DNA from: Gekko japonicus
Lineage: Eukaryota
Assembly (NCBI RefSeq): GCF_001447785.1
Contig: NW_015173687.1
Span: 499,362-563,361 of the forward strand
Direction of reading: 5' to 3'
Length of the DNA stretch: 64,000 nt
In this document: one piece after another, positions 1-64,000 of the stretch
Layout of the letters: each line of letters begins with the position of its first letter
Numbering within the stretch: the first letter of the stretch is position 1
Notes under the pieces: model-generated
Told to the model about the DNA's origin: nothing
Seen by the model: only the letters and a program-made list of their open reading frames with translations
Databases searched by the model: none
Program-made: the position numbers and the translations under genes

Positions 1-645
1 GTTTGATTCCCCACTCCTCCACTCGCAGCGGCTGGATGACCTTGGGCAAGCCATAGTTCTGTCAGAGGTGTTCTTGAACAGAGCAGTTTCTGTCGGAGGT
101 CTCTCAGCCCCACCTACTTCACAGGGTGTCTGTTGTGGGGAGGGGAGGGGAAGGGAAATGAGTTTGTAAGCCACTCTGAGACTCCGAGTGAAGGGCAGGG
201 TATAAATCCCGTCTCCTCCTCCAGACAAATCTGTTATTTGTTTTCATGAGATTTGGGGGTTGGCTTTCTATCCTGTCTTTTCTATCAGTGGTGGGGTGGT
301 TTGCAAAGCTATAAAATCAGTTTTAAGCAAAATAGTAACACTTCGTTTTAAAAGATAAACAACTCTTTTTTTTCTGGAGACCTGTGGTGGCTGGTGAGAA
401 CCAGCATGGTGTAGTGATTAAGAGTGGCGGAGCCTAATCTGGAGAACCAGGTTTGATTCCCCCCTCCTCCACATGAAGCCTGCTGGGTGACCTTGGGCCA
501 GTCACAGTACTCTCAGAACTCTCTTAGCCTCACCTACCTCACAAGGTGACTGTTGGGGGCAGAGGAAGGGAAAGGTGATTGTAAACTGCTTTGAGACTCC
601 TTAAGGTAGAGGAAAGCAAGGATATAAAAACTTACTCTTCTTCTC
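1..645 (+). mobile_element. Two Squam3-like SINEs (1-220, 397-645); other copies at about 6098-6375(-), 16952-17165, 25370-25636, 26070-26312, 27620-27835
   Basis: Shared GGTTTGATTCCCCACTCCTCCAC...CTCAGCCCCACCTACCTCACAGGGTGTCTGTTGTGGGG core. Confidence 0.8.
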
Positions 646-2304
646 TTGGTAACAACACATGCTCTACCACTGAGTCACACAGTCTTGCCCAAGAAGGGCA
701 AGTGTGAGATCATGCAGTGAATTGGACTCTCAAAGACAGTTTAATTTCTAAAAAAGAGGTGCTGAGGCTCATAACTGCCTTATGAACTAGACATGGTCTT
801 GGGGTGAGCAGATATGGTATGATACCTGATATGATACCCTTCACCCACTGTGATAAGTAGCACACTCTTCATCCTCACCCCATTCTTAGAGAGGAAGACT
901 GATCGCTGTCAGAGCTTCACCCACCAATTTTGAGGCAAGTGGCAGGTTTGACTGGTTGGTTGTGTGACATCGTCACCATGCTTATGCAGACATTCCGGTT
1001 TAGCCCTGCCCTTTTTTCACCTTTCTGCCCAACTGGTTTGTCTGCCCTTTCCTGCTGGGCAATACAGGTTGAAATGGGCATGCTGCAACACCCTGACCAG
1101 GTAAAGATGGAGGGGGAAATCTCTCTTACCAAGAATCAGGAGTTTTAAGGACTTCACTGTTTTAAGAATTTTTAGAAACCGTGAAGTTGCCAAACTTGCA
1201 CTGGACTGATCATAGAGGTTTATAAAATTATAGATGGCGCAGATAAAGTAGATGAAAATCATTTCTCTTTTGCATTACAAAGGGGCACTCAGTTAAGATG
1301 AGAGAGACAGATTCAGGAAGGCAAAAAGAATTGCTTATTTGCATAATGCAGAGTTAACGTGGAACTCACTGCCACAAGATGGAGGTGTGTGCATTAGAAG
1401 GCTTCAAAAGGGGACTAGATATCTTGGGGTTCTTAGCAATTTTTGTTTATTGTAGCCCATGGGCTGAGAATTAATTAACCTATATTTTGTGGGGGTGGAA
1501 TCCAAAAATCAAATATTATGTAAAATTGAGTATTAAAATAAAATGTAATTGATGTATATATTCTAAACAAATCTGAGTTCCCAAGCAAATCTTAGAATTG
1601 TCTTGAGTTTCCCCCCTCTCAATTCCCATCAATTTCACCTCTACTAAAGACCCTACTTGTGATCTACTGCTTCCTCTATGCCTACAGGGAAGGTTATCCA
1701 TTGTCTCTCTGCATGAGTCATTGGTTTGAGTCACATAGAGCTGTTTAAGAAGGAAGCTGCCTTCATCGTCTGGCTAGTCACTACAGCCCTCTTTCCTGGG
1801 CACAACCTCTGCACTGTGCTCCGTCACTTTCAGATCGCCCGTAGTGAATTATTAAACAGCTATTCATTCTGCTTTACTAAACTGCTGTCAGTTTAGTAAA
1901 TCATTATACTTTTAATTTGCATTTTGCTATTTTGGAACATTCTGTATTGGCAGAGAATGAAGGGTGTTTTTCTAGCCTGGTGTCTGTGCAGGAGCCAAGG
2001 TTAACTTCCCCAAGAGCAAAAATTCTTCCCCATCCCACCCACCCCGTCTGTGAGCAAAGCAGGTCCATTTCCCCGTTCTCAAAACTTGGAGAGGAGCACT
2101 GCACAAGATATCACAGATACTGAGGTTCTCTTAAAGGGAACAGTGCTGCTACATGGCAGACACGTCTGCTAGAAATGAACTGACAGTCATCTCAAGCCCT
2201 TGTGTTAGGGTGGGCTATAAATCACAGCAACAGGAAGGTGTGACAGGATTTCTGCTGTTACTTCTCCTGTCTGTCGTTCCAGGCCATTTGAGTGGTTCGC
2301 CACA

Positions 2305-3027
2305 ATGTTAAAGCTACGACTTTTGACATGGGATGTGAAAGATACTCTGCTTCGACTCCGGATTCCTGTGGGCGAGAGTTACGCTGCTGAGGCCCGGGCC
2401 CGTGGCCTCCAGGTGGAAGCTGAAGCACTCAACAGAGCCTTCCGCCAGGCCTATAAGGCTCAGGGCCAGCGCTTTCCCAACTATGGCCTAGACAGAGGCC
2501 TTAGCTCAAAACAGTGGTGGTTGGAAGTAGTCATGGAGACCTTCCGGCTCTCAGGAGTCCATGAGGACAAGGTGCTCCTGTCCATTGCAGAGAAACTCTA
2601 CTGTGATTACTGTAGCAAGCGCAACTGGGAGCTGCTACCAGGTGCCAGTGAGACCCTCCAGCAGTGCCGGCAGTTGGGCATCCGCATGGCTGTCATCTCC
2701 AACTTTGACCGGAGGTTGTCAGAGATTCTAGCTCAGTGTGACCTCCAGCAGCACTTTGAATTTGTCTTGAGCTCTGAGAACTTGGGCTTTGCTAAGCCAG
2801 ACAAGAGGATATTTCTGGAAGCCCTGCGGATCTCTAGGGTACCCCCTCCCTTGGCTGCCCATGTTGGGGACAACTACATGAACGATTACAGGGCACCAAG
2901 AGAGGTGGGAATGCATAGTTTCCTGATTAAGACACTCGGGAAACCTGCCAGCTGGGAGACAGAAGTGCCTCAGGAGCACATCTTGCCCTCACTTACATAC
3001 CTGCCCTCTCTTATACAGAAAGGCTAA
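2305..3027 (+). CDS. HDHD3: Haloacid dehalogenase-like hydrolase domain-containing 3, single coding exon, 240 aa
   Basis: HAD motifs LLTWDVKDTLL, VISNFD, AKPD, HVGDNYMND. Acceptor ...gttccag ends at 2282; AATAAA at 3785-3790; adjacent to BSPRY as expected from synteny. Confidence 0.95.
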   Translation: MLKLRLLTWDVKDTLLRLRIPVGESYAAEARARGLQVEAEALNRAFRQAYKAQGQRFPNYGLDRGLSSKQWWLEVVMETFRLSGVHEDKVLLSIAEKLYCDYCSKRNWELLPGASETLQQCRQLGIRMAVISNFDRRLSEILAQCDLQQHFEFVLSSENLGFAKPDKRIFLEALRISRVPPPLAAHVGDNYMNDYRAPREVGMHSFLIKTLGKPASWETEVPQEHILPSLTYLPSLIQKG

Positions 3028-3863
3028 GCGAGGGACTTCAGTATTTTGCAGAATTACTGTTGAAGGACTTCTTGGATTGGACCACTGCCATTGCCATCCT
3101 AAGCAGAATTGCACCCATTGAAGTCAAAGGGCTTAGAAAGGTCTTTATGCTTAGGATATTACTGTTAGAATAGCATGGAGTTGCTTTTTTCGCTTCAAAA
3201 ATGTAGACAGCTAGCACATCAGACAGAGGTTGTTACCACCATGACATCATTCCTTCCCACACACAGTGGCTTTTTAAATGGGCAATCTTTAAAAAATGCC
3301 CTGTCCCACCCTGACATGGATAGCCCAGGCAAGCCCGATATGGTCAGATCTTGGAAGCTAAGCGGGGTTGACTCTGGCAAACACTTGTATGGGAGACCTC
3401 CTTGGACTACCAGCAGTTGGGAGGGTGGGGGCAGGCTTTATTCAGCCACCTCTCTGAATATTTTCCAGGCCCCCAGTGGGCGTCAGTCACCAGAGATCGC
3501 CATGACTTCCAGGTGTACACACACTCATGCACATATGAAAAATACAAAAAAAAAAAGACAAACCAAAAATGTCCTATCCCACTTACAAATCAGAAGTGGC
3601 ACTGTGCAGGAAGAATTCTGCCACAAGATTTTACTGATTGTTTAAATCCACCATGCTCTTCTTGCTAAGGAGAGTAGGAAGGAAGGAAAGGGTGCCTCAT
3701 GTCTAATAGCCTGGTGAAAAATCATTTGGGTAAACTAACTCATGGAAGTATGGCCTCCTTTGAATATTTTATATTTCTAGTTCCAATAAAAGTAGCAGTG
3801 TTTCTGAGGCTGACCTTCCTTCCCGATACTTAAAAAAAAATTTTTTTGTTTCATTCACAATAT

Positions 3864-4702
3864 GTTGTTGAAGGCTTTCACGGCCGGAGTTCATTAGTTG
3901 TTGTAGATATTCTAGGCTGTATGGCCATGTTCTTGGCATTGTAAGACATGACATATCGCCAGCAGCTGTGGGAAAACTTATGAAAAAACACAACCTACAA
4001 ACAGTATTCAGACCCACCAGAAAAATACAACAGATGCTACGATCAACAAAAGACAGAAGAGCCCGCCTCACTTCTGCAGGAGTATACCGCATACCATGCA
4101 GTTGTGGACAGGTTTACATCGGGACCACACAGTGTAGCATTCAGACAAGAATAAAAGAACATGAAAGACACTGCAGACTAGGCCAACCTGAAAAATCATT
4201 AGTGGCTGAACATAGCCTAACTCACAGGACACAGTATCCTATTCCAAGACACTGAAAGGCTGGGCAACACATCCAATTACCATGTCAGATTACAAAGGGA
4301 AGCCATTGAGATTCATAAACATAAACACAATTTCAACAGGAAAGAATAGAGTTTAAAAATAAATAGGGTATGGTTTCCAGTCCTGAAAAACACAAAATGC
4401 TCTACATCTTACAATAGCATTACAGATAAGATTAGAATTTCAACAGCCAATCGATATGCAAAAGAAGCTCCTCCATTAGCATGTCACAGCCTGGGGAACT
4501 CCTACAAGACAATGACTCAGCCCTACCCCACCTTCCTGAGTAGATATAAATTACCTGCCTTTTGTCTCACCTTGACACAGAGAGTACTCCATCTTTCTGT
4601 GTTATAACTCTGAGGATGCCAGTCACAGCTGCTGGCAAAACATCAGGTCCTACAATGCCAAGACCACGGCCATACAGCTTGGAAAATCTACAACAACTAG
4701 TG
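3864..4702 (+). mobile_element. Penelope-like retroelement 3' fragment (GIY-YIG) with inverted pseudo-LTR
   Basis: GVYRIPCSCGQVYIGTT...TRIKEHERHCRL...VAEH; about 3892-3947 is the inverted copy of about 4646-4702. Confidence 0.85.
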
Positions 4703-5130
4703 CACAATAAAGTTCAGTCCTGACTGGGATCAGTCTCTCCCAAGCCTTGCAATGAGCCTGTTCAGTAGATGGAACGGTATGGACTGGAGGCGGCATCTTA
4801 GAGAAACAGCAGCCTGCTCAGGGCTGTACAAGTCAACGAAACGTGGGAGGACTTGAATCAGGAAGACCTGAGTTCAAGTCCAGTTTTGTAGGATACACTG
4901 GGCAAGCATCTTGAGGCTGGAGGAAACAACTGATAATCTAGGACATGAGTGGGGCAGTGATGTGTCCAGGGCCAAAGACTACAAGAACATACACATTGTA
5001 TACTGGAAAACACAGTGTAACACAAACTAGAAATGTCTCTTATGGAAAAACCTAACCCATTCTGTCCTCAAATTGTACATACACACACAGCACAAAGAGC
5101 TTGGCGTGTTCCAGGTTGCAAAGGCAAGTC

Positions 5131-6630
5131 TTTATTGATTGCAGCAGTGGCGGGAGGCTGTGTTTCCAGCCGTGTTCCAGATGGATGTTCTCTCAAAACA
5201 AATCCAGTTTAAACTCAGCTGTTCTGACCATTCATATATAACACCTCTTATGTGAGGTACTCCATCTTCCCACAGCATTTGTTCCCAGGAAAATGAGACA
5301 AGTTCCCACAAGGCCACTACTGAGGTTTTGATTGCTTTATGAAATGTGGCTGCATCAGTTTCACAGCAACCTACTGGCCAGTATCTACAGCGACCAAAGA
5401 AACACGTGCCATACACACAATGCCTGCACTGTTTCCTGGGTGAGTTGCAGTCCTGTTGCCCCAGGCTCTGTGTGTGTGTGGCGCAATTCTATAGGAGCAC
5501 AGAATATAATGATGCAGAATTTCACTTCCTCAGAATTTCAGCTTTCATTTAAAAACCAACAGCTGGTAAGTGTCTAGCCCTTATATTTGTGAAAAACATT
5601 TAAAAGTGTGTGGGCACTGCTTGCGACCAGAATGGAAGCAGAAGAAGATTTCCAGTGGTGGGGCTCCTTGCCCTCGTTGAGAGCTTGCAAAACCATAATA
5701 AATTATGCATAATAGTAAAAAAAAAATGCAGATTTGGCTATGAGAAAACAAGAACAATTATATGTGCTGAATGAGTATAATTTATGCGGGTCAAAAAAGT
5801 TCAGTTTCACTTTACACAGAAATTGGAGTGTACAGGGAAGAATTTTTATTACTGGTTAAACATGGGTGACTAAACAGTCCCTAGTTATTCCCCCTTTTTT
5901 GGGTCATAATAGGGAAGAGTTGTGGCTAAAGCAAACCACTTGTTTTGTATGCAGAAAGTCTCAGGTTCAATCCCTGGCATTGCCAGTCAAAGGGGTTGCA
6001 GGTAGAGGGTCTTGGGAGTGTCATTACCAGTCAAATGAGACAACACAGAACTAGAAGGACCAATGGTCTGATTCAGTAAAAGGCAGCTTTGTATAAGAGA
6101 AGGAGAAGAGAAGAGATTGGATTTATCCCCCCCGCCCTTCACTACCCAAAGGTGTCTCAGAGCGGCTTACAAACTCCTTTCCCTTCCCCTCCCCACAACA
6201 GACACCCTGTGAGGTTGGGGGGGAACAGAGAGCTCTTGACAGAAACTGCTCTTTTTCAAGAACAGCTCATATCAGAGCTACGGCTTGCCCAAGGCCATCC
6301 AGCCAGGTGCAAGTGGAGGAGTGGGGAATCAAACCCGGTTCTCCCAGATTAGAGTCTGTGCACTTAACCACTACAACAAATATATAAACAAATATAACAT
6401 AATTCTTTTTCAAGACTTCATGGAATGACCCTCCACACACAGTCATCAGTACTGTCTGGCACACAGTTTGCAGATAAGTACTTCCACAGTATCTCTCTTT
6501 CACATACAGACGGCCAAACCACAAGCCAATGTAGATCCATTGTATCATTCCACCCAGTAGCATGGAGGATGTTCCCACGCATTGGGGTCCAGACAGATTG
6601 GTAAAATGGTTCACTTCAGGTGCACCACTG
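5131..6630 (-). pseudogene. Probable decayed trypsin-family (S1, possibly PAMR1-like) serine protease gene remnant
   Basis: Colinear but frameshifted motifs ILPICL, HATGWN, VEVLICKLC, C..GNSAGIV, W-x-LVG-LVSF, NWI; acceptor before 5488; AATAAA at 5136-5131. Confidence 0.5.
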
Positions 6631-6631
6631 A

Positions 6632-6755
6632 TTAAAAATTTAACTTCTCAGATTCCTAGGGTTTCAGGATCCTTTCAGCTTCCTCCATTCCAGCCAATGA
6701 AGCAGCAGAAGTCATTGCGCTTGGCATTTAAGTTGACCTTTGGATGTGTTTAGCC
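6632..6755 (-). pseudogene. Degenerate duplicate of the 5' half of BSPRY exon 5 plus upstream intron
   Basis: Near copy of 8766-8890; acceptor ctag changed to ctgg; CCT CAG changed to CCC TAG. Confidence 0.85.
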
Positions 6756-6910
6756 ATCTGCGCAGGCTTGTAAAATATTGAGGAACCCTAATGCCACAAG
6801 TTGTAAGGAGCCATAAATGTAGCATGATCTATACAGTTTTAGGAAATAGTCTCAGTGTTCATCAAAGATAAGTATGGCCTCTTGGGCTGCCCCTCAGCAG
6901 AGCCTCACTC

Positions 6911-7431
6911 TCACTGCATCAGGTAGATACTTTGATCAGCTACAGCCAAGGATGGGTAAATGGGAGCGGTGAAGTTTTCACGATGTGCATGGAGAACAAC
7001 GCAAGATTCTGGGTCGTAAAACAGCAGTTCCCCCACATCCAAGTCCACCAGGACCCCAATTTCCATTGGGCATTTGAGGAGGTCCACTGTTTGGTGGCAA
7101 TTGTCATGTGAAAACCGAAACTCCTTGTCATAGCGGGAGAAGACCCAGGAGAATGGGTTGTAACCCAGGCGGGCTTCAGGACCTGTGCCCTTACGCTGCA
7201 GTGATTTATATGAGATGCCCAGCTTGTATGCACCGCTATTTGCCACACTGACTCTCCATGCGTGAATCCCTTTGTGGAATGATTCTTCAGCCAAGGCATT
7301 GGGCCAGTGGTCAAACCGTTCTGGGCCATCAGGGTCACTCTTTACTTTCTTAGGGCTAAAGGTCAGCATTTTCTTGTCTTCCGAGAGTGTCAAGAGTGGG
7401 CTGACTGTTTTCTCATCAATGTGGATTTCAT
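6911..7431 (-). CDS. BSPRY: BSPRY exon 6 (B30.2/SPRY domain)
   Basis: DEIHIDEKTVSPLLTLSEDKK...ERFDHWPNALA...GIHAWRV...LLFYDP, stop TGA. The frame requires the distal of two tandem AG acceptors. Confidence 0.9.
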
Positions 7432-8697
7432 CTGTGCTGAGAGGAGAAAGAAACTGGTTAGTGCATGTTTGGCAGACAGCTTGCGTTACAGATCTGTGCC
7501 ATGGCTAGTTCTTTTGTACATCAAAAAACTGAATTTGACTTGTGTGGTCTTTAATATTGGCCTTCAAAGTGCATTAGCAGGCCTTTTGTAAAATTTAAGC
7601 ATCCTTTGGAACCCAAACATTTAAAAACAGAATGTGTAATTTCAAACTTGAGTTTCCAGATTGTATTACTCCTTTGTACATTTTTTTGGTTTTTGTCTTT
7701 CCAAAACAGGCATTTTGAGAATTTAAATATCCTGCTGTTTTGTCATACAAATGCCACACAAGGAAGATCATAACATAAAATTAAAACATAAAATAGATGT
7801 AAAACAGCAGCCAAATAAAAGCAATCATAACAAGCAACGCATATTAGATAAATTTAAAAAATGGTTTGGTCATAAAATTAACAATAGGTCATAACAAGCT
7901 ACAGAATAAAACAGTTTCAGGGCATAAATGACAAATGTACTCTGGAATAAAACAGTTCATACAACTTTCTGGATGGTCAAAAGGGAGGAGTCTGACAGAT
8001 CTTTTGGGGTAGGGAGTGCCACGCCCTGGGGACCACAGATTCAAAAGCCCAGTCTCCCTGGTAGTCAATCCTCACAGACAGATGGGTCATACAGGTGATC
8101 ATAGAGGCAAATTGTACAGAGCTTCCTTAGAGGGGAAGGACTGAGGCTCAGTGTTAGAGAATCTGCTGGGCATGTAGAAAGTTCCAGGCTCATTTCCCAG
8201 CATCCAGTCTGAACAGACAATACTGACCTTGGTCTGAATCAGTATAAGCCATTTTAATAGCATCAACTTCACCTGTGTTAAGGTTGCCAGGTCTGGGTTG
8301 GGAAATACCTGGAGGTTTTGGAGGTGGAGCCTCAGGAGGGCAGAGTATGGGGCATAATGCCATAGAGTCCGGCTTCCAAAGCACCCATTTTTCTACAGGG
8401 GAAGTGATCTCTGTCGTCGAGATTAGTTGTAATAGCGGGAGATCTCCAGCCACCACCTGGAGGGTTGGCAACCCTAAGCTGTGTGCATACATGTCACTGG
8501 ACAGTTACCCAGAACTGAATTATGTGGAACTAAAGACAGCTTTTAAGACTGAGCCTCAATTTGAATTAAGGTCTGGTTCCAAGGCATACACACACAGAGA
8601 AAGCTGCTCAATGCAATAATATACACCTGCAGTGGTATTTAGAAGGGGCAATATGGGCAAAACCAGCCTCCATTCTCTGGGAGGATGAGACACTGAC

Positions 8698-8822
8698 CTG
8701 AGTTCCAGCACAGAATGGCAGCAGTCCACAACCGGCTCATTAATGGACTCTGGATGCACTGCGGGTTAAAGTTTAACTTCTCAGATTCCTGAGGTTTCAG
8801 GATCCCCTCCGCTTCCTCCATT
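8698..8822 (-). CDS. BSPRY: BSPRY exon 5
   Basis: ggctag|A MEEAEGILKPQESEKLNFNPQCIQSPLMSRLWTAAILCWNS G|gtcagt. Confidence 0.9.
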
Positions 8823-9015
8823 CTAGCCAATGAAACAGCAGAAGTCATTGTACTTGGCATTCCAGTTATGCTTTTGGAGTGTAACCCATACGACAGTCAG
8901 GGGAGGTTAGGACAGATTTGCTCTTCCTTATGAGCTATACCTACATTTCTGACAGCAATACTACTTGTAAGGTAGGCCACGAGTATTAGAGCAGTCTGCC
9001 CACGTCTCTCGTTAA

Positions 9016-9547
9016 TAGGGTTGCCAGGTCTGGGTTGGAAAATACCTGGAGATTTTGGAGGTGGAGCCAGGAGAGGGCGGGGTTTGGGGAGGGAAGGGGC
9101 CTCAGCATAGTACAGGGGCGGCCAAACTTGCTTAACGTAAGAGCCACATGGAATAAACATCAGATGTTTGAGAGCTGCAAGACATGAACAGATATTACAC
9201 GTTTATCCTGGGAAATATGCAAATTTGCTTTTTATTAACATTAAATGAAACCGCCAAAAATAATAACAAAAGCGGTAAAAGCAGATATTTATAATGATAT
9301 TTATTTGTCCAATTATATTTGTTTGCTAATGATATTCCCCAGCGATCCTGCCGGGAGCCGCACAATGTGTGTGAAAGAGCCGCATGCGGCTCCCAAGCCA
9401 CAGTTTGGCCACCCCTGGCATAGTACAATGCCATAGAGTCCACCCTTCAAAACAGCCATTTTCTCCAGGGAAGCTGATCTCTCTCAGCTGGAGATCAGTT
9501 GTAAAAGTGGGAGATCCCCAGACCCCACCTGGAGGCTGGCAACCCTA
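9016..9547. mobile_element. TAGGGTTGCCA-TIR MITE with nested hAT MITE at 9113-9417 (other hosts at about 8280-8476, 10375-10578, 12567-12697, 34221-34423, 39833-40025, 50700-50948)
   Basis: Nested element has TIR CAGGGG(C/T)GGCCAAACT and TSD GCATAGTA. Confidence 0.8.
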
Positions 9548-9996
9548 CTCGTTAACTGTGTGGATTTCTTTGTCCTCGCTTTTGCCCTCAGTGGCCCTTA
9601 CACTTTTTATCTACTGTTTTTATTGCTTAAGCTGTGCTTTTACCCCTCCTCTTAATGTCTGCTGGTTTTATTGACATCATTCTGTTTTTAGTTGTTGAAT
9701 AGCTTATCGATAATTCAAGCTACCTAAAGGTTTTTTTTTAATGGAGTGGTGGCTAATAAATGTTTTTCATTAACGAATTACTGTTTCCCAATGGGACGTT
9801 GTCCGAAGCTGAGAAAAAGCAGCTTGCCCAAGGCCAGTTCATGAGTTCATACCTTCTCAGGCTTTCAGCCACCACGCTACACTTATTTCTGAATGGGGCC
9901 CAGGAGGAGATTTTTCTCTTAATGGGATCAAAGCTATGCAGCAGAACTGTGACTGTTTAGAAGGATGTTCAATGGCAGGTAAGAATCAGTAAAAAA

Positions 9997-10328
9997 AGGT
10001 AAAGGTTCCCTTGCTTGAAAGCCAGTCAAATTCAACTCTAGGGTTGCGGTGCTCATCTCTGTTTCAAAGCCGAAGAGCCAGCGCTGTCCGAAGACGTTTC
10101 CGTGGTCATGAGGCCGGCATGACTAAACACCAAGGTGCACGGAACGCTGTTACCTTCCCACTGTAGTGGTACCTATCTACTTGCAATTTCTTTCTTTCGA
10201 ACTGCTAGGTTGGCAGGAGCTGGAACTAGAGACGGGAGCTCACTCCGTCATGCGGCACACTCGGGTCTCGAACTGCTGAACTACCGACCTTCCACAGCCT
10301 GCAGTTCAGCGTCTTAACCACTTGAGCC
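9997..10328 (-). mobile_element. Sauria SINE
   Basis: Same family sequence. Confidence 0.85.
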
Positions 10329-11236
10329 CTAATCCTGGGACATTTATGCAGCTGCAGGAAACAGGAGGCATACAAAGGATTGCCAGGTTTGTGTTGGGAA
10401 ATAACTGGAGATTGTGGGGGGGGGGGGGGGGGGCCTGGGGGGGGGCCTCAACTGGGTACAATGCCATAAAGTCCACCATCCAAAACAGCCATTTTCTCCA
10501 GGGAAACTGATCTCTGTAGTCTAGAGATCAATTGTAATACCAGGAGATCTTCAGCCCCCACCTGGAGGTTAGCAACCCCAGGCACACAACAGCTACAGAC
10601 AGGTTTGTATCCCAGCATCCATAATCCTGCAGACTCCACTTGGCACCCAAATATTGCAGCTCTGTGGGAATGGCTATGTGCCGCCTGTGCATCTGTTGCT
10701 GCAGAACACTGCAGCCCGGGAATTTCAGGTGTATTTAATAATGACAAGGTTCTAGCCCTTAAGGCTAGTTTTGCTCAAAGGGATGTCAACGATGCCTGGT
10801 AAAGTCTCAGACACTTGAAACGATGAGGGGACGATGCCTGGTGAAGTATGAGAAAGCATTTCAGAACTCCACATTCCTTTTGATGGGCCAAACCAGAATA
10901 AATGGGGGAAGCGGAATCCTACATACTTTCTCTGCAATACAGATACATAAAAATAAACACATACACAACTTTCATGTATATGTGATACCTATGCCTGTTT
11001 CACCTATCTACGCAAATCTGTTTAATTTAAATCATTTATGTATGTCACAAATTCCTGCAAGATTTGGATTGCATTGATACATTTAAGTTTGCATGCATAG
11101 TTCTGTGCAGGTGACTAGAACCAGGGCAAAGGTACAGAAATGAGGGTGACATGGATGGTGTGCTAATCCCTTGCAAGAGATGGGGGGCACACGAGCTGGT
11201 TGTCAGAACAAAAGAAACCGGCACCCTGATACCCAC

Positions 11237-11262
11237 CTTTCATAGATTTCCTCTTCTGCCTG
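11237..11262 (-). CDS. BSPRY: BSPRY exon 4, 26-nt micro-exon
   Basis: ctttactccag|CAG GCA GAA GAG GAA ATC TAT GAA AG|gtgggt (QAEEEIYER); bridges the phase between exons 3 and 5. Confidence 0.85.
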
Positions 11263-11634
11263 CTGGAGTAAAGGAGAGAAAGATGAAAAGATGAAAACTT
11301 CATCCCATGAATCTTCTTGGATATGCCCCAACATTATAGGAGCTGAGTGGGTATATCAGCCCCTTGGATTGGAACTCTAAATAAAGGTGCAATAATACCC
11401 TCTCAAAGAGAGTGACTACAGCTGTTTTTAGCTCTGAGGCAATCTCAAGATTGACACCTTTTGCTGCCAGCAGCTGGAAAATAATCCAAGGCATGTCGTC
11501 CCCCCCCCCCCCCCCCCGGCTTAGTTCATACCCGCACACAGGAGAATATGATGCCAGAGCACAGAGGTGGTCAAATGATCATGATAGGTCTGATGAAGGG
11601 AGCTTCATCGTTCATAGCAAGCTTAAAGTTCATA

Positions 11635-11966
11635 GTAAAGGTTTTCCTTGCTCGAAAGCCAGTCGAATCCAACTCTAGGGATTCGGTGCTCATTTCTGTT
11701 TCCAAGCCGAAGAGCCAGCGCTATCCAAGGACATTTCCATGGTCATGTGGCCGGCATGACTAGACGCCAAGACGCATGGAACATTGTTACCTTCCCACCA
11801 AAGTGGTACCTAGTTATCTACTTGCAATTTCTTGCTTTTGAACTGCTAGGCTGGCAGGAGCTGGGACCAGAGATGGGAGCTCACTCTGTCATGTGGCACT
11901 TGGGTCTCGAACTAATGAACTATCGACCTTCCGGTTTGCAGTTCAGCGTCTTAACCACTTGAGCCC
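11635..11966 (-). mobile_element. Sauria SINE
   Basis: Same family sequence. Confidence 0.85.
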
Positions 11967-12790
11967 AACAAATCTTGTTGGTCGCTAAGGTGCTAGTGAA
12001 CTGGAATCTACCTGTTCAGCTCTCAAGTGGGAGAATACAGCTTTAAATGTTCCTTGTATAAAATCTCCCTGCAAACAGAAAGCTAGTTCATCAGGGACCA
12101 AGAAGTTTACTTCCTCATTGCTTGCTGAGCCGGTCTTCTGTTTGATGAAGGCTTTAAAAAACAACAACATAGTGGTGCATTCCAAAATGTGATCATCCAT
12201 AACCTCTTCCTCCTAGGAAGTGAAGCAATCCTGGACTCAGGGCTCTGTCACATCATTCATCTGCATGTGTGAACCAGGCTATATTCATCACATCTCCAGT
12301 GGTGTTAACCAGGATCATAAACCAGGTTCTGAAGACAGAGAAGATCTAACTCTAGTGTGCGAGGATACAGCCATACTGACTAATTGTGGTTAAGGTCAGC
12401 AAGGGAGAAACTGCACAAGAGAGGGAGAGTGTGTGCGATACTACAATTGTTCCCTTAACGTGTAAAAACACACACAAAGATGGGAACAAGCCGCAGCTGC
12501 CCTACTGCCAAAGTGCGACCCCATCTAACCTTACACACAAGCCTCTGTCAATCACATGCTTCATACTAGGTTGCCAGCCTCCAGGTGGGGCCTGGAGATC
12601 TCCTGGAATTAAAAAGGATCTCCAGTCTGGAGAAATGAGGTCCCTCCCCTCCCCAGCCTGCACCCCCAAAATCTCCCAATCTAGAGCTGGCAACCCCAAG
12701 TCCCACCACAAAGAGAGAGCAATAAACTTGCAATGTAAGGAAACTGCCTGGCAAAACAAGGGCCACTCATGATAAAGCAAGGATGGTTAC

Positions 12791-13021
12791 CACAAGGCTG
12801 TGGTCATCTGTAGCAGTGATCATGGCCACCAGATAGGACCGGAGAGCATCCAGCTTCCGCAGTGACTCGGTCCAGTGGACCTGCTGGGTAAGGATGTTCT
12901 GGTGGGCCCGCTCCTCCTCTGTATGCACCATCTCCAGCAGCCGCTGCTCCTCGCTCTCACAGACATTCCTCACAAGGTTCAAGCGCCGGATCAGGACCTC
13001 TCGTGCACTGCTGGCCGCACT
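12791..13021 (-). CDS. BSPRY: BSPRY exon 3 (coiled coil)
   Basis: ttgcag|SAASSAREVLIRRLNLVRNVCESEEQRLLE...DDHSLV|gtaacc; 231 nt. Confidence 0.92.
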
Positions 13022-16000
13022 CTGCAAAAACACAAAATGGATTGAACCACTCAGGGTTACAGTTCCTCATGACTAGCTGGTCAAGGGAATTCAGAGATTG
13101 CAACAGCTGTGGTCACGGGGAGGATATCTCCACAAGGCCATTTAAGGAAGGGGAAGGCTAACTTCTGTCTAGCATCACCTACTTCTTTTTAAATAGATTT
13201 CCCGTGGTACACCAATATCACTTAAGAGATCTGGACAATACACTCTTGTTTACAGACACAGAAAGTCCATTTAGGCCAGCTTTCTTGGGAAGAACTGCAG
13301 TAGCTGGCAGTTGTTGGATCATTCAACCCCCTACTCCCACCAAAAAAACGGACAAGGACCTACCTATCTAGGCTGCTACAGCGCAGTGGTGAAAAGAATG
13401 AGCTGTGATCCCAGAAGTCACCTCAGACACAAACTCAACCCAGTCACTCAGTTCCCTCATCTGCACTAATACTGGCTTACAAGGTTGTCAGGCCTCACAG
13501 CCAAAGAATACACACATAATCAGGGATGTCCAACTGGCTGCAGTCTGTGAGTTACTGGTAGTTCATCAGCTGCTGCAGAGTAGCTTGTTCAACCGTGAAG
13601 ATGCAGAAAAAGATCTCAAAAAAGATCTTTGTTTTTGTTTCTAAAGCCTTTTATTTCATAGGGTTTTCCTGCATGCTGCTTAGCTGATAGCTTTATTTCT
13701 GGAGCTCTTCCTAAGCCATGCCCTGTTTCTAGGACAAAATAAACCTTGGTAACATGTTGGGAGGGAGCACAGAGCATAGCGCATGTTGGGGAAACACAGA
13801 GCAGCTTGGGATTTTTTTGCATTACTCAGAAATAACCCCTCGTTAAAGAAAAGGTTGGTGACCCCTAGTATATATGAAGGCAGGGGTCATTTCGTAGAAA
13901 AAGAGGTGCAGGAGCTCATTAGCATGACTTATTTGTATATGCCACACCCCCTGACATCACCGGAAGTGTGTCAGAAGGCAACACCCACTGTTTTGGATTG
14001 CTATTGGGAGGGGGAGAACATGCAGATCTGTCCTCACAGAGGAGGGAGAGCTTGTACCTGAATAAAACTTGGTCTTAAAGGTGCCACTGGACTGTTTTGG
14101 ACTAGGGGGCCAGGGGGGCTATGCAACTTACCTGGCTGCTTCTTGCTCTGACTGAGGACTGCTGGGAGCAGGGGGTGGGGCTTGTTGCATGTGCCCACCC
14201 CCTGGGCTCTTTACTGCCGGAGCTCTGCTCCTGTGTGCTCCTGCAGGAAATGACCCCTGTATGAAGGGCTCTTAAACATGTCTACAAGCACGGCTGTCTC
14301 AGGACTAGGACTGTCAACTTTTCCCATCCCTGTTTATATCAGGAGGTCAAAGTGCAGTAACTGAACAGGGGGTGAAACTCTCCCTCATTGCTCTTCCCTC
14401 CCTCTCCACCTGCTAAAGGGCTACTCTTAAAAACCACAGAGCAGGGCCAGAAAATAATTATCATAATCTAAAAACATGAAAACCCAGGAACTAGCTGGGT
14501 TATTTATGTAATTATTTAAAGGAACTTCCGTGCTGCATCCCACAGTAGATGGCTCCCAAAACACAATACAGAACAACAATAAAAGCAATTTAACAATAAA
14601 GTAGATCCAGCACTTATTAAAAAATACAACAATCTGAATGTTTAAAACCCCTAAAAAGGCCACTATAAAATTAGGAGATTAGCCAGTTCAAGGCATCACA
14701 TTCCCCTCCCCACCTCAGCTGAAACATCTCATGACCAGGCAGAAAAATGTGTGAGGGGGATTTATGGAATCGCAGGAAGGGGGAGTGACAAGTAGGAATT
14801 TAAACGGTTTCCTCCTTGCCAAATTTCTGGCAAATTCTACCCTAAAAACTCTTGGGAAGCATTTTGTCCCATATTAAACCCACTCCCCAGCTCGTATTGT
14901 TTTAAGATTGGCTTGTGAGGCCCTGCTTAGGATACCATCCTTCATGAGCGCCTTTATGAACAACACCAGGAGCAGCCCTGATATCATAAACACGGGGCTG
15001 GTCTTTTGAATCCTTTGGGAAGCAAACAAAGGCATTTTTGTTCCGCCAGGCTTTTGAAAACTGAGTCCTCCGGTTCCTGGAATTACTATGTTTTGGAGGA
15101 CAACTGAACCTTGTCTGTTCTGTTCTTCTTTACTAAAATTATATTCTGTCCTGTTTTTACACCGTAAACTGTTTTGTAAACCAAGCACTGAATAGAGGCA
15201 TATTAATGGTTCTAATAAAAATCAGTAAATGGTCAGATAAGACCCGCAAAGCAAGACAACTGGGTCTTTTTTCTTTCTCCTCCCTGAGCAGGTTTTTGTG
15301 CTTTTTACAACTTCATCATATGCCCCTGGAATTCAACCAGTGCAGTTTTTCCTCTCCCTATTACTGAATAGCCTGGTCAAAAAAGCTCTACCCATTCCAT
15401 GTCTGTCTGCAGTGCAGTGGCTCAATGAAGCGACAGCTACAGAGGTGTGATGGGTGAAGCACTCCATATGATTTGGCCCCAGCAGCAGATGCACAGAGAT
15501 GTGTTAGTGGTGGAAAGTGCCATCAAGTCATAGCTGACTTATGGCAACCCAACCCTGTAGGGTTTTGAAAGCAAGAGCCGTTCAGAGGTGGTTTGCCACT
15601 GCTTGCCTCTGTGTCACAACCGGGGAATTCCTTGGTGATCTCCCATCCAAATACTAGCCAGGGCCATCCCTGCTTAGCTTCCTAAGTCTGATGAGATCAG
15701 GCTATCCTGGGCTATCCAGATAAGGGTTGTAGACCTCATCAAATTATTGTTCCCTCTACTTTGGCTGGAAGAATGGTCTAATTCAGTATAAACCAGATTC
15801 AGGTATTTATACACTAGGCTCTGCAGGACCCCAAGCAGAGAAAGGCCTTCTTACCTACTTTAACAGGCTACGAACCTGAGGTTTTGCTCCTTCCCTTCCC
15901 TTGAATAAACAAGTTCAACACCCATCAGCATCATACAGGGGAGCGTCTTCTACCTTGGCAGTGGCTGCTCTGCAGGGTGCCAAGCAGAGAACTCCTGCCA

Positions 16001-16151
16001 AGATGCTCAGCTGCTGAAGATGAGGGGAATTGACTCATGGACCTTCTAGAAACAAAACAGGCTCTAGGGACCAAGTCACAGTCCCCAGTGCAATGGGAAC
16101 ACCTCAAGCTGACCCCACCCCTTCTTCCCAGTACCTCCTGAGAATTCGTAC

Positions 16152-16250
16152 CACAACATGCTGTTTCTTCTCCGGCAGCACCTCTGCCACATATTTAGCA
16201 GTCACGGCACTCTGCAGCTGAAGTGTCTCACATTGATCTACAATTTTGTT
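16152..16250 (-). CDS. BSPRY: BSPRY exon 2
   Basis: tttcag|NKIVDQCETLQLQSAVTAKYVAEVLPEKKQHVV|gtacga; phase 0/0. Confidence 0.9.
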
Positions 16251-16605
16251 CTGAAACAGAAGAAGCAGGAAGCTATAATTACTACCTTATAATTTCTGCA
16301 ACACACACAAATTAGTCACTGTCTGAACAGAAGACAAGAAGAGCCACACTGGATCAGACTTTTTAGCCCAGCATCTTGTTTCTGACCAGTATCTGGCCAA
16401 CCAGATACCCATCAGAAGGTCTACAAGCAACACCCAGAGGCCAAGGCCTCCACCTGCTGTTGACCCACCAGTAATGGATGTTCAGCAGTAAAATGCCTCT
16501 GAACATGAATGTTCAATTTGGCCTTCATGGTTAATAGCCGCAGGCGGGCTTCCTCCGTGAATCTGTCAATCTGTGCTTGTCCTTTAGGGCTAGCAGCCAG
16601 CTGTT

Positions 16606-16811
16606 CAGTGTTCCCTCTAAGCTGAGCTAGTGTGAGCTAGCTCACAGTTTTTTAGCCTCTGGCTCACACCTTTTTGTCTTAGCTCAGGAAGGATGGCTCC
16701 AGAGCAAACTACTTTATGCAGTGGCCAAATCGCTCACTCACAACTTTAATGCCAGTAGCTCACAAAGTAGAATTGTTGCTCACAAGACTCCACAGCTTAG
16801 AGGGAGCATAG
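16606..16811. mobile_element. hAT-type MITE, TIR CAGTGTTCCCTCTAAGCTG (others at 34624-34829, 57561-57768, about 63767-63970)
   Basis: Terminal inverted repeats and 8-bp TSDs (CAGCTGT(T/C); TTGCCAAC). Confidence 0.85.
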
Positions 16812-17559
16812 CAGCTGTCATTCTAAGATGGGAGTGGTACTCAGCACTAAAAGTTCTGAAGTCCAGACCACCACCTTCACCACCTATCTCCAGATATTGG
16901 GGGGGGGAGGCCTCAGTTATGCAGTAGGAGGCCCTTTGTGAAAGCTCAGAGGGAGCCAGCATGGTGCAGCAGTTACTGACAGACCAAGATCAGGGAGACC
17001 CAGGTTCGAATCCCCACTCTGCCATGGAAGCTTACTGGTTGACCCTGGGACAATCACACACTCTCAGCCTAACCTTCCTCATCTTTGAGGGTGAAACGGA
17101 GGAGAGGAGAACAATGTAAGCTGCTTTGTCATCACTGGAGAGAAAGGCAGGAGTATAAAGTAAGCAAAAAAATAAATCACCACACATTCCAGAAATTGCA
17201 GTCACTTCAAAGAAAAAAGTTCCTGGTGGGTGGTTCTGTATCTTTAATAGCTGCTGGATTTCTGTGCCAGAAGTGCCTTTCCAGTTTATTATTTATTTAT
17301 TTATTTTATTTCTTTGATTTATCTCCCCCACCCTCCCCACAAGCAGGCTAAGGGCGGCTTACAAGGTCACACAGAATACTGTGACAGTGAGACAGTACAT
17401 AATATTCAACAATTACATTTTTTAAAATTGAGATTTAAGATTTAAAGAGTTCAAAGTTTCATATATATATATATAAAAAACCAGAGTAAAAGTTGCCTCG
17501 GTAGCAACGCTCGGATAGAAACCTTCTGAGCGGTGTTGTGAGGTATCAAGCCACCACCC

Positions 17560-18190
17560 ACTAGGCTAGGACTGTCAGCAGGGGAGGCCCAAGAATGGGA
17601 ATCTGGACGCCCGCGGCGCTGCCTCCCCCGGGGGAACAGCTCCGTTTGAACGGCTGCCTGACACACAGCTGATACAGAAAAAGACTGCCAGATTTGTGAA
17701 ACAAATTGNNNNNNNNNNNNNNNNNNNNNNNNNNNNNTTGCGCCCCCCCCCCCAGCAAATACCCTGCCACACCACCCCGAAGAGGAACGCGGCAGCCCGC
17801 CCCATCCAGCCTCACCCTCCGCTCGGCCGCCGCCTCCGCCAATCGGCGCACGCAGTGGCCGCGGCAGCTGCCCTCGCTCGGGCACCGCGCGCACACCGGC
17901 CGCCTTTCGGTGCAGCAGAACCAGTCCAGCTCCCGGGCGTGTTCCGGGCAAATGCTCGCGCTCTCGTGCCCTTCACCGTGGCCTCGTTGGGCCGAGCCCC
18001 GCTGGTCCTCGCGATCATCTGGTCCGCTCGGTCCCGGTTCCTGAGCCATGACGGAAGAACTAAAGGAAGGAGCGGCCGAGGCACCTGCTGCTCAGGTGGG
18101 CGGAACGGGCTGCCGGGGGAGCCTCGGGCACCGCCCTGCTCGCCTTGAACACGCCCAGCCAGTGTGGAAATCACCGCGCTGCCTCGCTGT
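17560..18190. promoter_or_regulatory. CpG island / BSPRY promoter and first exon
   Basis: High GC and CpG density around the BSPRY ATG; contains an N gap at 17709-17738. Confidence 0.75.
17816..18049 (-). CDS. BSPRY: BSPRY exon 1 (B-box); full CDS about 411 aa in 6 exons
   Basis: MAQEPG...CPEHARELDWFCCTERRPVCARC...CRGHCVRRLAEAAAERR; donor AGG|gtgagg; lies in a CpG island. Confidence 0.9.
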
Positions 18191-19019
18191 AAGGGCTGGC
18201 TTAGCACTGGTGTTTGCATGTTCACAGTTCTACAGTCTACATTCGTTGGCCCAGAACTTCCATGGACAGGAACAGTCTAGCCCTAAAAGACCCAGTTCTT
18301 TTGGCAAAAGAACAAGCGGCGTTTACCATTATTCTGCATTTGCTTGGGAACTTTCCAGAGACACCAGGCCAGCAAATTTTGGAGACTACATGGACATAAC
18401 TGACTCAGACCAAAAGTAACGACCATCCTTTTGGTTCTGGTGTTGTGTTGATTTGGCATCAAGGCCAGCTCTGGAATCTGTTTTAAATGCCAGTGTGCCT
18501 GAAAGGTATGCAGAAAAATAGCCACAAAGAGCATTTCTGACTTCTGAGTATGGGCAAAGTGCCTCCCTGAAACACTGGGGGGGAAAGGTAATTTGAATGT
18601 TAGCATGCGTTTATGCTCTGCATTTGTCTGTCCAGAATATCTGCCAGCATCACCCTGATTTGGGGCTGAATCGATCATTTCCAGGAAAAGTGGATTTCTG
18701 CTGAAAATTAACAAATTTAAAAACATGCTACCCACCAAAAGGCCAAATCCAGATCCTCAAACTCTGGGTGGTTTCCTCTTCTGTTTTGGAATGCTGTTGT
18801 CCATCAACAGGTTCTTTAAATTAGTTTACCTGTAGTGAGGGGGAGAGGGAAGAAGTTCCAATTTATGATGACTATGAAACTGGGAGATGATCACCCTGCA
18901 ACTCAGAAGGCTTAGTCTGCGCCCTCTTTTTGCTCTGGCACCTGTCTGGATCTCTGAAGGTCCACCCAGGAAAATGTGTGATGGTGCCTCTGAGCATGTC
19001 CTCATTTTAGTTAAAAAGT

Positions 19020-19300
19020 CATTAAAGGGAGGCTCCATAGAGGATTATAAAATCGGGCATAGTGTGAAGGAAGTGGACAGAGAGAAACTTTTCTCCTTCT
19101 CCCAAAGTACTAGAATTCAGGGTCGTCTGATGAAATCGATGGGCAGTAGATACAGGACTTGACAAAAGGAACCTTTTCTTCTCACAGCACATAACTAACC
19201 TATGGAACTCACAGCTACAAGGTGTAGTGATGGCTATGAGCAGATAGTTTTTAAAGGGACTACTAGACCAATTAATGGAGGAGGATAAGGCTATCAACAG
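19020..19300 (+). mobile_element. CR1 3' fragment (similar fragments at about 1140-1420 and 22705-23020)
   Basis: VDREKLFS...; TGGAACTCAC...GTAGTGATGGC CR1 3'-end signature. Confidence 0.6.
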
Positions 19301-19349
19301 GTATAGTGTCACTACTGATGTTAAAAACACTAAGGAAACCTGTTGACTA

Positions 19350-19935
19350 TTTATTATTTTCGATTTATATCCCGCCTTGCCTGCATAAGCAGGCTCAAGG
19401 CGGCGTACAACAAGTTAAAATACAATAAAACACAGTGCAGAAATGCAGTACCATAAAATTTCACATAAAACAATATACAAGTAAAGTGCAGATCAATATA
19501 GATGGCGATTGCTGTACAGTGATCCAGTGTAACCAGGCCAGCATTCATAGTTGTTCTTAATGCTCATTCATCAGTGGCGGCTCCTAGTCGAAAGCCTGGT
19601 GGAAGACCTCTGTTTTACAGGCTTTGCAGAATTGTAAAAGGTCCTGCACGGCCCTGATGTCTTCTCGGAGCTTATTCCACCAGTGTGGAGCCGCCACTGA
19701 GAAGGCCCTAGCTCTGTTGATGGCCAATCTGACGTCTTTTGGACCAGGGAGAGTCAGGCGATTTTGCAGCCCTGACCTCAGTGCTCTCTGGGGGATATAT
19801 GGGGAAAGGCGGTCCCTTAGGTAGGCAGGCCCCCGACCATATAGGGCTTTAAAGGTCAAAACCAGCACCTTGAAGCAAATCCGGTATGCTATTGGCAGCC
19901 AGTGCAATGCTTTCAGCACAGGTCGGATGTGCTCT
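19350..19935 (-). mobile_element. L2/CR1-clade LINE 3' fragment
   Basis: LHWLPIAYRICFKVLVLTFKAL...PAYLRDRL...RAFSVAAPHWWNKL. Confidence 0.8.
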
Positions 19936-20179
19936 TGTATATTTTAGAGGTTTTGCACTAAAATATTATCAGTGGTTTCTCTTCCATTTAAGTCTTCTCT
20001 CAAAATATTGTTCTTCTTTCCCTGTATCCATGTGCTGACTGAAGATACTGTCCATGCATCTGATGAAGTGGCTCTAACCCACTAAAGCTGATGCCATAAT
20101 AAATTGCCAAAAGTTTCCTTCTTGGTTTTGCTGCAACATTAGTCATTCAGAAGGCTGAAACCTTCATGTTCAGAGGCAG

Positions 20180-20550
20180 CAGGGCTATTTTTGGGCAGGA
20201 ACGCACAGGAACGGAGTTCCGGCTGGTTTCAGATTTGGCCACACCCACTACAGCCAAAACCTCTGTGTGCGTGGCTACAGAGGGAAGGCCTGGAGAGCGA
20301 CACACACACCCCCGGTGACTCCGAGGCAGGTGGACCAGGGGGCCCCCTGGAAGGATCTGTCCAAGGGCTGGCTTGTCCGGGCTCTCCACAGGACAGATCC
20401 TTCCAAGGGAAGACATGGGGTGTGGCCTAATATGCTAATGAGTTGTGCTGTCAGGGGTGTGGCCTAATATGCTAATGAGTTGTGCTGTCAGGGGTGTGGC
20501 CTGTTATGCTAATGAGTTCCTGCAGGGCTATTTCTACAAAAAAAGCCCTG
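20180..20550. mobile_element. hAT-type MITE with CAGGGCT TIR (related copy at 28710-29090, opposite orientation)
   Basis: TSD AGAGGCAG; internal 37-bp tandem repeat. Confidence 0.8.
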
Positions 20551-20959
20551 AGAGGCAGTATACCTCTGCTGGGGGGCGACAGCCTTCAGACCTTCTTTGT
20601 AGACTTCCTATGAAGTGGCTGCTGTTTCAACCAGGTTGCTGTATGAGATGTCCCTCTGGTGTGACGCAGCAGGGCTCTTTGGTGGTCTCGATGCCTTCTC
20701 CATCCTGCCAAATAACCACTGCATGCAAGATCAAAAGAGCCCCTGCCTCTCATTTGGAGCTATGCACAGCCTCCCTTCTCCAAAGTCCCCTACAAAACCA
20801 TCCATCTAGCTGCAGAGATTGGCGGGTTTGGGGTTGCAAAGAATGTCGTGCAACCAAGGAGCACTGGATCTGAGCCCTGGCTCCTCTTGGTTTGAGAGGG
20901 GAAAACAAGCCCTGAGCTCAGTCAGGCAGTCCCTCCCTGGCAGAAGAGTCTCCTCCCCT

Positions 20960-21052
20960 TGACGGCTGGTTGCCAGGGACGGAGTGGCGGAGGCGCAAAA
21001 CTGGGAGGATGCAGAACACTGGAGAGATTCAATGGGAGGCGGGCAGGTAAGG
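20960..21052 (+). promoter_or_regulatory. Putative WDR31 promoter and first exon with RFX X-box-like site
   Basis: Local CpG cluster; GTTGCCAGGGAC at 20969-20980; strong donor GCAG|gtaagg at 21046/21047. Confidence 0.55.
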
Positions 21053-22136
21053 ACAGGTGGTGGCAGGGAGGGAGAACAGGCCCCCTTCATCCAGCCAGGG
21101 GGAGGGGGAATCACAACAAGAGGGCCCATCATCGTAGACCCCTGCAAAACAGATGCCAGAGGGGTTCTCCTCGCATGCCCACTGTCTTGCCCAGGTTGGG
21201 AAATCTCCACGCAGTGGTTTCCCCTAACTGGGAGAGTGATCCCCCTCCTCCTTTCCAAACATAGAAAAGAGGCAGCCTAGAAGATTGGGGGGGGGACCCC
21301 TTCCCTATCGAGAAAGGCCGAAGCGCTGGGGACTTTTTCAGTTTAGAGAGACCAGTCTGAGATTTTCTTCCTTTTCTAATAATACTAGATCTTGGTGAAA
21401 GGAGGGGCACTGATTGATGGCTTACTGAGCACACACAAAAGAAGACACTTCAAACACAATCAGCCTAGAACAGTTTTGAAAGAGAGTGAGACCGATCTAC
21501 GTGGGATGGATCCATGTGAGCCAGGATAGCTAAAGAGAACCTCCATGTGCAGAGGCAGTATGTATGTTTGGTGGGGCAAGCAAGAAGGCTGCTGCCTTTG
21601 TGCCCTGCTTTGGGACTTCTTGGGGGGGCTCTGTTGGATATGCAGGGCTGGACTAGATGGACTCATGCTCTGAGCCAATAGGGTTCTTCTTATGTTCTTA
21701 AAAAAGTGCATCTACAAAATAGACAAAAATTAATGTACAAAGAGCCCCTGCTGGATCGAACCAAAGATTCACCTTGCACTGCATCCAGCAGCAGCCAGCT
21801 AGAATGCTTCCCACAAGGAAGCCATGAATGCAAAAGCCCTCTCCCATTGTTTGCCCCACTATACCTGGTATGCAGGGATGTACTGCCTCTGAATATGGAG
21901 GTTCCGTTTAGCTATGATGGATAATAGACCCGCCCTCCTTTTTTTTTGCCAGGTCAAAAGTCTTCCAGAAATTGATTATTAAGTTGATAATTTATATTGA
22001 TATTCTGTTGCTGTAGCTAATGATGACTGAGTGGAGCATAATACTGGGTTTGCAATGGCTGGACAACAGGTTACCCTTTAAATCTTTTTGGATGTGCAGA
22101 TATAAGGCTCAGCTGTGTCTCACTGCTTGTTTAGTA

Positions 22137-22482
22137 AGGTAAAGGTTCCCTTGCTCGAAAGCCAGTCAAATCCGACTCTAGGGTTGCGGTGCTCATCTCC
22201 GTTTCAAAGCCGAAGAGCCAGCACTGTCTGAAGACATTTCCGTGGTCATGTGGGCGGCATGACTAAACACCAAGGCGCACAGAATGCTGTTACCTTCCCA
22301 CCGAAGTGGTACCTATTTATCTACTTGCAATTTCTTGCTTTCGAACTGCTAGTTTGGCAGGAGCTGGAACTAGAGACGGGAGCTCACTCCATCGTGCGGC
22401 ACACTCAGGTCTCGAACTGCTGAACTACTGACCTTCCACAGCCTTCAGTTCAGCATCTTAACCACTTGAGCCACCACAGCTC
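22137..22482 (-). mobile_element. Sauria SINE
   Basis: Near copy of 61883-62228; TSD CTTGTTTAGTA. Confidence 0.9.
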
Positions 22483-25085
22483 CTTGTTTAGTACAAGGGC
22501 GTAAAATCAGAATAGTCTTCAAGAATGCAGGTGCCTCTGGCAGCTGCTTCATCAGCCCATCTCTAGATTCCTACCAGTGTTTTCCCCCAATAATAGTTAT
22601 TATTTTTCAACTAGGAACCAAAAGAGGTTAATAATGTTTTCTACTCAGCCATTGTAGGTGCTTCAGACAGTAAAGTGCCAACAGAGGAAAGCGACAACCA
22701 TCCATCTTGGAATTCACTGCCACAGGAAGTGGTGGCGGCTACAAGCATGGACGGCTTCAAAAGGGAATTAGATAAGCATATGGAGCAGAGGTCCATCAGT
22801 GGCTATTAGCCACAAGGTATAGATAGGGACTCTGGGGCAAGTGATGTTCTGTCATCTTGGTGCTTGGGGGGGTCAACAGTGGGATGGCTTCTAATGTCCT
22901 GGCCCCACTGGTGGACCTCCTGATGGCACTGGTATTTCTGGCCACTGTGTGATACAGAGTGTTGGACTGGATGGGCCTTTGGCCTGATCCAACATTGGCA
23001 TCTCTTATGTTCTTATGTTCTTATCCATCGAGTAAGAGCATTCCTAGCTAGGGATGAATCTAATTTACTAGATTCTGACTGAGTGAGGAAACAGAACCCT
23101 TTTAACTGTGTGAGAATCCTTGCCTGAAGTTTGATGGTTGCAGGTTTCAGAGTCATTGTTTGCTTCTTGTGTGGTGCCACAAACTGTGCATTTGTCTGTG
23201 TGAGATTCAAGTGGTGCCAATGCAAGACAATGTAGTTTCTTTATGAATTGCACTTTTGGGTCCTGGAAATGGAATCCAAGCACCAGGCAGACAATGTTAA
23301 GATTCAAAGAGCCGCGATGTAAGATGATCCCTAACCATGTTGCCTCAGTAAATTCACCTAGGTTCAATTGAAGTTGTAAGCATACCGGACCGCAGTTTGC
23401 CCTGGTTAGTACATGGATGGGAGATCACCAAGGAAGTCCAGAGTTGCTACACAGAGGCAGGCAATGTTAAACCACCTCTGAACGTCTCTTGCCTTGAAAA
23501 CCCAATGGGACCACCACAAGTCAGATGTGACTAGACACCAAAAAAAGAAGGATAAAACGGAGGGCAACTTTACCATGCCCTTCCCAGTCCTTCCCCGTCT
23601 TGAAATTGGAAGTTTTCCAGACCAGTTTGTGAGATGGAATGCAGAGTCAGTGTTCAAAAACAAAAGTTTGAAAATGCATCTGGGGTAGCGTGTGGTGCAT
23701 AAATTTGGAGGGGCATCTGACAGTGTGATCCAATGCCTGTTTACCTGGGAGTACAACTCATTGAATACTGTGGGCATAGGATCATACTGTAGTGTAGCTT
23801 TTTGGATCCCAGCCATTTAATATTTTTGTGGAATAGCAGGGAAGAAAATCAAGAAATTAAATGTCCTAACACTAAATGTCTGAATGTAGGTTCAGAAAGA
23901 GATTAAAATGTCAGTTTCAGGTAACACAACTTGGAATGCTTCAGACCCTCAGTGTGGGAAGAGCTCTTTCTATCAGACTGGAGGACCAAATGAAGACTGA
24001 ATTTGCACATGCCACTTCAAGGAATTCTCAGCTGTTCTTCTACCATTGCTGTGCATATGTGAAAAAAAACAGAAGGGCAACATTAATTGCACTTCTGCAT
24101 ATCTGCAGTGCAGAAAAGCAATTCTAAATGCACTTGTATAAAGTTTCTTTGTTGACTGATGGCCAGGCATGAAGACTGATTCACAATTGCATTTCAGTGC
24201 CTATTTTACTCTGGTCCTTAAGTTTCCACAGTAGCTCAATTCAGGCCTCCTCATATTTTCTGCCTCAAGGCCAGTTTTATTTAAAAAAAAACCATTTGGC
24301 AAACCCCAAACCATTGCAGACAAGAAAAAGATTTATCTTCTGTCCTTCCCCCCACCACAAAAATCAGCATTCAGAATACTAGACATTTCCTTAGTCACAA
24401 TGACAAAAAATGGAAACGTTCCAGAGTGATCCATCATCTTGGGTATGAAGCAGCATCTGATATTCCTCCTTGCTCTTTCCCATTTTTTTTGCTTATGCAA
24501 GCTTCATGCAGGAATAAAAATTACGAAATGTCTGTCTAGGGCCAGATCACTCATACCATGCACATGACTTCATTTCTTGTCATTTTACAAACAGCATAAC
24601 GAACATGGGGTTTGAGGAGATCTAGGGCATGAACACCAGCTCTACCAAAGGTGTTTGGTCCGTGATGGACCATTCACACGTGTGTCACCGTTTACTGCTG
24701 TGGCCACAAAGGCTTGAAACCCAAACAAGCCCCATTGAGCCTGCATAATAAATGGGAGGGAATATTAGAAATACAAGGGGTAGAATTTTTAATTGAACAC
24801 CTCTCTGAGCACTCTTGCCATTCATAAAATGTTAAAACTAAAATACATTGACATAATAAAGTAGTAATAGGCTTGGCTGCTGGATGGTTCTAGAGTCAAG
24901 AAGGAACAGGGCAGGGGTGAGGATGGGCTGAGAATACAAGAGAATTAACTAGCAGACTAGGCTCAGGATCAGCAGCCTGCTGTGATGTGAGCAAGTTAAG
25001 TCCCTTTTTAATTCCCTTCCTTGTCTTTCAGCCCGGGATTCTTGCCAGGCTAAACGCTTTCCTTTCTGCTTTCTCAAAGGATATC

Positions 25086-25132
25086 ATGGGCAAACTGCAG
25101 AGCAAAATTCGCAACAGGTCCTCTAAATACAG
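25086..25132 (+). CDS. WDR31: WDR31 first conserved coding exon; full CDS about 340 aa in 9 exons
   Basis: MGKLQSKIRNRSSKYR; acceptor ends at 25031; donor AG|gtaagg. Confidence 0.85.
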
Positions 25133-26438
25133 GTAAGGAGGAACTGCTTGGCTGATCATCGTCACACTGAACGTGTTCTGTGGTGTTGTAATCTGGAAGG
25201 GAGGGGTGACAATGGTTTCGATCCTCGGGCTCTGTTCTACCAGCAGTGGCACATTCCTCTGCAGCGTGACTCCCTCCACTGACGCGAGATGCTCTTTGAG
25301 TCTCTCTGAGTCTCTTGCAACAGGGAAAGTCTCCTGTATCAGAGGAAGACACTACCAAATAGAGAATGGATTTGTGGTGTAGTGGCTAGGAGCGTGGACT
25401 GTAATCTAGGAGAACTGGGTTTGATTCCCCACTCCTCCACATGCAGCTGCTGGTGTGACCTTGGATCAGTTACAAGTACTTTCAAAACTGTTCTCTCAAA
25501 AGTAGTTCTCAAAAGAGCTCTCTCAGCCCCACCTATCTCACAGGGTGTCTGTTGTGGGGAGGGGAAGGGAAGGGAGATTGTAAACTGCTCTCCTTCGGGT
25601 AGTGAAGTGCGGGGTCTAAATCCAGTCTCTTCTTCTGGAACCCCTCCCATGCTTGATCGATTTAGCTTTCTCCTTTGTTATTAATCTATTTATACCCTGT
25701 TTATCTCCCTAATGGAGACCCAAAGCAGCATATAGCACCATTCTCTCCTCCGTTTTATTCTCCAACAACACACCTATGAGGTAGGTTAGGCTGAGAAGGA
25801 GTGAGTACCCCAAGGGAGCTTCTATGGCAGAGAGGGGATTTTAACCTGAGTCTCCCAGACCTCAGGCCCGCACTGTAAGCACTGCACCTCACTGTCTGTC
25901 AGATATCATGTATCTGATCCATTATTATCAATTTTTTCATATAGTGCCTGTTAAATGCATGGCACTTCACAAAGTACAGGATGACCTCCAAGGGGCTTAC
26001 CATCTGAAAATGGACCCAGAGAACAAACAGAGAGAAGAAACAAAGATGGAGGTGGGGAGAAATTGGGGATGTAGCGCTGTAGTGATTAAGAGCAGCGGAC
26101 TCTGATCTGGAGAACCAGGTTTGATTCCCCACTCCTCCACATGCAGCCAGCTGGGTGACCTTGGGCCAGTCATAGTTCTCTCAGAGCTGTTCTCTCAGCC
26201 CCACCTACCTCACAGGGTGTCTGTTGTGGGGAGAGGAAGGGAACCTGATTGTAAGCCTCTCTGAGACTCCTTCGGATAGTGAAGGACGGGGTATAAATCC
26301 AATCTCTTCTTCTTTGTAGGTTTCGTTTCAGTAGGGGACTTAAGGGATTGTGTGAAAAGGTGACTGAGTGAGACCATTGAATGAGGGAATCAAGGCCTGG
26401 TACTGAATCCCCGTTTCTCTTTTCCACCTGCTTGACAG

Positions 26439-26559
26439 GGCTGAGGAAGAGAGCCCACCTGCCAAGACTGTTCTGCAGTACAGCCCTGCTCACAGGGATG
26501 CTGTCGCTTCTGTGGCTTCCCTTCCACCAGACCTGTGCCTGTCAGGAGGAAAAGACAAG
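26439..26559 (+). CDS. WDR31: WDR31 coding exon 2
   Basis: AEEESPPAKTVLQYSPAHRDAVASVASLPPDLCLSGGKDK|gttggt. Confidence 0.9.
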
Positions 26560-26980
26560 GTTGGTTGGGTGTCACTCTTGGCTGGCAACAACTGGAATTT
26601 TGGTCTCAACAGACCAGCTGTCTGCCTTGCTGTCTTGTGGCTTCATAAGATCATATATGTGGCATGGGAACTGTGGCTTCAGCTTTCAGAAGGATTGTGG
26701 TTTGCTGGCAAAGTACCCACTTTACACACAGAAAGTCCCAGGTTCAATCCCTGGCATCTCAGGTGTTGAAGAAGTCCTTTCTGTACCCGAGACCCTTATG
26801 AGAGCCACTGCCAGTCAAATACAGGGCTAGATGTGTCAGTGATCAATGGCCTCCCCATCAAGCCATAATGCCCAGAATTATTTGTTTAAACCAGCTTGTG
26901 TATAGTGTGCCAAGCCATTAGTCCAAAGTAAAATATGTTAAAAGTATGAAAGTAGCAATGCTGCCTGAAGTGGCCCGTAA

Positions 26981-27118
<138 letters not shown>

Positions 27119-27423
27119 TGAGGTGTGGTCCAAGAAGGTCCCTGTTTCAAAACTTTCCACAAAGATGGCTTTCAGCAAGTCACTGCCAGCCCCTCCCAAT
27201 CTGCAATACAGGGGAGAAAAACACTGGTCTGCCTTACCAGTCTGTTTAAGGATTACAACATGATCATGTATATGAAGCATTTTGAACATAAAGATGTGTA
27301 CAAATGCTAAATGGTGTTATTAGTCTTACTTGCAAATCTGTTTCCTTTCCATCCCTTCCTAAGCAGATGGGGGTGAAAGAATTACCTCTCTGTTGGATTA
27401 ACAAACTAGTGCACCAGCTCCAA

Positions 27424-27512
27424 TCAACAACAACAAATAATAATAATAATAATAATAGTAATAGTGATGATGATGATGATTGGTGGTGGTGGTGGTGGTG
27501 GTGGTGGTGGTG
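27424..27512. repeat. Compound trinucleotide microsatellite (AAC/AAT/AGT/GAT/GGT)
   Basis: Seen directly in the sequence. Confidence 0.9.
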
Positions 27513-29190
27513 GGCTGGGTTTTTTTTTTGAAAATGAATAAATGTTCTTAAGGAAACAGTTAATACCCCTGGAGTAGCCAAGGGTCATCTATTCCAGGGC
27601 CAGTGTCAGGGTGGGGTAATAGTGTTGTGCAGTGGTTTGAGTTTCAGACTAAGATCTGGGAGACCAACAAGGCTTGAATCCCCACCTGGCCATGGAAGCT
27701 TGCTGGGTGTCCTTTGGCCCATCAAATACTCTTAGGTTAACCTACCATACAGCATTGTTGTGAGGATAAAATGGAAAAGAGAACAATGTAAGCCCATTTG
27801 GGTCACCAGCAGGGAGAAAATGGGGATGTTAATGAAGCAGATAAACACCGTACCTCTAGAACACCCAATTTGCTCCACTGAAGAATATTTTAAAATCCCA
27901 CTGATTATAATGTTAAACGTGACCGGGGAAGCCCTGTCTGGAAATGGGGCCATCCCACTTGGTGAAGAAAGCTTGCTACAGCCTTGTATTAATCAGGATT
28001 CTGTTGTCTGCCAATGAGGCCGGGCTATACAAAACAACCCTAATGACTGAGAGAAAATAATCTCTTTTGCCTAATGATGTTTACATAAGCATCCAAGAGG
28101 CAATATATATTGCATAATGATGCTTACATATAGTGTTCAAGGGGCAATACATGTATATTATTGCAGTAATCCTTACAACTGCCCTGTAATGTAGGCCAGT
28201 GTCAGCATCTCCATTTTATAGATAGGGATGAGCATGTGAGACAATGTGGTTTGTCTAAGGCCACTTCTTAAGTCTGTGGCAGAGGTGAGATTTATTTTAG
28301 TGTTGGTTTGTACTTCTGTACTACGATTTATATACTTTTCACAGCAGTTTGTTGCAAATGTTGAAAACCATTTGCAGAATGTAAAACTGGCATGGACAAA
28401 TATAATCAAAGTTGACCCACTGTCAACAGCGCTGACGATCCCCACCATAAAAACATCAGCACACAAGTGCACACACACAAAAAACTTAGGCTGACTCTCA
28501 TAGCCTCCGACACAAGGGACGAGGGTGGACAGGGATGTTGAAATGGTCCAGCAGGAAAGCAAGCTGAGCCAAGTCCCATGCTGATGTGGCTTTGCTTTCT
28601 CCAAACTGCTAGTTGGCCCTCTTGGGCAGTAGCCTTCTCCCTCTGCTGATGGAAGACATTACCCATGATGTGAACCAAAGACATCCTGGATCACAGTCAT
28701 GGTGCTACGCAGGGCTTTTTTTGTAGAAAAAGCCCAGCAGGAACTCATTAGCATAAGAGCAGAAACTCATTCGCCTATTAGGCCACACCCCTGACAGCAC
28801 AGCTCATTGGCATATTAGGCCACACCCCCATGTTACCAGAAGTGTGCTCATCCAGCCACCCCCACCTTTTGCTTCTTATTCTGTTTACCTTGTTTGTTGT
28901 CAAAACCCAGGGCTTTTTTGTAGCAGGAACTCCTTTGCATGTTAGGCCACACACCCCTAATGTAGCCAATCCTAATGAGTTTCTGCTGCTGGGTGTGGCC
29001 TATTATGCTAATAAGTTCCTGCTCTGCATGGCCAACTTGGAAGCCAGCCGGAACTCCATTCCTGTGCGTTCCTGCCCCAAAATAGCCCTGGTGCTATGGC
29101 AGGCCAAACAGCATGGTCTTCAGACAACCCACATGCCAAGGTTCCTTAAGGGGAAGATTTTATTTGAATCCATTGTTCTCTCCTGCCCAG

Positions 29191-29335
29191 GTCACTGGTC
29201 TCCCCCATTCCAGCTGGCTTTTCAGTGCTTCCCGAGACAAAACAGTGCTGCTGTGGGATTTGCATGGTGCTTCTGGGCCGGTCCAGTGTTTTTCAGGACA
29301 CGATCTGGTAGTCACCGGTTTGGCTGCTAGCCCAG
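29191..29335 (+). CDS. WDR31: WDR31 coding exon 4
   Basis: VTGLPHSSWLFSASRDKTVLLWDL...GHDLVVTGLAASP G|gtgagg. Confidence 0.93.
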
Positions 29336-29376
29336 GTGAGGCAGATGTGGATCTCGTCCTTGGAATTCTCACATGA

Positions 29377-29619
<243 letters not shown>

Positions 29620-29794
29620 TAAAAAATTAGTGATGTATTACTGTCACTATTTTCTTTGATATGTGAACAGAGCCTCCAAGTTCAGAGCCAGTATGCCACT
29701 GGAAACCAGATGAACAAAACAATAGGGGGAGGATTTCAAGTCCTCTTGTAGATTCTTTGGAGAACTGTAGCTGGCACTGCTGGAAATCTGTTGT

Positions 29795-29985
29795 TACTGT
29801 CAAGTCACAGCTGATTTATGGCAAGCCCGTAGGGTTTTCAAGGTAAGAGACGTTCAGAGGTGGTTTGCCATTGTCTGCCTCTGCATAGTGACCCTGGTCT
29901 CCCATCCCAATACAGCCAGGACTGACCCTGCTTAGCTTCCAAGATCTGACGAGATTGGGCTTGCCTGGGCTATCCAGGTCAGGGC
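29795..29985 (-). mobile_element. 5S-rRNA-derived SINE; other copies at about 3308-3530(+), 15510-15727(-), 23400-23540(+), 58140-58330(-)
   Basis: GCCCAATCTCGTCAGATCTTGGAAGCTAAGCAGGG 5S-like head with a non-5S tail. Confidence 0.75.
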
Positions 29986-30107
29986 TCATTTTGAAGAGCT
30001 TTTGACCTATGCCAGTAACATTGTTCAAGAAACAATTGCAACAAATGCTTTGGCAACACACCGCTTGCTTGCAGTTTGACCTTGCATTATCCAAGAGCTG
30101 GCCTTGA

Positions 30108-30296
<189 letters not shown>

Positions 30297-31022
30297 TAAA
30301 CTGCTCATTAACATTTAGTTCTGGAGTCGTTTTAAAAGACTGTGTTTTCCCCTCTTCTGAAGTGCTACTATCGAGACTGCTTTTCCAAGAGGGTCAAATA
30401 GTATGGGGGAAGGAGAGGGGCTTTTTAGCCTTTTCCTTCCCTGCTGCTTTTACCCTGCTAGAGAAAAATTACAGGTATCTACCAGGCCATGTAGTACAGA
30501 TAGTTTTGGATGATAAAATATCATGGGCTAATGTAGGAGGGATTTTAGGTCAGTGGAAGAGTGGTCCTTTGAATATAGAAGGTCTGTGTTCAATCTCCAC
30601 CATTTCCAGGTAAAAAAAGATCTTTTCGGTGCTGGAATATACAAAATGTATAGTGCACCTACTTTAAGAGGATCAGAAGAACAGCCTATAGGGGACAGCT
30701 GAAGGACTGCTGGTTAGCGTGGCTAGATTAGGGACAAATTGTGTCCTTCCTGTCCTCTGGTTGGCTCTTCAGATAATTCCTGCTCCAACTAAGGCCTCCC
30801 CCTTCGTTCTATCTCTCACAGCAATCAGTTAGTTAAGGCTCTCTCCCTCTCCTCTGTTCTATCAGTTTATTTCTTCTTTAATAAACCAAGTTATTTTCCT
30901 TAAACAGTTGGTGCGCCGCTCCTTTGCATATTTAAACTCTGCCAACAGTCAGCAGATGCTGAGAAAGCCCCCTCTCTGCATAGGACCCTGGAGAGCTTTC
31001 TGCCAGGCAGTGGACAATATGA

Positions 31023-31274
<252 letters not shown>

Positions 31275-32046
31275 TGACAAAACACAACCCAAGACCAAGA
31301 TGATGGAATGGCAGCAGAGCTGGGTGGAGTTCGCAAAGGCTGTTTGCTCTATTTAGTTTCTATCTTCGGGTCCCATTCCCTGGTAAAGAAGGCTCTGTCC
31401 GAGACACCTAGGCTCTGCTTGAAGAACTGCTGTTCCCAAGGTTTCTTGGGGGAGAGGGACTGACTTATTAAACCCAATTCTGTCCTGGTTTTTGTACATG
31501 TAGGGTTGCGAAAAACGGATTTAAAATCATGTAGGCAGCCACTGCTGAAATCGCAGGAAGTGCAATCAGAATTTCCTGAGATGTGGGGGTTCTTTATAAA
31601 ACAAAAGTCCAGTGGTTCCTTAAATAACTAGCAGCACTTATTTCAATTTGAGCTTTTTGAGCTTTTAACTTCTTCATATATGTGCAGAAGGGGAGATCAC
31701 ACAGGGAATTCTTTTTATGGGGAAGATTAGAGGTGATAGGGGTAAGGCAGAGTGGTTTGGTGCAAATTCTACCATGACTCTTTCAGGTGCAAATTTGCTG
31801 TGTATGGGGAAAAGGGAGGAGCTGACAAAGATTAAACTTGAATCCCATTATTACCTTCCATAGCGCTCCACCTTTTTATGAATAGCAGAATAGGTTGTGC
31901 AAATGTGTACAGATGAGCTTGACAGTAGAATTGTAACTGGCATACTTAAAAAATAATAATGTGGAACAGTGATATAAGTTCCCACTCATAAACCCACCTG
32001 GACTTGCAGGACTCTCCCCCAGAGAGGTGTTTCTTTTCCTTTCCAG

Positions 32047-32209
32047 CTCTGGGACCTGCGGCAGACGAGAAGCAGTGTGCGTGAGTTCCGGGGCCACTTC
32101 CAAACCACGATGTCCTGCATCTTCCTCCCCAAAGGCCTCACCCCCTTCCCTGCCATTGCCACTTCATCACATGACGGCACAATAAAAATGTGGAGCCAGG
32201 AGACTGGAG
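32047..32209 (+). CDS. WDR31: WDR31 coding exon 8
   Basis: LWDLRQTR...GHFQT...IATSSHDGTIKMWSQETG G|gtataa. Confidence 0.93.
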
Positions 32210-33200
32210 GTATAATAAATCTCAGTTGCGGGGGGGGGGGGGGGGAGCGCAACCAAGCATAACAATTCTGTTCCTGAGTCAGGTCAGGGTCCATCTCGCT
32301 CAGCATTTTGATTCCATCGTCAACTAGCCAGGTGACTCTCACAAGATGAGGAGAGCATGAAGCCATCAACCCTCCCCCATTGTACGTCCTCTGTGGTTCA
32401 CAGGCATACTGCCTCTGAACACAAAGGTTCCACTTAACATTCATAACTAACAGCTTTTGATAAACCTACCCCTTTTTAATTAATTTGTCCAGTTTTTTTT
32501 TAAAAAAAGAGCATCTAGGCTAGCAGCAGAAGTGGACTGGGAAATAAAAATGGCCCTGAAACAAGCCACGTTATGTGGCCACTGTGGTGCTACAAGCCAG
32601 CCCTTCAGTCAGGGATCGCTCAGCTCAGCAGTGCAACAAGCAGTGGGTATTAGTTCACCCAGGGCTTCCTCCTGAAAACTGGCAGCAGTGTGGGAGAAGA
32701 CGGTGCACTGACACCAGTCTCCATTATAACTGATGAAGGGTCTGAACCAAATGGCCCCTGTGACTCTGGCAGAGTTGCTAGAGCTTGGTTCTGCTTGCTC
32801 CTGCCCACCAGTGGCCCTTTAGGGCAGTGGCCCGCCAGGGAATTTCCCTGTAAGTTGAATGGCCTGTCTGCCCCTGTCTAGCAACCTTCACTTCGTCCTG
32901 TTGCAGCTGAGTTCCATGAGTCAACTGCAGATTGTCTGCAGAAGTATTTCCTAACTTCAGGTGGTTTTGATTTTTTTTAAATCCCTTTTTATTTCCCCCA
33001 ACTTCCAACCCTACAACAAAGATGGGATGCCATTTCCAGCTGGTATGTTAGAGGCCAGATCCTCTCTCCCATAACTGCCCAGATAAGGACAATAGCAAAA
33101 GACATCCTTGCAGGTTGCCAGTTACAGCCTTCAGCCATTTGCAGAGGGAGGGAAAAGACAGACTCTGTATGCAGTGATGACCTCCACACTGTTGCTTTCT

Positions 33201-33658
<458 letters not shown>

Positions 33659-33759
33659 CCCTAAGAGACCAGCTAATGTGGCAAACCGTGGCATCATGGG
33701 AGAATGGGCAGCGTATGGGGAGATGGGGTAGAAATCATGATTAGGATGTGTCAGAGGTC

Positions 33760-34080
33760 ATTTTGGGGGATCGCGGGGGATCGCAGTTCCCCCGGGTGAG
33801 GTACGGGGGGCGAGGCACATGACGAAGCCCGCCCCCTGCTTCTGGCCGCCCCGCTTCCGGCCCTCATTCAGCCAGGAGGAGGCAGGAGAAGAGGGAGGGT
33901 AAGTTGCTTCCTCCCTGCCTCTCCCCACCCCTGCCTGCCTGGGGCCAGGGAGGGCCTTCGCGGGGCTTCCTTGCACTCCTGCCGGCCTTGCAGGTCCACT
34001 GCCGGGCCCCTCAAGGGGCTCGGCAGTAGAGCTGCAAGGCCGGTAGCGGCGGCTGGGACCGTTGGGGGTGGGATCAGGGG
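33760..34080 (+). promoter_or_regulatory. Orphan CpG-rich promoter-like element with splice donor
   Basis: CACATGAC E-box, GCCCGCCCC GC box, CTTCCGG ETS core, donor AGG|gtaagt at 33898/33899. Confidence 0.55.
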
Positions 34081-35611
34081 ATGACACACTTATGGTGATG
34101 ACACACTTCTGGTGATGTCAGGGGATGTGGCATATGCTAATGAGTTATGCTAATGAGTTCCCCTAGCTCTTTTTCTACTAAACGACCCCTGGGATGTGTG
34201 GCAGTCTTATGAAGCAAAAGTAGGGTTGCCAGCTCTGGGCTGGGAAATACCTGGAGATTTGAGGGGTGGAGTCTGGGGAGGGCGGGGCTTGGGGAGGGGA
34301 TGGATTTCAGTGGGGTACAATGCCATAGAGTCCACCTCCCAAAGTGGTCATTTTCTCTAGGTGAACTGATCTCAGTTGTAATAGCAGGAGATCTCCAGCC
34401 ACTACCAGAAGGTTGGCAACCCTAAGCAAAACTAGTAGTGAATGAGACGTGTCATTCATGTTGAATTCTGTGCTGCTGTTAATGGGATGCGGGAGGTCAA
34501 CTAGTGCAGGCGGATGGACTTACAGCAGGTGGGTACAGGCAACGGGGACCCAAGTGCTCTTTCTGCTGGCTGAAGCACAGCAAGAATGTTCCCGGGGGCA
34601 GAGGAGCGCCTGGGGTTGCCAACCAGTGTTCCCTCTAAGCTGAGTTAGTGTGAGCTAGCTCACAGTTTTCTAGCCTCCAGCTCACAGATTTTTGTCTTCG
34701 CTCAGGAAGCATGGCTCCAGAGCAATCTAATTTATGCAGTAGCCAAATCGTTCGCTCACAATTTTAATGCCAGTAGCTCACGAATTAGAATTTTTGCTCA
34801 AAAGACTCCACAGCTTAGAGGGAACATTGTTGCCAACTCTGGGTTGGGAAATGCCTGGAGATTTTGGAAGTGGCATTTTAGAGCCCGGAGATGGTGGCAT
34901 TTGGGGAATGGAGGGTATAATGCCATAGAGTCCATCCTCCAAAGCAGGCATTTTCTCCAGAGGAACTGATGTCTATTGCCTGGAGATAAATTTTAATCAG
35001 GCCTGCAGCCAGGATTTTTTTAGTGGGGGGGCATTTAAATTTCTTAGGGGGCACTGGCTAATCAAAATAAAGGTAATTTAATGTGGTCCCTCGTGCTGGA
35101 CAGCTGCGCAGGAATACCCGGCTCCTTCCCTGCACCCACTGCCACTCAGGGGCCCTGAGCTGAATGGGAAGTTGGGGGGCCTTGCCAGTAAGTCGGGGGG
35201 CCTAGCCCCAAGATGCCCCACTGTAGCTACGGGCCTGGTTGTAATGCTGGGAGATCTCCAGGCCCCACCTGGAGGCTGGCAACCCTAGCAGTGCCTTGCG
35301 ATTCATCCACTTTTCATATTGTTTCTTTCTGGACATGGTTTTTAAAAATTAAATAGCAAGTGAATGGCATATACCAGGTAGGAGTTACTGTCCTGTTTCT
35401 CTCCGTGCAACATTATTTAACAGCCTGTCACTATATCTCACTCTTTCAAGGAACTCAGGGTGCTCTACCAGGAATGAGATGATCCCATTTTTTACCCTCA
35501 CACTAGGTCTTATGAGGTAGGTTAGACTGAGACTGGCTGAAGTCACCCAACAAGCATCAAGACCCAAGTGGGCCCTTGTTTCTTGAGGTTAGAGTGTCAG
35601 ATGAGGAACAG

Positions 35612-35866
35612 ATTCAGGTGGGTAGCCATGTTGGTCTGAAGCACCAGAGCAAAGTTTGAGTCCAATGGCACCTTTAAGACCAACAAAGTTTAATTCTGGG
35701 CATAAGCTCTCTTGTGCATGCACACTTCTTCAGATACATTAAAACAGACTTTGCCAACCATTACAAGTCTGTTTCAATGCATTGGAAGAAGTGTGCATGC
35801 ACAAGAGAGCTTATGCCCAGAATTAAACTTTGTTGGTCTTAAAGGTGCCACTGGACTCAAACTTTG
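35612..35866. repeat. Long inverted repeat, Penelope pLTR-like
   Basis: About 102-bp arms at 35650-35751 and 35765-35866 with a 13-nt spacer. Confidence 0.85.
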
Positions 35867-36065
35867 TTAGATTAGAAATAGGGAAAACACAGGTTCAGAT
35901 TCCCATTCTGCATGAAGCTCACTGGACCCATCACTTATTCTTAACCTAATTTACCTCACAAAATGGAGAAGGGAGAATCGCATATGCTACCTTGAACTCC
36001 TCGGGCGATAGGTGGAGAAAAATCTAACAAATTAAATTAAATTAAACCCAGGTATCTCCCATCTA

Positions 36066-36396
36066 GGACCGCAGTGGCTTAGAGGTTAAGACACTGAGTT
36101 GCAGACCGGAAGGTTGGTAGTTTGGTGGTTTGAGACCCTAGTGCTGCATTGACAGAGTCTCTGGCCCCAGCTCCTGCCAACCTAGCAGTTCAAAAACAAG
36201 AAATTGCAAGTAGATAAATAGGTACCCCTTCGGTGGGAAAGTAACAGTGTTCCGTGCACCTCAGCATTTAGTCATGCTGGTCACATGACCACGGAAATGT
36301 CTTCGGACAGCGCTGGCTCTTCAGCTTGGAAATGATGAGCACCACCCCCTAGAGTCGGATTCAATTATCTCTTGAGCAAGGGAAACCTTTACCTTT
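36066..36396 (+). mobile_element. Sauria SINE
   Basis: Same family; near-TSD TATCTCC(C/T)ATCTA. Confidence 0.85.
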
Positions 36397-37921
36397 TATC
36401 TCCTATCTATTACATTTCTGTTCTTCAAGAACTGCAGGGATGTGTAGGTGGGGTTATCCCATTTTATCCTCATACATGTGAGTAGATTAACACGGAACGG
36501 AATACCAGGAAACCACTGAATGCCAGGCTAACAGCAGAGCTGAATAGATGAGGAGTCTGTACACTCAAAAACTTTGGCAGACCATCTTAATCTTTGGAAC
36601 TGGCAGATCTGCTTTTTTAAAAACAAGCTTTCAGTGGCCAAGAATACCAAATTAATATGTGCAGCATCCTGTATGAAAGATGGCACAGCCCCTGAGCAAC
36701 CAGTCAAATAAGTGTTTCTGTGGAGGTTTCATAGGGAATACCCCATCAAATAATTTTCAGCTCATTCACTTCAAAGGGTTATTTTTATTATTAACTCATC
36801 ACCACACACAGGTTTCTCTTACAAGCCAGCATGCTTATTTTCACATCTTAAGGCCTGATCTGATAGATCCATTCTTCAGCACCGGTGTGTATCTTACATT
36901 CTACTAAGTGTCTAAACACCCTGGTAATACACAGCATTCCAGAATGCTCTACACAGCCATGTGGTAAGACTCAGGTCCCAAGACCAGGCTCGCAGAATAG
37001 ATTAGTTTCAGGTATTCAGGGCACTGCAGCAATCTCTACAGTTAGTAGGCAGATCTACTTGGATGACTGGAGGTAAAGTTTTGTTCAGTTCTCCAGTAAG
37101 ATAGATTTTTTTAGGGAGGGGGTGTTTCTTGGGTCTTTCATTGGTAGACTGTGCTTCCTCGGAGTTCTTAGAGTTTTCAAACCGCTTCGTTCCAGTTGTG
37201 TGGCCTCAGAGACAGACCTCTTTGTCTGTGTAGCTGAATAACCCTCACTGTGACTGGCAGCAGCTCTCAAAGCATGTCTCCAACCCTGCTACTAGAAATT
37301 CTTTAACCTGGAGACGTTGGGGGCTTAACACTGGGCACCCTGCACAGTCTTCTACTGCAGTAATGTGCTCCTCTTCCCAACTGCATTGTGTAAGTACAGA
37401 ATGTAGGACAGCCTGAGAATAGCAGTCCCTGCTTGTTCGTTCGTTCGTTTAAATAAAAGCAAGCTTCCAGTCCACATCATTGCAAAGTTAGGCTTGAAAG
37501 TCAGTAGCCAATACCTGGTGAAACCTCAGAAGCAACAGGTGGACTGAGCAGAACCTCCAGTGTTTGAAAGGTGCAACATCTGGGGCTTACAATAGTTTCA
37601 GAATTCTGCAAATAATGTACATGACATTTCTTTTGCGATAATTAAAAAAACGATCACACAGAACACCTCCCATTTCTCCCCTTGAATATTAAAAATGAAC
37701 CTTTGACCCTGAACCTACCAAGAACCATTGCTTCTCCTTCCTATACTGAAGGTTCAGTGGAAAATACTGAGCTTGCTCTAAAAAAAGGTTCAAGTTGTTA
37801 GCACTTCCCAAGAAGCCGAGCATTTGTACGTGCTTGGTATACACTTGCAAACCCCCCCCCCCCAACCTCAAGCCAAGCAGCTGGTATGGAAAATGAATGC
37901 TGAAGGAAGATCTGTACCAAT

Positions 37922-38533
37922 CTAGGCACTGCGTGGCAACCCAAGAAACACAGCCACAGGCAGCATTACCACCACAAATAGAACGGCGGCAGCACATATC
38001 ATACTGGGATAGTTTTCCAACAGGAGACGACCCATCTCCCTACACACAGACCTGGGGGGATGAGTGCTAATAAAGTTCTGGGGTCGATTGTCTTGGGAGG
38101 TGGCTTTGAACAAGTCCACTGTCACAAGAATCTTCACGGCCTCTTCCTTAGTGTCCCCCGGTGGCCTTTTCAGCCAGCACAGGCGAAATCCATCTATCCA
38201 GACCTCTTCAAGCTCTCGCATCCATGGAGGAAACTGCTGGACGACTTCCATGTTAGCTGGAAGGCTGGGGATCCCTTCTTGGGGGAGAGGGATGCTCTTC
38301 CGGCAGAGGGGGCAGCAAAACAGCTGGTTTGGCTTCAGGAAGGCACACAGCCTGGCCAGGCACTCCAAGCAGAAGGTATGAGAGCACGGCAAAAGCAAAG
38401 GAGTGTTGAACACATTGTTATAGGCAAGGTAGCAAATGGGGCACTCGAGAGTGGATGCCTGTGTTTCCTCTTGCCCAGTTTGGTTTGCAGGAACAGGAGA
38501 AACATCCATTGCATACCTTTCCCCTTTGTCCAT
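37922..38533 (-). CDS. RNF223/RNF225-like RING-HC transmembrane E3 ligase (RNF183 family), 203 aa, single exon
   Basis: ECPICYLAYNNVFNTPLLLPCSHTFCLECLARL...CPLCR (C3HC4); family motif VWIDGFRLC; C-terminal TM segment MICAAAVLFVVVMLPVAVFLGL. Confidence 0.88.
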   Translation of the reverse strand: MDKGERYAMDVSPVPANQTGQEETQASTLECPICYLAYNNVFNTPLLLPCSHTFCLECLARLCAFLKPNQLFCCPLCRKSIPLPQEGIPSLPANMEVVQQFPPWMRELEEVWIDGFRLCWLKRPPGDTKEEAVKILVTVDLFKATSQDNRPQNFISTHPPRSVCREMGRLLLENYPSMICAAAVLFVVVMLPVAVFLGLPRSA

Positions 38534-41500
38534 TTCAGTAGCTGCTTAGAACCAACTGGGACCAGAGCTCCCTTCCAGGGGTGATTCTTCTCCCTCCTTC
38601 AGTGGCATTGCTCAAATGATAATCTGCTGTATTCCTTCAATGGCCTGTCCTGCTTCTCTCACAAGTGGTGGTGATGGTGGTCTCACCAACCCCAAATTCA
38701 GATGGCCAACAAAATATCCACCTCTTCTAGCAACACTTCTGAATTCTCAGGCAGTAGTGTGAAGGTCTTATGAGGCTCTTCCAAGGTGCATGTTACATCC
38801 CAGAACTCCTTTGAAGTTCAGCTCTTTCAGAAGCCAAGGCTACCTCTGACTGCTCTAAGAATCTCTGAAGCTCTGTGGTCCAATTCTCAAGCCCAGATCC
38901 CGGGCCTCCGATCTGTTGGAGAGTCTTGGCAACAGATATTTAACTTCAAATGTTTCTTTTGGCTTGAGCCAATGAGTTCCTCTCTAAGCAACCAGGACTT
39001 GTCTAAGCTAGCTTGTCCAGTCTGGCATGACAAAGCAGAGAGAGAATGAGCAAGCACAAACTCTAGGAGGGTTGGCGGGTTGTTTATGACAGGAGCCAGT
39101 TATTCCTAAACAGAAAGGTGCAGCCAGTCCTAAGGAGTACACATGTGAGTTTACACTGTTTGTCACATTTGCACATTAAGTGTATCCCTAGAGATGACAT
39201 GAGGAAAGACGCCCTAAGCATATGTCTAAGGGAAAATGCAAAGTAGTATGCATTATATATGTTTTAAAAAGCCAGTTTCCAGCATATTGTCCACACAACT
39301 AGCACAACCAAGCAACAAATCCCACAGTGGGCCTGTATAGATGAATGAGTAGAGCCATGCTGCTAGAAGCAGGTCTCAAAATGGTGAAGGCCACTTTTCT
39401 ACAAGTGGGTGTTCACTACTTGCTCTTACAATGAACAATTAAGTGCTGGACTTGGGGATGCTGTTGGGTCTAAGGCAAAACCAGCTCCAGCCATTAGCAA
39501 AGCTGGAACTGAGGCCTGGTCCACATGTGAAGCAAAATTAGGGGAATAGAAGCTCCCCCCTTTCAATGCACAGGCTCTCCATCCCATCTTTTCCAGATGG
39601 ACTGTACAACTTGTGACCCACCAACCAAAGGCACCCCCCCCCCCCGCTGAAAGATTTCCCTGGTTTTCCCTGTAACTACAAAAAAAGGTGGGCATTTGTC
39701 AAGCATTTGACTAACCTCAAAACAAAGCTGGAGGAACACTGCCTAGGGAGACAGTGTTGTGTAACAGACAATGCTAGATTAGCATCTTCGAGACCAAGTT
39801 CAAGCCACCTCTAGGACTGAAAGCTCATTGAAGAGGGTTGCCAACTCCAGGTTAGGTTAGGAAATTCCTAAAGATTTGGGGGTGGAGCTTTGGAAGAGTA
39901 GGATATAATGCCAGAGAATCCACCCTCCAAAGCAGCCATTTTCTCCAGGGGAACTGATCTCTACGGTCTGAAGATCAGTTGCGATTTGGAGGGATCTCCT
40001 GGCCTAGTTGGAGGTTGGCACCCCTGTCACTGGGTGCCCTTACACCAGTTGTTCATGCTGTCTCTCAGCCTAACCTACCTCACAGGGGTATTGTGAAGAT
40101 AAAATGAGAAATAGAAAACCACGTGGACTACTCTGAGCTCCTTGGAGGGATAAAAATGTACCAGTCAAAAATTTACAGTTGTGCAGGCCTTTGGGATGAA
40201 GGGGCAACTCACAACACCTGACTCACACTGAAGGTCTACCTACTCAGGCTGGTTGCAGTCACAAGGGTCTAAGGCACAGCACCCAAGATCCTTTTAACTG
40301 GAGGTGTTATGGCCTAAATTGGGACCTGGAGCACACATGCATACATGACCTGTGCTACACCAAATCATACATGACGGCGGGCGGCGGCAATAGGTAAGTA
40401 TTCTTTGTTCCGGGAGCAGCTCTCCGGGATACGAAGCAGAGAAAGGTCCTTTCCCAAGGGACATATGAGGGATCAAACCTGGCACCTTCTGCCCACAAGG
40501 CAGGTGTTCCATCAAAGCCCCTTCCCATTAGCCTACATTCTGCAGAGGAAGTACTCGACCTGTTCTAGCCTCTGCCAATAAAACATGCTGGAATTCATAA
40601 AACACTGCAGCCGGTCATAAATCCTAGCAAAGTGTGTACTCAACAGAAACTCCCCAAGGATACCAGATAAACATGAGCAATCAAAGGCTTCACCCCCAGC
40701 CACCACGCCAGGTCGAGCCAGGGCCCAGGTTACAGCAAACACACAGCTGGCAGCGAGCGATAAGAATCCCTTCCTTGTGTAACAGGCTATTTGGGGGCTT
40801 CCCCGCTTGGGTGCCTTTGCAGGAAATAAATGTGGTGCCTGGAGGTCCATCACGGCCATAAACCAGCCAACAAGTCCTGCATTCTGGCACCTCTTTCATG
40901 ACTGCAAAGTCTGCTCAGAGGCAACCAACAGGGCCCTGCCGATAAACAGCCAAGATGTACGGGGCCTCAGTGGCAGGGAACTATGATGGAAGCCTTCTGC
41001 AAGAAACCAAAAGGCCAGAGCTGCAGGGATTCCATGGAAGGAAGGAGGATGGGATGAGGCTGTTAATTCAGCATCTCACAAATCTCCAGTTTTCCTTAAA
41101 AAAAAAAAAAGAGAGAGATCTAGCCCTTATGAGTACAGGTTTGGATTTTATTTTTGTGAATGCACCAGGAATCGAAAAGCAGCCCTGTAGGTCCTCTTCC
41201 ACTCTCCGCACGGAGGACATTCCCAGTGTACCCGACAAAGGGTCAGCCTGGCCTAGTCCTTTCAGCATCTCCATGGCAGCCTCGGCCCGCCCTCTTCTGC
41301 CAGCCTTCCACTGCTCTCCCTCTTCTCTCCTCGAGCGGCAGGTCGTTGCCCCGTAAACAACAGCTGCCTACCAACCTCACAGAGCAGAACACCAAGCCTT
41401 GCTCAAGGGACAAGGTCCCTTGGCGATGGAAGGAAGAGGGTGAATACCTCAATTTCAGCAGTGCCAGCCAAGGAATCCCTGCCCCCTTCAGAGCTGGAAT

Positions 41501-43144
41501 TGGCCTCCTCTCCAGGTGAACTCTGCTCCTGCCAGCAGTGGAAACATCAAAACAAAGAGGAAACGGGGAGGAAAAGGGGAAGACAGAATGGAGGGGCAGG
41601 CAGCAGCGTCTGCCACTCGGCTCCTTTGTGCCTGCCAAGCAGCCGCCGTCTTCCCTGGTATCCAGGCAGGATGAGGCCTCACAGACCACGGCCCACTTTC
41701 ATGGTAAGTTTTATGGGGTAAAAGCAAAAAAACCAGGGTGGGGTTGGGGAGGGGCGGGTTGAGGAAATCATGAGGTGGCCGTGTTGTCGGACCCACTCCA
41801 AGCATGATAAGGCGTCTGGCTGGGGTGAGGCACTGATCCAGCTAGCCCTTAGCAATACGAGACTGTCAATGGACATGGTACTTTACAAAAATGAGAAACA
41901 AGAGAGGCCATGTCTCTGCCCCTCACGATTACCAACTAAACACTCCAGAGGGGCAGGAATGAGAGTCTGGTGTAGCAGAGAATCCAGAAGAATCTTACAA
42001 GACTTTGTTAGGACAGGAAGTGTTTGGGACTACAGCCCACTTCAGCAGGTACATGAAGTATCCCCACACGCGTACCAAAGGGGGAGAAGTCCTTACCAGT
42101 TTGTCATTTCGTTGGCTTTTTGACTCCATTATTTATTTTTATTTTGCCATGAGTTTGTGTGTACTTGCCAACTGAAGACACACTTCACATATCTGCTGAA
42201 GGGTCTCTATTGCAATCATGATCTATTTTGCACATGCTCAACAGTAGTGCTTTTTAGTACTTGTGCATTCCAAGGGTCCGAAAACTGGTTCCACAGCTGA
42301 ACTCAAAAGAAGCCCTGTCTCCTGTTCTCCTCGCACAAACCACAGGACCAGAAGTAATTGTTCCATCCACCTCCACAAATGAAATATATCACTTAGCTGT
42401 CAGCATCTATTGAATTTTTTACACAATACCTGGATTGCCTCAGCAGCTGCCCTTGGTGTGAGATGGCTTCTTAACTCCTTGTGGGCATTTTGAAATGTCT
42501 GAACATTATTTTGGAACCAGGATATTCTTTTTTTTTTTTTTTTTTTTTAAATAAACTTTGTTGACTAGCTTATTTCTGGTATTCAGCATTACACAATGTA
42601 AAGAATAGTTACCAGGCTGTCTTTAAAGAAGGGATCATACACATTCATAAAGGATTATTATTAACAAAAAAACCCTTATTATTCATAGTGCACTTCAACA
42701 CTGGGCAAATTTGCATGACTTCTGATAGAATTTTTGCTTACTGTGGATTTTTATTTACTGTTTTGCATATTTTGGGTTTTGATGGCTACAGGGAGGAGCA
42801 AGGCACGGTGGAAAGCACTGAAGCTCTGTCTCCCCACCCCCACCCCAAAGGAAATTGTCAGCTGTCCCTTCTCAGGTTTCTGCAGGCATTGGCTGCATAC
42901 CTTCAGGCATAGCCATACAGGCTACAGACTTTTAAAAAATAGTTCAGAATTGCACAATACTGGTACTAGAGATCGCTTACCACGTTCTGCACTCCTTTTA
43001 TAACCACACTATAAAGTTCTGTGTATGTACATCAGTGCTTTATGTGAACAGTTCATCAAACCTCTAGTGACTTTTTTGTCTTTCCCAGGTAGCAGCCTAG
43101 ATTTAATAAGTCTGTGGCCCAGGCTGGGCTCCTGTCCCATCAAC

Positions 43145-43708
43145 ATGACTGAGAAGCAGAGCCAAGGACTAGCAGCCGACTGTCCGGTTTGCTGGAACCC
43201 CTACGACAACACCTTCCGCACACCCAAGGTGCTCCAGTGCCAGCACTCCTTCTGCATCGAGTGCCTGGCTCACCTGAGTCTGGTGTCCACAGTGCGGAAT
43301 CGGCTGCAGTGCCCGCTCTGCCGTCACCCCACCATGCTCCCCTCTGACCAGACAGTTACTGAACTTCCCACTAACGATGCAGTCTTGCGGCTGCTGCGCT
43401 TGGAGCCCAACCACATCATCCTGGAAGGCCGGCAGCTGTGCCTCAAGGAACAGCGCAAGAGCAGATACTGCTTGCGCCAGCCAAGGGTCTACACCCTTGA
43501 CCTGGGCCCAGAGACGGACTCCAGCACTGTAAGCCGCCAGGACCCGACTACAACCACCACCCTGCCCAATAGCTCTCCACCGTGGAACTGTGTTCGTGAC
43601 CCCCAACTTCGCATTTTCACCTACTTAATGGCCATCATCTTAAGTGTGACTTTGCTACTCATTTTCTCCATCTTCTGGACCAAGCAAATCTTTTGGGGCA
43701 TCGGTTGA
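43145..43708 (+). CDS. RNF183: E3 ubiquitin ligase RNF183, 187 aa
   Basis: MTEKQ...CPVCWNPYDNTFRTPK...HSFCIECLAHLSLV...LLRLEPNHIILEG...IFTYLMAIILSVTLLLIFSIFWTKQ. Acceptor tttcccag ends at 43088, so ATG 43025 is probably intronic. Confidence 0.95.
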   Translation: MTEKQSQGLAADCPVCWNPYDNTFRTPKVLQCQHSFCIECLAHLSLVSTVRNRLQCPLCRHPTMLPSDQTVTELPTNDAVLRLLRLEPNHIILEGRQLCLKEQRKSRYCLRQPRVYTLDLGPETDSSTVSRQDPTTTTTLPNSSPPWNCVRDPQLRIFTYLMAIILSVTLLLIFSIFWTKQIFWGIG

Positions 43709-44174
43709 GAGTGCAGACTGAGGGACTACTCAGGGGCTTTTACGAAGGATGTGTATAGCAAGGAAGCAGAGGCCCTGCATTCGGGGAGGCCTTGCGGAAC
43801 ATGGGAGTTTACAACTTCCAAGTGTGCTGAATGGGAGCCAACAAGATGGCGCACTTGAATTGACACCTTCCATTGTGCCAAAACCCCTGCTTCAGCTGAA
43901 GGACACCTTTTCCCATGGTTGAAAGCAGAAACTTGGGGGGGGGGTGAAGGATGCCTCAGATCTTACCCCCTACCCCTCCTTTGTCCTGAGCCTGGGCACA
44001 GATGCAGCCCTGTGAAAACTGATGTCTTAACCAGATAGAAAAACCATTATGCTGGTTGTTTTCTTTGTAACCGTGCTACACCCACTCATGACCTGCTTTA
44101 TCTCCTAATCCACTCCAAAAGCATCTGGTGGGTTCTGCCTTAGGTGGGTTTTCCTGGTTGGGGCATGCTAGTTC

Positions 44175-44212
44175 ATAATAATAATAATAATAATATAATA
44201 ATAATAATAATA
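44175..44212. repeat. (TAA)n microsatellite
   Basis: Seen directly in the sequence. Confidence 0.9.
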
Positions 44213-46439
44213 TCTTTCAATTTATTAATCGCTCAATCCTGCAGAGCTGCTGGCTCTGAGCGATTTACAGTTACACATATTAACAAGGGACTAACAATGA
44301 TTCATAGGGGGTAAGGGAGGACAACATATAAATCTTTTTTAAGTCGCACACATTTGCAGCCGACGAGGTTTTTGCTCAGCTGTAGACTTAGATGTGTTCC
44401 AGACAGCATTCACTCGGCTTGATGATGTCAGTTTTTCTAGGACTGCTTCGAGTCGCAGCGTCGCACTACCACTGCCTGGCCAGATTGGCCCATCGCAGGC
44501 TTCTTAATGCTGAAGAGATCTTTCCAGGCTTCCGAGCTGGACATTCCGTTTCACCGGCTAACACCTCCCCCCACCGGGGGGGGGTTAGTGTGCCCAACCT
44601 CTCTAAGGAGTGGTACCCATTTTATCTACTTGCCGAAGCTTTCGAACCGCTGGGTGGACGGCGAGCTGGGGACAAGACTGGTAGCTCACACCAGCGCGGG
44701 CTAGAACTGACAGCAGTTCTGTTCAGTTCAGATGTTACTGTAAGTTCATGATGCTTTCTGTAAGTAGACAGCATCAGAAATTGGGAGAAACCACTCAAAT
44801 CTCCAGGAAGAAAGCAGTTATTCCAGGTGTTCCGAAGCCTACTTTTAATGGGTCCTCAGCTGCACTGGCTAAAAGTGTCACTATAAACCGAAGGCAGGCT
44901 GCCGCCTCCCAGACTCAGTTCAAGAGAGCATTTAAATTAAAGGACCGATGCATAATCTACCTTTTCTAACGGCAGCAGTGATTTCTATGATTCAGCTATG
45001 GGATATTGAGGGAAGGAGGGGAAGAGGAGGAAGGAGAGAGAACTCTCTCTCTGGTTGGGCTTCTCCCAGTCAAGGAAGAAACTGTAGGGCCAACTCACAG
45101 GGCCAAACTGGTATTGTGTAAAGGGGTGTGCAGTGAAGCAGGGCGGAACACCACTTGTGCTACAGACATTTCCTTGACATGATACGATCGCAAAAGGAGG
45201 GCCAAATGGAGAAGCTTGCCAAGCTGGTAGGGTACAACAAGGCCCAGGCCTGAAACCTTTTAGGAACAGCTGGCTGCCCGGTGGAGGGACCTGGCACAAA
45301 CTAGGCAGAACCAGAGGCCTAACTGCAGGCAGTGAAGACAAAAGACAATCACTGTGCCGAAGGTTGCAGAAGAGCAGCAATGCAGGCTGTCCACACCAAC
45401 TACTACTACACTGTGACTGAAAAGATAAGCAGGCACAAAGAAACATAGAGAGAGGTAGGGTCGGGCACCTGCCCCACTCACTTGGACTGCCCTTGGTTGA
45501 GCAGTGAAGTGGCCAATTGCAACCCCTCCCCCCTGATTGCATCAAGTTCCCCAACTGCTTATCGTAGCTCCTTCAAAGCTAGGGGAATATTATCCTTTTG
45601 GGCAGCAGGTCAGTGGGAAAGCACCTGGTTTTGCATGCAGAAGGTCCCAGGTTCAATCTCCAGCATCTCCACTTAAAAGACCTCAAGTGCTGGGAAAGAT
45701 CTTTCTCTGCTGGGACCTGCTGCCAAGCTAGAATAGGCACTACTGAGCTAAATGGACCAGTGGTCTGACTTGGAATAAGGCAGTGTTCTATGTTCACCCA
45801 GCAGCATGTATTATGAAGCCTTCCTCTCCCAGCTTAACAGTGCTGGGATAACTCAGCAGAGTGGGGGCTAGTAGATGCAAACCACAGCATGGTGGACAGT
45901 ATACGGTAGGCAGGCATCCATTTCTCTACAACTTCCAAGGCAAAGTCATCAGGCACTGAACATGGCTGCCTCTCTTTGCAGTGGGACAAGAGTACATCTG
46001 TAGGAAAGACATGCGGACAAGGCTTTGCAATTCCAACAGCATTTAATATCTTTAAAAAGCCTCTTTTTTTTAACATGGCATGGGTTCTTACCACAGCCAT
46101 CCGAGAGGCAAACCTCTGCTGGCACAGGGAGTTTTTCCAAAGGTGGAAAATGCCAGGCTAGCAAGAAGGGTATTTTTGCTGCAGTTGGTCAAAGTCATAA
46201 GTGCACACCCCAAGTCTGTCGGCAAGGGAAGGAGGAGAGGGACAGTACAAAAATAAAGCTTCTCAGGGGCAAGGGTACTCAAACTCAGTCTAGCTTGATC
46301 AGGGTGTGTGGAGGACCACCTTTGGCCCCTGATCCTACTGCAAGCCAGGCACTTCCACCAGTGGAGCCCAAGTTGTCACATCAGGTGTATTCCTTTGCTA
46401 CGGAAGCTGGGAAGGGCCAGTCCTGATCAAGGGAACGGC

Positions 46440-46633
46440 CTACTCCGCCATCCAGAGCTTGAAGGTCCTGTCGTAAGAGCATGTGGCAATCAGCTGGCCG
46501 TCCAGAGAGATATCCAAGCCCATCACTTTGCCCTCATGCCCAGCCAGGGTTTTCAGAGGGGACCAGCCTGGGTGAGTCCAGACCTTCGCTGTGTTGTCGT
46601 AGGCACCGGTGAGTAGAAAGTTGCCATGATTAG
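46440..46633 (-). CDS. PRPF4: PRPF4 exon 14 (U4/U6 snRNP protein Prp4 C-terminus)
   Basis: [42 protein letters not shown]...FKLWMAE stop. Confidence 0.96.
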
Positions 46634-47125
46634 CTGAAGAGGGAAAAACAAACATACACTAAAGAAGCAGGAGTGCTCAGAAAACTGGAGCTAGGAACCC
46701 CAGTACAGTGGTTATACTGTTCCAACTTCCCACCTGGGGTCTCTCAGAGAAGGCAAAGTAGAGTGACACCTGGAACTAGCTATAGGCAGAGAAAGGGAAA
46801 GGTACAGGAACTGTGGCATGAGGTCAAGGGGGCACTCTTGAGAAGACCGTTTCAGAACTGCTGGAGCACCTTGAGGAGGAGGGGCAGCTCCCATAGAGCG
46901 CACAAAACTCCTAGGTTCTCGTTTAAACGAAAAGCAAGATTCTAGTTCAAACTGTGGCAGAGAAAAGCTTAAAGAACACTTGAGTGATCATGACTGCAGC
47001 CTGCAGCTGCATCGAGTTCCCACATGGGCCTCTCTCTACTGGTTCCTCTCGCATCCCATCACTCAGGCCCTCTCGACTGCACTGCTGTTTCCAGGTATCT
47101 CAAATTGGCCTAAGAGGTTTCCTTA

Positions 47126-47392
<267 letters not shown>

Positions 47393-47453
47393 TCAGGGGC
47401 TGGAAGGAAGGGGGGGAGCATCAGTGTTCAGTGCCTTCCGGGACTGATTCTTA

Positions 47454-47591
<138 letters not shown>

Positions 47592-47861
47592 TCACAGGCC
47601 CTCAAATACTTTTGATCTGGGTAAGAGGCATTCTTGGCCCTTTTTGATTCTCTGCTCTACCCCCACTGGGGGTTCCTAGACAACACCACAGGCAGCCAGA
47701 ACAGCTTTCTGTGAGCAGAAGGTACTCTATGCGTTTATCACACCCTTCCTCCAAGCAGCTGAGAACAATAAATATTTCATTTATATTCCACTTGGTCTCC
47801 AATAGGGACCAACTTATATTATTCTTCTCTCCATCCTCACAACAACCCTGGGAGGTAGGTT

Positions 47862-48143
47862 AGAAGAAGAAAAGATTGGATTTATACCCCGCCCTTCACT
47901 ACCCGAAGGAGTCTCAGAGTGGCTTACAATCTCCTTTCCCTTCCCCTCCCCACTACAGACACCCTGTGAGGTGGGTGGGGCTGAGAGAGCTCTTTTGAGA
48001 ACTGCTCTTGAGAGAACAACCCTGAAATAACTTATGACTGACCCAAGGTCACACCAGCAGTTGCATGTGGAGGAGTGTGGAATCAAACCCGGTTCTCCCA
48101 GATTAGAGTCCGCGCTCCTAACCACTACACCAAACCGGCTCTC
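47862..48143 (-). mobile_element. Squam3-like SINE nested in an older SINE (about 47790-48270)
   Basis: Full family sequence in reverse orientation, splitting an older copy. Confidence 0.75.
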
Positions 48144-48716
48144 AGAATATGTGACTGATCAAGGTTACCCATTGAGCTTTCATGGCACAGTGGGGTTTTG
48201 AACCTGGGTCTCCCAGATCTAGTCTAACCACTGCACCAGATCTAGTCTAACCACTGCACCACACTGGCTGGCTGACAAAAGGTTTTTGCTAAAGCTGCAT
48301 GACAAGATCCTGCAAAGCAGAACTTTGATGGGAGCTCCCCAGCAAACTATATTTAGCAAGTGTAATAGTGCTTTTGCAAGCAAGAAAGACGCAGGAGATG
48401 CCTAGATTGGTATTTACAAAGTAAAAAGAATATTTAAAAAGCATCTCTTCATGTCAAACCTTAAGGTTCAGCCACAGGAAACACCTTTCTTATTTAGCAA
48501 CATTCATTCAGGGTGCAAACATTAGAATTTCTAGCCTAGTTTTTTGAGCCCACTTTTACAACACGTTAACTGGAAATTGGGGTGGGATCTTTCATGCCAG
48601 AAGCCCAGTTCTCCCTCTTTGGGAATTGTGGGGCTAGCAAAAACGAACCCCCATCTCTAGTTAGTTCTTGCTCCTTAGTCACCACTGCAAGGTTCAGTTT
48701 GCGTGCACAGGTTTAC

Positions 48717-48839
48717 CCAGTGCCAGACAGGGAGCCATCAACATGGAATGCAATATCGTAGACCCCTTTGCTGTGTCCCTCCTGGTGCAGAATTTCTTCC
48801 TGGGCCTCCAAGTCCCACAAGCGCCACGAGTGGTCATAG
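48717..48839 (-). CDS. PRPF4: PRPF4 exon 11
   Basis: [41 protein letters not shown]. Confidence 0.95.
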
Positions 48840-49598
48840 CTGCAAGTTGGGGAAGAAGAAAAAACACACCAGCTGCATAGCTTGCAATATGGCACTAGCT
48901 GCCCCCCACCCCCCCGCGCAGGTCAGGAGGATGCTTAAATGTATCCTGAACTGACCCTGAATCAACCTTTCTGACTGTTTGCATTTAATCTAAGCTGGGT
49001 TTGGGCTCAGCCCATGCTCAAGGTGCTTAGAAGAAGACACACAGAAAACTGTAAGCATGATTATAATTACAAAGTGAAACACACTAAAATAAGGTAAGTA
49101 TATAAACATATAAGTGTAATATATCAATAAGTAGAACTGTTGGTAAGTCAGTTTCAGTAAATGATGTTCTCCGGAATGACAAATATTGTTTCGATATATC
49201 TTCTTCTGAACGGAGATTGAGAAAATTGACAACAGAACGTCTCTGGTCAATTACTCATCAAGAGACCGAAAAAAAGGTTGAACACCCAATACATTCTTCA
49301 TGGACAATCAAGACATGCTTACAAGTTCACTTGAAACCATTCACTTCGGGCTGAGTGCAAAGGTGCCTTCAACACCTAACACCTGTGAAATTTAGTAGGT
49401 GCCTTTGCCAACTAGGATACAAACAAGCCCTTCAGGCTTGTGGTGCCCCTGAGCAACTTTTTACAGCTTCCCTTTTGGGCAGATCTTGGCGTTTCCTTTC
49501 AGAGGTCCCTTCCAGCTGTGCTACTCTCCCCTCCCCTTTAGTTCCACTACAATCTCCTGTCCTCACAAAGTGTGCCCCAGAGGAGGAGATGCCCCTTA

Positions 49599-49742
<144 letters not shown>

Positions 49743-51378
49743 TCAAAAGATGCACAGCTGGGTGGAGATGGTGCCATTTCCCCAGGGGCACAGCATCTGA
49801 AAAAGGGCAGGCGCACCTCCAAGTTTTCAAAGTGGAAAGGAAAACTTGACACTTCATACCCAAACCACAAAGTAAGAGTCAGCTGTGTACATCTGTTTAG
49901 TAAGAACCTTACAAAGGGAGCTGCTGGCCAGAAGGAACTAGAAGCTCACCACAAGTGGGGGAAATAATCTGTACACTAGTTTGTATGCCACAGTTACTAG
50001 AATGGTTTCAATTATTAAGAAGTCTTCTAGCATCTTAAAAACTGACAAGGTTTTATTCTAGCATAAGCTTTCATGGATTTGAACCTTCTAGCACAAGTTC
50101 TTCCACAGCTGGAATAGTAACAGTAGTTCAGCTGCTACAAGTATCTTGAAGTATCTAGGGGTTAGATCCTCAAATAAAACATGCATGGGATCAGCAATGG
50201 CTAGGAGCCACATATGTGGTCTGGAAAACCAACTGCTAATCCCACAGGTGTACAAGTTGATTGTGGTTACTAAATACCAAAGCAACAAAATTTATACCTT
50301 GCGTTTCTTCCCTCGTAAGGGCCACCAAGGTGGCTAATACATACATAATAAAACCACACCTTAAAAACCACCAAAACACATCATTAAAACAAAATCAAAG
50401 CTAAAACCCACTTACAAAATCATAAAAACAACAATTAAAGTATAGCGCAGGAAGGAGAAATCACTCAGAGAATGCCACACAAAACAAAAAAAGGCTTCAC
50501 CCACTGGTGGAAAACAGCTAAAGGAAGGGACAAATGAATGTCCCCGGGGAAAAGAGCACCAGAGGTTTGGTGCCACAACAGAGAAGGCCCTGTCCCAGGC
50601 TGCAATGCACATAAAATCAGAAGGTGGGGAGGAGGCCCCTGAAGATGTCTGAAGTGGTTGGGTGGGTTCATAAGGGAGAGCTTAATTATTAAATGCTCAG
50701 AATAGGATGGCCAGGTCCCCGCTGGCCACCAGCAGGGGATGGGGGGGGGGTAGGGTTGCCAGATGCAGATTACGAAACTCCTGGAGATTTGTTGATGGAG
50801 CCTAGGAAGGGACCTCAGAGGGGTACAATGCAACAGAGTCCACCCACCAAAGCAGCCATCTTCTCCAGGGGAACTCATCTCTGTAGGCTGGAGATCAGGT
50901 GTAACTCCAGGGGATCCCCAGGTCCCACATGGAGGCTGGCATCCCTAGCTCAGAAGCATTCTTTACACTCCAGATTTCACCCAATGTTCAGAAGAGGTTC
51001 TGGAGCCCAATTCCAAAGGGGAAAGGGGGGGCCCATTCTACCATCACACAACCTCCTGCTATGATGAGAGGAAGGACTGCTGAGGCATAATGTGTGAGAC
51101 AGGGACCAATTTACCATCACTGACATTTCTGTCTGCAGCAACAGTATCAGACAGAAACAAACCTTTTCCCCAAAGGGCCAATTAAAGAGTGAGTCTGCTC
51201 CTTCTCAGCACATCCCTCAGTGTGCCCCAGACAAACCTACTCCTTTCTCAGAGAAACGCGGCACTTGGAGTAGGCTTGATCTGTGGGAACAAAGCTGGCA
51301 CTACCAAGAGGGGACACAGCTAGGGAAGAGGTGCAGGCACCCAGAGCAGGAAGCGTTGCCGTACTGGCAGGTGTGGAG

Positions 51379-51444
51379 CAATGTTCCCTCTAAGCTGAGT
51401 TAGTGTGAGCTAGCTCACACTAACTCAGCTTAGAGGGAACACTG
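51379..51444. mobile_element. 66-bp fully palindromic mini-MITE
   Basis: 33-bp arms with 1 mismatch; TSD GTGTGGAG. Confidence 0.85.
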
Positions 51445-52672
51445 GTGTGGAGCCTGGAAGTACACTGATGATGCCGTTGCCCCCTGCCACCGCTGTGGTC
51501 TGTGCCAGGGGCACACAGGCAGTAACCTGAGTAATATCTTCACACAACTTTAGAAGGAGCCATGTTAGGGTGGAAGAAAAAAGAAAGAAACTTGTCAACA
51601 AGTTGTCAACAGCTGCAGAAAAGTTATCCCAAGATCATGTTTTTGATTTACCCTGCTTTAGACATGAGATTCTTGAAATACCACGTGATCAGCAAAAAAG
51701 TAGCAAAACCAACAGCAGTTTCAAATCTAGCAGCACTTCAACTAGCAGCAAATAAAATAGTGAGAAAACAGTAAAAAAAAAACGGGCGGAAGGAAAAAGG
51801 AAAACCTCAAGAACTTACTGAGAAATCCCACCCTCCCAACCACTGCTCACTCTGCCTTATTCTGCCTCTGCCCCCCCTTAATCCACCCTATCACTCAGTT
51901 TTCCTCCTTATCCTGCCCAATCATTCACACACCCCACCATCTGTTGTTTACTTTCCCAGGTAAATCCCTACTTTTTTTTAAAAAAAAACAACTTTTTTTT
52001 TGGCATGGCACTGAAGTTGGCAAAGTTTTTTCACAATGCTGGCTACTGTGGGGAGGGGGTGTAGGAGTGTGAAGGGTCAGGTATTAAGGGTCAAGACCAA
52101 GAGTTCCCTCTCCAGGCAACCCAAGGTATCCAGTTTAGTTATCCCTCCCTATTTAAAGACAACTCTGCCTGCTTGTCAATTAAACTCCCTCATTTAAATA
52201 AGCTTCCACTCCCTGATAAAGTATGAAGCTGGCAAAGAACAAAAAAAGAACAAAAGAAGAACTCACAGCCAATTAGAGAGAGCCCCTCCAAACTGCTTGG
52301 CCCCAAAATTACCAGCTAACCCTATACTGAGAACAAATTAATATATACACATTAATCTCCAAACAAATCCACAACTGCATACTAAAACACTCATGCTTGT
52401 TTATTATTTAGTAAAGGCAATTCCTTCTTCAAGTGCATCGTCTGACATTAAGTCCATATTTCAAGGTGCCACTAAATGTATTTTACAGTAATATTTGTGA
52501 TTTACGCCAATCAGCTCAATCAAGTAGGCAACCTGTTTTCTTAGAGGGGTGTTATCAGTAGGTGGTGCTCAGGGACCCCTGAGGGTTTTTCCCCACTGTT
52601 GATGCTATGGTCTACTGGAAATAGTCAAAAGGATGGAAGGATGGAAGGACCTCTGGGCTTCTTGGGATTTAC

Positions 52673-52796
52673 CTTTCGAGGCTCCAGAGCTTGACTGAGC
52701 CATCAGCTGCACATGATGCCAGGTTCACGTCCTTCTTGTCCAGGGAGATGGTCGCCTTGGGGTGGAAGACAATTGCCCCAACACTGGTATTATGCC
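52673..52796 (-). CDS. PRPF4: PRPF4 exon 9
   Basis: [41 protein letters not shown]. Confidence 0.95.
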
Positions 52797-52989
52797 CTTG
52801 GGAAGAGAAGAAAGGCAATTTCTTCACAGACCTACTTCTGCTGCTTAATCTGGCTGTTTTCAATTGACTGTTGCCTCATCACTGCCCCCACCAGGACAGT
52901 TGCAGAAGGCAGCCTCGTTGGTCTGCGGAAGAAGTCCAGTAGCACCTGAGAGACCAGCAGGATTTTTGGCATGCAGGCTTTCGAAAATT

Positions 52990-53745
52990 AAAGCTCCATT
53001 TCTGGTCAAATTTTTCATCTGATTTGCCAGCCAAAAACATATTTAACTTATCCATTTCCATCACCTCAACCAATTTGTTTATCAACTCATCCCTGTTTGG
53101 TATTAAGTCTGACTTCCAATTTCTTGCAATACAGATTCTGGACATGGTAATTAAGTATACAATAATACATAAATCATTATATTTTATACCGTAGGGTGTA
53201 ATGTTTAATAGAAAAGTTTCAGGAGTTAAAGGCAAGTCTATTTCAGTAATATCCTTTATCAGCTGCTTGGTGTTTTTCCAAAAAGTTACTATTTTTTCAC
53301 ATTTCCACCAAATGTGTAAGTACAATCCTCTATTATTTTTACATCTCCAGCAGTTCCCTGGAACATTTTTGTAATCTATCCGGCGTCCAGTGCCACCTAT
53401 AGATCATTTTCAAAATATTTTCTTTATAGGATACTGCTCTTAATAGTTTAATTGTTTTCCAGGACTTTTCCCAATCTTCTCTCTTTATCTTATGACCCAA
53501 GTCTTTTTCCCATTTAATCATAAATGGTTTGACCCCATCTTTATTTAGATCATCTTCTAATAGTAGGTTATATATTTTTCCAATCTGTTTTTCTGGTTCA
53601 TATAACCAACTTTTATCCAATTGTGTCTTTTCAGCATAGAAACCTGTTTTTTTTTTAATCTTTTGTGTATCTTGAGATCAATTGGTTCTTTTCCCATATT
53701 GATAGATTCATATTTAGACCCTGTAATACTTCTCCTACCAGGACA
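52990..53745 (-). mobile_element. L1/Tx1-type ORF2 3' fragment
   Basis: KMIYRWHWTPDRL...YLHIWWKCEKIVTFWK...IARNWKS; frameshifted. Confidence 0.75.
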
Positions 53746-54550
53746 AATTTTGATTTTTGGCTGAAAAGATGCTCTGTACAGCAGATGGCACGGGGAAGAG
53801 AACGAGAAAAGAGGCCTGCTTTAGGCCATGTTTCAGGGACTCGTGACTGAGAGAAGACTTCAGTTGGGGTCTCATACGCTAGCATCCTTTTACCTCTTAC
53901 ATCCTAGGTGGGTTCCTGCNNNNNNNNNNNNNNNNNCTGAAGGTATAGTGGGGGTGGGGGAATCACCTCTCTGGATTCAGGACAGTCAAGTTTATTCACA
54001 AAGGACTGCTTGTGATGTCCCCCCGCCACAAGATCTAAAGGTTTTTTTCCTCCTTCCCCCTCCACAACGAGAAATGAATGGTGCAGGGCTGCACTTAATA
54101 AAGATCCTTGGAAACTGTTTTGCTTAAATTCTTTCTGATCACTACTTGTGGAGGCCAGGAAGGAATCTTCTCACAATTCAGACTGGCTATTAACCTCAAA
54201 CTCATTGTGCTTTCTGCTGCCTCACTTAAGCTCTCTCTAATTATTTACTTCATGGGCATCTTGATGCAATATATACAATCAGGAAAAAGGTGCCAGGAAC
54301 TTCTCTGTTTTGCCTTGCTCCTGCTGAAATCCTTGCCTCCCCAGCTTACCACTGCCTTCGATGCAGCTATTTGAGAACAGAAAGCAGCTAGGAATTCCTC
54401 CTTCATATCTGGATCCAACTGAGCCAATGATACAGAACTTTTGTACTAAGTTGTAATACCGTTTGCCTTTGGAAGCCAAAGTTTGCAGACTAGTGGGATG
54501 AGAATTATAATAAATATCTCTGCTCTATGAGATCTGGTCAGCATAAGTTA

Positions 54551-54745
<195 letters not shown>

Positions 54746-54893
54746 TCATTAGGAAGGGGCTGTGCTCCCTTCAGTCTAGGCTGCCAGACACCTACGATCT
54801 CACTGGATGCCCTCCCAACACCCCGGCTTCCCTCTTCTGCACAAGATGCAAGAAGTAGTGGAGAAATGGAAGACAGGGGGCTGGGAATCCTTA

Positions 54894-54989
<96 letters not shown>

Positions 54990-55452
54990 CTAAAAGAGGT
55001 GGGAAGGGAAAATACACATACGTTACCATCAGAACAATCAAAGTGTTAACTCAGAGAGAGCAGAGCCAAGAGGAGCAAAAGGGAACATGAGCTGCCCTCT
55101 CCCCAAATGAATCAAAAAGTGGCACTATCTTTTCTACAAATGAAATTGCATTACATGGAACCAGACCGCTGGTCTGTCTAGCTCCACACTGTTTCCTCTA
55201 AGTCTCAGGACCAGAATCTACAGCTAAAATCTTTTAACTGGAGATGGCATGGATTGAACCAGGGGCCCTTCAGCAGGAACAGGAAAAGCACATGCTCTAT
55301 CTCTGAACTGGGGGGGGGGGCGAGGGGGGAAGAGCAGACAGAAAGAAAAGCTCTGCCTTCCAAGGTAACTCAAAGCCTCGAGACTTAGAGATGAGTCTGG
55401 GCTGCAGCTATCCTGTGCCCGGAAGGTTAGCCATGGCAGAAGGAGTCCTAAC

Positions 55453-55546
55453 CCTCAAAGATTTGTGCAGCTCCTGTTTCTGAGATGTCCTTGTGGCTTC
55501 AGGGATGTCCTTCAGCAGCCGGGCCTCTTCCAGCCGCCTCATGGCC
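55453..55546 (-). CDS. PRPF4: PRPF4 exon 6
   Basis: [31 protein letters not shown]|gttagg. Confidence 0.94.
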
Positions 55547-55717
55547 CTGGGACAGGAACAATGGCAGATGCATTAGGCCTTCCACAAACAGCCGGCCTGC
55601 TAGTCATCCTGATGAGTTTTTCAGCCAGCTGCATCCTGCCTTTTTGCCAATGTGTGTTTAAAGACCCTGCATATCCAGGCCCTTGTTGGAGCTGACATTA
55701 TGTCCCCAGTGTCTTAC

Positions 55718-55797
55718 CGAGGGAGGGAGTAGTTGGCAATCCACAGTCTGGCGGTTTTCAGGGTGTTTGGTCCTTCATGGTACCAGGTTTGTTGATA
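55718..55797 (-). CDS. PRPF4: PRPF4 exon 5
   Basis: YQQTWYHEGPNTLKTARLWIANYSLPR. Confidence 0.95.
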
Positions 55798-56808
55798 CTA
55801 AGGCAGCCAAAAAACAACAACAACCCAGAAACCTCAAGTGAGATTTGGTTAGTAGACGAGGCCATCAGAGGGAGGGAAGGAAGCAACCAGTCATCCCCCC
55901 CAGCATGCCTCGATCCAGCTGAGAGTCCCCCTCACCAAAGCACATTTTGCACCGAGTTGTAATAGTCAGGTCTTGATTTTTGTGAATTGCTTTGAGAGCC
56001 AATTTTTTGGGTGATGCCAGCATAAAGGCTACAATGAACAAGTAGGATAATGACTTTGCTTTTTATAATTAGTGACATGAGACATTATTAATTGTACTAA
56101 TCGACAATTCTTTACTGCATTTACAGCATGTGTATCAAAGCTCTGGGGCCTTTTATGAGGCCCCAGTACAAGAAATTTGCAGTATGTATATGTCTGTGCG
56201 TGAGTGTATCCAGATTAATCATGACACCTTTTTAGTTAATCAGAAGGTATTTACAGTGCAGTCTCAAGCAGAATTCTACTAAATCCATTAAAGTTCATGG
56301 ACTTAGAATGGGGTAACTCTGCTTAGGACTGCACTGTTAACCCATTAACCTAACATGGTGATTTTTAACCTTTGTAGACTCGCTGTGCTGCAAGCAGATG
56401 ACATCAGTATCATGTGACAGGAACAGAAAGGACCAAAATTACGTCTGGTGTTAAGACCAGGACCCTGAACAGGAGACCAAGAGAGCTGAGGACAGGAAAT
56501 ATAAACTGAGCACCAAGACAAGTAACATAGTGAGGAACGAGCCAAAGGTCCAAACCAATGAAGAATCCTCTCCACAACTAAGTGACTTGCAGTCTAGCTG
56601 TTACTCTAAGCATGCATGCAAAGGTAAGAAGGTGCTCTGCTTTCTATCCGTGCATGTCTGCAGGTTCTTCTGGAGCTTGTGACTCAGAAGATGTTCTATA
56701 ACCCCACTGGCCTAGCAGACTGAAAACTGCAGTCCTAATTGAACCATATAGGATGTCCAGGAAAAAGAAAGAACTCCGAAGGGCACTAAAAGGCTTTCCC
56801 AGAGGTTA

Positions 56809-56946
<138 letters not shown>

Positions 56947-57027
56947 TCAGCTAACTCTGGTTAGATTCAAGCCAGCTCTGTAAGAAAAACACAGAGCATG
57001 GGTGACATTCCTCCACAGTTTCCCTCA

Positions 57028-57240
<213 letters not shown>

Positions 57241-58455
57241 TTAGATCAGACTGCCACTGAGTCAGGGCCAGAAAGCACTTCTCCTTCTAAGATGTCCCCT
57301 ACAAACCTGGCTCTCTCGGAATAAGTGGCTAGGTTCAACTTGCTTTGTTTCCATCAAGCCATAAGCAGCAAATGTGGCACTCTTGCCCTCTTTTCTTCAG
57401 ACCCCAACAACAAACAGCTTTTTGGGGAAGCCTTTGCTTTAATCTTAGTCCTTATCTGCAACTAAAACTAAGGCGTAACTACAGAAAAGAGCAAGAGTCC
57501 AGTAGCACATTAAAGACTAACAAAGCATGTGGCAAGGCAGGAACTTTCATGAGTCACTGGCAATGCTCCCTCTAAGCTGTGGGGTCTTGTGAGCAAAAAT
57601 TCTACATTGTGAGCTATTGGCAATAAAAGTTCTGAGCAAGTGATTTGGCTGCTGCATAAATTAGTCTGCTCTGGAGCCATCCCTTCCTGCGCTAAGACAA
57701 AAATGTGTGAGCCGGAGACTAGAAAACTGTGAGCTGGCTCACACCAACTCAGCTTAGAGGGAACACTGGTCACTTCTGCTACTCTCAGCACTGGCATATA
57801 TTTACACCTTAACCATCCTTCCTTGCTTTGTTGCACTCCCCCCAGCACATTTAAATGATAAGCCTCTTGAGTTTTCTTGGTCACTTGTTATCTTCCTGAT
57901 ACATTTGCATTATGATACACTTCTCACTTTCTTCAAATCCCTCCTCAAAACCCACCAATTCTACAAAGGCTTTGGCACAACCCTTCACCTCCTCCACTCA
58001 TTAAACCTAAGCACAGGTAACAGAAATGAATATAGATTCTTCCTGTTTCTCCCTACCTCCAATTACTTCAAATGTTGAACTGGAATCTCCTTGGGGCAAG
58101 GCTCTATTTTCTTAGTTTATAAAATGCAGTGGTAGTTCTGAAAAGTTGCAGCCAACTTATGGGGACCCCTTACAATTTTCAAGGCGAGACATGTTCAGAG
58201 GTGGTTTGTCATTGCCTGCCTCTGCATAGCAACTCTAGACTTCCTTGGTGGTCTCCCACCCAAATACTAACCAAGGCCAACCCTGCTTAACTTCCAAAAT
58301 CAGGCTAGCCAGGGGCACCCAGGTCAGGGCATAAAACGCACATCTGTTAATAATGCCTCCACATTAGACAGCAGCCTTTCTTCTGAACCAGTGGCAGCAT
58401 TCACATCTCACACTTTCACATCCAGGTGCACATATGGCTCATGGCCACTTCTTAC

Positions 58456-58633
58456 CAGTTGTGATGTTGATATTGCCAGCCTCAATTGCAGCTTTGACCG
58501 CATCCCTGCTCAGCATCCCTGACTCCCCCTTGGAGAGTCGATCTCGTTCCTTCTCCTCCAGGCTTCCATAAAAAATAGGGGCCTTCTTGGCAGGAGGTGC
58601 ATCACTCTCATCTGAAGCCTTACTTTTTGCACC
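58456..58633 (-). CDS. PRPF4: PRPF4 exon 2
   Basis: GAKSKASD...[20 protein letters not shown]...[11 protein letters not shown]|gtaag. Confidence 0.95.
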
Positions 58634-58823
58634 CTGCAGGGGGGGGGGAAAACCCCTCTCAGCACAGGCACAAGAGTGAACATGGTTTACCCACCCACCT
58701 TCTCGAATGGTGTTACCACAAGATGAACTATACACGGGAGAAAGGAATTCTCTCTTCTCTGCCTCGTGCTTTGCTTTGAAAAATAGAAAAAAAACCCATC
58801 CCTTTTGCCTGATGGTAAGGATG

Positions 58824-61162
58824 GAAAGGTTAACAGAGTTTTGTCAAGAGAACACACTGGTCATAGCGAACACCCTTTTCCAACAACCTAAGAGGCGACT
58901 CTACACATGGACATCACCAGATGGGCAACACCGAAATCAGATTGACTATGTAATTTGCAGTCAAAGATGGAGAAGCTCTATCCAGTCAGTAAAAACAAGA
59001 CCTGGGGCTGACTGTGGTTCAGATCATGAGCTACTCATTGCAAAATTCAGACTTAAACTGAAGAAAATTGGGAAAACCACGAGGCCATTCAGGTTTGACC
59101 TAGATCGCATCCCTGATGAATATACAGTAGAGGTGAAGAATAGATTCAAGGGTCTAGATTTGATAGATAGAGTACCTGAAGAACTATGGACGGAGGTTCG
59201 TGACATTGTACAGGAGGCAGCAATCACCACCATCCCAAAGAAAAAGAAATGCAAGAAAGCAAAGTGGCTGTCTGATGAGGCTTTACAAATAGCAGAGGAA
59301 AGAAGGAAAGCGAAAGGCAAAGGCGAAAAGGAAAGATTTACCCAACTGAATGCAGATTTCCAGAGAACAGCAAGGAGAGATAAGGAGGCCTTCCTGAATG
59401 AACAGTGCAAAGTAATAGAAGAAAACAATAGAATGGGAAGGACTAGAGATCTCTTCAAGAAAATTGGAGAAATCAAGGGAGCGTTCCATGCAAAGCTGGC
59501 CATGATAAAGGACAAAAACGGTAGGGACCTAACAGAAGCAGAAGAGATTAGGAAAAGATGGCAAGAATACACAGAAGAACTATACAAGAAAGACCTCGAT
59601 GTCCTTGACAACCACGACGGTATAATCACTGACCTCGAGCCAGACATCCTGGAATGTGAAGTTAAATGGGCCTTAGAAAGCATTACTAACAACAAAGCTA
59701 GTGGAGGTGATGGTATCCCAGCTGAGCTATTCAAAGTCTTAGAAGATGATGCTGTTAAAGTTCTGCACTCCATTTGCCAGCAAATTTGGAAAACGCAACA
59801 GTGGCCACAGGATTGGAAAAGATCAGTATACATTCCAATCCCAAAGAAGGGCAATGCCAAGGAATGTTCAAACTATCGCACAATTGCACTCATATCACAC
59901 GCTAGCAAGGTCATGCTCAAGATCCTACAAGCTAGGCTTCAACAGTACATGGATAGAGAACTGCCAGAAGTACAAGCTGGGTTTCGAAGAGGTAGAGGAA
60001 CGAGAGATCATATTGCCAACATTCGCTGGATTATGGAGAAAGCAAGAGAGTACCAGAAAAATATCTACTTCTGCTTCATTGACTATGCTAAAGCCTTTGA
60101 CTGTGTGGATCACAACAAACTATGGCAGGTCCTTAAAGAGATGGGAGTACCAGACCACCTCACATGTCTCTTGAGAAACCTGTATAAGGGCCAAGAAGCG
60201 ACAGTTAGAACCGGATACGGAACAACTGATTGGTTCAGCATAGGAAAAGGAGTACGACAAGGATGTATACTGTCACCTTGCTTATTTAATATATATGCAG
60301 AGTACATCATGCGAAATGCTGGCCTGGATGAATCACAAGCGGGAATTAAGATTGCTGGGGAAAAGATCAACAACCTCAGATATGCAGATGATACCACTCT
60401 AATGGCTGAAAGTGAAAAGGATCTAAAGAGCCTCTTGCTCAGAGTAAAAGAGGAGAGCGCAAAAGTGGGCTTGAAGCTCAACATCAAAAAAACTAAGATC
60501 ATGGCATCCGGCCCCATCACTCCTTGGCAAATAGAAGGGGAAGTCGTGGAAGTAGTGACAGACTTCACGTTCCTGGGATCCCAGATCACCGCAGACTGTG
60601 ACTGCAGCCATGAAATTAAAAGACGCCTGCTCCTTGGGAGGAAAGCGATGGCGAACCTAAACAGCATGATAAAAAGTAGAGACATCACCCTGCCAACAAA
60701 AGTCCGCATGGTCAAAGCAATGGTATTCCCAGTAGTCATGTATGGCTGTGAGAGTTGGACTATAAGGAAGGCCGAGCGCCGAAGAATAGATTCTTTTGAA
60801 CTATGGTGCTGGAGAAGACTCTTGAGAGTCCCTTGGACTGCAAAAAGATCAAATCAGTCAATCCTAAAAGAAATCAACCCTGACTGTTCCCTGGAAGGCC
60901 AGATAATGAAACTGAAGCTCAAATACTTTGGCCACCAAATGAGAAGGGAGCACTCACTGGAGAAGACCCTGATGCTGGGAAAGATTGAAGGTCAAAGAAG
61001 ACGGGGACGGCAAAGGATGAGATGGTTGGACAGTGTCATCGACGCAACGAACATGAAATTGAGCCAACTTCAGAGGACAGCGGAAGACAGGAAGGCCTGG
61101 CGGGAGCTGGTCCATGGGGTCGCAAAGAGTCGGACTCGACTGTGCGACTGAACAACAACAAC
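58824..61162 (+). mobile_element. 5'-truncated RTE-BovB LINE with uninterrupted endonuclease C-terminus plus RT ORF
   Basis: YTWTSPDGQHRNQIDY, SDHELL, FIDYAKAFD, GVRQGCILSP, NNLRYADD; (CAA)n tail; TSD AAGGATG at 58817-58823 and 61163-61169. Confidence 0.95.
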
Positions 61163-61304
61163 AAGGATGCCGCGGTAGTCCACCCTGGTTTAATCTCCGG
61201 GCCCGGGGCATATATTTTTGCCCCGCTAGTGTCCACGATTAACTCAACTTTTCCTTATCTATCCTCTTTCCATTCTACGTATGTAGTAAAAGAATTAAAC
61301 ATAC

Positions 61305-61382
61305 AGTTTCTCGTTCAGGGAGAGTTGGAAACTTCCTCGCAGACACAGATTTGCTCGCTGCGGTGAGCCTTGACGCCGCCAT
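61305..61382 (-). CDS. PRPF4: PRPF4 exon 1 (3' end uncertain: GC donor after 61359 or GT donor after 61305)
   Basis: ATG GCG GCG TCA AGG (MAASRLTA) in the CpG promoter; both candidate donors are phase 0. Confidence 0.7.
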
Positions 61383-61689
61383 CACGCTCCCTTAACGCTT
61401 CTCTTAGCCCGAAAAGACCATCTGAACACCGCCGGGCAAAGCACTTCCGGGTCTCCGGATCAGACGCTTCCCTTAGCAACGATGGAACGCCCATTCAGTC
61501 CTAGAGGCGCGCCGCTCTAGGCTTGTTTTGGCCCGCTCTGTCTGTGGCCACACTGCGAGCCGTTCCTCACAAGCACTTCCGGGTGTCTGGCAGCGTGGAG
61601 ATTACGGGATGCTCAGAGGCCCCGGAGGCGAGTAGCTCAGTGGGAGACGGCCGTGGTTCCGTCGTGGGTTGTTTTGAGCCGCTCTCAGG
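61383..61689. promoter_or_regulatory. Bidirectional CpG promoter of PRPF4 and CDC26
   Basis: ATGs about 307 bp apart; two AAGCACTTCCGGGT ETS/GABP sites (61439-61452, 61571-61584); CTTAGCAAC RFX half-site; GGCGCGCC. Confidence 0.85.
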
Positions 61690-61770
61690 ATGCTGCGGCG
61701 GAAGCCGACGCGTCTTGAGCTGAAGTTGGATGACATCGACGAATTCGAGGGCGCCAGGAAGGAGCTCGAG
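61690..61770 (+). CDS. CDC26: APC/C subunit CDC26, coding exon 1
   Basis: [27 protein letters not shown]|gtaaga. Confidence 0.96.
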
Positions 61771-61882
61771 GTAAGAGACGTTGTGGCTAAACGTGTGCTA
61801 GAATTGCCAACAGAGGTTTAATAAGTGGAAATTGGGAGGTTTTCATGAGAAGGCAAATAATACCCTGTTAAGCTTGTACTAA

Positions 61883-62228
61883 GGGAGCTGCGGTGGCTCA
61901 AGTGGTTAAGACGCTGAACTGCAGGCTGTGGAAGGTCGGTAGTTCAGCAGTTCGAGACCCGAGTTGCCGCATGACGGAGTGAGCTCCCGTCTCTAGTTCC
62001 AGCTCTTGCCAACCTAGCAGTTCGAAAGCAAGACGTTGCAAGTAGATAAATAGGTACCACTTCGGTGGGAAGGTAACAGCGTTCCGTGCGCCTTGGTGTT
62101 TAGTCATGCCGGCCACATGGCCACGGAAACGTCTTCGGACAGCGCTGGCTCTTCGGCTTTGAAACGGAGATGAGCACCGCAACCCTAGAGTCGAACTCGA
62201 CTGGCTTTCGAGCAAGGGAACCTTTACC
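61883..62228 (+). mobile_element. Sauria SINE in the CDC26 intron
   Basis: tRNA-like head (GGTGGCTCAAGTGG...GTTCGAGACC); ACCTTT tail; 14-bp TSD TAAGCTTGTACTAA at 61869-61882 and 62229-62242. Confidence 0.9.
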
Positions 62229-63108
62229 TAAGCTTGTACTAAAGGGGCATGGCACTTTTTCTCAAGTCAGTTAGTAGTCCTAATGTGAGTTGTGTGGAGA
62301 GAGTGCTCTCAAGTGTGTGCAAAGCGCCTAAGGAGACTAGCGTGAGTCTTTTTGCATGCAGAGGTGACTCTGCTAATGAGCCACAGCCTATCTGTTGCAT
62401 GAACCAAATAAAACAGGAAGCTGCTGCTGGAATAAATTTTGTTGGCCTTTAAGGTGCCACTTGACTCCTGTCTTTCTTTGTACAGAAAAATGTTTTGCTG
62501 CTTCTCCCAGGGACCTACTCAAGGCTTTTATTTTCCTGCTAAAGACTAATGTGTCTGCCCATTTGGAATTAATTGTTTTGCCTTATATTCCACCCTCCCT
62601 GCAAATAGGTTCAGAGTGGATGACAACAAAAGTTAAAACATTTCACAGTAAGAATTAAAACACCTCATAAAAATCATCCATTATAAAAAATCAAAGCAGA
62701 TTTAAACTGAACTATAAACAAAACAGATGGCAACAGCGCTTTAATATAGTAGCCACAGAACTGGAGCTGCTAGACCATAGACCAAACTATGGGTCTTCAC
62801 CTGATGGGCTGTTTGAAGATGGAAGGTTTCAGCAGGGGAGGCCAATAGATGGAATAATTGGATTCTTGCTGCCTCACTCAAAGGCCTGGCAGAACTGTAA
62901 TAGGTCCTACACGTTCCACCAGATCGGGGCCAGGGCAGAAAAAGCAGATACTGATCTGCTGAGTGCAAGGCTCTCTGGGGTGCATAATTTAAATTTACTT
63001 AATTTAAACTAAGAAGTTCAATATATGTGAACATAGGAAACTAGGGGGTAGATTTGGGAATCTTCTGTGTGCAGAACATGCTGCATTGTTGCCTCTCTTT
63101 TTTTGCAG

Positions 63109-63285
63109 AGTCGTAAAAAGCAGCGTGAAGAGGTGGATGTGGTGGGAGCCAGCGATGGTGAGGGAGCTCTGGGACTGAGTAACGACCACAAGAACCGGGA
63201 ACAGATGATCCATGACCGCATTGGTTACAAACCACAACCCAAACCAAATAATCGTTCTGCTCAGTTTGGAAATTTTGAATTTTAG
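63109..63285 (+). CDS. CDC26: CDC26 coding exon 2 (85 aa total)
   Basis: ttgcag|[13 protein letters not shown]...[29 protein letters not shown] stop; AATAAA at 63455-63460. Confidence 0.96.
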
Positions 63286-64000
63286 AAAATGGGAACTTTG
63301 TGCAAAGTAGGAATCCATCCGTGGTTATGAAAGGCTGATTTGGCTTGTCGTCTCTGGGATTTGTCCAACCAGGGGGAAGCCTTTTTCTTATGTGAAACTA
63401 AGACTGGATTCTCTTTATTTGAAGCTATCTTGCAACCTTAATTACTGTGTTTTAAATAAATGTGTGCTTTTTAAGTGGTGGTATACTGGTAACAGAAGTA
63501 GAATGGAAAGCCTTTTTGCACTGAGTTGGGGGTGGTAGCATTATGGGCTCTGCCAAAGTGAGGGGTTGTGGCTTAGTGGTAGAGCACATGCTTTGCATAC
63601 AGAAGGTTACTGAGTCAGTCCCCATTTAAAATGTATCTCTGCTATGAGGGATGCTCAAGAAATATTAGCAGTTATAAACAATAATGGGCTAGATCATTGG
63701 TACTGAAGAGCCACATTGGCAGTTCCCATCAACCGAGAGAGCCACATGACTGCTGTATGCCCTGGGCAGGCTCCCTCTAAACTGTGGAATCTTGTGAACA
63801 AAAACTCTACTTTGTGAGCTGCTGGTATTAAAGTTGTGAGCAAGCATTTTGGCTACTGCATAGATTAGTTTGCTCTGGAGCCATCCTTCCTGAGCTAAGA
63901 CAAAAATGTGTGAGCTGGAGGCTAAAAAACTGTGAGCTATCTCACACTAACTCAGCTTAGAGGGAACACCGCGCACTACCCAAATGCACATGAATAGTAA

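What the first reader, a model, noticed from the sequence alone, without database searches (positions are those of the whole stretch)
37922..38533. Extra intact RNF183-family RING-TM ligase head-to-head with RNF183
Seen: clean 203-aa ORF with a C3HC4 RING, a VWIDG..LC motif (as in RNF223/RNF225; IILEG..LC in the neighbouring RNF183) and a tail-anchor TM helix. It is highly diverged from RNF183, so it is not a recent duplicate. I recall no such gene between human WDR31 and RNF183. Inference: an old paralogue kept in reptiles and lost in mammals, forming a divergently transcribed and possibly co-regulated membrane E3 pair.
Basis: partly seen in the sequence, partly recalled or inferred. Interest (0 to 1): 0.7.

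Follow-up and report, generated by a model that had tools for sequence, protein, structure and literature searches.

The report
RNF183's ancient neighbour, missing from humans
This gecko gene encodes an intact RING-finger protein with a predicted membrane anchor; it belongs to its own old lineage, found from sharks to platypus and linked to RNF183 from bichir to lizards, was likely lost in marsupials and placentals, and likely tags membrane proteins with ubiquitin as RNF183 does, so it is an unnamed but ordinary member of a known family.

Summary
The ORF is real (minus strand, 38533-37922, 203 aa). It has a complete C3HC4 RING with the linchpin Arg, a small beta module and one C-terminal membrane helix. 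Contigs from runs that also hold spliced RNF183 cover the ORF and a 1.1-kb 3' UTR ending at an AATAAA. The gene (X) forms its own clade (99/97), apart from RNF183, RNF223 and RNF225, each of which has a separate gecko copy. It is far older than reptiles: members occur in sharks, rays, bichir, one teleost, salamanders, frogs (duplicated), lizards, turtles, crocodilians and platypus. In 20 of 23 testable species X and RNF183 lie on records of identical length, so the linkage is ancestral. 'Lost in mammals' is wrong as stated: a platypus protein that NCBI names RNF183 is X. No therian, bird or snake X was found, but birds also gave no RNF183, so only therian loss is reasonably supported. The orientation is head-to-head, but the 5' ends are at least 2.1 kb apart across a repeat with no CpG island, so a shared promoter is unsupported. 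Verdict: an unnamed, auto-annotated ('RNF223-like') member of the RNF183 family; modest interest.

The parts
37922..38533 (-). Coding sequence of gene X in one uninterrupted ORF (203 aa; 195 aa from M9)
   Evidence: covered by contigs 37853-38331 and 38333-38930 of run X11
38300..38443 (-). C3HC4 RING, residues 31-78, with I33, L62, P75 and linchpin R78
   Evidence: Pfam; 8 ligands plus P75 and R78 in 68 of 68 clade members; aligns to TRIM2 C63-R64
38111..38284 (-). Post-RING loop, short helix and three-strand beta module (residues 84-141), including VWIDG..LC at 38177-38203
   Evidence: model mc08f5c685deb, strands 111-114, 117-122, 135-140; pLDDT 94-97 over residues 81-120; G115 and L118 in 68 of 68
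37943..37999 (-). Predicted tail-anchor membrane helix, residues 179-197, with a 6-residue tail
   Evidence: hydropathy; helix 175-198 in the model
36784..37921 (-). 3' UTR of X with a minus-strand AATAAA at 36789-36784
   Evidence: contigs end at 36789, 36795, 36801 and 36818; only such signal in 36001-37921
38534..39001 (-). Transcribed stretch upstream of the ATG (5' UTR or unspliced precursor; true start unknown)
   Evidence: X11 contig to 38930, X9 piece 38851-39001
39793..40314 (.). High-copy interspersed repeat between the two 5' ends
   Evidence: bins with hundreds of partly fitting reads and many variants
41354..41703 (+). RNF183 non-coding first exon (5' limit is the furthest contig end)
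   Evidence: GT..AG joint 41703 to 43089 in X1, X13 and X9-X12
43145..43708 (+). RNF183 coding sequence (187 aa)
   Evidence: 63% to primate RNF183; RNF183 clade
33499..33738 (+). Last exon of the WD40 gene upstream (WDR31 by position; name recalled), tail-to-tail with X
   Evidence: exon frames; X11 contig 33496-33738; gene order

Best explanation
Gene X is an intact, transcribed RING-finger gene of its own jawed-vertebrate lineage within the RNF183/RNF223/RNF225 group, and its product is likely a tail-anchored, cytosol-facing E3 ligase that would bind E2~ubiquitin through its RING and ubiquitinate neighbouring membrane proteins for removal, as RNF183 does. Shown: the ORF, the RING ligands and linchpin Arg, transcript coverage, the separate clade, and same-record linkage with RNF183 from bichir to lizards. 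Predicted: the membrane helix and the RING-plus-beta-module fold. Inferred: origin by local duplication in an early cluster of RING-TM genes (X, clade Y, RNF183); insertion into the ER and traffic to Golgi or lysosome; substrate choice through X-specific surface residues (L46, C63, F65) and the beta module; loss in therians after the split from monotremes. Substrates and tissue are unknown.
For: Catalytic anatomy: 8 zinc ligands, P75 and R78 in 68 of 68 members; I/V at 33 in 68 of 68. R78 aligns with TRIM2 R64, whose mutation ablates activity (PMC9732051 passage). The model (mean pLDDT 84.2) matches TRIM23, TRIM2 and TRIM32 RINGs (Z 11.1, 10.8, 10.4; rmsd 2.3-3.2; 74-79 residues aligned). A C-terminal hydrophobic helix occurs in all 11 clade members tested. 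Clade support is 99/97 (21 of 21 X rows, 74-row tree) and 97 under a mixture model (35 rows). Linkage: identical record length for X and RNF183 in 20 of 23 species where both lengths were given, with locus tags 2, 3 and 5 apart in Hymenochirus, Ascaphus and Lerista. Expression: with zero depth in 39092-39815, 40178-40901 and 42350-42711. RNF183 is in ER, Golgi and lysosome and sends Na,K-ATPase beta1 and DR5 to the lysosome (PMC7313026).
Against: No activity, localisation or substrate data exist here. X has lost the lysine that is invariant in 38 of 38 RNF183/223/225/Y rows (L46 in 19 of 21 X rows), and it has Met at the position of TRIM2 F81, a ubiquitin contact; either could weaken or change E2 use. 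It diverges faster than RNF183 (gecko vs crocodile 48% against 73%). Runs X9-X12 are not on record as RNA and contigs show no strand; raw reads gave only a few reads on the ORF. 2 of 3 coding variants seen in X11 are missense (P68S, E107K). Three species did not match by record length (both Xenopus, Ascaphus). Its sister group is unresolved.
Confidence: 0.72

Rival explanations
1. X and RNF183 are a co-regulated functional pair: one promoter or enhancer drives both, and X acts as partner or regulator of RNF183 rather than on its own.
For: Divergent orientation; linkage kept from bichir to lizards; both covered in runs X1, X9-X12, X13, X15; neither was found in birds.
Against: The 5' ends are 2.1-2.4 kb apart with a repeat between them; CpG o/e is 0.39 or less; no NFAT5-type site lies in 38534-41703, and the window holds 17 against 15.7 expected. 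The runs were selected with both genes in the query. Therians keep RNF183 without X (34 named rows, none). Linkage is also what a tandem duplication leaves.
Confidence: 0.13
2. X is an active RING-TM ligase but works mainly in ER quality control or on soluble partners at the ER (K48, proteasome), not in lysosomal sorting.
For: Family members also do this: RNF183 on Bcl-xL and IkBa, RNF186 on occludin by K48 chains (PMC7313026). X has no conserved sorting motif that I could show; one [DE]xxxLL (residues 166-171) is in the gecko protein.
Against: The review describes the family as lysosome-localised. Nothing here separates the two routes.
Confidence: 0.1
3. X is the relocated 1:1 orthologue of a named human gene (RNF223, RNF225, RNF222, RNF186 or RNF152).
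For: NCBI calls most members 'RNF223-like', one shark copy 'RNF223' and the platypus copy 'RNF183'; it shares the VW..G..LC motif with RNF223.
Against: The gecko has its own RNF223 (sister to sloth RNF223, 100/89), RNF225 (with crocodile RNF225, 100/100), RNF183 and RNF152 (Pfam RNF152_C), plus genes I read from recall as RNF186, RNF182, RNF208, RNF224 and RNF222. The lowest X member scores 172 bits on the X profile and the best RNF223 143. No named mammalian RNF225, RNF222, RNF186 or RNF227 sequence was in the tree.
Confidence: 0.03
4. X is a decaying or non-functional open frame.
For: The gecko protein is absent from the protein collection; raw-read depth is below 1; two missense variants were seen.
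Against: 68 intact members from sharks to platypus, 79-84% identity among geckos, invariant RING; transcript-like coverage with a poly(A) signal.
Confidence: 0.02

Closest known systems
RNF183 (tail-anchored RING-HC E3; 'RNF183 family' of PMC7313026 and PMC4971459)
   Same: N-terminal C3HC4 RING, shared ..G..LC beta motif, one C-terminal membrane helix, similar length, uninterrupted CDS, same locus.
   Different: Separate clade since before sharks and bony fish split; 35% identity over 106 aa; L46/C63/F65 in place of K/S/V; faster divergence; not found in therians; no functional data.
RNF223
   Same: Highest-scoring paralogue on the X profile (143 bits); shares W112, G115, C119, G87, P89, P102; source of the automatic name 'RNF223-like'.
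   Different: Own clade (100/99) with a separate gecko copy on another contig (L002); longer N-terminus and a longer tail after the helix.
RNF225 and the unnamed clade Y ('RNF225-like')
   Same: Same architecture; Y lies next to X in a shark (chiPu_0012547/8) and a newt (NDU88_011819/24).
   Different: Carry S-[IV]-R-F in place of E-V-W-[LI]-D-G; no Y copy in this window or in about 120 kb of flank.
TRIM23 / TRIM2 / TRIM32 RING domains (closest solved structures)
   Same: RING core plus the following loop and helix (Z 10-11); linchpin Arg.
   Different: No B-box or coiled coil; no N-terminal helix in the model, which TRIM2 needs for its four-helix dimer; membrane-anchored.

Membership tests
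RNF183 family of RING-TM E3s | N-terminal C3HC4 RING | tested here: met
RNF183 family of RING-TM E3s | One or two predicted C-terminal transmembrane helices | tested here: met
   hydropathy; model (prediction only)
RNF183 family of RING-TM E3s | Sequence kinship with RNF183/RNF223 | tested here: met
   X, RNF223 and RNF183 group at SH-aLRT 87, and with RNF225/Y at 92; Atlas features 0.96-0.97 to RNF183-like clusters, using homologue P0004
RNF183 family of RING-TM E3s | Tissue-restricted expression | tested here: inconclusive
   Covered in some runs and barely in others, but tissues are not given
RNF183 family of RING-TM E3s | ER/Golgi/lysosome localisation | not testable with these tools
   needs imaging
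RNF183 family of RING-TM E3s | E3 ligase activity | not testable with these tools
   residues are compatible (R78, P75, I33); no assay
RNF183 orthologues | Falls inside the RNF183 clade | tested here: not met
   AU test rejects the platypus X inside RNF183, p = 0.005
RNF223 orthologues | Falls inside the RNF223 clade | tested here: not met
   the gecko RNF223 is L002
RNF225 orthologues | Falls inside the RNF225 clade and carries its S-[IV]-R-F motif | tested here: not met
   the gecko RNF225 is L003; no mammalian RNF225 in the tree
Bidirectional-promoter gene pair | Divergent orientation | tested here: met
   X on -, RNF183 on +
Bidirectional-promoter gene pair | Start sites within about 1 kb, usually on a CpG island (criterion recalled) | tested here: inconclusive
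   Covered 5' ends are 2.1-2.4 kb apart with no CpG island, but contigs cannot fix start sites and X may have an unseen first exon

The most novel reading that the evidence does not exclude
X and RNF183 are interchangeable survivors of an ancient epithelial transporter-clearing cluster that was sorted reciprocally in mammals: monotremes kept X (the platypus 'RNF183' is X, and no true platypus RNF183 appeared) while therians kept RNF183 and wired it to the hypertonic renal medulla; birds and most teleosts lost both. X would then be a natural control for what RNF183 gained in the therian kidney.
Probability: 0.15. Interest if true: 0.55.

Novelty: new member of a known kind. Interest (0 to 1): 0.32.

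Why it matters
It adds a jawed-vertebrate orthogroup, hidden under automatic names, to a small family of tissue-specific membrane E3 ligases tied to kidney osmotic stress and bowel disease. It also corrects a database label: a platypus protein named RNF183 is not RNF183. The RNF183 locus was once a cluster of at least three such genes. Frogs, including Xenopus, carry X, so its function can be tested. It is a 'cryptic paralogue' story of a familiar type, not a new mechanism.

Tried and rejected
Homodimer prediction for residues 20-145 with zinc: no answer (score 0.00, alignment not used). NFAT5/TonE consensus (recalled pattern): 17 sites against 15.7 expected, none between the genes. Search for a clade-Y remnant in the window and about 120 kb of flank: none. 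The sequencing-run search listed no holder on record as RNA; raw reads X13-X15 gave too few reads for strand or start sites. Fold searches were filled by the RING, so the beta module was not tested alone and I make no claim that its fold is new. dN/dS could not be computed because no orthologue DNA was available. The overlapping + strand ORF 38060-38584 was not pursued; it is the antisense of the conserved frame. WDR31 read-through as the source of the coverage is unlikely, since 36558-36788 has almost no cover in the runs laid. Ten literature searches listed no paper on this gene; subscription journals and supplementary gene-loss tables were not searched and could list it under a LOC id. Earlier-findings look-ups by place and by sequence were empty.

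Full report
Observation. The ORF is on the minus strand, 38533-37922, 203 aa with no internal stop. It carries a C3HC4 RING, the VWIDG..LC motif at residues 111-119 and one strongly hydrophobic 19-mer at 179-197 followed by six residues. It is 35% identical to the neighbouring RNF183 over 106 aa. The window is from a gecko, judged by its named relatives. Gene order is HDHD3 (+), a PRY/SPRY gene (-), a WD40 gene (+), X (-), RNF183 (+) and a PRP4-domain gene (-). This matches the BSPRY-WDR31-RNF183-PRPF4 order in horse and pig tables, where no named gene lies between RNF183 and WDR31 (passages of PMC11350783 and PMC9375371; such lists may omit LOC genes).

Expression. Runs X9-X12 (one study, kind not on record) give contigs that join RNF183 exon 1 to exon 2 at a GT..AG intron (41703 to 43089) and show zero depth in three flanking unique stretches, so they behave as RNA. 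In X11 three contigs cover 36789-37797, 37853-38331 and 38333-38930, that is the whole ORF except one variant base. X9 and X10 end at 36795 and 36801, and X1 from another study ends at 36818. All stop just short of the only minus-strand AATAAA in 36001-37921, at 36789-36784. X12 and the raw-read runs X13-X15 cover X only sparsely. Contigs give no strand, level or tissue.

Range. The single-sequence search gave 37 proteins, the 36-sequence profile 66, and the index-free profile search over 1.84 billion representatives listed its best 150. Members come from geckos, lacertids, skinks, turtles, crocodilians, platypus, salamanders, many frogs (two lineages), four sharks and rays, bichir and reedfish, and one teleost (Aldrovandia). 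Most are auto-named 'RING finger protein 223-like'. No named hit is a bird, therian, snake, iguanian or anguimorph. This absence needs care. The gecko's own protein is not in the collection, the searches are word-limited, unnamed Logan rows could hide taxa, and the RNF183 search (best 120 of 682 rows listed) also showed no bird or platypus RNF183. Therian loss is the best supported: 34 named therian RNF183 rows against no X.

Identity. In a 74-row tree (LG+G4, 182 columns) the 21 X rows form one clade (99/97), apart from RNF183 (99/93), RNF223 (100/99) and RNF225 plus clade Y (100/99). A 35-row mixture-model tree without most long branches agrees (97). The sister group is unresolved. The gecko genome holds separate RNF223, RNF225, RNF183 and RNF152 genes, and further paralogues that I label RNF182, RNF186, RNF208, RNF222 and RNF224 from recall only. 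The platypus protein XP_039767902, named RNF183, falls in the amniote X clade (100/99). It scores 226 bits on an X profile built without it and 91 on an RNF183 profile, and forcing it into RNF183 is rejected (AU p = 0.005).

Synteny. I compared the record lengths printed for X and RNF183. Of 23 species with both lengths, 20 match exactly: two lizards, two crocodilians, axolotl, 14 frogs and bichir. The three mismatches are Xenopus laevis, X. tropicalis (RNF183 on a 3.3-kb scaffold) and Ascaphus, whose locus tags are nevertheless 3 apart. Close linkage is shown in Lerista (a 214-kb scaffold, tags 5 apart) and Hymenochirus (tags 2 apart). Most matches show only the same chromosome, and orientation outside this gecko was not seen. 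A third gene, clade Y, has the next locus tag in a shark and is 5 tags away in a newt; it also occurs in turtles and crocodile, but not in this window. An earlier scan note on a cartilaginous fish (e1-9963629) reads the locus the same way. I saw it after these results and do not count it as support.

Mechanism. All eight zinc ligands, P75 and R78 are invariant in 68 of 68 members. R78 aligns with TRIM2 R64 (numbering checked against F20, S24, L39 and H40 in the paper), the linchpin whose mutation ablates activity (PMC9732051 passages). A model built on 132 sequences (pLDDT 84) shows the RING, a short helix, a three-strand module and a long C-terminal helix; the RING part matches TRIM23, TRIM2 and TRIM32. 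The model lacks the N-terminal helix of TRIM dimers. RNF183 sits in ER, Golgi and lysosome, is kidney-specific under NFAT5, and sends Na,K-ATPase beta1 and DR5 to the lysosome (PMC7313026, parts 1-2 of 6 read); RNF223 is counted in the same family (PMC4971459 passages; PMC8551701 abstract only). By inference X is a tail-anchored E3 acting on membrane proteins, with different specificity: it has L46, C63 and F65 where the paralogues have K and other residues, and diverges faster than RNF183 in 10 of 11 pairs (equal in bichir).

Co-regulation. The genes are divergent, with ATGs 4.6 kb apart. Covered 5' ends are at 39001 or less for X and 41134-41354 for RNF183, with a high-copy repeat between them, no CpG island and no TonE site. 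A shared enhancer is possible but not shown.

Verdict. A real, conserved and likely functional gene that appears undescribed in the searched literature (ten searches, see Tried and rejected) but is already predicted in many genomes. It is a new member of a known kind. Interest 0.32.

Noticed in passing
L008 = G000:C13977:647508-648149 (-), about 105 kb beyond RNF183: Another uninterrupted RING-TM ORF (about 215 aa) on the same contig; long branch, in no named clade.
   Followed up: partly
P0095, P0103, P0133, P0146, P0153 (clade Y): A second unnamed paralogue ('RNF225-like') beside X in shark and newt, also in turtles, crocodile and teleosts; not found in this gecko.
   Followed up: partly
P0025 (XP_039767902): A platypus protein named RNF183 by NCBI belongs to clade X; no true platypus RNF183 among the 120 rows listed.
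   Followed up: yes
No bird and no teleost true RNF183 among the listed rows; teleost proteins named RNF183 (P0068, P0318) group with RNF225.
   Followed up: partly
P0013 and P0277: A lizard X and a lizard RNF183 both come from Logan records of 4310 bases, possibly one contig holding both genes.
   Followed up: no
frog hits: Frogs carry two divergent X lineages on the same chromosome; Ranitomeya P0007 has two RINGs in one predicted protein, probably a fused gene model.
   Followed up: partly
window 58707-61151 (+): Open 814-aa ORF of endonuclease/reverse-transcriptase type, an RTE-like LINE by recall, just beyond the PRP4-domain exon.
   Followed up: no
L024, L025; L005, L006, L009: The gecko has two related two-helix RING genes (RNF186-like by recall) and three RNF182-like genes.
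   Followed up: no
window 37982, 38215, 38332: Coding variants in run X11: V184V, E107K, P68S.
   Followed up: partly
window 38608, 38791, 38798 (-): Three upstream ATGs lie in the transcribed stretch 5' of X.
   Followed up: no
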